From positions 9,300,001 through 9,364,000 of the forward strand of contig OU015566.1 of NCBI GenBank assembly GCA_907165135.1: DNA of 64,000 nucleotides. The letters run 5' to 3'. Position 1 is the first letter of the stretch. Each line of letters opens with the position of its first letter. The notes under the pieces were generated by a model. The model did no database searches and was not told the DNA's origin. It worked only from the letters and a program-made list of their open reading frames with translations. Shown here piece after piece: positions 1 to 64,000 of this stretch. The stretch comes from Oikopleura dioica (lineage: Eukaryota; Animalia; Chordata). A program made the position numbers and the translations under genes.

Positions 1-666
1 TATGCAATTACGAGTTACATGATTAAGCTGTATTTTGTTTCAAAACTAAGGCACTTGAATAGACTTACAAATTGGGCTGGATAAAATTAGAGGGTTCTTC
101 ATTTTTTATGGGAAAAATGAGAGCTGAAAAAATGAACTGTTGATGCACCAGATAAAGGTTTCATAAATTAAGGGTATCACTATATAAAACTGAAACATCA
201 AATTCATGATTTCAAGAATTGGTACCTGCAAATCTTCGATGTTTTCTCTATTTCTAGTTCTCTCGTAATATTTTAAGCAATAGAAATTTTAAAATTTGTG
301 TCAGACACGATGTTTGGGCCGGAAAGGGATCAACACCACGTGGTTGAGCTGTCCGCTTTCATGTCAGATTTTAAGGGTGGATTACTCGCCCGTGATCGCT
401 GGGAAAAGGTCTTTTTAGGAAAACGGTTTAACGGTAGTTTTCTAAATAAGAAAATGCGATTTCTAACTCTTCTTTTTCAAACTGTTTTGCTTTGCGGTGA
501 GTGTAATAATGATCATTTGAAAGAGCACAAACAGTCTCACGGTCGTGAAAAGGGCGATAAGAGAATATTAGAGAGACTGGGAGAGAAAGGCTGGAACGGG
601 GCCCGGATTTGGGACACGACAGGATTTCCTTTTTTCATGCTTTCTAAATTGGGATACATTTTTTTA

Positions 667-1034
667 TGGAATTTTGGACATCAAATTTTTGGACATTTTT
701 GCAATTTTAAGGACTTTTCTTGGGACACTTTTCAGAGGTGCCTGTATCAAATTTGGACATTTTCTGCGCCAAAATTTCAAATTTTCTGTTTTTCTGCCAG
801 ATATGAAAATTTTTCTCATCAAAAATCATACTTTTATTTGAGAAAGATAAGATTGAAGCTTGATCTCGTACCCCTAAAACTTTTTGTCTTTCGAAGAAGA
901 ATGATGCAGAGCATGATGGAGATTTTCCTCAAAAATTTTTTAACCGATTTGGATGGGACATTTTTTCGGCAGCGTGTATCAAATTTTTGGACATTTTTAC
1001 GAAAATCTTGGGACAAAAAATGTCCAAAATTCCA
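667..1034. mobile_element. Small MITE-like element with perfect 14-bp TIRs (TGGAATTTTGGACA...TGTCCAAAATTCCA) flanked by TA
   Basis: 664-680 ttatggaattttggaca is the exact reverse complement of 1021-1037 tgtccaaaattccataa. TA lies on both sides, and GGACA(TTTT) subrepeats recur internally. Confidence 0.6.
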
Positions 1035-1592
1035 TAATTAACTGTAATTGGCTATCCGGCTAAGTTTAGCGTTGAGGGAAGGATTGGATTTTTTCACTGT
1101 TTTAAAAATAGGACTTCAAGTCTAAGCACCACAACTTCAAATTCAGCTTTATGAACTAAGAAGCAGATATTATGAAACGAATTAAATTTGAAGCTTTAAA
1201 TAAACCGGAAAGTCAAAATTACGCCAAGTCCAAAACCCCCCTCTTTCCACGTGCGTGTGCCCCAAATTAACGCATGAGCTTGAATCCCATTAAGAAATGG
1301 CATTTCGAAAATTTACTTATCGGTTACAAAGAAAATCCAGTTGTGGGAAAAATAATTGCAGCCTTGGCCAACTCAGCAGACTGGCCGGTGCTATTTTTGC
1401 TAAGGAAATCCTTATCGGTCACTTTTCCGCCGCGGAGAAAACAAACCAAACGCCTCAGATGGAGCACTTGATGAAATTCGGTATCTTTTCAAGCTTGCTG
1501 AAGATTTCGAAGAACACGCCCTTAGTTCAGAAAATTGGCTTAAACTAATGAGCTTATTATAAATGGTTATTTCGTCTTTCTACACTCGTGCT

Positions 1593-4500
1593 TCAAACCA
1601 AATACGGTCTATCAAATTTTGAGGCTCTAAAGTTTTCTTCGCGCTGTTGGATTTCGCGAGAAATATTTCTGAGGTAAGTTTTAGAAAAAAATGAGCGGTA
1701 GCGGCGCTGGAATTTTAGGAAAGCTATTCTGCTCGACCACGTGACGAAATAACGCGGATTCCTTCCCTTTGAGAAAGGACTTGAAGGCTGAATTCTTTCA
1801 GCTCTTACTGTACTTTTTGGCGGAACATGAAGAAATTCTTTTCGGTAATTTTTTAAATAAATTTCGTTTTTGGTGCTGAATTTTTTGAAGCTTTCGCCCA
1901 CATTGCCGAAAAAAGAAAAAACAAAATGTTCAAACAAACCGCAAGACTGATTTTCCACCCATTTTCTGTTCCAACAATCTGACCTGCAATTAAGGGTATC
2001 AAGAATGATAAATGCAGAAATTTCATCAATTTTAAATTTATCCATCTATCGATCCATAATTAAGGGTATCCACGATTAAAAATTGGGCGTTTATCAAACA
2101 TTAACTTTATCATTATGTATACCCTTAATTTAAGGCCTCAAGTAAAAATCTACAGTAGAAAAAAAAACCAACCGCGAAACGAATCTCTATCTAAGATTTT
2201 CTCCGGAAGAGGTTCTGTAAATATTTTTGATAAAAATGAGCAGTTTTGGAAAACTTTAAAAATGAAATTAGAATATTTAGGCTGCAACGTTGTTGATGCG
2301 TAAATATTTTGCTCGTTGAAACCGCTATCGGTTTCGAAGATCATCTTGTCCGATATCTGTCCGGCTCATCGGCGATTTTGGGGAAGATGATGAGCAGATC
2401 TCACGTCATTCTGCATCCATGTTGCTGGGAAGATTTAACCCCTTCTATGCAGTTTTGTTCGAATCTGACAAAACGAGCTTTGAGCCAAAGCTATTTTGGA
2501 TGTCAAAATAGCGAAGCCTGGATCATCATTTATTCGTGGAACGCGTTAAGTAACTGTATCTTCACAAAAAAGGCCATGCAAAGAATTTAACCCTTGCGCG
2601 TAACGTGGGTCATTTTTGAACTCTACACTCATTTGAATTTAAAATTAAGCAGCAGGGGAATCAACGAAGCTCTTTTTTGTTGATATCAAATTCAAATCTA
2701 AGGATTTCCACATCCGCCCCAAATCAAACGTAAGAAAACAGGGGTTACCCTTAAGCTTGTATGCATAAAAATAATACCTTCGTAACAGTTGGCAAATTGG
2801 CGGCGCTCTTCATATTTGCGAGCTTTTCGAGCGCCATTGTCTGCGGCAAAGTCAGTCGAATTTCGTTCTTTTGGACATCTTTTTCGAGCTTCTGCTGCTT
2901 TGATTCAAGCGCGACTGGAATCTTGTCATCCCTCTTTGAGCGGGGCTCGCTCTGCCATCGCTTACGGTTCAACTTTTCCTTTCGCACCGCACTGCGGGCG
3001 CGTTCTCGGCTCTCCACTTTCTGAAAGACAAAACAGTAATTATGTGATTCAATTTCAAGGCTTTCCAAAAAAGATCATTATTCGAAAATTAAAAGAGGCA
3101 TTTTGCTTTCGGTAAAATTTATATTTATTATATTTAGATAAAAACTTTTTTTTCTTCAAGTTGAAATTCGACATTATTTTAATATCCAAGATAAATTCAA
3201 GATATTCGTGTTTTCTTTAGAAATATAGACTATCAAGCTACTTGAAAGTCCTTCTAACGCTAAAACTGAGTTTTAAGCTGGTTCACTTCATCATCATCCT
3301 TCAAAGTTATTTGAGCACTTAGTGGTAAGAGACAACTCTTTTTTTAAAGTCACCAGGAAATCTAATAAGCTCAACCTAACAACCATCAAATGTTTTCCTT
3401 GTTGTCGGGCCGCGAGTTGAGACCTGATCAAAGCGGAAAAGATGGACCAGAGAGAATCCTCTCATAACTGGCATTTTCCGTCACGACCACAAGAACCTTG
3501 GCCCAGAAATAATAATGCCAGGATAAGTACCGTAGGCTGGATCCTTATGCAAATGTTTTTTCGCCTGATTAAAAATGATAAGCTTCAAACTTGTTTCTAA
3601 AAGATACCACCAAAATAGATGTATATCTTTATAAATGAATATTAAGATAGAAGGCTATTCTTACCTTGATTTCATTCTTGACAATCTGCGTTCCCAAAAG
3701 AATATCCTGGCTCTTCGCTCTTCGATTCTTCTTGAGATCGTTCATAAAGCCTCCGTTCATGAGTTTTTCCAATTTCGCCCTCTCTCGTTCCATTCCGCGG
3801 CTCATGCGCCCGCTGGAAGATGATCGAAGAGAAGCCATGGAGGAAGATTTGAGGCGTTGGAGCTTTTCATCTTCGGAGGGCGAAGAGTTCTGGGAAATTG
3901 TTCGGAAAGAGTTGGTGCCGAATGAAGAGGCTGACGTAGTGAGAGCGGTCGATGAGATGCCAGAGTCGTGTGACTTCAATGAGAACTAAATAGAACAAAG
4001 GTTGACATCGAGTCGGGAAATAAATGAGAGCCACAGATATTTACCGGGCTCGGGAAACTGAATTCATGTATCTTGGAAATTCCAAAGTTATAATTTGAAT
4101 TCCACAGGGCCGCGAAATTTATGTAAAATGAAGAAATGCAAATTTGTAAAAAAAAAGTTTCTGAATAAATTTCTGGTAGGAAGGGCATTATTTTCTGGGA
4201 CCATAAAGAAATTATTCATTTGTTAAATTTTTATTTTTCCCGCGGAATGACACTGACGCACTCTTAAAACACTCAATACTAATGTTCCATCTATGAGCCC
4301 TAATAAAAGTTCTTCATAAGCAAATTAAGCGATAAGCATTACTATCCAGAAATGCCCTTATCAGTTAAGGCTTTTTCCTGTCAACTGCATGCATGTTTTA
4401 TGCATTCAGCTTACTCACTCTTTGAATAAAATAGTCACGAGCGCGCCGTTCACACAAAGTTTTAAACGGTTATTGATTCTACAACGCAGTAAACATGAAT

Positions 4501-6237
4501 CGCTTGAATTTCGCCACTGTTCGGCATGTCACTAACTTCTAAGTGCTTTAGAAGAAAAGTTTCTTTTCAACTTTGGTGAAATCGAGCCGGTGGAAAATCT
4601 GGTGATTCTACGAAAAGAAAGATCCTCTAGTAGCGAGGGCGGCTTTTCCAAGGCTGTTACATAAGACAGCGCTATAAGCCCCGCTCGAACTTATCGCCGT
4701 TCCGTTTTGGAGATTACAACTTCTAAAGCTCCGGCAGAGCCAAGACCTGCCCAAACTTGACTTTCTCAGGTACAATTACTGCTGATAGAATTGATAAAAG
4801 ATTCGATGATATGTAAGTGGTAAAAAGCTTCTCTTTTTCAGGATTCCTGAAAATAAATTTGTACTGTCTATCTCAGGGAGTTGTCCAAATGAAAAAATCC
4901 AAATTCTGAAATATCTTTGAAGAGTTATGGTCTCTCCATTTAAAATTCTTTCTTGACTGAAGTCACTCCATATTATCACAAATTTAAGACTTATCGATGT
5001 TATTACCATATCATGTTATAAACATGAGCATCATAAAATTCTTTATGTAGTTTTCAATAACTACTTCTGACGGTCGTGTCTGAAATTTCTGGGTTTCCTT
5101 AGAAGCAAAAATAATAAACCGTTCATTTTTTCCGTAAGAAGCTTATTTCGGCACTTACGCTCGTAACAGAACGTAATTATGTCGCCCTAACTCTTATTCA
5201 TGAGAAGCGTGCCTTAACAAATCCTAAGTTTAGCCGTTGTTTCATCAACTAATTCCGAGCTTGGACGACGTAAATATATTTTAACTCGTATTTACGAAGT
5301 TTGAGTTATGTAGATTTATCCATGTTTGAGGGTGGACATTACAAGATAGCGAAAAAATAAGAGAAAGTTCTATCTCGAGATCTTTTCGTAACTCCTTATC
5401 CTGGCTTGTTTCACGTTATCTTCTTATCAGTCGCTTATCAGTGTAATTATTTTGGGCGAAATTTATTTAATCAGTCCTCGAGCTACAATTTGCATTCAAG
5501 AATGATAAAATCCGACGAAAGAAGTCGAAAAAGTCGAAAATTGCGAGAAAAAAATGGTGGATTCTCGATTCTGGTTGCAAACACGTAAATTGGATTATTC
5601 GCTTTCGGCCCCTTTCTCACGTCTGGCGACTGAGCCCGCGCTCGGGTTAACGTTCTTATCAGTTCCTTAGGTTCGCCCTCGATGCATCCTCTCGTGTATT
5701 AGACTCTAATAATTAGAGAGTCGTGTTCTTTGAGGGGTTTGTTTCTAATCGGAGAAAACAATTCAATTGATGATGAAATGGGAGCTTGATGAATGAGCGC
5801 AAAAAGACCATAAATGGGATTTTTATCGGAAGAATTTATCCCAAAATTAAACATTTCTTTTGAGAAAATAAAAACAAAACACCAATTAGGATCGTAGAAA
5901 TCTCAGATTATAAGTATCCTTTATTATAAGTTAACTTTAAGTTTAGAAGCCACAGATGTAGTGCTTTTATCATAAAAACAAACTGAAAGTCGATGGTAAA
6001 AATAACTTATAATTGTAAATCTACAATGTAGATGATCGCATCCACTAAAGAAGTAAATACCTTTCTGTTGGCAACTTGTCTGGTGGAATTGCCGGAATTG
6101 AACTGGTTGATTTTTTCACGGACTTGGGTCCTCAATGGCGTCTCGGCAACACGTTGTGGTTTTTGTTGCGGCTTGGGCGATTCGAAAATCGCGATTTTCT
6201 GGTTGATCTTTGACCGTGCCCTGGGAGACTGGCTCAT
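1593..6237 (-). CDS. Putative multi-exon orphan gene (Ser/Arg/Lys-rich intracellular protein); exon structure only partly resolved
   Basis: Coding-like segments bounded by splice signals: first exon MSQSPRARSKINQKIAIFESPK...NRK|gtattt (6237-~6061), exon ~3985-3665 (tttag...NEIK|gtaag), exon ~3020-2778 (ttcag...TVTK|gtatt), and terminal segments ~1820-1593. No family recognised, and the pieces may not all belong to one gene. Confidence 0.4.
1994..2124. mobile_element. Tiny TTAA-flanked inverted-repeat element (TTAA|GGGTAT...ATACCC|TTAA), Kolobok-type termini
   Basis: aattaagggtatc occurs at 166-178, 1988-2000 and 2058-2070, with the inverted copy atacccttaatt at 2119-2130. Confidence 0.35.
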
Positions 6238-7240
6238 TGCTTTTTTTCAGGTTTACACTTTGGTGCTTGGTTATGAAATCATAAAAACTGGGAGAGTTCA
6301 GGTGGCTCTACTCGACGCCCTACAAGCCCTACAACTGGCGGAATTAATAAATTCGCGTCGCTGTTTTTTGAAAAACGTCGCTCTAATTATTCTAGCGACA
6401 GCATTCTCAAAGAATAAGAACCAAATGCCCTCATTCTTTCAATAAAGCAAATAAAGTCACCTCATCCGCGCAGATTCTAAAAAAATATCTCTTATTTAGA
6501 AATTCAGGGTATCACTTTGCATTTCGTCTATTATGAAACGAAAGATAAACAACTCTCATCCCCTTAAACCCAAAAAAAAATGGAGGGCTTAAGATTCTCC
6601 CTTGAATCTGAAAGAAGTTGGATTTGAAAACTAAGATAGTTTGAGCATCAACAAATCAGTTTTTAAAAATAAAGAATCGCTTCTTTTGTTTCTAAAAATA
6701 ATCATGCATCTAACTTGTCTTCAGAAAACTGTTTTTATCTTTCTAAATATTAGTCCGAAAAGTGATTCCAAAACAAGCAGTCATTCAGAAAGCCCGTTTT
6801 CTTCTTTGATTTCAACTTTTTTTATCAGTAAAATCGACTGTAGTTCCGCATCTGAATGAACTTTCAGAGAATTTTTGCGGAAGTTCCGGACAAAAAATCT
6901 GTTTCACTTTCCCTTTCGCCGCGATTTTCGTTTATAAACTGGAAGCTCATTTAGCTGGAATATTTATAAATGGCCTTGAGCACCTGGAGCAGCGGGGAGC
7001 TGCATATTCTTCTTATCGCGCTCTTTCACAAGCACCCTGTTTACGTAAAGCCCCTAATCAAGCATTCACTCTCTGGTTTCTCCGTGAGAGTGGCAGTTCT
7101 TTCTTTTTTTTTGTGTCATCTGATTACAGACTAAAGGATTTGCATTTTTGGGCGGGATTGTAAACTGCGGATTTTTGAAATAAAAAGAGACGCAGCAATT
7201 TAAAATTGCCAATTTTGTAACTTCTTGTTTACCAATGGTA

Positions 7241-7988
7241 GTATGGCAAAATGTTTCGGTAAAACTGCCGAAATATGGTGAGCTTATTTTCTGATTAATA
7301 TTTCGGTAACAGCCGAAACTTTTTTCACTTTTTTCCACTGTTTTCACAAAAATATTTCGGCAGGCTACCGAAATCTTTTTCACTTTTAAGGTGGTTTCTA
7401 GCAATAAGATTTCGGCAACAAAAAGGCGCGAAAGATGACAGAAATCAAGGAATCTAAGTTCCCCTGACCACGGGGCTTCGCCCCTTAGGTCCTAAGATAC
7501 CGGGGTCTAGTCTAGGGTTACTTAGGGTTACCTTCAGTAACCCTAACTAACCCTAGCCTATCCCCCTCGGGTAATTTGTTCCGTCATTTTTGCAGGTGCC
7601 CCCTAACCCTAACCTTTATTTTAGCAAAGTACTACGATTTCAATTTTTATCATCGGCTTCCTTCATTTTTGCAAATGAAGAATGGAGCCAGAGATGATCT
7701 TGTGAATATGAGAATAGAAAATAACTCGAGATTTTTGAGGTGAAAATTGATAAGGCACACTCATTGAATGCTTATACCAGCGCAAATCAGGATGAAAAAC
7801 CTGCCGAAACTTTATTGCTCAAAAGACATCAAATTCTGATTTTTGTTTCGGCTCGTACCGAAATATTTTTCCTGAAAACGAGTCTTATTTGTATTATTCT
7901 CTCGGCTGCCTGCCGAAATATTTATCAAATTTGACCCCTTGAAAGTGATTAATATTTCGGTCGCTTTTACCGAAACATTTTTCCATAC
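7241..7988. mobile_element. ~750-bp foldback MITE with modular TIRs and TA flanks
   Basis: gtagtatggcaaaatgtttcggt (7238-7260) is nearly the reverse complement of accgaaacatttttccatactac (7969-7991). Each arm carries four TTTCGG-N6-9-CCGAAA mini-palindrome modules ~50 bp apart, mirrored. TA at 7239-40 and 7989-90. Confidence 0.7.
7472..7614. repeat. Chain of palindromes with telomere-like TTAGGG/CCCTAA units inside the MITE
   Basis: ggggc-ttc-gcccc (7472-84), cttagg-t-cctaag (7484-96), a 20-bp stem ctagggttacttagggttac / gtaaccctaactaaccctag with one mismatch and a 5-nt loop (7512-7556), and (CCCTAA)2 at 7601-7612. Confidence 0.75.
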
Positions 7989-8172
7989 TACGCTTAAAAT
8001 TCCAAAGTCCATTGTTATAAATTTTAAAATCATCAACTAGCCACGTGAAGTAATTTCACTGTCATTTTTTCGATCCTTCCCGATCTTGTCGTAAACTGTC
8101 ACCTGACAAGTGCTGTGGTTTCAACCCAAACTGGGGCTGGCGTTTAACCCTTCTTGTGAATTCAGACTTTTG

Positions 8173-8421
8173 TCATTTTAGTGAAAGAGGTGAAAAAATG
8201 TGTAAACCGTTTCCTTTGCTGGCGTAGAGGATTTGGTCTTCTGGGACATTGATGCTTTCGTCGGAGTAATTCGAAATTTCTGACTCGGAATCGGACGAAG
8301 ACGTGTAATCCGACTCAGACATGCTCATCCATTCAAGCGGAGTCCCATCGAACGCTTCTGTTTCGGAGATCAAGAGTTGCACCTTGACCCCCAACAGATT
8401 TGGGGGGAGTTGTGTCGCCAT
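8173..8421 (-). CDS. Probable first exon of an orphan gene (acidic/Ser-rich N-terminus)
   Basis: ATG-initiated ORF MATQLPPNLL...SESDYTSSSDSESEIS...YASK with coding-like composition; downstream exons unresolved. Confidence 0.3.
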   Translation of the reverse strand: MATQLPPNLLGVKVQLLISETEAFDGTPLEWMSMSESDYTSSSDSESEISNYSDESINVPEDQILYASKGNGLHIFSPLSLK

Positions 8422-8548
8422 CTGTGGCAGCTAAGAACGTTTAGCTATAATTATACTCGCGTCATCTAGCTATTTTAAAGTCGCTATATTATATAGCCTA
8501 TATATAAAACATTTTGATATATAAAGAGACTAAGATAAAGCCGCGCGC

Positions 8549-9776
8549 GGCTAGATGGATAAGTTTTTGGCAGGAAATTTTGGCGAAGTTTTGATGTCAA
8601 AATTCAAAGGACTGTTTTTGATCATCGAGAAGCCGCTTGCGGCTTTGAGTCGAATAAATGGAAGCCGCGCTTACTGCGGCTTCATTCATTGATAGCTCGA
8701 AGCCGCAATTGACTTTTCGATGATTAAAATACAGAAAAAATCCGCTAGAGGTTAGTTCTTGGATTAAAATTTCAAGCAAATCTTTGAGGTCCAAAATTAT
8801 AGCTTTGAATTTTTTGAGCGCCAAAAATAGCTTATTTTTGTATTCAAAATTGTCGGATGTATTTTACAACTATACATTTTCCCAAAAATATGCCCTCATC
8901 GTGTATTTTCCGTCAAAGCCCTTGGGCTAATAATAATTTAACAATTGTGAATTTTCAGCGAAAACTACTATCGTCGAGCTCGTTACACATCACCAAAACA
9001 GACAAATTACGGTAGTGCCGCCCTTAGTAAAAAATGCCACTACGTAGTCCTCAACTTTGTAAGATCTGTTTTCTACAAATACTTTAAATGGATCATGTCT
9101 ACACATCTATTACACAACTTTTTTCATTGCTCGTTTATTTTTGACGAAAGTAATTTCATTTTTTGTTTAACAAGAAATAACGCTTCATAGAATCGCGAGA
9201 TCCAGTTCATTTCGATCAGTTAAATAATTTGATATTAAACATTGAGAAATTGGGAAAATGTTTGAAGAGAATTTCCAAAAGAGCTAGAACAAGTACTTTT
9301 CGCGGAAATGAAATGATCCTTTGTGGTGCGAAAAAGAGGTTTGCGGCTTATAAGAAATCTTTTTCGACTAGAATTTAAAAATTATCAGCAATATTCTAAA
9401 TTAAAAGCCGCAAGCGGCTTTTTCTGTGCGAAAAAACATATTGATAAAAGCTTATTTTGCGCGTAGACTTTTTCGTTTCCACAATGAAATTCTTAATAAA
9501 TTCTAATTTACGTAATACCTTGATTAATTCAACTTGATGCTCGAAATTTAGAAAAAGCACTAAGCTAGAATTTAAAGCCGCGAATTCGGCCACTATGTGA
9601 GTAGCTAACTAAGCGACTTGAGTTGGCCTCCGCTTATTGGGCGACGAAAAACAGTACTTTCTCCTATGTAGAACAAGAGGGCTAGAACGGACATCCTTGA
9701 GATAGGTAGAGTAGTGTTTGCGATAAAGGGTTCGTTTTTCGTATCGCGAAATTATGATGATGTAACGAGCCGCGCT
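8549..9776. repeat. Dispersed AGCCGC/GCGGCT short palindromes (degenerate MITE remnants)
   Basis: agccgcgcgcggct (~8550), agccgcttgcggctt (~8630), aagccgc...gcggctt (~8662), aagccgcaagcggct (~9407, reverse complement of the 8630 copy), plus half-sites at ~8700, 9343, 9576 and 9769. Confidence 0.45.
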
Positions 9777-10803
9777 TTAGAATATAAGCGGTAATTGAAA
9801 ATTTGAGGTTCATATTTCAGAATATATATAATTTCAAGTCCATTAAGATAGCCTATTCATTCGAAATTATCATCATAAAAACGATTCTCAAATAATTTTT
9901 TTTATAAAATTTTCTTACAGTTTCTGTTTTTATTTTTCTCGGGCTAAAGATCCTTCTTTTTCTTTTTCTCTAAAATATCTTCTCAAACAATCTTCTTTAA
10001 AAATTTCTTCGTTTCTTTATCTATTTTCTGCTCTCTGTTAAAATTTCAACGCTGCTCTCTATTTAGAATAACTGTTTTGATCTCGTTTATGTTTTTTAAT
10101 AATCAAAAAGAAAACAAGCAATATACTAGTAATGCAGAAAAAGAACTTCTCTCAGCTTCGTGGTATCAGCACAAATTCAGAGTTTTCATGATTCTCCTCT
10201 GATTGCTCGCGAGCGCCACCGCCGCGGATCTCAGCAAAGGCGCGGCTTCCTGTCCCTCGTGCATAACATTCCAGTACGACGAGAAGCGTAACTTGCCAAC
10301 GGCGAAAATTTGATATCAACGAAGACATGTTATTTCAGCTTTTTTTGTATCTTTTATTTTGCTTCTTTTAGAAAAGAATTTAGCAGAAGTGAAATTTTTA
10401 CGTGAAAGTATACACAAAGAATTTACAAAAGAAGAAAGGTGTTATTTTGCAACTTGAAAAAGGCTAGATTTGTTTCATATTTCTTGTTGGAAAATTGCGA
10501 GGTGAATTGGCGAAAAAGGAGTCGGAAGAACGGAGCTCGAAGTGACGTGAGAACGGCTTCTAAAATAAACACGTGATACGGATCCAGCTGTCAAGCAAGA
10601 CTTGTGGTCGGGTAAGAATAATAAGGGCGCTTTCATGTGATGAACTCAAGATGAAATGGTGGGTATCGTGCGATAGAAAATTAATTGACTAGACGATTTA
10701 ATTGTTGGTTATTTTTAGATTTGTCTGGGAAGACAATTTTCGCTTTCGAAAAAGCCGAGTCAAGTTTATATACCTGGAAAATAATGAACGATATGCATTT
10801 TGC

Positions 10804-11037
10804 CTATTTCTTATTTGTGAGCCTGGCAAAAGAAGTCGGCAATCTCGGCAGGTTAACACTTTCCACAATGGAATTGAGATCAAGCTTGTGCTCTGGCTCC
10901 TTGATCGCCCGGTCGATCTCGCGGAACAACGTCGTTTGCGTCATCAGATAATAAATGACCCCGACTTGAACCGCGATGATGAGAAGGAGGAAGCAAGTCC
11001 AACGTCTTCGGCGGTAGTGGAGGCCTCGGAGAAACAC
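10804..11037 (-). CDS. First exon of a putative type II membrane (Golgi enzyme-like) protein; later exons probably at ~10770-9600, unresolved
   Basis: MFLRGLHYRRRRW followed by the hydrophobic anchor TCFLLLIIAVQVGVIYYL and a stem region is a classic signal-anchor layout. Possible GC donor and ttttccag acceptor downstream. Confidence 0.4.
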   Translation of the reverse strand: MFLRGLHYRRRRWTCFLLLIIAVQVGVIYYLMTQTTLFREIDRAIKEPEHKLDLNSIVESVNLPRLPTSFARLTNKK

Positions 11038-12859
11038 GCGGTAATCTTGCGAGTAGATGGGAAGGTGACTGAATCCTCGACGACCCTGAAAAATTTTTGG
11101 TACTCTTCAATGTCTCCAAATTTGAAAATTTTCTCCAAAAAAATGACGACTTATACTGATCTAAAAGAAAAAGCCGGTCTAATTTGTAGCTGGAATCAAA
11201 GAATTAGATGAAAATAGCGGGTTAATTACTCGTAAACCAATCTAATCGTCGCACCATTTCTGTACAATCGATAACAATTAAGATGATAAAAAACCATTCA
11301 ATTTGCTCAAGGAAATGATTTATTCAAAGGATAATGATTTTCACATTCTGACAGATTCTTTTCAACGCCCCGTTCTGAGCAAATTTATTGTTCGGTCTAA
11401 GAACAAACATGATCTCCTTTGTCCCCTGTTACCGGAAAATTGTGTCATTAGTCCTAAAGCGAGTATAATATTTAATTTTGACATTATTTTTCATCGTTCT
11501 GGGCGTTTTATTAAAATCATAGTGCGAAAAATAAACGATTTTTGGTAATAAGAGCCCTTAAATAAGTTTTTTTTCATTTTATATTTACAAAACTTGTTGC
11601 TTGAGAAATATTTTTATAAAATTTATAACCGGAAGTGAGCTAGTTTATCGATGAAAAGGTTTTTTGATGTTCGCCCTTTTTATTTACGACTTTTGATTTC
11701 CATTTTCTTTGTTCACTTTAGTACCACTTTTTTATCACTTTCACACTCAGTAAAATTTCTCATCACTCACTTTGTCTAGTCTTCCAAGCCTGTTTCCCCA
11801 GATCATTTCTCCTCTCTTTCGTTTCAAAAAGTCAGACACTTCAAAGTGGCGTTTTTATTTGTTTTTTCTTTCTCTCTTTGTTTGAACCCCGATTTTACTC
11901 AGTAGATCTGAGCTCGTTGAAAATTTCGTTCAGATTTTCGCGATACCATTTTTCTCGGTTTCTCGGGCACTTTTTTTTCGATTTTTGATCGATAATTTTT
12001 GAGTTGGGGAAAAAGAGAGAATGAGATCGCGTTTCGATTTGCGCTCTTTACGCATCACTGATGCGGCATCAGCGGCTTTTCTCACAAAATAGTGAGCTAC
12101 AGCGCTCCCTGTACTGTGCGTGTCCCTCATGTGAGCTACTACGCAAAGGGTCAGGTGCCAACACATAGACATACTATTATTTATTGGAGGGTTAAGAATT
12201 GTATATAATTACAAAGTCATGTTAATCGCTTTAATGATTTATATTTTCGTTTTATTCGGTCCGGTAAAAGTTTTACTTTTGATAATAAATTATTTTATAA
12301 CTTAGCTTAATTTCATGGTACCAACTTAAAAATAAATCTTCAGTATAAGAGAAAAAAATGAAGTTTATTCTCAACCTAGAAATATCGAATATCTAGAAAT
12401 ACGTCACTGTATTTGTTCAATAATTAGAATTTTACGGTAAAATTTTTACCTGAATTGGGCAGCAATTTCCAACGCTTATTTCGCTCTCTTTTTCAGTTAA
12501 ATTTGTGATCATCTGACTTAGGATACTTCTGCATTTAATAAAATGAGGAAAAACTAACTAAAGTTTGTCAGATTCGAGCATCTAAAAATTACGAGCAGCT
12601 GTCACCACGTCACAAATAATTATTTTCAAGGGAAACAAAGCAGAAGCATTTTTATGCGGCAATGAAAATAAATTGCTTCGATATTAAAAAGGTTTAAGTT
12701 CGTGAGTTATCCCCGATGATTCTCTAGAATCTCTAGAATAAGCATATTGTTTATGAAATTTTATCATTTCTCGGTCAGTATTGAATCGAAGGAGGTAAAG
12801 GTAAGCACGTTTTTTCTGAAAATTGGGAATAAAGCGGAATTAGATTCGCATCCGTACTC

Positions 12860-15800
12860 ATGGCCAGGGCTGATCAAGAGGCGAGCCTTGGGTCTGGGAA
12901 CTCGGAGCTACAAGGAATGGGTCAGGAATCACGGACGAATTTTCTATGATTTTCTTTCATCGATGATTTTGAATTATAATTGTACACACGATTCTGACCA
13001 GTGAAAAGTCTATGATACGATAACGGTTCCAAAAGAGCGGATCTCCGATTACTACCAAGAATTTGCCCACACGTCTCAAAAGCCAAAGATGACTCCTTCT
13101 CAATACATCTCTTCCATGTCTCTCACGACCGAGGAAAAATACGCCGCGATACGACGAACAAAACCTGCCCAGATCATCGAATACTTTGACATGAAAAAGA
13201 CAACTTATCAGACCGAGACGCAAGTCAAAGTCGACGAGGCTGTCTTTCAAGCGTTTCCGTCTGAAATCGTCTTCCAGAATTTCTCCGCGAAGAGGACTTA
13301 TCAAGTCCCAATCCAGCTAAGAAACAACGACAAGGTGCCACGTTCGATCCAGATTTCCCGTGAAAACGGCCCGTATTTCTCCGTTACTGTACCAGAAGAG
13401 ACCAACAGTAAAATCGCGCCTGGAATGAGCTTCATGATCTTCGTCAACTTCTCCCCCGAAGTTGTAAAGGACTACGATCACGATTTAGTCTGCGTTTCCG
13501 AACGAGAACGAACAGTAATCCCAATCAAGTGCATTGGTGCGAGAGGACTTTTGGACTTTCCGGACTTCGTCTCACTTGACGAGTGTCCTGTCAAAATGAC
13601 CAAAGAAAAGACTCTTCTGGTCCGAAACATTGGAAAAGATACCGTCAAGTTCTCGATGCAAACAGCGGACAAAGCATTTGTCGTCAACCCTTCTCACGGC
13701 GAATTAAAGGAAAGGCTTGAAATTTTTTGTAAACAATAATTTCTCGAACCAGGTTCTAGAGAATAGTGAAATTTAAAGCTTCGAAAAAGGTTGATGAAGC
13801 GATGCAAGTGCACATTGAGTTTAGCCCACTAAACATTGGCGTCATCAGCAGCGAACTTGAAGTCCGATTTGAAACTGGCGAGTCGATCTTTGTCACTCTT
13901 CAAGGAAAATGTGTCCAGATGAATGTCCAGCTTACACAAACAAAACTCAAACTAAGCGATACATTCGTTGGAACCGTCAACTACAAGTCTTTCCAGATCG
14001 TCAACAAGGGTGATGACATCGTCAAATATAGATTCACCAACTACTCGACGATCGATGATGAGAACAGATTCCGAACCCTCGTCTCAAGCGAATTAGATGA
14101 GTTGAAAGAAGCTGCGGAGAACAAGGTGAAATTGGAGAGCGTTGAAGGAAACGGCGACGCAGCAAAACTTGCGGAAAATCTCAGCATTTTGAATCGAACC
14201 TACAAAACTGAGCACCTCCGCGCGAGCAGCGACCCGATGCTTCTGGACGATACTCTTTTCGAAGTCCTCCCAGTCGAAGGCCAGATTTATCCAGGAACTT
14301 CTGTCGAGATTTCTGTTATCTTCAAGCCCGACACCGTTGGACTCGTCGAGCGGCAGCTTTTCTGCGACGTTCAAGGACGAGAACTCCGCGTTCCGATCGA
14401 CGTCATTGGAAAGGCAGTTGGTCCGATTCTTGCTTTCAGCTTCGACTCTATCGACATTGGAGAAATTTTCGTTGGTTCCCGTCACAGTTATGACGTCGTC
14501 GTCATCAACAAAGGAGAGATTGACGGAAAACTTAAACTTGTGCCGAACAACAGCGCCTTTGGAGCTCGATTTACCTTCAACCCATCTGATATCACTGTCG
14601 CTGCGAACTCTAAGAGTCTCATTGAAATGTCCTTCATCTCATCAAAACTTGGAAAGTTCCGAGAAGTATTCGAATTCAACATTGATGGCTGCTCAGAGCC
14701 ACTGAGAATCGATGTGAAAGGAGAAGTCATTGGACCTACTCTTCACATTGAGCCAAAGAAAATCGAGTTTGGAACTGTTTCACTTGGATTCGAACACGAA
14801 ACCGAGTTTTCCATCTTCAACACGTCCTTGGTTGAGCTCGACTACAGAATCGTTGCCGATCGAATCTTCATTGGTGCTGATTTTGAAATCATCCCTTCCC
14901 ACGAAAAGATGCCACCAGAATCTGAGAGCAAAGTCAAACTGAAGTTCAAGCCAAACATGGAAGGTATCTTTGCCTGTGCGCTAGAAATGAATGTCCCTGG
15001 AATCGGAGAAAACGTCGTGCAGATTCCCGTTCAAGCCGAATCACGCATTCCCGAGATTTCCCTAACGAAGGATATGTTTGATTTGGGAACAATTCCACTC
15101 GATTATGTTATCGAAGAAACCATCGAAATCATCAACCACAACGCTGACCTCGAAGCTTCCTTCATCCTCGAATACAGCAAAGTCAACGCCGACTTGGAGA
15201 TTAATCCGAAACTCACGAAGGGAGTCATTCGAGCTGGAGAACATCTCAAGATTCCTATCTCACTCAAAGCAAACATGCTCGGTCTTCTCAGAGAAACTGT
15301 TGAAGTCCACCTCGTTGGAGTCCCCGAGCCACTTCTTTTCGACATTCAAGGAGTCGGACAAGGACCAGAAGTGGAATCAAGCGAGCAAGAAATAATATGG
15401 GGAGAAGTTCCAGTTCTCACTGCAATCACGAAAACGATGCAACTAACAAATACTTCCCTCATTCCAGCAAAGTTTCATGCGATGTTCCACAAGGAGAATA
15501 CTGTTTGGGAGGTTCAACCGGCATTTGGAGAGATTCCACCAAAAAGTCAGCTCGATTTCAAAATAACGGTCAACATCAACGACTGTATCGAGTTCAGGGA
15601 TATCCTCGAAATCTACATCGAACACGGAGAGAACGTAAAAATCAATCATGAAGTACAAGGAGTTGGAACAACGATCATTTGCGAGCCAGAAATGAACGCT
15701 CTTCCCGGAAATGGAATCGATCTCGGTCACGTGTACACAACCAACGAAGAAGTTCGAAAGTTCAAGCTCAAGAATATGGGCCGCCGACATCAACAACTTC

Positions 15801-18800
15801 GCTGGACCGTGGCAAATTTCGACAAACGCGCTCAGAAAGCAGCGAATGAGATCGCTAAGTACAAACAGCTGAAAGAGACGAAAGACATACGATACTGCAA
15901 TCTTCAGCCCCCGCCACCAAAACCGGTCTGTGCTTTCAAAGTTACTCCAGCGACTCTTGAGCTTCCACCAGGAGCGGAAGGCGAAATCGAGCTTCAAATC
16001 AAATACGATCTTCCGGAAATGATCAAAGAAAACCTCATTTGTCACTCCATCATCGGAATCGCGAAGACGAAGGACAAAATTCTCGAGATACCCGTTCAAT
16101 GCCAATTCATCAACCCTTTTATTGAGTATTCAACGAGCTCAGTCAGCTTTCGCGTCGACAAGAAGCCAACGGACAAGTTCAAAATTCTCCAAGACGAAGT
16201 CACGATCACCAACGTTAGCGCCCTCCCCGCTGTGCTGCGATGTGAATATCCATTTTACATCCACAGCGTTGGCAACTTCTCACAGAAAATCAACTTCCAG
16301 CCGAATGAGCAACAAACGATCAAGATCCTCTTCGAGCCAAATTATCGAACGGATCTTCTTTCACGACGATGTAACTCGAAGCTTGAAATCGACTTTGTTG
16401 ATCACCCAAGTTCGGATTTTATCGAGCTTATTGGCGAAGTTAATTTTCCGAACCTCCAATTCAGTACTCCTGAAATTGATTTTGGGACGATTTTGAACGA
16501 CACAGAAGTTGGAGTCGGCGTTTGCATCAAGAACAACGGCACTCTTCCAGTAAAATACAGATGGTGGTTCGAGATCGACGATAACAGCATCAAGAGTACC
16601 CAGCCGATCATTCGAAAGTCGCCAAATACATCCGATTTTCTTTCCCAAACAACTTGTGGAAAGCAAACGATCGATCAAATCTGGCACGAAAGATGCTCTA
16701 CGAATGCTTCGATCTGTGGCACTTCTCGCGGTGGCTATTGCCAGACACCAATGATGAGCGATAAAACCGTTACTTTGCCATCTGGCGCAACAACCACAAC
16801 CACTCCGGCTACATTTGACTCTAACCGCGAAACTGGCGAGTTGACGGTATCTTCCTTGTCTCCACCTAGAGACATCGCTGATGTCTTCAATATCCTCCCG
16901 CTATCCGGCTCGCTTAAACCTGGTCAGATGATGTCAACTGTCTTCTCGTTCTTTGGACATCCTTGGATTTCCGCCAACTGCAAAGCCGTCTGCGACGTTG
17001 AAGGTGGACCCCAGTACGAAACAATTGTTAAAGGGAACGCCTCTGAAACGGACTTTGAATTCTCAGAGACAAATCTTCAGTTCGAAAAAATCCCGTTCGA
17101 CGAATTTGCCGAAAAAGAATTGATTCTGTACAATCGAGGAAATGTTGACTTCGATTTCCAGGCTGATTCGGATTGTGTTGACAACATAAACGACCTCAAA
17201 ATGGGCGGCATCTGTCTCCAGCCATGCTCAGGCGTCATTGCTTCTGGCGCATGTGCTACTATCAAGGTGATCTACTACCCTGGCATGCCACAGAAGTTCT
17301 ACAAGACGTTTGGTATCCGTGTCGCTCATTTCCAAACAACTCAGCTCATTTGCCTCGGCGAAGGCGTGTTCCCTCGCGTCCAGCTTGATCTTCCACGACA
17401 CGATTCCGATGGCAACGTAGAGAAAATCTCAAATCTGGTTCGAAAGCAGCTGGAAAACGCGAGCAATGGCTCAGCCGAAACTGTCATTTCCGACACAGCA
17501 GTTGAGCAAGAAGCTGAGCGATTGATTCTTTGTGAAGCCATTCGAACACTTGCAGCTAGTCCATCGAAATCAACGAGGAAAAACGCTCATCGATACTGCT
17601 TGCCAGACTATATCCTCGATTTCGGACCGGTTATTCTTGGACACGTAATGACTCACACAGTTAGAGCAACGAACTGCGGCTTCGTCCCCGTCAACTTCAA
17701 CATCGATCACCAACCTACATTCGGGACTGGATTCTTCTGCGAGCTCGACCGAGTGAAAGAGCTCCCAGGTTTCCCAAAACACGAGTTTGTCGAATTCAAG
17801 CTCACTCTTGATCCGAAAAAGGTGGGTCCTCAAGAAGTCAAGGTTCCGCTCACGATTCAAAATGGCCCCATCGTCAATATTATCCTCAGAGCTGACGTTC
17901 TTATGCCTCAGATTTCCATCTCCACCAAAAATATTGCGTTCGGCGAAGTCGAGCACGGCCGATGCAAAGTCATCACTATGCGTGTTTCAAATCCACTTAC
18001 TGTCGACGCTGTCTGGAAAATCAAACGCGACACTAAAAAAGAAGTTGTCGATAAACATATCCCTCTTCATGTTCGCAAAGCTATGCCAAAGAAGAAGGAA
18101 GGCCCGCAGATTTTTGAAATCGCACCCATGGAAGGCCATCTCGCTCCTGGAGAATTCAGAGATGTCCAAGTCAAGTTCATGCCCGACGGGAACGGAAACT
18201 TCAGCGAAAGCCTCCTGTTTTCTGTTATTGACTCAGAAGAAAAGATAAGAATTCCAGTCAGCGGAACGGGTCTTGGTCAAGAGCTGCAAATCCTCTGTAC
18301 TGAAGCGACAATGGATCCGATCATGCCGTATGGCCACAGTGCCTTCCACGATTTCATGATAAGCAATCCTTGCAAATCAGCGCTTGAGTTTTTCTCCGTT
18401 GATTTCGACGAGAAGCACATTGAAGAAGACCGAGTTATTTTCGAGCAGAAGGGATTCGATCAGTTCAACAACCTGATCCTCCCTCCTCGTGAAATTAGCC
18501 AAGGATTACCTCTTGCTCTTCAAGTCTCGAGCAAGCCGTCTAGTGCATCGACTGGTCTAGCGTCTCAGCATAGCCAGGACCATATTGAGACAAGTGACAT
18601 TGGCTTAGAAGATCCTGTCGAAAAGGCTCTCAGAGAGTACATCCAGATTCAAGATCCACAAAAACTCACTGACGAGAGCAACGCAATCGGTTTAATCATT
18701 TGGGGTCCTACCCAGTCTGGAAAAACAACAATGGCCAAGATTATTTCTGAGCGATATGGACTTCGAATTCTCAATATGGACACTATCATCATGAACGCGA

Positions 18801-21800
18801 TCAACTCCGGCACAAGTTTCTGGGCTCGCCGTGCCCAAGAAGCTTACGAACAAGACATTTCTAGCGTCCCTTCGACTCCCAGCATGAAGGACGGAAAGCG
18901 AAAGTCAGCGTTCCAGCCGTCGAGTGCGCCGTCGCGAAGCTCAGTTACTTCCAAGAAAACGACGAGAACTGAAAGTGAAGATAAAGCCTTGAAGCCGCAA
19001 ACAGAGACGAGGAGCATTACTTCGAGAAATTCATCCAAAGGCAATCTCAATTCAAAGTCTTCCTTGTCTTCGAGAGGAGAGAAGGGGCCTGTGATGATCA
19101 GCGAGGACATAATCTCTGAATTATTCTCAGAATTCATGGCCGCCGATGAAAAAGCGAACGGATTCATTTTCGATGGGCTCGAATGCAGCTTTTGCCAAAT
19201 CAAGAAGTTTGCTTCACAACGATTCTCCGATCTCTTGGTGCGCGAAAGAACATTTTCACGATTCAGACAAAATTGGAATTCGCTGAGCTTAAACGGCGGG
19301 AAGAGATTCACGAGAAAATTGCGAATGATAATGCGAATTGTGAAGCAAACGCTCGTGAGTCAAGAATTAAAGAGATGACTGAAGATGAGTACGACGCGCT
19401 TCCGTTAGAGATGAAGATTGAGTTCGATAAAAAGATTCTTGCTTCAAGAAAAGCGGCAAAACAGGCAAAAATTGAGCGTATGCGAATTGAGAGGGAGCAG
19501 GCTGAGTTGGCTTCGGTTGTCCTCGAAGCGACAAAACAAGGCAAGGGCAAAAAAGGGACAGTGAATATGAAGGCTTCTGTTCTCGCCTTCAAATCAAACT
19601 TGAACTCTCAAGACAACGAATCCGAAAACACAGCGTCAAGCGGAGCATCAAGAAAACGTCGCCAGTCGATCAAGCCAACACTTCTGGAAGTCAGCGACGA
19701 GGATCAATTATTGATGGACAAGATGAACGCCTTTCAGGATCTGTCACCTATTCTGGAGAATTATGTAACTTACTGGAATAGAATTGAGCGCTGTCTTGTT
19801 AAATTGCCGGATAATAATAAAATCACAGATGAAGACAAAGACAACAAGAAAGATGACAAAAAGGGGAAAAAAGACAAGGCAAAAAAAGAGTCAAAGAAAA
19901 CGCAGCAAGAAATTGAGGAAGAAGAGCAAAAACTCAAAGCTGAAATTGATGCGATCATGGCTCGCGAAGAAATTGGCATACCAATGGCTGTCGTTTATTC
20001 TCCTTATAAATTTCCGGCTGAAAAGGAGTACATGTACATTCTTCCAGACGAGAAAGAATTTAAACAAATCATGGAAGAAGAAAAAATACCAAATATTCCA
20101 GCGCCAATTGAATTTTCTGTCATAAAGAAACCAGCTGCACCAACTGATCAGATAACTCAGCCAAAGGGAGTCTTTACTCTCGTCGGTTACGGTCCTGACG
20201 ATCCAAATGTATCAGAAGAGCTCCAGGAAGAAGAAGCGCGTAGAACTCCAATAGATGAAGAAAAACGCACAGATTCAAAGAAGACAAAGAGAACGAAGCT
20301 TAATTCCAAGGCTTCGAAATCGGGCATGAATTTAAAGGAGAAGAACTCGCCCTCACCTGATATTCTTGTTCCTGTTTATGAGAAAATCTACAAATTGGCA
20401 AAATATCGATGGGTACTTGATCCCGGTGAAAGCATGAAGCTGCGAGTCCGTTTCAACTCGAAGAACATTGGTCTTTACGAGAGTCCTCTTGCCTTTGAAA
20501 TTGTCGGTTCTCGAAGACGATTCGAAATCGCTTGCAAAGGAAGCTGCGAATATCCGATGATCATCAACAAGCCAGAAAGCGTCTTCAGCAATATTCTCAA
20601 GACACCTCTTGGGCCTAATGAACACGTTAATAAGACATATCTCGTTGCAGAAGGACTCTATGACTTTGGCCCGCTTCTCGTTGGGAAGACAAAAGATCGT
20701 CTTCGACCAAACAAGTATCCGGATAACATTGACAAGCTGAAAATCATTAATCCACGGCCGTATAAAATCGAAATTAACTTTAGTCTCAAGGAGTCTGAAG
20801 GAGTCAATGGCACGTTCTCGCTTGATCAGACGAAGCTCTGCTTAGAACCGAAATCGCACGCTTGGCTATCCGTCTTCGCCTTCCCGAAGACTCAAGGATT
20901 GTTCAAAGATACGATCATCTGTGAGATCAAAGACAATCCAGAGCCGGTCCATTTTGATATCGCTTGCACAGCCGTCAAGCCTGAAGTGGAGGTGGACAAG
21001 AAGCAAGTGCAGTTCGAAAAGCTACTTCTTCACCGTAAAAATACGCAGAAACTTACACTCACGAATCCAACAGCGATCACGATCGCCTGGCGACTCGCAG
21101 CGATGGAAAACCTCGGAGATGAAATATCAGCGAGTGAAGACTACGGAGCCATCCCGCCGCATTCAAAGCATGAGATCACATTTACTTTCCGCGCAATAAA
21201 GCCAATGAATCTCAAGAGGACCATTCGAGTCGAGATTGGCGATATTGACAATGTACTTGGTGTCTGTCAGGCAGAAGCTGTTCAAGTGATTGGAGAAGCA
21301 TACGATGTCGCCCTAGATATGTCCTTCCCGCGAGGAGCTGATGGTGGATTGGATTTCGGAACCGTTCAAGTTTTTGAAGAATGTAAGCAAGCATGCGCGC
21401 TGAAGAACAAAGGAAAATACGAGATCCATTACAAGTTCACGTTTGAATCTTTCAACGGCATGAAAGTCAAGGGTCCTCTTTCTGATCTTTTCAAAATCGT
21501 GCCAAGCCATGGATCTCTCAATCCAACTGATCGCCCGACCCAAGTGCATATAATTTTCAACTCGCGATCTGAGATCCAAATAACCGACGCGCCGATTATC
21601 CGCTGTCACGTGATTGAGCCTTCGATCGGCAACAACAATACTATCGCCTCGATTCCAATCAAAATCACAGCGAAATCTGTATTTTCCAAATATGATATTG
21701 TCCCACGATCTGATATTAATTTTGGCGCGATGTTGGTGTCAACTAAACGAAGCAGAACCTTTACGATTGAAAACAAAGGAGAATTCGACTTCCGATATTC

Positions 21801-24800
21801 GCTGCAAAAATGCGACATGCAGAGCCACAAAACTCAATCATGCATCATCTGCACGGTCGTCAAGGTCTTGGATCGAGGGATGGCACGATGTCAACTCACA
21901 GTCTTTTGGAGAAAGGAGGCAAAGGTGGCTACCGACAAGAGGCAAATCAGATCCGACTTAATCACGGGCCATTCTTAATTTATCCTGGCTTCGGAACGAT
22001 TCAACCCGGCCAATCTGTAACGATTGTGGTCGACTGTGCGATCGAACAAGCGAAGAATTACGAAGAATACCTCGCTATCGACATCACTGATCGCGATCCC
22101 GAGGATCACAGCAACGGGGTTCCATACAAGCTCATGGCCGAAGGCTGCCTGCCAAACATCGACACGTCCGACATAAGCAGAATTTTCGAAGAACATAGAA
22201 TCGTTCGTTCTTTGAACTCACTTCGCCACATCCGAAGTTTGACGATTGACGACAGCTGCTACAGCATTGACGAAAACCGCTTCCGATTTCCAAGCACAAT
22301 TGTAGGTACAAAAGTCACCGCGAAATTCCGCGTACTGAATCCGCATAAGTTACCGGTTGATTTGAACATCTCTGTCCGCGCTGTGTCAGTTAGAAACCAA
22401 CTGAAAGTCGCTGAAGTTTTCGATGTTGAACCTCAAAAAGCACAAATCGCCCCGCATAAAAATTTGATTGTCGAGGTTTCATTCTGTCCGAAAACGATTC
22501 AAGAATACGACTGTATCTTCGAAGCCGCTGTTGAGTGTAGTTTAGCACAGTTCAAGCCCAAATCGCTCACCTTTGCGGTTTTCGGAGAGGGATCTCTTCC
22601 ATCCGTTTCACTCGTTGCTCCAGCTTTACGAAGCTCAAACGGTCATGGTTTACTCAACTTTGGTCGGCTTCAAACTGGAAAGCAGGTTCTTCTTCCAGTA
22701 ATTATCGAGAACACCGGCGATCTTCCAGCGCATGTCAACATGGATATCACCGAATGCGAGTTCTTCAAGATCTCAAAGAAGAACAGCGACTTTGTCGAGT
22801 TGGAGGAAAATCTACACTCGTACTACTCGCATGATGCAACAACAGTGATCAATCCTGGTAAGCAAGCTCAGTTTCAAATCGCCTTCTCGACGAAGAAAAC
22901 TGGCTCGTTCAAGGGAACCCTGGCCATCCGACTTCAAGACAATGAGTTCGAAACCATCGTGTGTGATTTACATGCGCAGGCCTACTCGGACTCCGTTTTC
23001 ATTCAAAATCTGCCAACCTTGCCAATCTCTCTGAATGGTGGATCTACAACTGATGTTCTTTACTTTGGGCACCAGAATATTGGAGAAGACGCGACGAAGT
23101 CATTCGTTATTTTCAACTCGTTTTCAAACAAGTCAATCAAATTCGAGTTTGATCCCTGCGCGAACATTGAACTTGCTCCCAACTGTGGTCACCTTCACCC
23201 AGGTGCAAGAAAAACGATCCAAGCTCAACTGAAATCGTCAAGTTCTCTTTTGCCTGGAGAAAATGGCACTCTCGGAACAATCAATTGCAAGATTTCATTG
23301 ATTCTCCTCGGTCGAAAAGCAGTCGACTGGGACGACCGCTTGAAATACGTCCATTGGGTTGACACAGAGGTGGAAGGTGAACGAATTGTCAAAAAGAAGG
23401 TGGAAGATAAGCTTGCTGAACCAAAGCATGAGGTCATCGAAGAGCTACCTCCACTTTCTCTTGACGTCGTTGGTACAGTAGACTATGCAAAAGCAGAGCT
23501 TTCAGATGAACAACTTAATTTTGGAACGCGGCGAATTTTCTCAGAAATGAGCAAAAAATTTACGATAACCAATACAGGTGCCGTCGATATGACCTTCAAC
23601 TGGGATCTATGTCACAACCAAGCCCTTTGCCCATCTGGTGGTGCAAAAGAGCCCAGAATAAAGACTGCGGTTCCTTTCAAGACTGAAGTACTCAACGGCT
23701 TTACCGTTTCGCCCATGTGCGGTAAGATTCTCGCCGGTGAAACTGCTACTGTTAACGTCAAATTCTTGCCGACTAATGCCGGAGAAATAAACGCAAATGC
23801 AACGTGCTACCTTGCTAATGGAGAAGCTGGAAACAATACGTTGAACATCAAGCTCACGGGTGAAGGCTTGATTCCCGATATTCACTTTTCGCTTCCACAC
23901 AAAAAATCTCTTCATGGAAACTCTCATCTTCTAGAGCTCCGAGAAAATGAAGAAGGCGTCCCTCAAATTTATTTCGAAGCCATTGGAATGTCTACCAAGG
24001 TTTTGTCTAAAGTTTGGATGCTGAACCCGACAAGTTCATCTTATGATTGGAAAGTTACGAACATCTATGAGATGGACAGCGAAGAAAATCTTACTCATAC
24101 GATTCGATGCCTCACTCCACGTGGAAGACTTGAAGCTGGGCGTAAACAATTGATCAAGTTCGAGTTCTCTTCTGACTCCGTCCTCCCAATCATGAGTCGC
24201 TGGAAATTCCAAGCCTGCACAGGCGTAACCTTTGAATTTGATGTCAATGGTCTTGCTCGAAATCCGCGAATTTTCCTGGATGCTACCCACATCAGTTACC
24301 CACGATTGATAAGTGGCTGTTCAAGCAAGCAAATTGTCAATGTTATCAACGACGACATTATTCCTCTGGACGTCTACATACCCGAAGAATCCCTGAAAGT
24401 CGCTGACATTGGTTGGAAAGTCAAATGCCCGTCTTCGAGTTTCCGCCTCGAAAGTGGAGAAAAGCGTCCACTAGAGATCAACCTTGAAGGAACTGGCTCT
24501 GGGTCTATCAACCACGAAGTCGAAGTCCGATGTAACCGAAAACTTTCTCATGACAAGGAAATCGGCATGAATATTGCTATCAGCGCTGTGTGCCACGAAA
24601 TGAAAGTTCAGCTCAGCATCGAAGATCAGTACTCGAACAAATATCCACTCAAGAGAAACGAAGTCAACAAGATCAATCTCAACAAGATCGAAATTCACGA
24701 TACTGTTATGAAATCATTCGTCATTCTCAATGAGTGCGACCATCCAGTTGAATATTCTTGGATCCTTCCTAAGAAAACTTCTGCTTATTCCTGGAATGTG

Positions 24801-27800
24801 GAACCAGAAACAGATGTCATCACTAACACTGAACAGAAGCGAACAAAGACAGTTGTTGGTTTCACGCCTCATAAACTTGGTCCGATCACAAACGCGACGC
24901 TCACTTTACAAGTCGCCCATGGAATAGCCTACACTTTAGAGTTCGTTGGAACCTGCGTGCCTCCAGGTGTCAAATTCAGCTTCTTTGAGCACAACTTTGG
25001 TCCTACATTCCTGTTCAAGCCTGGTATGCCAGATACCTCAAAAGAATTGGTTATAGAAAATCACGACTTGAAAGAAATCTCTGTTGAAATGAGATCTAAG
25101 AAGAAGAAGGACTGGTATAGCTGCGAATTTGCGCCTATACTACTAAGACATCGACAGAAGGCCACTTGCAAATTTGTCTTCAGGCCTACAACTTGCAGAT
25201 CATTCACTGACACCGTTGAATTCGTCATCAATGGCTTGTCCGTTTATGAAGTTACCATAAGCGGCAAAGGAGTGGATCTTCGGCTTGAGCTTAGAAAACC
25301 GATTCCACGAGGAGAAATACGTTTGGGAGCAATCCGCGCAGGACAGAGCGTGACAAAGCTCATTCCAATCGTGAACAGATCATCTGCTACCGCGGAGTTC
25401 CAAATCGTCCAGGCTTTTAGATGTGAAGGCCTCAACCAAAACGGTGTCATTGGAATCAGCCCCGGTGGTATGATGAAACTTGAGCCAAAAGAAAGCATCG
25501 ACGTTGCTGTAACATTTGCGCCAAGTTCACGACTTCCAGCGTTCAAGGAGCATCTTTTGCTTGAGTGCATGGATATTTCAAAGCACTTCTTGACCATAAC
25601 TGGCGCTTGCCATGCCGTGCAAGTCTCCTTAGATCAAGATGCGATTCCATTCGCACCAGCGAATCCGAGATCGTCTACTGAACGACGGCTTATCATGAGC
25701 AACACTGGCGACATCGGCGTTGGCTTCGAGTGGGACACAGATCAACTTACAAAGGACTTTTCCATTAACCCGCTCAAAGGATACCTTAGTGCAGGAAATT
25801 CAATGGCTATTACAGTTTCTTTCCATCCAAAACACGTCAGCCAGGATATCCGATGTGACGCGATTGAATGCAAAATCGAAGGAAGTGACAGTTTATTCTT
25901 GACTTTGACTGGTACTTGCGTCCCCGTCAACACAACCAAAGAACAACCAACTCCATTCCAGTGTCTTGTTCGTTCCCGGGTTACCAAATCCGTCTCAATC
26001 AGGAACCCAACTGCTCATACATGGACTCTTAATCCAATCATTGACGGTATTAACGCCAACTACTGGAGCGGTCCTGAAGCCGTTTCTATCGAGCCATATG
26101 GAACTCGTGCAGTTGATTTCGTCTATCATCCGCTTTCCATGTTACCACCAGGCAGAAAACACAATGCGTCTGTATTCTTCCCCTTACCGGATGGAAATGG
26201 CCTCCATTTTCCATTTGTCGGACATGCAGATGCGCCGAAGCCGATCGCCATTCCTACTCGAGACGTTCCGTGCAAAACGAAGCACATCGAACTTCTCAAG
26301 ATTGAAAATTGGCTTCGTCAGCGACAACGACTCCGTGTGTCTATCGAAATGGTGTCACCTGATAAGCTCGACGCCTCGATCAAACTTCATGGGCCCGAGT
26401 ATATCGATGTTCCTGCTCTTGACACCGTTAATTACGAGTTGACTTTTTCTTCTCACAAAGAAGGCAACCTCAGTGCAAAGTTGTACTTCAAGAACGAAGT
26501 GACGAACGAGTACATCTTGTACATGGTAAAATTCAAAACCACTCAGCAGACCACCTTCGAAACAATCACGATGAACTCCCTTGTTCGCAGCGCAGCCACG
26601 CATAATATCAAGATCTTTAATCCGATGCAGACGCCCGCCCAATTCCAGAGTGAATGCAAAGTGACCGATGTAACCGTACCCGGCATTTTCACCATTCCAC
26701 CACAAACAAACGGACAAGTCTCTGTCGAATACCTGCCCAGAGTTTGAAATGCTCGCAAATGCTCGCGAACGCAAAGAGCGAGAGCAAAAATTTATCATTG
26801 CTTTGAGAGCAGGGGAGCGGGAGCATGAAAATAAAGTTGCTCGAGAGCCAAAAGAGCGCGAGCCCAAATTTGAAACCGCTCGCGAGCGCGGAGAGCACGA
26901 GCGCATATGTCGGCAATGCTCGGGAGCTAGACGAGCGGGAGCGGCTGCTCTCGTGCTCGCCATGGAATTGACTCACGAGCGGCTCGCGAGCAAAATTAAA
27001 GGAACAATTTTTTGCGTTATTATTCATTTTCATGGATAAATTTCTCTCGTGGATCAGTTTTTCGCGTTTCCGATTTGTGCAAGTTTCATTAGGTCCGTAA
27101 TCTCGGCAGCGGAACGCGAAAAGCCGAGAGTAAACAGATAAAAGATGCCCACCGCGAAGTGCTAACTCCTGTGAGAGGGACTCATTTGGAATTAGTTACG
27201 GGGTCGCTGAATCATTTTAGGCTCTTGAAAGCTGCTCGCGAGTCAGATTTTTCAGCTCGCGAGCCAATCGAGCGAGAGCAAAATTTGACCAGTGCTCGGG
27301 AGCCAGGAGAGCGAGAGCGCGTAATAAAATGTGCTCGCGAGCGCAAAGAGCGCGAACGCTGAAATAAATGCGCTCGGGAGCACAAAGAGCATCATGCTCG
27401 TGCTCGCTCGCTCTCAAGTGAGCCGCTCGCGAGTCTCGAAAATTTCAAACTCTGTACCTGCCTTTGAAGGTGGGCGAGTCGACCGGCCGCTTGACTTTTA
27501 CGAATCCGGATTTGGGAATCTTCCAGTATGACTTGAACTTGTGTGGTATCGCTGGAAAGCCAGAATCGCCGACTTACTTCGAAACTCCGCTTGGACAGAC
27601 TCACTCTGTCAGCATCAAGTTCATGAATCTGGCGAAGAAAAAGACCGAGTTCAACGCAAAGCTGACTTCGACAAAGGACTTCCAAGTAGAGCGAACTATC
27701 GCCGCGAATGCATCATCCGAAGTAATCGTCGAAGTCACCTTCGATCCAAGTGCGATTGGTTCGTCTAAGGCAACGCTTATTCTAACCTCTTTCTCTGGAG

Positions 27801-28270
27801 GAGAGTTCCAGTTCCCTCTTGTTGGAAAATGCACACCTCCAAAACCTCAAGGACCATTTTTCATCAAGGCAAGATCGTCTATGACAATTCCGTTCAGAAA
27901 TGTTCTGACGAAAGCGGCTGATTACAGGTAAGATTGTTGATAGATCTACAGTAGCTTTAAATAGTCGAATAAAGTAAATAGAATAAGTAAAACATAATAT
28001 TTCAGATTGACCCTCGACAATCCAGCTTTCTCGATAGTCCGTGATCTGGAAACCATCAAGTCGAAGCGAGTTTGCCACATCAACATTCACTTCGAAAACA
28101 TCCCGGAGAACTTCTCAGGCGACTTCATCACGGGAAAACTTACGATCACCTCGCCGAAAGCTCTTCCTGGAACGTCTTGGGAATTCTACTTGAAAGGACA
28201 AGGCACTGGAATCAAGGACAGAACTATGTCAGTCTTTGCAAGTAAGTTTTTAAACCAGGTTCCTACGTAA
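12860..28270 (+). CDS. HYDIN: HYDIN, axonemal central pair protein (~4800 aa). Inferred exons 12860-12920, 13009-13709, 13790-26741, 27470-27927, 28006-28270. Two 1-nt frameshifts (19190-93, 21806-10) and a transposon insertion (26738-27454).
   Basis: Matches HYDIN motifs: MSLTTE..., FQAFPSEIVFQNF, LRNNDK, KIAPG, repeated ASH/MSP-like domains, a kinase-like GPTQSGKT segment, HGPFLIYPGFG and C-terminal WEFYLKG. Intron phases are consistent. Confidence 0.96.
26738..27454. mobile_element. 717-bp non-autonomous hAT-like MITE inserted in a HYDIN coding exon
   Basis: Perfect 13-bp TIRs CAGAGTTTGAAAT (26738-50) / ATTTCAAACTCTG (27442-54) and an 8-bp TSD TACCTGCC (26730-37, 27455-62). Subterminal arms are dense in GCTCGCGAGC/GAGC motifs. 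Removing element+TSD restores E-Y-L-P-L-K-V-G. Confidence 0.95.
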
Positions 28271-28561
28271 AAGTGAGGTTTCTAGCCATTGCAGCTTCAA
28301 CGAAATTGAAAGCCAATGACGGACAACGTAAAGAAGATACACATTTAAATATTTAAATTCAACAAATACCTTCACTTCTAATATTATACACATATAATAA
28401 ATTATCACACACACATTATACACATCGCTCGCAAAGAATTCAATAGCTCTTTGTGAGATATACAAACATATCATATATGATTTAATCATTTTATTCGAAA
28501 TGTACAGTTGTGTCTTTTCTAAGAGAGGCAGGGTCGGAAATGCAAGAGAGCAGAGCATAAT

Positions 28562-29371
28562 TTACATTTTCTTGGGGTCTTGTATCCTCAGCCCACAATT
28601 AGAACAGCAGATGTCATAGCTTCCCGTTTGCCAGCAATATATGTTCATCGTCAGCGTGTTATCTTTGTTGCATATTCCACAACTGACGGATTTTAGGCAT
28701 TTCTGATAGATCCCCAGTCGGTTGACAACGATAGGGTCGGATAGTTCGTTTCGGCTCCCTTGGATTGTTTTCGTCGTAAGTCTTGCCCGGATCTTCTTGG
28801 TCGGGTGGTTTTTTATATCGATAAAGTCGACTTTGAGGTCGTTATCTTTGATAAATTCAGAATGAAAGTTTTCATAAAACTATATTGAATTTAAAATTCT
28901 AAAAACAAATTTCGAATCTTTTCCTATCTGGATCACTTTAACCCCTTGTGAGAGAGAAACAGACGGACAGGGAGTAGAGAAAGAATTCGGATCCATTGGT
29001 GGAACTCGAGAATCCACTGACGGACGAGGAGATTCAACAGGGGGAACAGGAGAATCATCAATACGCTCTGTTTTAACAGAATCATCCGACAAACTCGAAC
29101 TTTCAGGTAATGGAAGGACCAAAAACGGCCGCGAAGAAGCGTCATCAGTAGGTTCTGTTTTAACTGATTCGCCAGATATGCTGGAGCTATCGTCGGGAAG
29201 AAGGGAGACTGAAGAAACTGCGGTTTTCGTTGACGCTTCCGAACGATCATCAGGGGACGCGGACATCGCCCTCCTCTTTTCTGTTGACGAGAAGATGGGA
29301 GTGACACTACGTCGTTTCATCTCCAGAAAATCCTGCAACGAATGTGAAGGGGGAGTATCTGATGTTTGCAT
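28562..29371 (-). CDS. Orphan protein: Ser/Pro/Asp-rich N-terminus with two VKTE motifs and a C-terminal zinc ribbon (CGIC...CSNC)
   Basis: Exon 1 MQTSDTPP...SQGVK|gtgatc, ~50-nt intron ending atatag, then an open exon FYENFHSEF...CLKSVSCGICNKDNTLTMNIYCWQTGSYDICCSNCGLRIQDPKKM*. Confidence 0.65.
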
Positions 29372-29574
29372 CTTTGTCTTTCTCAGCCTATTCTTTCCTT
29401 CTTTTTCAAATAAATCTAAATAATTGACCTTATGAGTAAATTTCAAAAGCATTTATCGAATTTTATAATGAAGAAGTTTTGTCAATGGCAGCAGGATAAA
29501 ATTCAAGACATAGTTTTTCAACGAAATCGTCCAATTCCTTCTCTTTGGGTTCTTGAAAGTTTTCAAAAATGAAT

Positions 29575-30678
29575 TTATAAGTAAATATTTTTCTTAAAAT
29601 TGATTGTATCAACTGTGTTAAATATTAAAGATGTGTTATTTGAAAGCAATCCTAGATATTTTCGATATAAAATGCCACCGAAAAAGCCTCCCGTAAAGTT
29701 TCCCTGAGCAAATGCCATCCCGTAAGGGAAAAATATCCCCGATAAATACATCATCGTTAACGCATATGCAATCATCATCGGAATAGTTAGCACTGCCGGC
29801 GAAAAGAATACTCGGTTAGCCTCAGATAGCATTTGATTAGTTGCATCCTCACCTGAAATAAAACTAAAAATATAAAATTCAAGAAATAATCTTACTGAAT
29901 CCTTTGATAGAATTGTAACCAACAAAGCCGCCGACGATGCTAAGTCCTCCGACGGAGCGGAACTTTAGGCGATATCGTGATAATAAAAATGCACTGAAAA
30001 AGGAGCCAAGCAACATGCCTATTCCACCAGATATGATCGCGTTTTCCCATTTATTCTGAATGTTTGAAGCATAAGATTTTGTTTCATGTAAAGGTGATAC
30101 CTTGAATTGATTGTTACTTCCCATTAGATAATAATAACATCCACCCATGGTCAGACAACCCTTCCATAGATTAGATTCAACAAACGGCGCCAGAACTCCA
30201 ACATTACTTTTACTCTGGGCCAATCTTTTCAAAAGAGGATAAGTAAATCTTCTCAGAAATCCAATGTTAAAGAAAAGGAAAGATCCACCAACAACAAGGC
30301 CGATAGTTTTGAAGATTTGCGCAAATTCTTCTCGTACTTTTGGCGAAAAGTTAATAATTTTCTTTTCGGTCAAGTCGTTTCTGATCCGGTAGATGGACAT
30401 GCCGCCAATAAGAGCTGATCCACCAAGAAGAGTCCAAAGAAGATGGCGAAAAGTGTTCAACAACCATCTTCCAGCTGAAACCATCCCGGAAGCTTCCATC
30501 TCCCTCCATGATAAATTCCTGCAAGCCGGAAAAGGGTTCACAAACTCTATTTTCTACCGCTTTAATGTTTCTTGCCAAAACCCCGCCCTAAAGGACAGAA
30601 AAGAGGGAACCTAAAAGCACTCTCGTGAATAATCTTTTTCGCGACTTTATCAAGGCCTCTTCTCAGATCCCTCCTCAT
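29575..30678 (-). CDS. Divergent GHITM/TMBIM5-like multi-pass mitochondrial membrane protein (Bax inhibitor-1 family); 5' structure unresolved
   Basis: Multiple Gly-rich TM segments. GRW...GGSALIGGMSIY, F..KVREEF, VGGLSIV and C-terminal LIFNTVDTINF resemble GHITM. An Arg-rich start MRRDLRRG is possible. Confidence 0.5.
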
Positions 30679-30869
30679 TTTCAGGCTGTTCAAAATTCCA
30701 TGCGCTAGAAATGCCCTTTTCGAAACTAAGCCCGACATCGTTTCTATAAAAAATAGAATAAGTCTCTAGCCTTTATGAAAATAAAACTTTATTATAAGAA
30801 AGATATGATTGTGGTTGATCTAACAGTAGTGATACAGATAGTCTGAGAATTGAGATGACCACAAGAACT

Positions 30870-31670
30870 TCATTTGCCGAAGATGTAATGCTCGAAGTCC
30901 TGTAAACATGATTGAGAACGATTGTTAAAAAGAAAGCTCGTACCTCTGAAAGTTCACGATCTGGAAGACACTTGCCAAAGGCCTCTAGTAAAAGTTGCTC
31001 GGATTGCACTGACGATTCAAAGTCTCCTTTCGAAAGTTTGCTGTTTTTATCGATGTCCTGAAAAACGCGCCTGAAAACAACGAAGACTAGCAAAGAAATA
31101 AATACCATTTTCTTGAGAGTGATTTCGACTAATTCTTTGACTCCTTCATCTGGGTCTTCTTCGGCCGGTTGCTTGACGAGACAGTTTTTGAGAAGCTGGA
31201 ACATTTCTTCGCGGGAAATGAAACCGTCACCGTTAAGATCATAAACTCGGAATGAATCTGAAATGAATCATAAGCCGACCAATTTCGGTGAGTGCCTTAC
31301 AGTCAGTTTTTTCTTCAAGAGAACCACGGAGGAAAATCGACAGGCCAAGAACCCAATCTTTCATTGAGATAAGAGAATCTGAGTCAGCATCGAAGGCGCG
31401 GAAAACTCGATCCATGAGGATTTCTTCGGTCATTCGAAAGTGTTCATGCAGCAGATCACTATCAAAAGAGAAAATTGATGTTCCGAGGATAGTTGCCTAC
31501 CGGAATTGGTTTCTATCTAAAAATGGGCGCTTATTATTCTTTGTTAGTTCTGTGAAGACGAGCAGGAGCTTTTCGATTTCAATTTTGTCGAAGTGCACGT
31601 TTTTCTGATTTGCGAGGTCTTCCGCTTGTTTTTGCAGGTTCTTCTTGTTTATCGAATTGAGCTGCTGCAT
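30870..31670 (-). CDS. CLXN: Calaxin (EF-hand dynein-docking Ca2+ sensor, EFCAB1/CLXN)
   Basis: Spliced translation gives [100 protein letters not shown]. Confidence 0.93.
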
Positions 31671-31788
31671 TTTCAATCTATCGACTGAACTGTTTTAATA
31701 TAAACTGGCTGGAAAGGCAGGTGAAATGAACGGTAAACGGATATGTTCTAGAGATTTTATTAAACAGAGCCTGGCATCATTCAACGCT

Positions 31789-32593
31789 TTATAATTTGTC
31801 TTTCTTAGTTGTTCCGGCGATAGAAGGTCCGTGTGGAAAGGCCAAGTCCGAAGGGACTTCACAAACGTGCCAGTGAAGCTTTTCTTTGGGAGAGTTGTTT
31901 GGCTGTCGACCACGAGTGCGAGCATCGAAGCCTGACATCTGAAGACGATTTATTTTCAAATATATTCTGAAGAAGACTTACAGAATTACAAATGAATCGC
32001 CACTGGTTCATGTCTAGCTTCTGATTTACATCTTCGAACATTTCGTTGATTACTTTTTGAGAATAAAGGCCATCCGTTCGCTCGCCATTTAAAAATCGCT
32101 CTTTCTTCGCGTTATAATCGCTCAAAGCGGTTTGACAGCATGTTAAATACGCCTTTTGGACATCTGAGAACAATCAAACATTAATTTTTTCGAACAAATT
32201 CTACCTAAACAAGGCGTATTGTCGTAGTCATTATCTCGCATGCACCGCATGAGATTACTCAACTCCGCATCGCAAGGATTTCCAATGGGCAAACTCTTTT
32301 CTGCGGCATAACTTCCCTCGACTAAACCATTAGATCTTGCAAAGGGCCGTTTTGCTGTATGAGAAGTTCCGTAACGAGTAGCAGTATTTGGCCGGCAGTA
32401 GATATCGCCAGTCTTTCTAAAAGAAAGATATTTGATCGAGCAAGAGATAAATTTATTACCCAGCTTCAGATTTAAACTGTGACATCCATTTTCCCGCCTC
32501 GCGCTCGAGTCTTCTAACTTTCGGATTGCTCAATGAAGATTTGTGAAGCAAATAAGCATGCTTGACATTAATATTATTCGGCCGATTCGCCAT
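31789..32593 (-). CDS. CHCHD1: CHCHD1 / mitoribosomal mS37-like twin CX9C protein with N- and C-terminal extensions (4 exons)
   Basis: CDAELSNLMRC-MRDNDYDNTP-CLDVQKAYLTC (two CX9C motifs) followed by a basic helix and ...LYSQKVINEMF. Canonical GT-AG introns of ~41 nt. Confidence 0.7.
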
Positions 32594-32686
32594 CTTAATG
32601 TTTTCGATTAATTTTAAATTTATAAAAAATAATGTCTTCAGCAGCGTACAAAAATAGTATGAAAAAAGAGAGAGAAAGGTAAATAT

Positions 32687-34058
32687 TCAGGATAAATTGA
32701 GCTCTTGTTTAGCTGAAGCCAAAAGCTCTTGTATTTGCTCCTCTGAGATCGATTCTTCAAGCTCAAAGTGGCTCAAGCTCTCATGATCTGCTTCAGAAGC
32801 GGAAACAGTGGATATCCTCTCGAGTTCCATTTGAAATTCTTCGAGCATTTTGGTAATGTCATCTGAGCGCGGCTCTCTTGCGGAATCTTCCCCGTCTTCT
32901 ACGTCTTTAATCGCTAATAACTGCGTGCTTCCGGTTCTTAGACTCGCTTGACTTTGTAAGAAGCTCAATCGCGAGTCGATTTCTCGAAGGCGCTTTTCTG
33001 ACCTTGAGTCTTCGATGTTGACGGGGACGAGTGCCGTGGAGGAGAATTTGTTTTCAAGCTCGGTGTTTATTTGAGCCAATCTTTTCACGGATAATTATTG
33101 TTATAAATCGAGATTAAGCATAAAAAGCTTGAAAATATAGTTTCTTCCGTTCCTTATTTCTGTATCAGTATTTTTCTCTTCTTCATCTTCCGTGGCCAGA
33201 ATCGCTTCCAATCTATCCCTTTCATTTTTTGTCAAAATGTCGCCTGACGCGGCGAGTTCTTTGTTTCGCTCAATGAAGTTCGCCCTCTTTTCAGATCGCT
33301 CTAAAAGACGCGCTAATTCTTCGTCCTCTTCTTCCCCCAGAAGGGATTCTACTTTGGTTGGAACTGCTTGAGCCCCCTCCTCGAGAACTTCAGTTTGGTA
33401 GAAGATCCGTTCGTCCACATCCGTCATGTTTGATTCTAAATCATACATTTATCACTAGGGCTACCACATAAAATTACTCGAAAAATTATACATAAATTAT
33501 CACCAATTACCAACTAACATATCTACCTGAAGAAGAGGCGGAAATAAGATCCCTTGGTGTTCTGTGACTTCCCGAACCATCTCTTAATTTGCCCTGTTCG
33601 GAAGAAGAGCCCGCTTCGAGTTGGTGCACCAGGTCAGGGTATTCTTTAAAATACAAATCTTCCAGCACAGAAACACCCTTTTTGCCCAACAAATGCCGAA
33701 GCTTGTAAAAGCCTTCAGCATTTTCTTTTCTCAAAGTCTCAGTTTCCTCACGAATCTGCATCTGTCGCGCTCGTAATTCAACAAGAGTCAAATCATTTGA
33801 CTGAATCTTTGCTAAATTGCTACTTTGATTGAAATTCTAAAGGATTATAAAATTACCCAGGCCGCGTTTGAGTTTTTGATCTTCTTCCGATTCAAAGCTC
33901 TTTTTCTCCTTGCCCGATTTTGATCGTCTCGATTTTCTATCTCCACTAGATCTGACTGTATCCTCGCAATCATCGACTGGAATATTCAATTCGCGAGGCG
34001 GTTCTGGGGACAGAATTTCCATCGAACGAAAGGAACTTACACTCTCCCGTCCATTCAT
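32687..34058 (-). CDS. FSIP1: Fibrous sheath-interacting protein 1-like
   Basis: NFIERNKELA...ERDRLEAIL, RLAQINTEL, RLREIDSRL and ISEEQIQELL match the FSIP1 pattern. Confidence 0.75.
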
Positions 34059-34103
34059 TCTAATAAAAAGAAGTTGAGACAACTTTTACTTTCGGACGAG
34101 ATT

Positions 34104-36603
34104 TTAGTTCATGTCTCTTTTAAAGTTATGAATATGCATCAAAAGCTCTGGCTTTCCAAGCTGGACTGCAACATCGGCCAAACTGGCGAGAAGTTTTCCA
34201 ACGTCGGGTTCAGAATACTTCATCCCGTTTGTAGTGCGCTTGAAGTTTTCGCGAAGCGTAAATTGGTCTGGACTGTCCAAAAACTCTTCTTGCCAGAGGT
34301 ACTTTTTCTCTGCCTGGGCGAAGGAAATTTCATTATTGGTAAGTTGATGGATCAATGGAGCGACTTCGTTGACATTAATCCGGAGTTGAGTGAGTGTGTC
34401 ACGATCCCGGAGAGAAACTTTAATAAGCTTTCGCAAATTGTCGACTGTTGAAATAAATCATAATTTTTGAAAAGCTTTCCTGTGGCAGGAGAGTATCTGA
34501 AGGTATCATAATCGATGACAACCCCATACGGAACTCCAATTTCATCAATCAAACTATACTTTCTGCCGATAGTTTTTCCTCCAGTGTCTGACCGATAATC
34601 AACATTCAAAGCGGACAGTTGATCACAAATTAATTTTGAAATAGAATGAGCTTTTTCATCCAATTCTTTGATGTTGACAATCGTCATAACGGAAGTCTTG
34701 TATGGTGCAAGAGCGGGCTAAAGTACGAATTTGAAAATCAATGAGATGCTGGAAACATACTGGAAAGGTGAAGAACTTTCTCCCATCAACTTCTCTCTGC
34801 TGAAAGTTGTGCTCAAGAAGCGCAACTAGAATCCTTCCAAGACCAAAGGACGGTTCAATGACTTCAGGATAAAAAGACTCCACTTGAACATTTCTGATTT
34901 CTTCTTTTATCAATAGTTCGTTTTTCGCAACTGAGACGCCCTCGATTTCGATAAAATCAGAATCATCTTCTGATATTCTTTGAATCTGCTCCTGGTTCAT
35001 GCTCTTGACGAATTTGAGTACTTCCGGTGTCTTTTTGAACTTTTTCGGAGCCTTGACTTTGATTCCATAGATTTTTACCGGTTTAGGTTCTGTTAGCTGC
35101 CTTTCTGCCATCAGACTTGTTCCACTCGCCTCAACGTGATTTTTAAGATCATAAGAGCCACGATTAGCCAATCCTCCACACTCTATCCAGCCCTGCCGTG
35201 TCATTATTTCCAAATCCCAGCAATCTTTAGCATAATGCGCAAGCTCGTGTTCCAGGTGCTGTCTGAATCTGATCTTCGACTGATCGATTCCGAGAGTCAT
35301 CAGAAATTGAAAAGTCTTGACCAGATATGATGCTAAAATTGGCGAGCTAACAATCCCAGACTGAAGAATCTCATCGACTTTGAGCGCTTGAATGCTACGA
35401 CCGCTTGTTTGAGCATCTCTCGAAAGAACAGGCAATACTTGCTCAAGCTCTGGCGAATTTAATTTGATATCATCGTCTTTAGGATCGTAGAAATGCTGCA
35501 ATTCCATCATCTGAAACTCTCGGCAACGTAGTAGGCCCCCACTAGCTTTGATCTCATTTCGAAATGATGTTCCAATTTGAGCGACTGAAAATGGCAAGTT
35601 TCCGTTATTGTGATGGAGTATCCTTGGGAACACTGTGTACACGCCTTGACTTGTTTCCGGCCGAAGAAAACCGAAATTATCACCACTTTCGTCCGGTCCA
35701 AGTTTGCAAGAAAACATCAGCTTGAAATTCGTCGGCGCTGAGAAAACCCCTTCGCCGAAATATTTCCTCAGTAGTTTTTCAATGACTGAATGGTCTGGCG
35801 ATTCCACCAACAAAAGATCTTCTTCAAGCTCTTTTGCGGAGAATTTATTTGAAGATCTTTCTTTCTCGATCTTTGAAGAAAGCAGCTGATCAACTCTGAA
35901 AAATTCTCCAGTTTTGATTTCTTTCACCATCATATCGGCAAATTTTTCGGTGTGGCCAGATCCTTGAAGAACTTTCTCGGGCGTCATGATTGCCGTGTCA
36001 ATTTCAAAAACAGTTGGCTTGCCATTTACGAAGATTTTTTTCCATGCATTGATGACGTTATTCTTCAACTTTGTTCCAAGCGGCCCAAAGTCGTATAATC
36101 CCGCTCCTCCGCCATAAATCTCTCCACTTTGAGCATAAATAAACCGGTTTTTAATAGTTTGAACGAAGCCAGCGGAGTCGAAGAAGTCGTCAGCCAGAAG
36201 AATTTCGCGTTCAAGGTCTTCGAGTTCCTTTTTCAATTTCTTTAATATCGTTACTTCTTCTTTTACGTCCGGATCATTTTTTAACTTCATGGATTTTATC
36301 TTCTCTGCTTGAGTTTTAATATTTTCTTGAGTTGGGCCGAGCTGTTGCCGTACTCGCTCTTGGCCTTCGATCGTCTTCAAAAAGTCTTCAAACTACTAAT
36401 TTCTTACTCGAAAGAAATTCGTCTACTAGAGCATGAAAACCTTCCCATAAGTCGAACCTCTTCTGTCTACGCAAAGCCTCAAGCTCTCTCCTTCTCGCCT
36501 CACCTTCAAGAACGACTGCTTTTGAATTTTGTGGAGTCACCGCTTCGAATCTTCTAGCGGATGTGCCAAGAAGTCGCCTGATTCCGACATTATATTTGTA
36601 CAT
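34104..36603 (-). CDS. GARS: Glycyl-tRNA synthetase (eukaryote-type alpha2, WHEP domain), divergent, with N-terminal mitochondrial presequence and ~50-aa C-terminal extension
   Basis: IYGG.AGLYDFGPLG, LRPETSQG, FRNEI, AHYAKDCWD, GWIEC, IEPSFGLGRI, DEIGVPY and SLRDRD. Upstream exon MYKYNVGIRRLLGTSARRF. Confidence 0.92.
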
Positions 36604-36715
36604 TGTCTGAGCCACAAATCTGTATAAATTTGAATGAACACTAAAATTGTCATTGGAAAGGAAAAAGTTTATTTTTTCACTAGGAATGCTGACAGTGTGA
36701 TGGCAGAGTGTGATT

Positions 36716-38421
36716 TTAAAAGCGCATAGATAGCGCAGTGGCAGTTTGGGTTCGAGATCCACCAGTTCGCTTTGCCTATTTAGTAAATTTAGGTAAAAGA
36801 GGGAAAATTAAGAAAAATGTTACCTTTGTTTCTGTTTCTTCGGAGAAAAACGCCTTCCACAGCCGAAGAGTTTCATCTTCGCCAAGTGTGCAGACGTACT
36901 TTCCGCAGGGTGACTGACTCGAACAGAGAATTCGACCATCGTGTCCATCGAAATCCGTCATGTGCGTAAATTTTGGGTACTTCCAGAGGCGAAGGACATT
37001 ATTCGGATATCCGTGACAAGTGATGATCTCTCGCAGCCGCTCATTCCAGTGGATTCCGCTCACCTGGCACTCAGTATCGACATCGAGCACTTTCTGGCCG
37101 GTGTTGCCGTTCCAGATTATCATTTTCTTGCAAGCAGCGCCTTTTTATGATCAGAATTACGCCAATATCATGCTTAACTCACCTCCTCCGGATGCGAGCA
37201 ATTGTGGTTTCCATGGACACCACTGAACAGCTTTGACTCCAGCTTGGTGCTCCTCAAGTTTATGCATCGGTTCGTTGAATGAGCTGCCGATGTCGTTGCT
37301 CCACAATCCTATGACATTGTCGATGCCACCAGACGCGAGAAGACGTCCATCAGGAGACCAGCTCAATCCGGAAACTTCTTCAGTGTGGACCTAGAAAATC
37401 AACAATTTAAGGAGAAGACAACAAAGACTCACATTGAATTTGGATAAAAATGGATTGGGCTTTCGCACATCGTAATTATGAATCTCTCCTGATTTGGATC
37501 CGCAAGTAAGGAGCCAGGGAACATCGCCCTGTCCAACAGCGATGGACGATACTCGAGCAGCGTGGCCTCTCATTTTTCGAAGACTCTGCATCTCTGTCGC
37601 ATCCCAAACATGAGTTCTGTTGCGACTATCTCCAAACGAAATGTTGCACTCGTCGATCCACTTGATAGACGTCACCTTTGTGTTCTCTTCTAGTGAACAC
37701 AACTCACTAGAATTTCACGGTTCTGTTTAATCGAAAAATGAAGGACTTACTTGATCTCGCTCGTTTCCGCGTTCCACATAAAGATCTGATTCGCCAGAGC
37801 AACCGCAATGATATTATTCTCTCCCCAATCGAGTATGTTGATGTTGAAATCCTTCTCGACATTTGGGGCATCGAGGATCTTGTCGACGGAAGTCTCGACG
37901 TATCGTATCGATGTTTTTGCTTTGGTGCTCTTTTGCGCAGAAAAGACGAGTTTGCTTCCGTAAGCGGAGCCGGGCATCATTTTCGGCTTGTTTCCGTACG
38001 AGAGAATTCCTCGCTAATAAATGATCAGATTTGACTTTTCAAACAGCGTTACCTGAGTGTTGTTGGCCGCAACACTTCCAATAGTGGCCAACAAGTCCTT
38101 CTCCTCCTTGTCAATCGGCGTCTGATTGCTCAAAGTCATCTCGCTCATGAGAGCCGAGTAGTCCGCATCTGCCCCCAACTTCGGCATAAATCTATCGCCG
38201 CCGGTGCCACGTGAAGGTGACTTTGAAGCGCTTCTGCTGCGATTCTTCTCAGATGATTTCTTCGAGTGGTTGAGGCCTCCCTTCGATGTATTCAGGGTCG
38301 AGTTATTCATCGAGTTGTTTTGCATGGCCTTGTTCTTTGCATCGCGCCGAGCGATTCGACTGTCTTTGTTGATTTGGCCATCAAGTCGCAGCTTATTTTC
38401 CATGTCGTGATACAGAGACAT
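36716..38421 (-). CDS. CDC20: CDC20/fizzy APC/C co-activator (WD40), divergent
   Basis: N-terminal MSLYHDMENKLRLDG, C-box-like DRFMP, RGILSY, KILDAP, WD40 repeats (GHAARV, LASGG.DN, VKAVQWCPW, LLASGGG, CHGY..N...W, GHDGRIL, DETLRLW). Inferred C-terminus ...ALSMRF*. Confidence 0.92.
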
Positions 38422-38747
38422 TCTGAAGCCAATTAACTGAGTGCGGTGGACCTACGCCTCTTGTTATTCTAGCTTCTTTCTAGAGATCACGCTAAAAACT
38501 CTAGCTGTCGCTTTCTCTCTCGTCCGCTTCAAAGTGAAAGATCGTTACTTTTTGAACAGTTTTTGAACGGCGTGACAAGATGCTATCTTGAAAATAGGCG
38601 TAACGATGCTTAGACCGAACCAGTATGACAAACATACCTTGCTACGGTATTTTCTTGTTTTTGACTATTGAAAAGATATATTATCCGTTTTGAACTTGGT
38701 GGCAGGTAGCAAAATTTAAGAAAGTACAAGAGTATTGATTTAAACTA

Positions 38748-41723
38748 TCAGAAAAATTTATCGAAAAGATGGCCTGTTCTGTCGATGTTCTCCAACATTA
38801 TATTCCGCGCGTCTGTCAGGAAAATATCTGTATTAACTCCTTAACAGCATTTTTATAGGTTTGATAAGAAATAATAGACCTTGAAATTTGCTTTCGAGTA
38901 ATTCAGCAGTCGGCGGGTGGCAGTGAAGATATCCCCAAATTGAGTTCAACAACAGAAAAACGTGATACGGAGCGCAGAACTCGTAGATAAGTGATGTTTG
39001 CGCGATGATTTCCGGAATGATTCCGGACTTGGAAAGAAGGGTGACAAGACTGATTGACTCTCGCAACTCTTTCTGGCAAGAGACAGCGTCGGTGAAGCGA
39101 CAGGCTTCCCAAAAAGCAAGAAGTTGGTTCATTTTTGCGCGAAATATGAAAGTCATCCTTATTTCGTGCTGAAAATTTTTTCCGAAAAGAATAAAAAAAC
39201 AAGTTTTACGGCACTCTCCTATTAAAAATTCTCCAATCGTCGGCCAAAACAGAGATAAGCGGGAAAGTTAACTTTGGAATACTTTTCAGCAAGACCAGAT
39301 CTTTCTCCAAATTAGTTCTTTGCACGCCTCTGCCAACAGGAACAGGCCAAAAAGACTCAATATCTGGATGCTCTTCGCAAAAAACTTCCGTAAACAACGA
39401 TACAGCGGTGTTAGTCAGCAAAAGTTTCGCTTCTTCTTTTTCAACAGTGTTCAGAACTTCTTTTATGAATTGGAGAACAACGGAGTTCAACTGAGAGTCT
39501 TCTTCGATTTCCTCTGGAGGGATGACCCGGCGCTTTTTTGCACCTTTGCCGATTATTCCGACACCCATTATATTCGGCGCTTTTTGAGATATTTTTTGAG
39601 CTTGTTCCAAAAGCTTAAATTGCCTAAAAATCAAGCTATTTTTGATGAAACTTACCGAAACTTTCTTTTTCTCAGGAACTTCGAATTCAACTTGTTTTCT
39701 TTTGTGGCTCTTTCTCACTGAGTCGAACATGAATCTCAATATTGTCGAAAAACTTGCTGCATCTTCAGAAGCCGCTTTGATCCAAAAGCTCCACATTTTT
39801 GGAAAAACTTCATCATATTCTGCAGTCAAGAAAATAGGGAAATCTAACGTCATTGCTTCTAGTGCCAAATTCAGACTCGTTGGTGCTTCTTTTAGCTAAA
39901 AAATGATCTCAAGATATCGGCGAACAAAGAAATTGTTTTACCTTGAGTTTTCTGATAATTTCTACTGCAATAATCATCGATTCTGGATCGCGAAGTTTAA
40001 ACGCGTCGAGAATATTTGCGATTTTATGGGTCAAATGATCGATTGTTCGTTCTTGAATGATCTTTTTCACTACAAGTAACGAGCTGGATAAAGTCTTCTT
40101 TACATTGAACCTACCATTTGTTGCAGATGGATCTGATGGCTCATTTGTTTCGTTTAGTTCTGTCAAGATTAGCAAATTTTTAGCAAGGCCTTGTGGTCAC
40201 TAGAAGGAAACGAACATTAGCCATAAAATTTTTGATGAAAGAACTTACTGAGGAGCTTCAAAGGCGTCGGAGATGGCTTTGCTCAAGCAGTCTTTTTCTT
40301 GATTTAGGAAGGTCTCCTTGACCAGCTTTACCAGCGCAGTTTGAGCCTGAAGATCTTTGACGCTTTTGAGCAGCTTTGAAAGACAGAAAATTCTATTCGA
40401 TTCATCTGTCGAGATCATCGTCATCCTCAGAAGTCTGTAAGCTGGATCGACACTGGTCATCGTCGAGGGAATCGTGATTTTGTTTAGCATTTGATTCGTT
40501 TCATTCCTCGTCTCATTCTTTGTCGACAAACTTTGATCCTCCAACTTGTCAAGGATATTCGATAGAATATCGCGGAGGACGAAGCGTATTTCTGTTTCCG
40601 TTTCTTCGAATTCTCCGTCTCCATTGACGATCGAAACGAATATGTGCATCAAGTCAAATGAATGCGACTCAGAGGAGATGTTTGAGACATTAGCTTTGAA
40701 AAAGGTCGAGAAAATTTCGAAAAAATGATAATTCAGCAATTGGATTTTTGTGGATTTGTCGACCCTAACCTTTGATATCATCAATTTTCATGTCTGGGTG
40801 TTTCTCCACTTTCTGCTTGTGCATTTCCTGGAGAAGCCCTGGCGTGATATATTTGGCCGCTTGTTTGGTGATTCTACGAACGAGCTCTACTTTTTCCTTT
40901 TTGATGCTGCTCTTCAAAATGTGGATCAAATAGACGGTCCACATGAAAACATGTTCGTTGTGCGGCGTGAGCGGCTTCAAAAGACAATCAGTAACTATGT
41001 CCGGTTTTATCTCACTGAGGTACTCGAGAATCACTGTAAGAGCGTGAAGTTGCGCTTCGTTCTCGTCGCTAGCTCGGCGGAAGGTTTCGAAGGCGTTCTT
41101 GAGAAGCATGGATAGAATGAACTCGGGCTTGGAAATGGCGATCGAAGCGAGAATCCAGTCCAGAACGGGTTTTATGTCATGTGCTTGCTTGATTATGTAG
41201 TCGATCAGTGAGCTGTCTCCTCGATCGATGGAGTAGTGAATCCCGGTGACGATCATACACGAAAGCGAGCTAAACACAGCAACGTCGCTTTGCCCAAATC
41301 TTCTTGTAGTTTGAATATTGTTAATCGGAAACTTGTCGACCTTCACCAATTCAATTCCGATGCTCTTTACTGTCATAATCGCCCAGTAAGTCAGCTCCGG
41401 TACCCAAGCCTCGGCAGTTTCTTTCTCAAGCATGAGCTTTTGCAACTCGCCCAGGGCCATTTTGAGGTCTCGTTCGCCATTTGCGTCTGGTCGTAGATTC
41501 CGTATTTCTGGAAGAGTTAAATGCATGACTGTTGGGTTGCGGAAAATGTTTCGTTTTGCAGCAGCAGCAATGTTGTCCAAAATATCTTCACGAGCGACGG
41601 GACATGTTCGAAGTAGGGGAGGCAGTCCTGGATCATGTCTTCCTGATTACCTTTGCGGATTAAATTTGAAAGACTATCAACGATCGTCGACGATGGTCCG
41701 TTCATCGTCCGATTTCGTTCCAT
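38748..41723 (-). CDS. INTS5: Integrator complex subunit 5, with one 1-nt frameshift at 41599-41601
   Basis: AEAWVPELTYWAI, DWILASIAISKPEFILS, LLLNSIWGYL..H.P and C-terminal LENIDRTGHLFDKF resemble INTS5 N- and C-terminal blocks. Confidence 0.8.
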
Positions 41724-41865
41724 TCTAAATGAGTGAATGAGTTCATTTAAAAATATTACAAATTATAAGTTCAATAATCAATTTCTCGGGGCTGTCTCTA
41801 AAATGGTATAATTATAACTGTATGATTCAGTAAACGAAAACAGTACTGTAGGTATTAAATTTATC

Positions 41866-44800
41866 ATGAAACACGGTCAATCGGTTCTGAAGATGGAGAA
41901 AGTCCTCTTCGAGATTTCTGGAGCGGACCAATCAGAGCGCCCCGTACTCTGCGAAGAAGAAAACCATAAAATGCCCACCTGGAGACGAAAATTGTTTATC
42001 TTGACTGTTGAGCGGGTCAACTTGAGCCTCGACCTAATTCACACGTGATCGCTCATTCTGATAACATCCGCATGCGACTTGCCCTAAAATAACAGAAATT
42101 ACTTTTTTACTCAGACACACAGTAGCTGAAAGAGACAAATAACCCGCTGAATGGAGAAAATATTCTTTTGACTTTCTCAACTTCGACCATGGCAAAGTTG
42201 AGTAACCAGCAGAGATTACTACTAGAAAGGTTCCACCCAAAGTTTGACATCAAGGGCCATCTCTCCCGTGATCAATTCCAGGGGATCATCTCCAAATATC
42301 TTTTCTCCAGCCGAGGAACCCGCAAAACCCCGCGTAGAAATGTGCAAAGTCTCCGATCTGCATTTCGTGATTACGATTTTCGACCAGAGGAATCGTCAAA
42401 ATTGAAGAGCGAGGAAATTCAGCAGCCAAAGAAGCAGCATTCGTTTTCAGAGATATTTCAGGTCGAGAAATGGATCTCACCGGAAAAAGGGCGATTAGAA
42501 TGGAAGAGCACTAGAATGATCCAAAATTGGAATGCGAAAAGGATCGACAATTTCGAATGCCTCTTGAGAAGACACAAAAGCGCTGAAAAATTTATCAAAA
42601 GCAGGGAAGAGCGAATTAGTAAGCACAAGAATAATATATCGAAAATTGAAGAACGTTTCGCCTTGGAACCAGGTGAAATCATGGAAGTGGAGGAGAAACA
42701 AACGAAAAGAAAGCTCATAGTTAGGGCCCAGCCGCAAAAAATGGCCAACTCGAAATCGCTGTTTTTTTCAAAATCTGTCATGATAGGATGATAGAGCAGC
42801 TCAAGCTGAACAACTTTCATATTGAAGACTTTTTGAAAAACCTTTGTTGTGTGACCGGAAATGACCTGCAAAAGTCCGAAAATCGCACCAAAATCGGTTT
42901 TTTGGCCTGCGCAAGGTGTGCGCATCGGAAAAGTGTCTTTTTTCTTCTTAATGAATAGCTCAGGCTCTGAGCTATCTGTAGGTACCAAAAAAGTGGTCTT
43001 GGTACCCATTTTTTCTGAGTAAAGACTGTCGGAAAGTACCGGAAACCAGCGAAAAATGGCAAAAATGCCGGAAATTAAGGATAGGCTTCTAACTACTACA
43101 TCCTTTTCGTCCTCGACGTTTAAAAACACTTAAGGTCAACTTCGGCCACTTTGTGCCGGAGGACCTCCCGGAGGACCCCTCTGCTGGAAGACAAGCTGCT
43201 GGAAGACCAGTATTTAAAAATAAAGACACAAACAAAATATAAAGCCTGGATTGGATGGTGATTGCCGTATTCGGCCACTTGATGCTGGAGGACCTCCTGG
43301 AGGACCCCTCTGCTGGAAGACAAAGTGCTGGAAGACCATTATTAAAGAAGAAAGATACAAATAAAATATAAAGCCTGGAATGGCTCGTTATTGCCCTAAT
43401 CGGCCACTTGATGCCGGAGGACCTCCCGGAGGACCCCTCTGCTGGAAGACAAGGTGCTGGAAGACCAGTATAAAAATAAATGAAAAGCCTTGTCTGGCCA
43501 CATATTGCCACATTTGGCCAAACATCTCGAAAGACCTTAAACTTGAAGACAAACTGCTGTAAGACTAATTAAAAAACAAGTTGCTTTTCTTTGAACACGT
43601 CTGTTTATTAAATTTGTCAAGAAAAGAGAGGCCCGCTTTTCAATCAGAGTCAGGGCAAAGCCGACCCGAAGGAGAGGCAACGCCCGTTTATTCTTTTCAA
43701 TCAGAGTCAAGGCGAAGCTGACCCGGAGGGGAGGCCACGCCCGCTTATTCTTTTCAATCAGAGTCAGGGCGAAGACGACCCGGAGGGGAGGCCACGCCCG
43801 CTTATTCTTTTCAATCAGAGTCAGGGCGAAGCCGACCCGGAGGGGAGGCCACGCACGTTTATTCTTTTCAATCAGAGTCAGGGCGAAGCCGACCCGGAGG
43901 GGAGGCCACGCCCGCTTATTCTTTTCAATCAGAGTCAGGGCGAAGCCGACCCGAAGGGGAGGCCACGCCCGCTTATTCTTTTCAATCAGAGTAAGGCGAA
44001 GCCGATCCGAAAGGAGGCCACGCCCGCTTATTCTTTTCAATCAGAGTAAGGCGAAGCCGACCCGAAGGGGAGGCCACGCCCGTTTATTCTTTTCAATCAG
44101 AGTCAGGGCGAAGCCGACCCGAAGGGGAGGCCACGCCCGCTTATTCTTTTCAATCAGAGTAAGGCGAAGCCGATCCGAAGGGGAGGCCACGCCCGCTTAT
44201 TCTTTTCAATCAGAGTAAGGCGAAGCCGACCCGAAGGGGAGGCCACGCCCGTTTATTCTTTTCAATCAGAGTCAGGGCGAAGCCGACCCGGAGGGGAGGC
44301 CACGCCCGCTTATTCTTTTCAATCAGAGTCAGGGCGAAGCCGACCCGAAGGGGAGGCCACGCCCGCTTATTCTTTTCAATCAGAGTAAGGCGAAGCCGAT
44401 CCGAAGGGGAGGCCACGCCCGCTTATTCTTTTCAATCAGAGTAAGGCGAAGCCGACCCGAAGGGGAGGCCACGCGCGTTTATTCTTTTCAATCAGAGTCA
44501 GGGCGAAGCCGACCCGGAGGGGAGGCCACGCATGCTTATTCTTTTCAATCAGAGTCAGGGCGAAGCCGACCCGAAGGGGAGGCCACGCCCGCTTATTCTT
44601 TTCAATCAGAGTAAGGCGAAGCCGACCCGAAGGGGAGGCCACGCCCGTTTATTCTTTTCAATCAGAGTCAGGGCGGAGCCGACCCGGAGGGGAGGCCACG
44701 CCCGTTTATTCTTTTCAATCAGAGTCAGGGCGGAGCCGACCCGGAGGGGAGGCAACGCCCGCTTATTCTTTTCAATCAGAGTCAGGGCGAAGCCGACCCG

Positions 44801-47800
44801 GAGGGGAGGCCAACCCCGCGTATTCTTTTCAATCAGAGTCAGGGCGAAGCCGACCCGAAGGGGAGGCCACGCCCGTTTATTCTTTTCAATCAGAGTCAGG
44901 GCGGAGCCGACCCGAAGGGGAGGCCACGCCCGCTTATTCTTTTCAATCAGAGTCAGGGCGAAGCCGACCCCAAGGAGAGGCCGAGCCCGTTTATTCTTTT
45001 CAATCAGAGTCAGGGCGAAGCCGACCCGGAGGGGAGGCCACGTCCGTTTATTCTTTTCAATCAGAGTCAGGGCGAAGCCGACCCGAAGGGGAGGCCACGC
45101 CCGTTTATTCTTTTCAATCAGAGTCAGGGCGGAGCCGACCCGGAGGGGAGGCAACGCCCGCTTATTCTTTTCAATCAGAGTCAGGGCGAAGCCGACCCGG
45201 AGGGGAGGCCAACCCCGCTTATTCTTTTCAATCAGAGTCAGGGCGAAGCCGACCCAAAGGGGAGGCCACGCCCGTTTATTCTTTTCAATCAGAGTCAGGG
45301 CGGAGCCGACCCGAAGGGGAGGCCACGCCCGCTTATTCTTTTCAATCAGAGTCAGGGCGAAGCCGACCCGAAGGGGAGGCCACGCCCGTTTATTCTTTTC
45401 AATCAGAGTCAGGGCGAAGCCGACCCGGAGGGGAGGCCACGCCCGTTTATTCTTTTCAATCAGAGTCAGGGCGAAGCCGACCCGAAGGGAGGCCACGCAC
45501 GTTTATTCTTTTCAATCAGAGTCAGGGCGAAGCCGACCCGAAGGGAGGCCACGCCCGCTTATTCTTTTCAATCAGAGTCAGGGGAAGCCGACCCGAAGGG
45601 GAGGCCACGCCCGCTTATTCTTTTCAATCAGAGTCAGGGCGAAGCCGACCCGGAGGGGAGGCCACGCACGTTTATTCTTTTCAATCAGAGTCAGGGCGAA
45701 GCCGACCCGGAGGGGAGGCCACGCACGTTTATTCTTTTCAATCAGAGTCAGGGCGAAGCCGACCCGAAGGGAGGCCACGCCCGCTTATTCTTTTCAATCA
45801 GAGTCAGGGAAGCCGACCCGAAGGGAGGCCACGCCCCTTATTCTTTTCAATCAGAGTCAGGGCGAAGCCGACCCGGAGGAGGCCACGCACGTTATTCTTT
45901 TCAATCAGAGTCAGGGCGAAGCCGACCCGAAGGAGGCCACGCCCGCTTATTCCTTTCAATCAGAGTCAGGGCGAAGCCGACCCGAAGGGAGGCCACGCCC
46001 GCTTATTCTTTTCAATCAGAGTCAGGGCGAAGCCGACCCGGAGGGGAGGCCACGCACGTTTATTCTTTTCAATCAGAGTCAGGGCGAAGCCGACCCGAAG
46101 GGAGGCCACGCCCGCTTATTCTTTTCAATCAGAGTCAGGGCACAGCAGACCGAGATGTTTAATCTGACACACACCCGGGGGTGATTTTAGACTTGTTGGA
46201 AGCGATATTGGCGCTCGAGACGAAAATAAAAAAACCGCCTGGTTTCAGACGCTTCCGTGAAATATGGCCGTCCTAGACCGAGCGTTTAATCTGTACAAGA
46301 TCCTGAATATATCGAGTTTTTCCGAACCCATCAGTCTCACGAATCATCCGGGAGGCTTTTTCGTAAATTCCCAAAAGATCGGAATTCAACGATAAGAAAG
46401 CGAACAAGTCAAGGCCTGTTAAACCTTTTCGGCCTGTTTGTGATTGAAAAGAATAAGCAAGCGTGGCCTCAACTTTGTGTCGGCTTCGCCCTGACTCTGA
46501 TTGAAAAGAATAAACGCGCGTGGCCTCTCCTCCGGGTCGGCTTCACCCTGATTCTGATTGAAAGAATAAACGGGCGTGGCCTCCCTCCGGGTCGGCATCG
46601 CCCTGACTCTGATTGAAAAGAATAAGCGGGCGTGGCCTCCTCCGGGTCGGCTTCCCCTGACTCTGATTGAAAAGAATAAGCGGGCGTGGCCTCCTTCGGG
46701 TCGGCTTCGCCCTGACTCTGATTGAAAAGAATAAACGTGCGTGGCCTCCTCCGGGTCGGCTTCGCCCTGACTCTGATTGAAAAGAATAAGCGGGCGTGGC
46801 CTCCCTTCGGGTCGGCTTCGCCCTGACTCTGATTGAAAGGAATAAGCGGGCGTGGCCTCCCCTTCGGGTCGGCTTCGCCCTGACTCTGATTGAAAAGAAT
46901 AACGGGCGTTGCCTCCTCCGGGTCGGCTCCGCCCTGACTCTGATTGAAAAGAATAAACGGGCGTGGCCTCCTCCGGGTCGGCTCCGCCCTGACTCTGATT
47001 GAAAAGAATAAACGGGCGTGGCCTCCCTTCGGGTCGGCTTCTCCTTACTCTGATTAAAAGAATAAGCGGGCGTGGCCTCCCCTTCGGGTCGGCTTCGCCC
47101 TGACTCTGATTGAAAAGAATAAGCGGGCGTGGCCTCCCTCCGGGTCGGCTTCGCCCTGACTCTGATTGAAAAGAATAAACGGGCGTGGCCTCCTACGGGT
47201 CGGCTTCGCCTTACTCTGATTGAAAAGAATAAGCGGGCGTGGCCTCCCCTTCGGATCGGCTTCGCCTTACTCTGATTGAAAAGAATAAGCGGGCGTGGCC
47301 TCCCCTCCGGGTCGTCTTCGCCCTGACTCTGATTGAAAAGAATAAGCGGGCGTGGCCTCCCCTCCGGGTCAGCTTCGCCTTGACTCTGATTGAAAAGAAT
47401 AAACGGGCGTTGCCTCCCCTTCGGGTCGGCTTTGCCCTGACTCTGATTGAAAAGCGGGCCTCTCTTTTCTTGACAAATTTAATAAACAGACGTGTTCAAA
47501 GAAAAGCAACTTGTTTTTTAATTAGTCTTACAGCAGTTTGTCTTCAAGTTTAAGGTCTTTCGAGATGTCTGATCGAGTTTGGCCAAATGTGGCAATATGT
47601 GGCCAGACAAGGCTTTTCATTTATTTTTTTATACTGGTCTTCCAGCACCTTGTCTTCCAGCAGAGGGGTCCTCCGGGAGGTCCTCCGGCATCAATTGGCC
47701 GATTAGGGCAATAACGAGCCATTCCAGGCTTTATATTTTATTTGTATCTTTCTTCTTTAATAATGGTCTTCCAGCACCTTGTCTTCCAGCAGAGGGGTCC

Positions 47801-48568
47801 TCCAGGAGGTCCTCCGGCATCAAGTGGCCGAATACGGCAATCACCAGCCAATCCAGGCTTTATATTTTGTTTGTGTCTTTATTTTTAAATACTGGTCTTC
47901 CAGCAGCTTGTCTTCCAGCAGAGGGGTCCTCCGGGAGGTCCTCCGGCACAAAGTGGCCGAAGTTGACCTTAAGTGTTTTTAAACGTCGAGGACGAAAAGG
48001 ATGTAGTAGTTAGAAGCCTATCCTTAATTTCCGGCATTTTTGCCATTTTTCGCTGGTTTCCGGTACTTTCCGACAGTCTTTACTAAGAAAAAATGGGTAC
48101 CAAGACCATTTTTTTTTGGTACCTACAGATAGCTCAGAGCCTGAGCTATTCATAAAGAAGAAAAAAAAAGACACTTTTCCGATGCGCACACCTTGCGCAG
48201 GCCAAAAAACCGATTTTGGTGCGATTTTCGGACTTTTGCAGGTCATTTCCGGTCACACAACAAAGGTTTTTCAAAAAGTCTTCAATATAAAAGTTGTTCA
48301 GCTTGAGCTGCTCTATCATCCTATCATGACAGATTTTGAAAAAAACAGCGATTTCGAGTTGGCCATTTTTTGCGGCTGGGCCCTACTCATAGTGAAGGAG
48401 TGGGAGAATATTAAAATATGCGAAAATGCTGTTGCCAATTTTCAAAAGAAAATGACCAAGTTGGAAAGTCTGATGTACTGCGAGCTGACAAACAGAGCGG
48501 CAATCAACAAAAATGAACACTTTCAAATGATTAGAATTTATCAAAACTTCCAAAAAGTTTTTAACTGA
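41866..48568 (+). CDS. Uncharacterised protein, divergently transcribed from INTS5, whose main exon is interrupted by the foldback element
   Basis: Frame is open 42126-42721 (~200 codons) and, after removing element+TSD, continues in the same frame: KLIV-KEWENIKICEN...QKVFN* (stop 48566-68). First exon ~41866 is uncertain. Confidence 0.6.
43141..43500 (+). repeat. ~2.7 copies of a 129-bp tandem repeat in the left arm
   Basis: Recurrent ggaggacctcc(c/t)ggaggacccctctgctggaagacaa; the antisense ORF repeats a 43-codon unit. Confidence 0.85.
43631..46140 (+). repeat. 57-bp tandem satellite array, ~44 copies (left arm)
   Basis: Consensus cgcccgcttattcttttcaatcagagtcagggcgaagccgacccgaaggggaggcca (57 nt), matching the 19-aa periodicity of the spurious ORFs. 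Confidence 0.95.
46441..47460 (-). repeat. Same 57-bp satellite, inverted, ~18 copies (right arm)
   Basis: Reverse-complement units gattgaaaagaataagcgggcgtggcctccccttcgggtcggcttcgccctgactct. Confidence 0.95.
47600..47965 (-). repeat. Inverted copy of the 129-bp tandem repeat (right arm)
   Basis: Mirror image of 43141-43500. Confidence 0.85.
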
Positions 48569-48724
48569 CAAAACTCAAATAAAAACGATAAATTATAATT
48601 TATAAAAAAATCATTCGCTTAACGAATTCGGTTAAAGTGATCAGAAAAATTTCATTTGCAAACTTATAAAATAGCTAAAAAAAGATATATTTACAAAAAG
48701 GTATTTACACCAATGTATTTTCTT

Positions 48725-49783
48725 TCAAAGAAGGGTGCAGAGAACAACAAGAGCATATAAATATGTTTTTACTTTTATTATCGAAGAGTCACTCGTGCTG
48801 TTGAACGCTTGAGATCGTTTTGTTCTGATAGATTCCTCCAACTGATCTAAAAATTACCATAATTTTCATAATGAAACCTCGAAAAATTCCTACCCTGCCA
48901 TTCCTCGTAGAGAAATCCCTCGTAGGGCGTGTAGTTCTTCGCAAGATCAGTATTACACTTATCATCAGCGCAGCAATAAACTCTTGAGAATGAGCAGCCA
49001 GTCTTGCAAGCAAACTTTTTTAGATCTTCGTTTTTGTCGATCAAATCTTTTCCCGTACAGATTGGGTTGCATCCTGGAATCAATGAATATTAACAGCTAC
49101 TTCTTTCGAAAGCATCAAACCTGAAATAAGCGGGACGTGCGCGATGCCGGTTATTTTCAATGTGAAGCTGCCGTTTTTTCGTTTTTCATCCTCTCCGTAT
49201 TGACCGCTTAGGAACACTTTTTGAATGAATCGCTAGAATAACCTTTACCTGCAAGAGCTCGGTCGAAATTTCGTCGTCGAATCTCGAACTGGATTTGTTT
49301 GGTTGAATTCTACACAGCCTTTCATCGTGTAAAGCTTCTTTGCGCATTTCCTCTCGTGGCAAGGATAGCCTTCTTCGTTGAGATCTTCATCTCTAGGTTG
49401 CCAGTGGGCGATGTCGATGCAGTGGCCGGCGCGGACTTTACAGTAATATTTATCTTCCGTTTTGTTGTAGAACGAGGTGTACGCTTTGAAGGAACGTTTA
49501 ATTGGGTCCGGGTAGAGTTCTTCGAGTTCTTCTTTTCTGAAAAAGAGGTTGAAAAAGTGAGTAATCCGCCGTTACCTTTGATCAGAGATAAAGAGGGTCT
49601 ATTATTTTACCTTGGATAGGGACATCCAGCTGTTTTGTTGATATCAACTCTTCCTGTAAATTGATTTACTGCCGAGTTAAGTGAACACTCGCAAGTCACA
49701 ACATAATCCGGAGGTTCAACTCTGCTTCCAATTTCAGTTTGCGCCAAAGTTCCAACAGCGAAAAGAAAAAGTTTCAAGCTCAT
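48725..49783 (-). CDS. Secreted, probably GPI-anchored Cys-rich protein with a Ly6/uPAR (three-finger)-like CCxxxxCN end
   Basis: Signal peptide MSLKLFLFAVGTLA, many Cys, ...CKTGCSFSRVYCCADDKCN, and a terminal exon ending NSTSDSSIIKVKTYLYALVVLCTLL* (hydrophobic tail) after a 47-nt intron. Confidence 0.6.
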
Positions 49784-50548
49784 TTCACCTTCTCTTTTGA
49801 AAAATTCTCGTTCAATAATAATTGCCAGCGATTACAGTTGCCTCTCAACGCGACTGAGTAAGTCGCTACTTATTTTCGCTCGCTGGCCGGAGAGCTAAAT
49901 GAAATCGACGAGCGCGTCTACTCCCGTCTTCTAAATTAACTTATGACAGAAAGAGTTTGCGCGTTGAGCACGGACGCGAAGGATGAATTCACTTACCTTC
50001 TGATAAAGCTGTGTTGGAAATCCCCTGGGGAGAGTTTAGTAAATGGCATTCATTAAAGAGTGATTAAGACAGATTGATTCGCTCTCAATTTTTATGACGA
50101 GTAGTACTTTCGAGCTCTAATTAGAAATTAACTAATTAACGGCTGATGAAAATATCATAGATAACTAAAGGTTTAGCTAAAAAATAAACGATGACTTTAC
50201 TATCTGTCCTCTCAGATCGTCCCCTCTGCTACTGTAGTGAACAACAGGTGGCGAAGCATTTGTCCTCCTCCATTATTCCTTCTTTGTCCGAATCAATGCT
50301 CGTTCCATTTCTTTCCGAATAGCAAAATCAATACCAATTAGCGAAGTCATTCTTCATTTTCATCCAAGTGCTTTTACAAATATGATGAATATCTCTCTGA
50401 CGATAGATCTACTACCACTGCGAGCTTTTGTTTTATTTATTAAAATCAATATCTTGTAAATACAATTTCTGTGCAGTCAAATGATAATTTACTAGTTTAC
50501 TAGTTAGCTTCCTAGACATGTGATAGTTTGTAGGCCTCTCTTTTCTTT

Positions 50549-53500
50549 TCAGCTTTGGCTTCCACTATCCGAAAAGAAAAATCCACCATTATCGGATCTG
50601 AAGAGAGCCTTCTGAAGCTCGTTAATAATTAAATAGCTCACCTGTATCCCGTGCTTCCTGTATTAGAGTAGGAGCCATTTTCGCTACTTGCTGAGCTACT
50701 GTAGCTGTCCATTGTAAACGGGTCGCTAGAAGTACCGGAAGAGTCAATAAGAGGCGTGCCGACAGAGCGCTCGCAAACTGCACATCTAGACACTTTCTCC
50801 CGAAGTTGCCCGCTTTCAAATTCCTCAGGCCGAGGCCCACTTAAATCATAAACAATAAACCCAACAATAGTATTTCTAACCGGAAGTCGTCGGAAAAAAC
50901 ATTGGCTAGCCAAACAGAGTCTGCAGAATCTTCAAAGCAATCACCATCAGTCGCACAGGTCAACAACGGACTTGGTCTAAAAATATCCTTGCATTCACTC
51001 ATCCTTTTATTTTTATTACCGGAAGTCTTCAATGCATGAACCAGTCGACTCAGAGTTAAGGATGCCATTCGATGCAAAACTATATCCGATCCATGCTTCG
51101 TTCCAGCCATTTGGACATCGAGGGAGCTTAGAAACCCGGTAGAAGAAATTTCGACAAAAATATAAATACCTGATCGGTTTGAGAATGGAGAGTAATGACA
51201 GCAGCCTGGACTTCGCAAACAGAGCATCTACTGATGAACGCTTTTACATCACAAACTAGACCAACTATTATTTTTTGAACTAAAATTTCCCGAATCACCT
51301 GGATTCGATCCTTTTGGTGGAGCATCCCCAATGCCAAGCCAAGAGGTGAATTTGGTCATTGACTTGCAAGAACCCTTTCGGCAAGATTTCGCTGGTTCCA
51401 AGGAAACATTTGGAAGACAAGAACCACTTCCTCCTGAAAAATTAATAACATTAATTATAAACATACTTTTATAAAAAAAATACCCATATCTTGAGCAACA
51501 TCGCCAGCTGGTGTTCGAATTCCCGCAAGAGAGTATCCATCCCAGAGTTTCATAGAACCAGCTGGACATTTTGGAACAAATGTGCTCTGGCTATGACGAG
51601 TAACAACGAAACCAGCGACGTTTCCCGCATGACCACGAGGCCCGTCGATTCCAGGTTTTCCAGGCTCACCAGCTCGACCGGGAGGTCCATCAGTTCCATC
51701 TTCTCCAGGCTCGCCTGGTTCGCCGGGGTGTCCGATCGGTCCGGGAGGACCGCGCTCTCCTTTTTCGCCAGGGGTACCTGTTGATTTATCCCCAGATGAT
51801 GACAGAACTCGGCCAGGAGGCCCAGGAGGTCCAGGAAGACCATCTTGTCCATCATAACCTCTCGGTCCAGTAGAGCCCTTTTGCCCAGGCTGCCCGGGCT
51901 TACCAGTTTCACCGGGGAGTCCATTAGCACCAGGCGCGCCAGGAAGACCATCAGCACCAGCAGGACCAGCGGGTCCCATCGGACCAGGAGGGCCATTTTT
52001 GCCAGGTTCACCAGGCTCGCCGGGAGTTCCGGGGGCTCCGTTTTCGCCGGATCTGCCAGGAACACCAGGATTACCAGCTTCTCCAGCATCACCACACGGA
52101 CCAGCAGGTCCCGCAGGACCTGGCTTACCAGGTCGACCGGGAGGACCTTGATCTCCTTTCAGTTGCTCTCCAGGTAGACCTTGGGGTCCTGGGGGTCCCG
52201 ACATACCAGGTTCACCTTTTGGACCTTGTGGACCTCGAGATCCTTTGTTGAGAGTAACACCAGGCTTTCCATCTTTGCCAGGGAATCCAGGTTCACCCTT
52301 TTCTCCTTTTGCTCCATGCTCGCCAGGAATACCGACGCCAGGTTTTCCAGCTTCACCTTGTGGTCCAGGAATTCCCGGTCTACCTTGCTCGCCTGGGCTT
52401 CCTTGTGGACCTTTGATACCTTCTTTTCCGGGTGGTCCAGCGATACCACGCTCTCCTTTTGCACCAGGAATTCCAACTTCACCATCAAGACCACGGGGTC
52501 CTGGAGCACCCTGTTCTCCCTTTGCTCCAGATTCACCAGGTTGACCAGCGTCACCTGGATTACCAGCTTTTCCGGGCTCTCCTGTTCGACCAGGAACACC
52601 TGGATAACCATCTTTGCCATCCTTGCCGGGCTCACCAGGCTTTCCATCTTCTCCGGGAAGACCAGAATTTCCTTTAGGTCCCGCCACAGTACTTGTTTTT
52701 CCTTGAGGACCCATCGGTCCAGGAACACCAATTGGTCCTTCTGGTCCAGGGCTGCCAGGCTCGCCGATATCTCCTCGCTTGCCTTCGTTTCCTTTTGGAC
52801 CATCTTCACCAGGAATTCCTTGTGGACCTTGAGGGCCTTGCTCACCTTGAGGCCCGGGTCTGCCGACTTCACCACGCGGGCCAGGAGAGCCAGGAAGACC
52901 CATTGGGCCAGGAGGGCCTTGAGGTCCTTGATCACCATCAAGTCCGGGTTCGCCTCTTGGACCAACTTCACCAGGGACACCTTTCGCACCCTTTGGTCCG
53001 GAAATAGCACCAAGCATTTCACGCATTCTTTCACGATCAGATTCGCCCATTCTCCAAGATGCACCCTTTTCTCCACACTCTCCCTTTTGGCCTTGTTCAC
53101 CTTGAGGACCCACTTCTCCTTTGGTACCAGCGGGACCATCTTCACCAGGAATACCATCTTTGCCAGGGCGCCCGGGAGTTCCAGGAGCACCAGGTTTTCC
53201 AGTTTTACCCTGATGACCTCTTTCACCTTTAGGACCGGTTTCGCCATCTCGCCCATCTTTGCCTGCCGCACCTCTAGGACCCATTGGTCCAGGCTGACCT
53301 CGTGGTCCTTGTTTACCGTTTTCTCCAGGTAGACCATCAGCTCCTGGCAAACCACGTGGCCCAACAACAGTTTCACCTTTGATGCCAGGCTCACCTTGAG
53401 GACCTTGCGGCCCTTGTTCACCAGGAATGCCATCAACACCTTTGTTTCCTTTAGCACCTGGATATCCAATTTTTGCTTGGCCAGGCTGCCCGGGCGCTCC

Positions 53501-56011
53501 TTTTTGTCCTGGTTCACCAGAAGGCCCGATGTCACCCGGCTTTCCTGTAGCACCGCGAGGACCCATTTCACCAGGTGGTCCAGACATGCCAGGCTTGCCA
53601 GATTCTCCCGGTACTCCAGGAGTGCCCGGTTTACCAGGGACACCTGGTAATCCCCTTGTGGACTTACCAGCTTCACCTTTGGGACCTTGAGGACCAGTAT
53701 TTCCTTTAGGACCTTGTTCGCCATTCCTTCCAGGGACACCTTGAGGACCTTCTTGCCCAGGAGGACCACGTTCTCCCTGTGGACCTTGAGGTCCAGGAAC
53801 TGAGTCACCTGGTGGTCCGGTTGGACCGTGTAAACCTCGGGGTCCAGTTTCTCCGGGAAGACCGTCTTGACCATTAAGACCATCAGCTCCAGGCTTTCCA
53901 TTTTCGCCACGAAGACCTGGTGGACCAGAGGGTCCTCGTTGTCCAGGAGCACCGATGATGCTCTTCATGTCAACGACAACCGATTCTCCTTTCTGTCCAC
54001 GTCGACCTTGTTCACCAGGAAGACCAGTTGATCCTTTTTCTCCCTTCTGACCAGCTGGTCCAGGGATTGATTCTCCAGGAACGCCGGGCGGACCAATTTC
54101 TCCTCGCTCGCCGGGAGGTCCTCGTGGACCATCAGAACCATCTCGTCCTGGTGATCCAGGTTCTCCCATTTGTCCTGGTTGTCCATTTTCACCGTTTCTT
54201 CCTGGTTCACCTGCTGGTCCATTCTCACCAGGGATACCAGGCTCTCCATCAAGGCCAGGCTCGCCCTTTGCGCCTTTAATGGTAGTGACGATTGCTTCAC
54301 CAGGTTGACCTTTATCACCGCACTCACCAGGTTCACCAGGGGGACCTTGTTGTCCAGGAGTACCAGCTTTACCTTCAGGACCTACTGGACCAGGCTTACC
54401 GATCGGACCAGATCGACCTGTTCGTCCAGGCATTCCAGCTTCACCATCTTGACCATCTCTACCAGGGAGACCACTAGTTCCTTTTGGTCCTGGCTTGCAA
54501 ACTCCACAAGATTCTCCATCTTGCCCGGGCACTCCAGGCAAACCAGTATTTCCTTTAGCACCAGGAGCGCCAGCTGGGCCAGGAGCTCCAGGATTACCAG
54601 GTAAACCAGTTTTGAATCGAACATCAGTTTCGTCAATTGTCGCATCAGCTCCATCCAAACCTGGTTTTCCAGGGTTTCCTGGTATTCCAGGAGGTCCATT
54701 CTCTCCAGGAAGACCAGGTTCTCCTTTTGGTCCGACGATAGTTTCTCCTCGCTGACCATTCTTTCCAGGAGTACCCGGAGCTCCAGCAACACCTCTTGGG
54801 CCAGGGCTTCCTCGGGGACCTGGTAGTCCTGCTGCGCCAGGAGCACCAGGAATACTCGCTCCGGAAGGACCTTGAGGGCCAGCTTCACCGGGTACACCAG
54901 GCTGACCATCTTTTCCATTTCTTCCCGCTTCGCCCGGAAGTCCGGGCATACCAGCAGTACCCTTTTCACCAGCTGGACCATCAGCGCCAGGTCGTCCCGA
55001 AACACCAGGAGAACCGGGACTGCCGGGCATACCGGGAGCTCCGATACCTCCAGGAGAGCCCTTCTCACCCTTTGATCCAGTTCTTCCATCTTCTCCTGGT
55101 ACACCTGGTGGGCCGCGCTCACCAGTCTCGCCAGGAGGTCCAATTCTTCCTGGCTCGCCAGGTTTACCAATTTTGGATCCAGGAGGACCCTGTCTACCAG
55201 TCTCTCCTTTTTCTCCTTTGGGTCCACAGGGACCAGGCTCTCCTGTGAAACCAGGTTGTCCAGGATCACCAGGTTCACCCTTCATACCTTTCATCAGCAA
55301 TTGATCTGGACCTAGCCACGCTGGAAGTGCTGACATTCCTTTTTCACCTTTTTGGCCCTTAACGCTAAGCCCAGGTCGACCACGCTCTCCAGGTAACCCA
55401 GGCTCACCAGATTTCCCTTTTTCTCCGGGTTCACCAGGCTCACCAGATGGTCCGCATTCTCCAGTGTATCCTTGAGGGCCAGGTGCTCCAGGCGTTCCAG
55501 GGGGACCAGGAGGACCAGTGAGTTTTGAAAGGTCAACATTTACACTTCCGGGCTCTCCCTTTGCTCCAAAATTTCCAGGCGCGCCGGTGGCTCCTCTTAA
55601 CCCAGGGACACCTTGAGGTCCGGGAGGGCCAGTATCTCCTTTTGTTCCGTTACACCCAGGGCGTCCAGGAAGACCAGGCGATCCAAGTTGTCCATCCAAA
55701 CCTGGAATACCGGGTGGACCAGGAGAACCAGGCCTACCAGGAAGACCAGCATTACCTTTTGGCCCCATAGGTCCAGGAAAACCGCGTTCACCAGGAGGTC
55801 CAGTTGGACCCGCAGGACCATGAGCGCCAACACTCCCTGGTAAACCAGCGGGACCAGCAATACCGGGCGTTCCCGCTTGACCTGGAGATCCACGGGAGCT
55901 TTGACATTTCACACTTCTTGGTCGCCGGGTATAGAATTCTCGTCGAGGACTCTTTTGTGTTGCAGCCAATAATGACTGTATAAAGAAGAGTGATACCAAC
56001 AACCTCTTCAT
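50549..56011 (-). CDS. COL4A: Collagen type IV alpha chain: signal peptide, 7S region, interrupted Gly-X-Y domain, divergent NC1 and a Ser-rich tail
   Basis: [11 protein letters not shown] in the 7S region, ~1450 aa of interrupted Gly-X-Y, NC1 motifs TRHSQ...P.CP.G...[24 protein letters not shown]...CPNGW...[22 protein letters not shown]. Five short introns, all in NC1 and the tail. Confidence 0.93.
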
Positions 56012-56154
56012 ATTTCTTTGTAATGGCTCAAAACTAAGCGGGATAGAGTTGAAAAATTTGATTTTCGAGCCTCAACCTTTTTTGATGATTTACTCAGGCT
56101 ATCATTCAGTTTTCTTTATATAAACATAACCTTCTTGCTCTCTTTTGAAAATCT

Positions 56155-56545
56155 CTAGGTCAAAACTGCCAAGGACTTTGAATAACTTCACGATGCGGCG
56201 GGGCGTCCGAATTACGATCAAAGTCGAAGGTGCTTTGAAATGAAACTTGTAAAAATGAAATAATTACGATGAACACAAGGGAAGGCGGCTTTTATGGTCC
56301 CATCGATGGTCCAAAAGGTATACTAGACAACAATAATATTGGGTAATCGCCAACAGCTTCTCTCTATAAGTTTAATATCGAAAATTTTGAGTTTTGAATT
56401 CACGCGTCAAGTCAACGGATTTAATTCTAATCCCTTCCAAAATATCCTCGAGGAAGAATGTGCAAAATACCACTAGAATCATCCACAGATCATATTTATG
56501 TAATTTTCACAAATCTGCGCTCTTTACAACCGGTAGTGAAGCCAT
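56155..56545 (-). CDS. Possible small multi-exon gene upstream of the collagen
   Basis: ATG-initiated MASLPVVKSAD|...GILHILPRGYFG with plausible short introns; no consistent full model obtained. Confidence 0.2.
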
Positions 56546-56658
56546 AACTGACTGCTAAAAATATCTATTATCTACTTATCGAAGCAGATGTGAGTTTGAC
56601 CTTTCCCACTTCGCACGGATTATCCGACTCTTCACCCAAACATATCTTCTTTGAAAAT

Positions 56659-59568
56659 ATGCTGGAAATATATATTCTTTATTTTTCCTTAGTATTTTTA
56701 AGAGAATCATCTGCAGAATGGAGCAGCTGGAGTCCTTGCGCGAAAACTTGTGGGCCTACATACAGGATATTGTACTTAACAATATGATCATCATATTATG
56801 CTCTTAGTGAAAAAGGCTTTATATCAATTTAAAAGATTTCGTCAATGGGAAGACTCCCATGATGAGAGCACTTCTGATATACAAAATGAGTACGAATATT
56901 GCTTGGGATTAAAAAATTGTGAATTTTCTTCGAAGCCAAATGAGTTCTGTATTAATCCTCTTCAAAGTTAAGGGTTTAGGCAATTCATGAAAATATCAAA
57001 ATAAAATACTTATTGATTGCTTTGAAAGAACAAGATTATCCGGAAGTTGTCAAATTTCTTGCGACAATAATGATGACTCGCGAGTTTCAATGACTTCAGT
57101 TGATGGAACACCCTGCAATAGACTTTGGCAATCTGGGAAACAGGAGTTGATTTCTTTTGCCTTTTTTTGTTTATTTCAGCTTTGAAAGTCCTCAAAACAG
57201 AATATGCATTTCCGGAATATGCATGATCCTCGGCTGTGATGGAAAGCTGACAAAAGAGAAGAAACAAGGATATTGTGGATCTTGTCGTTCACGTGATCGT
57301 TCGGCCTGCTTTGTTACATCTTCGGAGAGAATATTGAGTGGATGCGAGCAGTTCTCCTTGTTGATTCCGCCGGTGCCCAAGAAGTCTTACGACTTTTTAT
57401 TGATATACGGATTTCAACAGAATTACGTGTACTCAAACCAATATAATCAGGTTTTTACAGGTTGTTGATGATTTTAACTACACTTGTGCCGGTTTAAGCG
57501 AGTCTAAACATCTAGATTGACTCTGTTGAAATCCTTTCGGGACCGTTTCACCGGCAAATTTAGCGATTGAATTCACAAGCCCTGCCACTGGAAGTGTTAG
57601 TCTCTTCGACAGCATGGAATTTTCAGCTAGCTCTACAAATATTTTTTATCGACAAAATTACAAAAGTCAAATTCTCTCCTGGAAGACTTGGATTAATTCT
57701 GATGCATATTTTTCCTGCTTGAGTAAATACGAAGGAAGAATTTCACTGAAGTGGGAATTTAAAACTCTCAATAAAACGGAGTATTCGTTTCCAAAAATTG
57801 ACGACGGATTCTTTGATAATTTTATACCTGAATTTACGCTAGGTAATTACACTCACAAATGTGATTCAATTGAATCTAAAAGTTAGTTCATTCGATGATA
57901 TTTTTTATAAGGCCCACTTGGTGGCGCTGCACTTGCGGAAGATACTGCTCTTATGGAAAGTCGTAGACATAGAAGACGACATAAGAATGGTAATTATTTA
58001 ATTTCAGATTTCTCAAAGACTGTAGTTTGACAGACTATCCAGTTGTTTATTCTGAGATGATTTGAAACGGTTTATTTTCGTCATTTCAGAACATAAAAAT
58101 CGCCACGAAAAATACCACTGGCAAGTCTCTGAGAGAATTCCTTGTGCAGCAACTTGTGGCTCATCGATCACAACAGCCAAAGTAGCCTGTGTCGATTTGT
58201 TTGGAAAAGAGTCGGATTACAGTAACTGCAATTTGGACATGATGCCTGACATTGTGCCAAGAATCTGCGCTGATACTCCGGATTCGGTCAAATTTCAAAG
58301 TCTCAGTTATTTGAAATTCTCAATCAATGACCGCGTAAAAGTGTGAGCCGCGTTGGGAAACGACAAGTTGGTCGGAGTGTACGACGTCTTGTGGCCAGGG
58401 CTTTCAGGTAGTGGTCGCTAAGAGTTCCTCGGAGGGACAAATGGACAGAGTGACCGCGAAAAAAGTCGCGAATGGCGCACTGTTGGTTAAAAATTGAGGC
58501 CGGAGTGGATTCCACTGTCATGCCAGAAAAGTGCCGCGATGAATTAAGACCCGAGACGATGAAGAAGTGCGAGAATCAACCCTGTTCTTCACCATGGATG
58601 ACGTCCGAGTGGTCCTCTTGTTCGGCGGAGTGCGGCTCAACGTCTGTCAGAATCCGTCACGTGGAATGTCGGTCTTCTTTCTGCCTCGGTGAAATGCCAG
58701 CAACGCATGAGATCTGCACACATGAATGCACTTATAAATGGCAGCGCTTCCCGTGGAGCCAGGTTTGGATTAAAAATGGCACCATATTGTAATTGATCAA
58801 AAGTGTTCGGATAAATGCGGCGGAAGAACATATAGAACCGTAATTTGTCTGTCTTCAGAAGGGCAGCAAGTAGCGGATAGGTGAGATCATTCATCTTTTG
58901 AATAATTCATCTTACAATGTCAGTTTTTGCACGGATAAGAAACCAAAGACAAGTCGAAGATGTGGTCGAAACTGCGCCCCGTTTTGGCAAGTTGGAGAGT
59001 GGTCCATATGCTCCCAGGAACGGAATACGGCAATACTGAATAATATAAAATATATGAATATATTCCAATGAAAGACATGTTCGACTGAAAATCAACAAGC
59101 AAAATCAAACAGGTCTGTCAAATGCGTTTCGACTGATCATCGTGGTCGCTTTCGTCCTGGAAGTGATTGTCCAGAACCACGGCCAGATAGAGAAAAGGAT
59201 TGTGACGTACCTATGTGCCCAATTAGCTGGATTTTTTCTCAATGGAGCAAGGTACAATTTCATAAATTGATATTTTGACAATTTAAAGTGTTCTGTATCG
59301 TGTGGAGTCGGAGTTTCGACGAGACAAGTGTCGTGCTCAGAAATTGGAAAATGCACTGGACCGACGCCAGATGTTTCAAAATCATGTGTGCTTCAAAGTT
59401 GTCCGCATATGAGGATAAATTGTGCGGATTTTCCTGGGATGAATTGTCCTGTTGTCAAAAGATATGGCTATTGCTCAAATCCTATTTTGAAGGTTAGCGC
59501 ATCTCACCTATTACAATTCAATTTCAATATAGGCGCGATGCTGCAATACCTGTTCAGAAAGAGTATGA
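56659..59568 (+). CDS. ADAMTS-like protein (signal peptide, TSP1, Cys-rich, spacer, multiple TSP1 repeats, PLAC); no metalloprotease domain seen
   Basis: MLEIYILYFSLVFLRESSA-EWSSWSPCAKTCG, CISGICMILGCDG, several W..CS..CG repeats, and C-terminal CADFPGMNCPVVKRYGYCSNPILKARCCNTC (PLAC). Confidence 0.85.
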
Positions 59569-60037
59569 ACAACATGCTTATTTGCTAGATTACATAATAA
59601 ATTCTTGTACTTTATTAACATCAAGTGATGGTAAAATGGAGAAAAGGATATGAACACAGTAGCAAAGTAAGAATAAAAAATGAAGCAGTGGCGTAGCTAA
59701 ACGATTGTCAATTACAGGTGATAAGAAATTTTTAGTTTTTGAACGCAGATTTGTTTAAAAAATTCTTCTAGTTACGCTTTGAAAAGGAAGGAAATAGTTG
59801 AAAAGGAGGATTCTTGAACTTTTGAAAAAATTGATATCAAGGAAGAGAGTTTGAAGAAAGACAACGTATCTGGTGGTTTTGGTAGAAATATACAGTGAGT
59901 TGATCGTTTTCGATTTTGAAAAAGATATCTAGTTACTAGATTCTAGTAGTTGTTTTGTTCAATATATATGGGCGTTTGTGGTTTTTGTATGTTCTGCTTT
60001 GAGACTTCCAACGTCTCACTTTATAAATGGTAAAAGT

Positions 60038-61545
<1,508 letters not shown>

Positions 61546-64000
61546 ATCAGAAAAGCAAAAACTTGCTAAAAACCGTGAGATTCTTGGACCGCGACAAAAA
61601 TATAAATTAAATTATTATCGTCATCGAAGTGTACGATTATTGTATGCGCTTTCTAGCGGCGAGGGCTTATCGGAAGCGCTTTGGCGTTATCAGCTGTGTG
61701 ACCGTCGTCATTTTCAGCCTTGAAAAGTCAGAAGAAAAATCTCGAAAATCAGATCCGAAAATTGGCCGACCAGAAATGGTCATTACGGCACCTGGCGGTG
61801 GCGTCCCCTCTCATGAGTATTTGGCTCAAGAGGGGTTAAACCTGACACCACCCGTCCAGATGGAGCAGAGTAACCGGAAAATAGCATTGCCGTGCCCTCA
61901 TCCTCCGTATTTCACGCCATATTTTCCTGATTCCTAGCTCTTGCCTTGTTCGAAAACGTAAAAATAAAGCACCACTTTTACTAATAACAGTGATGCTATT
62001 TTTTCTTTTGGAAAATAAATAACGAGAATCATCATTTTTGTAAAAAAAACCTTTCCAGGTTCTCTTTGAAGTGATCATCAATTCTTCGATAAGAACTCTG
62101 TCCTGTCTGTTCCCGCTTACAATTACACTGTCTTCAAAGAGCGCGTCGGGTTCAAATCTCAAGTGCAAGTGCCGCACCCCTCGGTGTCAAATCATTATGT
62201 CCTCGGCCATATGGCATCTCCGCGAATGGTGGTGGTGTGACCATGGCGCTGTCAGATCAAGCGCGGCGCGCAAACTGTACTTGGCCACAGTTTTTGACAT
62301 TTGACAAAAGCCCGCTTGACAGAAACCCTTCTAATAATTCTGGATCGATTATTCCAGCCACTCCTAATTCACACCTTTCGGTAATTCGATTACGCTTTCA
62401 AAGGATGTGCAGCGTTTGGGCACACTTAGATCTGTCACATGGTAATTTTAGTGCCCAATTCATATCGCAAGGCGTGACAATTGAATATTGAAAAGAGCGA
62501 ATATAAAATAATCGGACAAGAGCCGATTAGATACGACTAAATAATTTAAAGAATTTCTCGACCTACAGTATGCAAATGTTAGTACGATTTCATCGATAGA
62601 ATGGTTGTAAAAATTTTAGCAACGCTGCTTAATCAGCTTCGAAAACGATGCATTCTAAGATCTAATCCAGTGGAATAACTGTTTGGCTGCCCTGGTAGTT
62701 TGGCAGTGGCGATCCAGGTAGTCCGTAAACCGTGTCATCGTAAAGGGGTCCGATTCCTGCTTCACTGAACCAAAGACCGGTGATCCACTCGGATCCAAAT
62801 TGCCGGCCCTACGCCCATTACGTCTACTAGAGTTCGTATTAGAACCACTCTATACAGTATCAAAAATTAAATGACATTTTGTCCTTAGTAAGAACTTCTG
62901 ACTAAGACTTCGGCTGTAAAAAAAGAACAAAAAATACCCCATTCCTTCCAACCTTATTTTTACGATTTTCACGAGCTCGGTGGACGAGTAAGGAGACAGT
63001 TACAAAAAGAAAATGTTAACCAGTCTTAAGAGCTTATGATTTTCAACGACAAGGTAGTTTTTTTCTCATCGTTCTTTTTCAGAACTCCGCTCAGCCCCGT
63101 AATAGTCCTTCACTGTCACCCGATCTTCTTTAGAAGACACGATCGTCAGTGACCAACACAGGACGGAGATTTCCTCGTTCGCTTATGTTTCCAGGCGATC
63201 TTAGTCGGGAAACAAGAAATCTCGCCTTCCTGGACCCTTCAGACTGGCTAGTACTGCAATCGCCGTGTACTTTGATGCTGAAAGCCTCTCTATTCATAAA
63301 AAATAGAGATATATTCAGCGAAATATAAAACCACTCACCAGCTGGACACGCTGCCGAGCGAACGAAAATTAATGAATCTAAAATGGCGAAAGAGAAGCTA
63401 TTTGTCATGATTCACGGTGCGATTTCGACTGTTCGAAATAATGACCAAATCATTTTTAAAAGCTATTCTTTTTACGATATCATCTCATGTTCTGCTTCGT
63501 CGTCAGAACCTTTTCGACCGGCGTTTTTTCGCTTATCACGTGACTAGATTCAGCAGGATGTGCTGGCTTTATTCGCCTATCGAGGGGATAGTTTTGATAG
63601 ACCCTTTGATGACCAGTGCAACAATTTTGATGGGACACAATCACTAGCCAGTTTGCGCACGGTGCACTCTACGGCCGACCCCTACTCTGGGTGTCGAGAA
63701 TGAACCTTCTCCCTTGTGGAGGATGAGAATCTGGTCAATACCTGGTTGAGGAGAAGAAACTGACTGGTTTTCGCTGCCCGAAGGCGTCAGATCACTGGAA
63801 GAACCCGTTGAGTTGTCGGCCTTTTTCGCGTTTTCAGAAGAAGATCCACAGTTTCGTTTGTGCTTAAAATAAAGATTCAAGCCAAATCTTTTTGACCGAT
63901 TCTTACTGCTAGAAACTCAGCAAGTTCCGAAATGTAAAAACAGCCATTGCATGATCCACAGACGATTTTATCTTTTCCGATCGTCATCGACGGTTGAAGG

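Follow-up and report, generated by a model that had tools for sequence, protein, structure and literature searches.

The compact four-exon gene occurring on the minus strand at positions 34104-36603 of the stretch of Oikopleura dioica DNA analysed here (64,000 nucleotides of contig OU015566.1, assembly GCA_907165135.1, referred to as the window) is likely to encode the mitochondrion-dedicated glycyl-tRNA synthetase (GlyRS) of O. dioica, derived from a duplication of GARS in the appendicularian lineage. According to the scenario favoured here, the ancestral tunicate GARS would have consisted of one gene with two starts serving two compartments and, following its duplication in the appendicularian lineage, one copy would have lost the leader and kept the canonical sequence, to become the cytosolic enzyme. 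In the copy found in the window, the start preceding the leader would be the only one retained, and the sequence would have diverged very fast along its stem before coming under purifying selection. Both of its tRNA-reading surfaces, the motif-2 loop and the anticodon-binding domain, would have been rebuilt, with the residues of glycine activation kept, and a conserved helical C-terminal tail would have been gained. Such an enzyme would most likely glycylate the glycine tRNAs used inside a mitochondrion devoid of its own genes for them, and these should include whichever tRNA reads AGA/AGG as Gly.

Organization of the gene

The gene extends from an ATG at 36603 to a stop codon at 34104-34106 and codes for a eukaryote-type GlyRS of 779 aa (774 aa with the alternative intron 1), the four-exon model being translated without stops. 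The features distributed along the gene are listed in Table 1.

Table 1. Features of the GlyRS gene, with positions numbered along the window.
Feature	Position	Strand	Description
Candidate spliced-leader acceptor TTTATACAG	36620..36628	-	16 nt 5' of the ATG; read from sequence
Exon 1	36441..36603	-	Start codon, presequence-like leader, Arg/Glu-rich linker; tblastn of the Norway orthologue P0001
Leader	36547..36603	-	Codons 1-19; acid-free, basic, amphipathic; ends RRF/EA
Intron 1	36386..36440	-	55 nt, GT-AG, phase 1
Intron 1, alternative	36375-36444	-	70 nt, GA-AG, phase 0; choice of the Norwegian annotation
Exon 2	34761..36385	-	WHEP-like helix pair and whole class II catalytic domain with insertions 1-3
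WHEP-like helix pair	~36210-36326	-	Within exon 2
Class II catalytic domain, insertions 1-3	~34764-36173	-	Within exon 2
Intron 2	34718..34760	-	43 nt, GT-AG; same position in the Norway gene
Exon 3	34480..34717	-	First two thirds of the class IIa anticodon-binding domain; Pfam HGTP_anticodon
Intron 3	34418..34479	-	62 nt, non-canonical GA-AG
Exon 4	34104..34417	-	End of the anticodon-binding domain, C-terminal extension, stop codon 34104-34106
C-terminal extension, 64 aa	34107..34298	-	Follows the anticodon domain; most strongly conserved region of the protein

Both options for intron 1 are in frame, in the window as well as in the corresponding locus from Norway, and their products differ by five residues of the linker. 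Using the GA donor, exon 1 ends at 36445, and the donor context TGG/GAAG/GTTTTCAT is conserved in the Norway locus (L001). Two further donors, located at 36503 (GTGAGG) and 36407 (GTAAGA), were ruled out because the stretch GEARRRELEALRRQKRFDLW is a conserved coding sequence in Norway. The donor context of intron 3, ACAG/GAAAGCT, similarly occurs in the Norway locus. Within the anticodon-binding domain encoded by exon 3, the alignments reveal an insertion of 4 aa, together with the replacement of SVLPLS by SVMTIV and of SSGSIGRRYARTDE by TGGKTIGRKYSLIDE.

Neighbouring genes of the same strand are located at only ~50-110 nt from the GlyRS gene, in an operon-like layout, and the Norway gene displays an AG acceptor 8 nt upstream of its ATG. 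The AG acceptor occurring in the window and the close same-strand neighbours suggest that the gene may belong to an operon resolved by spliced-leader trans-splicing. No tRNA gene was identified by ARAGORN in the window, and no Rfam match occurs in the 33800-37300 interval.

Domain scaffold and catalytic residues

Exon 2 aligns with the human GARS structures 2q5h/2pme across both the WHEP and the catalytic domains (E 1.9e-114), and the Pfam domains tRNA-synt_2b (E 3.8e-11) and HGTP_anticodon (E 3.9e-07) are both recognized in the protein. The anticodon domain matches residues 547-672 of the human enzyme (E 4e-23) and is modelled with pLDDT values of 85-98 (AF2). The Pfam WHEP match is weak (18.3 bits, for a cut-off of 32.5 bits), and the region aligns to the helices of the human WHEP domain.

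With respect to catalysis, the FRNE stretch of motif 2 aligns to human R277/E279 and SFGLGR to motif 3, both being intact. The glycine pocket is also intact in the alignment (RPETSQG, MMELQHF and VIEPSFG), as well as the lid ELAHYA. In the human enzyme, glycine is bound by three conserved Glu residues (E245, E296 and E522) and by the AHYA lid. The catalytic anchors announced by the original prediction, FRNE, PET (within RPET) and EPSFG, are indeed all kept, and so is AHYA. All residues needed for glycine activation being retained, the protein should be enzymatically active.

Leader peptide and predicted compartment

The N-terminus had been described beforehand as acid-free and basic, with the next in-frame Met located inside the WHEP domain, and both characters are readily recognized. 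Residues 1-19 contain no Asp/Glu and 5 Arg/Lys, with a helical moment of 0.72, and Met87, the only other Met in residues 1-160, falls within the WHEP match (residues 75-113), no Met occurring between residues 1 and 87. The leader of the Norway protein is of the same character, with a conserved R-F-(E/Q)-A-V stretch. Judging from this composition, the leader looks like a mitochondrial presequence and the GlyRS of the window would be imported into the mitochondrion.

The distribution of leaders and starts among tunicates is consistent with such a destination. In ascidians, GARS (Phallusia, Styela, Clavelina) begins with a basic leader and displays an internal Met ahead of the WHEP domain, according to the classical dual-start scheme. 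The cytosolic GlyRS of larvaceans are devoid of leader and either begin directly at the WHEP domain or bear another N-terminal module, and the mitochondrial-type copy possesses the leader-bearing start only. This complementary partition of leader and starts has the look of a subfunctionalised gene once dual-targeted. The claim of a mitochondria-only enzyme thus probably holds, since it fits with a presequence-like leader conserved in Norway and with cytosolic copies devoid of leader.

Duplication of the GARS gene and phylogenetic position

A search for a second, conserved GARS returned a cytosolic-type GlyRS, P0024, in O. dioica from Okinawa (chr2 g4471, locus L003), which shares 39% identity with the GlyRS of the window and 53-56% with the ascidian GARS. 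Searches performed on the proteomes yielded only the cytosolic type in Okinawa and only the mitochondrial type in Norway. The occurrence of both copies in a single O. dioica proteome therefore rests on Klirs et al. 2024 (PMC11384887), the available text of which reports two aaRS-Gly for O. dioica, one cytosolic and one mitochondrial, for one in other chordates, and describes an appendicularian duplication of aaRS-Gly.

In a tree built under the LG+C20 mixture model, the GlyRS of the window is nested in the tunicates (support 99/98), and the clade of mitochondrial-type proteins is sister to the larvacean cytosolic GlyRS (support 100/97). The stem of the mitochondrial type amounts to 3.68 changes per site, compared to 0.16 for the cytosolic stem, and this very long branch lowers the security of any placement in the tree. 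A placement outside tunicates was rejected by the AU test (p 0.012), the tested group having been defined once the tree was known. The grouping of the mitochondrial clade with P0024 alone, corresponding to a duplication inside the O. dioica lineage, was not rejected (p-AU 0.137). Two other characters agree with the tree: five rare residues are common only to the GlyRS of the window and the larvacean cytosolic copies (0-2 in controls), and a QDDW/QEEF..P tail motif is similarly common to both. The idea of a duplicated GlyRS put forward by the original prediction is thus borne out by the existence of the paralogue P0024, by the position of the protein inside the tunicates and beside the larvacean cytosolic GlyRS, and by the two copies reported in the available text of Klirs et al.

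Considering the gene as the sole GARS of the genome, serving both compartments by means of an alternative 5' end, could find an argument in Met61 of the Norway copy, which is located just ahead of the WHEP domain. However, this Met61 is not conserved in the window, two copies were found by Klirs et al. (PMC11384887), and O. dioica possesses a separate GlyRS of canonical type (P0024, locus L003), which contradicts a single dual-targeted GARS and renders this reading barely credible.

Orthologue from Norway and purifying selection

The best database match of the GlyRS of the window is the glycine--tRNA ligase P0001 (FN653028.1) of O. dioica from Norway (GCA_000209535), with 72% identity over the full length. 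The surrounding genes are conserved in the same order of neighbourhood in Norway, with INTS5, a CDC20-like WD40 gene and the GlyRS gene on the same strand. Four RNA runs labelled as O. dioica are 90-95% identical to the window and derive from another lineage, with sequence of the Norway type at their loose ends; their reads fall only on the last exon, a conserved one, of the gene located upstream, and none is found over the GlyRS gene. Since these runs differ to such an extent from the window and carry Norway-type loose ends, and since the protein of the window is absent from the database, the window can be assigned to a distinct cryptic lineage within O. dioica.

Between the window and Norway, synonymous sites of the GlyRS are saturated (pS 0.76) and pN reaches 0.148, for a pN/pS ratio of 0.19, which stays below 0.3 in every region of the protein. 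The GlyRS of the window is under purifying selection across cryptic lineages, the C-terminal tail included.

Replacement of near-invariant residues and C-terminal extension

The extent of the divergence was evaluated on 113 near-invariant columns, at least 97% invariant in an alignment of 226 other eukaryotic GlyRS. The GlyRS of the window has 19 of these columns changed and 94 intact, and its Norway orthologue has 18 changed, 17 of them in common with the window. By comparison, a single column is changed in the cytosolic GlyRS of O. dioica and 0-1 in ascidian GARS, and the background GlyRS exhibit a median of 0 and a maximum of 8. The divergence of normally invariant stretches that had been noticed beforehand consequently lies far over background.

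Using the numbering of the human cytosolic enzyme, the changes comprise A247S, F251Y and N253V beside the glycine-binding Glu245, P282A and R283S in the motif-2 loop, E298Q, and L565M, P566T, R606L and T631S in the anticodon domain, R606L being the replacement by Leu of the invariant Arg of YARTDE. In class II enzymes generally, the motif-2 loop faces the acceptor end. The four motifs listed as divergent at the outset are all present, namely ETSQG for ETAQG, IKASGG..CREF for ISPRSG..VREF, GLANR for GCADR, and IGRKYSLIDE for IGRRYARxDE. The Cys residue of RCREF is common to the cytosolic larvacean copies, and the Asn residue of GLANR occurs in the window lineage only, Norway reading GLADR.

The C-terminal tail extends 64 aa past the end of the anticodon domain and 52 aa beyond the C-terminus of the larvacean cytosolic GlyRS, its nearest cytosolic relatives, in good agreement with the extension of ~50 aa originally proposed. 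It shares 89% aa identity with Norway, with a pN/pS of 0.13, and is predicted to fold into three helices (pLDDT 56-85, AF2). Searches in Pfam and the ESM Atlas, as well as a word search, retrieved no relatives of this extension except two O. dioica-like ENA fragments.

Such an extreme divergence, associated with a novel and conserved C-terminal module, could be expected from a catalytically inactive or moonlighting GlyRS-like protein. This interpretation is nevertheless very unlikely, as FRNE, the GLGR of motif 3, the three glycine-binding Glu residues (RPET, MEL, IEPS) and the AHYA lid are all intact, along with 94 of the 113 invariant columns; a pseudo-enzyme was rejected on account of these catalytic residues being all kept. 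The GlyRS of the window is probably an active paralogue, maintained by selection and dedicated to the mitochondrion.

Mitochondrial code and tRNA specificity

According to the available text of Klirs et al. 2024 (PMC11384887), O. dioica has lost most of its mitochondrial aaRS, those for Gly, Phe and Met remaining, and tRNA-Met is the sole tRNA found in its mtDNA, with no tRNA-Gly. The AGA/AGG codons are in use and read as Gly in O. dioica mitochondria, the duplication of aaRS-Gly is proposed to be tied to this AGR=Gly code, and an extreme evolutionary rate is inferred for the mitochondrial genome. Two later Oikopleura mitogenome papers add no tRNA-Gly.

The original prediction regarded the enzyme as a candidate synthetase for the tunicate AGR=Gly code, a formulation that appears too broad. 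Ascidians have the AGR=Gly code with one GARS (Klirs et al. 2024, PMC11384887, available text), and this single GARS is canonical, with 0-1 columns changed, so that the code alone needs no special enzyme. As the single GARS of ascidians suffices, a link to AGR decoding can only be specific to appendicularians, for which it is retained as a possibility.

As for the way the enzyme would read its tRNAs, the replaced invariant residues of the anticodon domain (L565M, P566T, R606L, T631S) suggest that anticodon recognition may be relaxed, and the tRNA specificity of the enzyme may differ from that of its canonical relatives. The replacements in the motif-2 loop and the anticodon domain could fit a shift in tRNA specificity, and they could equally fit co-evolution or relaxation in a fast-evolving mitochondrial system. 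In this respect, the enzyme could be an ordinary subfunctionalised mitochondrial GlyRS devoid of any new specificity, charging imported standard tRNA-Gly, with AGR decoding solved elsewhere; its divergence would result from relaxed constraint and from the extreme pace at which the Oikopleura mitochondrial system evolves in general. In ascidians, AGR is decoded as Gly in the presence of one canonical GARS (0-1 of the 113 columns changed), and a canonical enzyme can therefore serve the AGR=Gly code; leader and start codons lost in a complementary manner are also expected under neutral subfunctionalisation, and the extreme mitochondrial rate put forward by Klirs et al. (PMC11384887) points in the same direction. 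However, 17 invariant-site replacements were fixed and subsequently conserved across lineages whose synonymous sites are saturated, and are concentrated in the anticodon domain and motif-2 loop, a pattern more suggestive of a functional shift than of drift. An ordinary enzyme thus deserves serious consideration, even though it is somewhat unlikely.

At the opposite, an AGR specialist would charge only a UCU-anticodon tRNA, leaving the GGN-reading tRNA-Gly to be charged by another route. The replacement of the invariant Arg of YARTDE and of the LP residues following strand 1 of the anticodon domain is in line with such a specialization, as is the place of aaRS-Gly among the only three mitochondrial aaRS kept by O. 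dioica (PMC11384887). Yet O. dioica mtDNA is not known to encode any Gly-specific tRNA with a UCU anticodon (same source), and the cytosolic GlyRS lacks a leader to enter mitochondria and take care of the GGN tRNAs, so that this specialist is rather improbable.

Coming back to a mitochondrion-dedicated enzyme that glycylates the glycine tRNAs of the organelle in general, the loss of mitochondrial tRNA genes in Oikopleura implies that the tRNA reading AGR is either encoded by the mtDNA and still overlooked, or imported. In the case of import, a UCU tRNA must escape glycylation in the cytosol, which would provide a reason for the occurrence of two enzymes of differing tRNA specificity. It is conceivable, albeit doubtful, that the remodelled enzyme glycylates an imported nuclear-encoded UCU tRNA, which could be specific to this role or be no other than the cytosolic tRNA-Arg(UCU). 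If so, the codon reassignment would be carried by a compartment-specific synthetase, without any mitochondrial tRNA gene, and protection of the cytosolic Arg codons would require the canonical GlyRS of the cytosol to discriminate against the UCU tRNA.

Relation to known glycyl-tRNA synthetases

Klirs et al. 2024 (Genome Biol Evol 16:evae181, PMC11384887) have already published the occurrence of two copies of aaRS-Gly and their origin by duplication in appendicularians, and proposed a connection with AGR=Gly. Their approach deals with presence/absence and the inference of duplication, and the available text contains no account of the residue-level divergence, of selection or of the C-terminal extension. 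The present analysis adds a list of replaced invariant residues in the motif-2 loop and anticodon domain, among which the change of the YARTDE Arg to Leu stands out, together with the purifying selection across cryptic species, the conserved orphan C-terminal module, and the fact that one canonical GARS suffices for the AGR=Gly code in ascidians. Owing to its place among the only three mitochondrial aaRS kept, the GlyRS of the window constitutes an obvious handle on AGR decoding in Oikopleura, the mtDNA of which contains tRNA-Met only, and the replaced residues and the C-terminal module offer concrete mutants and substrates for biochemistry.

Two nuclear genes for alpha2 GlyRS also occur in another eukaryote, yeast, as GRS1 and GRS2 (PMC3306390, available text). 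In contrast with the situation proposed for O. dioica, GRS1 serves both compartments and GRS2 is nearly silent and stress-inducible, without any compartment split (same source).

The canonical animal GARS/GARS1, such as those of human, Ciona, Phallusia, Styela and Clavelina, consists of one gene with two translation starts and a dual targeting. The GlyRS of the window shares with it the alpha2 class IIa architecture, built up from a WHEP domain, a core with three insertions and an HGTP anticodon-binding domain, as well as the catalytic residues. It differs by its single, leader-only start, by 19 of 113 near-invariant columns changed (0-1 in ascidians), by the 4-aa insertion in the anticodon domain, by 52 extra C-terminal residues and by its weak WHEP domain.

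The larvacean cytosolic GlyRS (P0024, P0121 and P0122), which form its sister group in the tree, possess rare residues in common with it, e.g., the Cys residue of RCREF. They nevertheless share only 39% identity with the GlyRS of the window, are devoid of leader, have 1-2 invariant columns changed and end 52 residues earlier; P0121 bears an extra N-terminal module in place of the leader.

The closest known system is the mitochondrial aaRS-Gly of Klirs et al. 2024 itself (P0001), a member of the same family to which the gene of the window is orthologous. The neighbouring genes, the leader, the C-terminal tail and the replaced invariant residues are the same in both, for 72% aa identity, and the difference resides in the lineage, with synonymous sites saturated between the two genes.

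Conserved Elements Upstream of the Mitochondrial-Type GlyRS Gene

The CDC20/Fizzy-like gene located upstream of the mitochondrial-type GlyRS paralogue ends in a last coding exon and a 3'UTR motif which are nearly identical to their counterparts at the orthologous locus L001 of the Norway O. dioica genome (window 36683-36776 versus L001 5889-5960). Both remain nearly unchanged, yet the adjoining synonymous sites are saturated between the window and Norway. The motif may represent a conserved regulatory element of the CDC20/Fizzy-like 3'UTR.

Features of the window and of the cytosolic-type GlyRS locus
Feature	Position	Strand	Remark
Last coding exon, CDC20/Fizzy-like gene upstream of GlyRS	36716-36776	minus	C-terminal end ...LSMRF
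Stop codon, CDC20/Fizzy-like gene	36716-36718	minus	
25-nt 3'UTR motif TCTGCCATCACACTGTCAGCATTCC, CDC20/Fizzy-like gene	36683-36707	minus	5' of AATAAA
AATAAA, CDC20/Fizzy-like gene 3' end	36668-36673	minus	
Candidate start ATG, next same-strand gene after GlyRS	~34052 (in window 34040-34103)	minus	AG acceptor (TTATTAG) directly 5'
P0024, annotated cytosolic GlyRS	L003 6001-10417		O. dioica OKI2018_I69 chr2 g4471

On the downstream side, the GlyRS stop codon is separated from the putative ATG of the next same-strand gene by ~50 nt in the window and by 41 nt in Norway, and the arrangement of these two genes is operon-like.

The RNA-seq runs X2 and X5-X7, which carry the same species label, share only 90-95% identity with window 33800-37300, and their overhanging read ends consist of Norway-type sequence; on both grounds, they are assigned to a cryptic O. 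dioica lineage other than that of the assembly.

Cytosolic-Type GlyRS of Larvaceans

In the protein alignment A1, the motif-3 stretch (VIEPSFGIGR...) is absent from the annotated P0024 and present in the larvacean cytosolic-type P0121 and P0122, which probably reflects an exon skipped in the gene model rather than a real loss. P0121 corresponds to an uninterrupted ORF of 754 aa (L002 28-2292, on a 2346-nt Logan contig from SRR27994921), with ~76 additional N-terminal residues ahead of the WHEP domain. A Pfam search with residues 1-95 gave no significant match. This ORF looks like transcript-level support for a candidate fusion of a GST-like module to GlyRS.

Non-Canonical Introns

Intron 3 of the mitochondrial-type gene (window 34418-34479) has the non-canonical splice-site pair GA-AG, and its donor context is kept in Norway; GA-AG also offers an alternative reading for intron 1 (window 36375-36444). 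Introns of the G*-AG type are typical of Oikopleura.

Follow-up and report, generated by a model that had tools for sequence, protein, structure and literature searches.

The foldback build has arisen several times, and most elements of this type are Mutator-related (PMC4079207). Elements of the hAT superfamily have terminal inverted repeats (TIRs) of 5-27 bp and a length of <4 kb, while the target consensus is nTnnnnAn for Ac and nnnTAnnn for Buster (PMC3517528). Here, we describe an element of Oikopleura dioica that joins hAT-like ends and 8-bp duplications to Foldback-like, satellite-filled kilobase arms, a combination already recognized in the original prediction; unlike the short TIRs of hAT elements, these arms measure ~2 to 3.4 kb. 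The element was found in a 64,000-nucleotide stretch of the OKI2018_I69 assembly (C4:9300001-9364000), referred to below as the window. OKI2018_I69 is a nanopore-based assembly built from a single O. dioica male from Okinawa, comprising 64.3 Mb in 19 scaffolds, five of them large, with 3.6% heterozygosity and with haplotypes merged into a reference and allelic sub-assemblies (PMC8008620). The locus is probably best understood as a recent, likely segregating, gene-breaking insertion of a non-autonomous foldback transposon, moved in trans most likely by a hAT-type transposase.

Junction reading and a terminus scan place the element at window positions 42722-48385, where it forms 5,664 bp of non-coding DNA. 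The terminal 20 bases at either end match perfectly in inverted orientation (20/20; TAGGGCCC), TAGGG is present at both ends, and an exact 8-bp target-site duplication, CTCATAGT, brackets the element at 42714-42721 and 48386-48393. A span of 42714-48397 had been predicted, and its end coordinate takes in the right duplication as well as a further four bases of the host. The features of the interrupted gene and of the element are given below, with the strand stated for the two coding pieces.

42189-42721, forward strand: 5' piece of the host coding sequence, from the ATG at 42189 through 177 codons and the first two bases of a Val codon (from the ORF and homologues)
42714-42721: left target-site duplication, CTCATAGT (from junction reading and terminus scan)
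42722-43636: left unique arm of 915 nt, opening with TAGGGCCCAGCCGC and holding a 129-bp sub-repeat at 43141-43476
43636-46141: 57-bp satellite array of ~44 copies, 2.5 kb, 59% G+C (from repeat analysis)
46142-46440: unique central loop of ~300 bp with no open frame (4 stops in translation) and no Rfam match
46441-47454: 57-bp satellite, inverted, ~18 copies (from repeat analysis)
47454-48385: right unique arm of 932 nt, closing with GCGGCTGGGCCCTA and holding the 129-bp sub-repeat at 47620-47961
48386-48393: right target-site duplication, CTCATAGT (from junction reading and terminus scan)
48394-48568, forward strand: 3' piece of the host coding sequence, from the last Val base through 57 codons to the TGA at 48566-48568, including the conserved C-terminal motif of the family (from the ORF and alignment)

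Between the two unique arms there are 8 mismatches and a small number of indels, the longest stretch of perfect identity is 237 nt, and each arm contains ~2.6 copies of the 129-bp sub-repeat. Arm sequence accounts for ~95% of the element, and the duplication, the TAGGG termini and the near-identical arms that had been read from the sequence were all recovered by junction reading and repeat analysis. As the arms are unequal in length, the stem would extend over ~1.95 kb, in agreement with the predicted hairpin of ~2 kb. The outer 250+250 nt of the arms cofold at a computed -460 kcal/mol, and on this energy the formation of long dsRNA and cruciforms by the element would be physically reasonable. 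The open frames within the element are translated repeats, and a Pfam search of these frames found no transposase or other domain above the cut-off, with sub-threshold chance matches only, while an Rfam scan of 41500-49500 returned no match. The element is non-autonomous and without coding capacity. It is a Class II cut-and-paste TIR transposon and structurally of the foldback type, as tandem-repeat arms dominate around a short non-coding middle.

The host is a single-exon gene of ~235 codons that the element interrupts, and ORF reading verified the expected in-frame rejoining of its flanks as K-L-I-V-K-E-W-E-N (KLIV|KEWEN). The 5' and 3' pieces were searched and aligned separately, being joined only within the splice-route simulation and the measurement of ORFs across the virtual empty sites of the four copies. 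Compared with metagenome contig L032, the 5' piece gave a dS of 0.20, a dN of 0.021 and a dN/dS of 0.107, and the 3' piece is undamaged and displays five changes only. Both gene halves are thus still open and intact on the element-bearing allele. A paralogue on C1 continues uninterrupted across the homologous point, and aligning the paralogues showed that the best-conserved family motif lies within the 57 residues that follow the break. Further paralogues are located on C5 and C3, all with an identity of only 27-35%, and a Pfam search of the host protein found no domain, yielding sub-threshold chance matches only. Judging from these comparisons, the host is a selected, Oikopleura-specific, coiled-coil-like, single-exon gene.

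The presence of paralogues on three scaffolds (C1, C5 and C3) and a host protein with no known domain would also suit a neutral insertion in an already dispensable member of a multi-copy, lineage-specific family, an allele that may even be fixed. Yet, a dN/dS of 0.1 against wild relatives shows constraint on this very copy until recently, and paralogues merely 27-35% identical speak against redundancy of this sort. Neutral insertion in a dispensable copy is therefore regarded as unlikely.

Wild relatives provide the view of the locus without the element. A word search with the 5' piece retrieved a single protein cluster from ENA marine metagenomes (P0001, P0002 and P0003), whose members are 94% identical to the host and read straight past the site as KLIMKEWEN. 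Protein P0003 derives from a Tara Oceans assembly. Three independent contigs (L030, L031 and L032) align to both flanks, carry a single 8-mer, CTCATAAT, at the insertion point, and encode a continuous, unbroken ORF of 243 residues. The original prediction had proposed looking for empty-site alleles, and these metagenome contigs, with one 8-mer and an unbroken gene, are such sites. The empty site in three environmental contigs and the uninterrupted paralogue together argue that the insertion is real and derived and no chimera of the assembly. With the additional support of the separate duplications carried by other copies, as described below, the predicted 5.7-kb foldback in a coding exon stands, and from these sequence comparisons the insertion of a transposon into a coding exon is taken as certain.

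The family was searched in the 64.28-Mb assembly of 19 pieces. The terminal 265 bp recur in two other full copies, one at C1 16582004-16587920 with the 8-bp duplication AGTATAGG and one at C2 1589728-1594009 with the 8-bp duplication ACTATGGG. The identity of these close copies is 96-97% at the ends and falls to ~82% further in, and within each of them the two arms match closely. In addition, one diverged full-length copy has its own 8-bp duplication, giving three other full copies in total, and more diverged relatives are present on C3 and C4, along with solitary ends. The genome also contains short MITEs that end in TAGGGCC... and are flanked by 8-bp duplications. Among the three close copies, including that of the window, only the window copy lies clearly inside coding sequence, as the C2 copy is not in an open frame and the C1 copy sits close to where a long open frame terminates, in a part that does not look like coding sequence. 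The 57-bp satellite occurs in inverted pairs at ~20 further loci, and the unusual combination of features noted in the original prediction is accordingly not specific to this locus. Two of these ~20 satellite foldbacks were partly read (C1 ~8.65 Mb and C5 ~2.30 Mb), and the one on C1 ends in TAGG and is flanked by the 8-bp duplication GTGATCTT. Outside the assembly, the 19-nt terminus gave three matches in JGI metagenomes, all of them 19-20-nt chance matches in GC-rich contigs, while the Oikopleura literature searched contained no foldback element and no description of this satellite-spreading family.

The nanopore basis of the assembly, and satellite copy numbers of 44 and 18 that could be mis-assembled, may raise the concern of an artefact, i.e., a foldback chimera from nanopore sequencing or an incorrectly joined repeat. 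However, the exact 8-bp duplication is of a sequence that is single-copy in the relatives, which upholds the earlier use of the duplication as an argument against a chimera, and the same architecture is found with different duplications at three other loci. Furthermore, the Tara scaffold L069 (P0004), assembled from short reads, carries an arm of the family beside a different flank, CCCATAGT. An artefact is thus exceedingly improbable, and given the duplication, the empty site and the independent copies, we reject an assembly chimera.

The superfamily of the element can be approached through its duplications, its ends and possible sources of transposase. A duplication of 8 bp is seen in every paired copy of the window family and of related TAGG-ended families, and the element ends fit the YARNG pattern of hAT transposons. 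The genome harbors hAT dimerisation domains at 10 loci, a multi-copy hAT family with the ends CAGGGTGTCAAATCGCGG, and a hAT-domain-bearing remnant (L040) with CAGGG ends and an 8-bp duplication. MULE transposase loci are found as well. An autonomous partner with the same termini had been suggested as something to look for, yet among the hAT and MULE loci retrieved and compared, none has ends or sequence in common with the element. The target sites have a character of their own, with AT at duplication positions 4-5 in 14/14 of the duplications or flanks read, often inside TATA or ATAG. This motif fits neither nTnnnnAn nor nnnTAnnn, and the T at position 2 and the A at position 7 are not kept in the duplications. 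The strict 8-bp duplications and YAGGG ends therefore favor an assignment to hAT, while the misfit of the target motif and the search for a partner transposase that found none weaken it. Overall, the sequence features make hAT membership likely but unproven.

The element could also act as an intron. According to this explanation, the stem juxtaposes the two junctions, a permissive spliceosome excises the element in frame, and the gene works, making the insertion a newborn giant hairpin intron. Enumerating all pairs within 15 nt of the junctions identified eight in-frame, stop-free G*-AG routes. Two of them had been predicted, with all four coordinates correct: GT at 42720 to AG at 48397, which loses V and K, and GG at 42724 to AG at 48392, which adds one codon. 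A third, GC at 42726 to AG at 48397, was absent from that prediction and causes no net change in length, only K to R. The intact state of both gene halves, the extreme stability of the stem and the non-canonical splice sites of 11% of the introns of this assembly, many of them G*-AG (PMC8008620), agree with such an intron. Moreover, transposon insertion has been proposed as a route of intron gain in Oikopleura, on indirect evidence (PMC3443670).

Yet, the number of routes is at the level expected by chance. In the null model, the same element with its 8-bp duplication was inserted in silico at 588 alternative sites across the host coding sequence. At least one in-frame G*-AG route arose at 90% of these sites and at least eight at 32%, with a simulated mean of 5.9 against the real 8. 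For in-frame GT-AG routes, of which the real site has three (one donor with three acceptors), at least one arose at 39% of sites and at least three at 7%. The supply of in-frame splice routes is not beyond chance, and the routes lose their value as the sign of removability for which they had originally been taken. The splice contexts are also weak, as no pyrimidine tract precedes 48397 and a T occupies donor position +3 of the GT route. The sole GT-AG pair supplied by the duplication itself (42720 and 48392), which is also the most canonical one, takes away one base in excess, and the shifted frame runs immediately into a TGA. In addition, the element is ~115 times as long as the median intron of 49 bp, and no spliced or read-through product of the element allele was found in the protein collection, an absence that weighs little as the collection may omit this genome. 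A hairpin intron at this locus is thus possible, but doubtful. A bolder version may also be formulated, in which a hairpin intron has been caught at birth in a chordate, and an ATAG duplication combined with the T-AGGG end would equip the family to generate introns wherever G is the last base of the duplication. The duplication of the C1 copy does end in G and places a donor after AG with the T of the element, while that of the window copy does not. This version appears rather improbable.

For the gene-breaking insertion, which we favor, the following course of events may be envisaged. A hAT-type transposase acting in trans most likely inserted the non-autonomous element into the sole coding exon. 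The insertion duplicated 8 bp at a TATA-like target site centered on AT, and the arms have been kept nearly identical. The gene would then be broken on this chromosome, as read-through of the element allele encodes 178 host and 22 element-encoded residues before a stop at 42789-42791, so that a product of ~200 residues would lack the 57 conserved C-terminal residues. Any transcript across the element would fold into a stem of ~2 kb. The allele may be tolerated because it is young, and the host gene also has paralogues. The size of scaffold C4 matches that of an autosome, and the sequenced male therefore probably carries the insertion in a heterozygous or segregating state. An insertion present on one haplotype could appear in the reference, as the reference is haplotype-merged. 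The HaploMerger2 paper describes placing the 'better-quality allele' in the reference, and it could be conjectured that the longer, insertion-bearing allele was preferred. Counting against a broken gene, both halves are undamaged, an observation also compatible with a functional spliced gene.

Taken by itself, the locus adds another young transposon allele to those of a highly compact genome. With ~one gene per 3.7 kb, a large share of fresh insertions must land in exons by chance. If RNA data showed such insertions to be spliced out, they would represent the birth of animal introns from DNA transposons and would help explain the massive intron turnover and the non-canonical splice sites of Oikopleura. 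If they are unspliced, exon insertions would instead gauge the recessive insertion-allele load of a single wild-type individual and would call for caution with haplotype-merged reference assemblies. The family also contributes a foldback that spreads a satellite, has hAT-like ends and sits at targets with an invariant AT in the center.

Compared with known systems, the window element resembles transposon-born introns (PMC3443670) and introners (Huff et al. 2016, as relayed by PMC13326754) in being exonic and in having candidate donors and acceptors at or near its ends and in its duplication. In the scarless-intron design, the duplication gives AG|G before the T of the element, whereas the window copy has AGT, one base off, and each of its in-frame routes therefore alters the protein. 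Among foldbacks, Galileo of the P superfamily likewise has long TIRs, internal tandem repeats and unequal copy numbers in its arms, but it differs in its 7-bp duplications and in complete copies with a P-type transposase, neither of which is seen in the window element (PMC3573991). Drosophila FB and Tetris of D. virilis, foldbacks of the Mutator/Phantom lineage, share tandem-repeat inverted arms and a short non-coding middle with the window element, as well as few structurally complete copies, no transposase and a satellite common to other loci (PMC4079207). Yet, Tetris was assigned to Mutator on duplications of 8-10 bp (PMC4079207), while those of the window family are exactly 8 bp in each copy, and Mutator/Phantom foldbacks are recognized by 9-10 bp duplications and a MULE-type partner; MULE loci are present in this genome, and those compared showed no link to the element. 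Finally, hAT MITEs such as Mar of Drosophila willistoni have strict 8-bp duplications and no coding capacity, like the window element, and the Mar ends, CAGRGGTAGGC, share the YAGGG form with the TAGGG of the window element (PMC3517528). For non-autonomous hAT elements and the window element alike, mobilisation in trans is presumed.

The foldback element has a full sister copy on scaffold C1, flanked by the duplication AGTATAGG. At the left junction of this copy, the last G of the duplication and the first T of the element form AG|GTAGGG, and at the right junction the duplication reads ...TATAG|G, so that a GT-AG splice would take out the copy without a scar. As read from sequence, this scarless design would arise from the target motif and ends of the family whenever the duplication ends in AGG. 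Ends of the form TAGGGCCGACGCGCAAAAAA, close relatives of those of the foldback element, are also seen in three short MITEs of 205-674 bp.

L015:1005-6921 (C1:16582004-16587920), sister copy of the foldback element
C2:4454291-4454895, short MITE
C4:6266451-6266655, short MITE
C4:11998860-11999533, short MITE

The G+C-rich 57-bp satellite occurs as inverted arrays in pairs at ~20 loci across the whole assembly, four of which are given below. Several foldback sub-families that differ in their outer arms carry it, making it a transposon-spread satellite. A multi-copy family bearing a hAT domain, with ends CAGGGTGTCAAATCGCGG lying ~6 kb apart in locus L044, has copies on C1, C4, and C5 that are 86-98% alike and, going by sequence, is possibly an autonomous hAT. 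Its CAGGGTGTCAAATCGCGG ends do not match those of the foldback element.

C5:1795583-1799914, satellite array pair
C4:836166-839460, satellite array pair
C5:6064943-6067352, satellite array pair
C2:2284899-2288049, satellite array pair
L043:3993; L044:3494-9431; L045:4561; L034:288; L036:295, hAT-domain family with CAGGGTGTCAAATCGCGG ends

A distinct hAT-type MITE of ~720 bp lies at window 26727-27463, with ends CAGAGTTTGAAA... and the 8-bp duplication TACCTGCC on both sides. The original prediction placed it in a HYDIN exon, which together with the foldback element would make two exon-type insertions in one 64-kb window.

Regarding the host gene, one environmental copy (L032) has the full form of 243 residues, and two others (L030:940-962 and L031; ENA metagenome contigs) carry one additional A in an A-run, which shifts the frame and terminates the protein at 225 residues; the extra base reflects either misassembly or a frameshift allele present in nature. 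Paralogues form a head-to-tail tandem pair on C1 (L021:830-2079, C1:14907028-14908277), and remoter members are found on C5, with several more on C3, the size of which fits the Y-specific scaffold. The family looks lineage-specific and expanding.

Finally, positions 4-5 of the 8-bp duplication are AT in all 14 targets read for TAGG(G)-ended elements, with duplications or flanks taken from the window and loci L008, L009, L015-L019, L046-L048, L059-L061, and L069; this AT often lies inside TATA or ATAG. The two published consensus strings for hAT targets both differ from this pattern.
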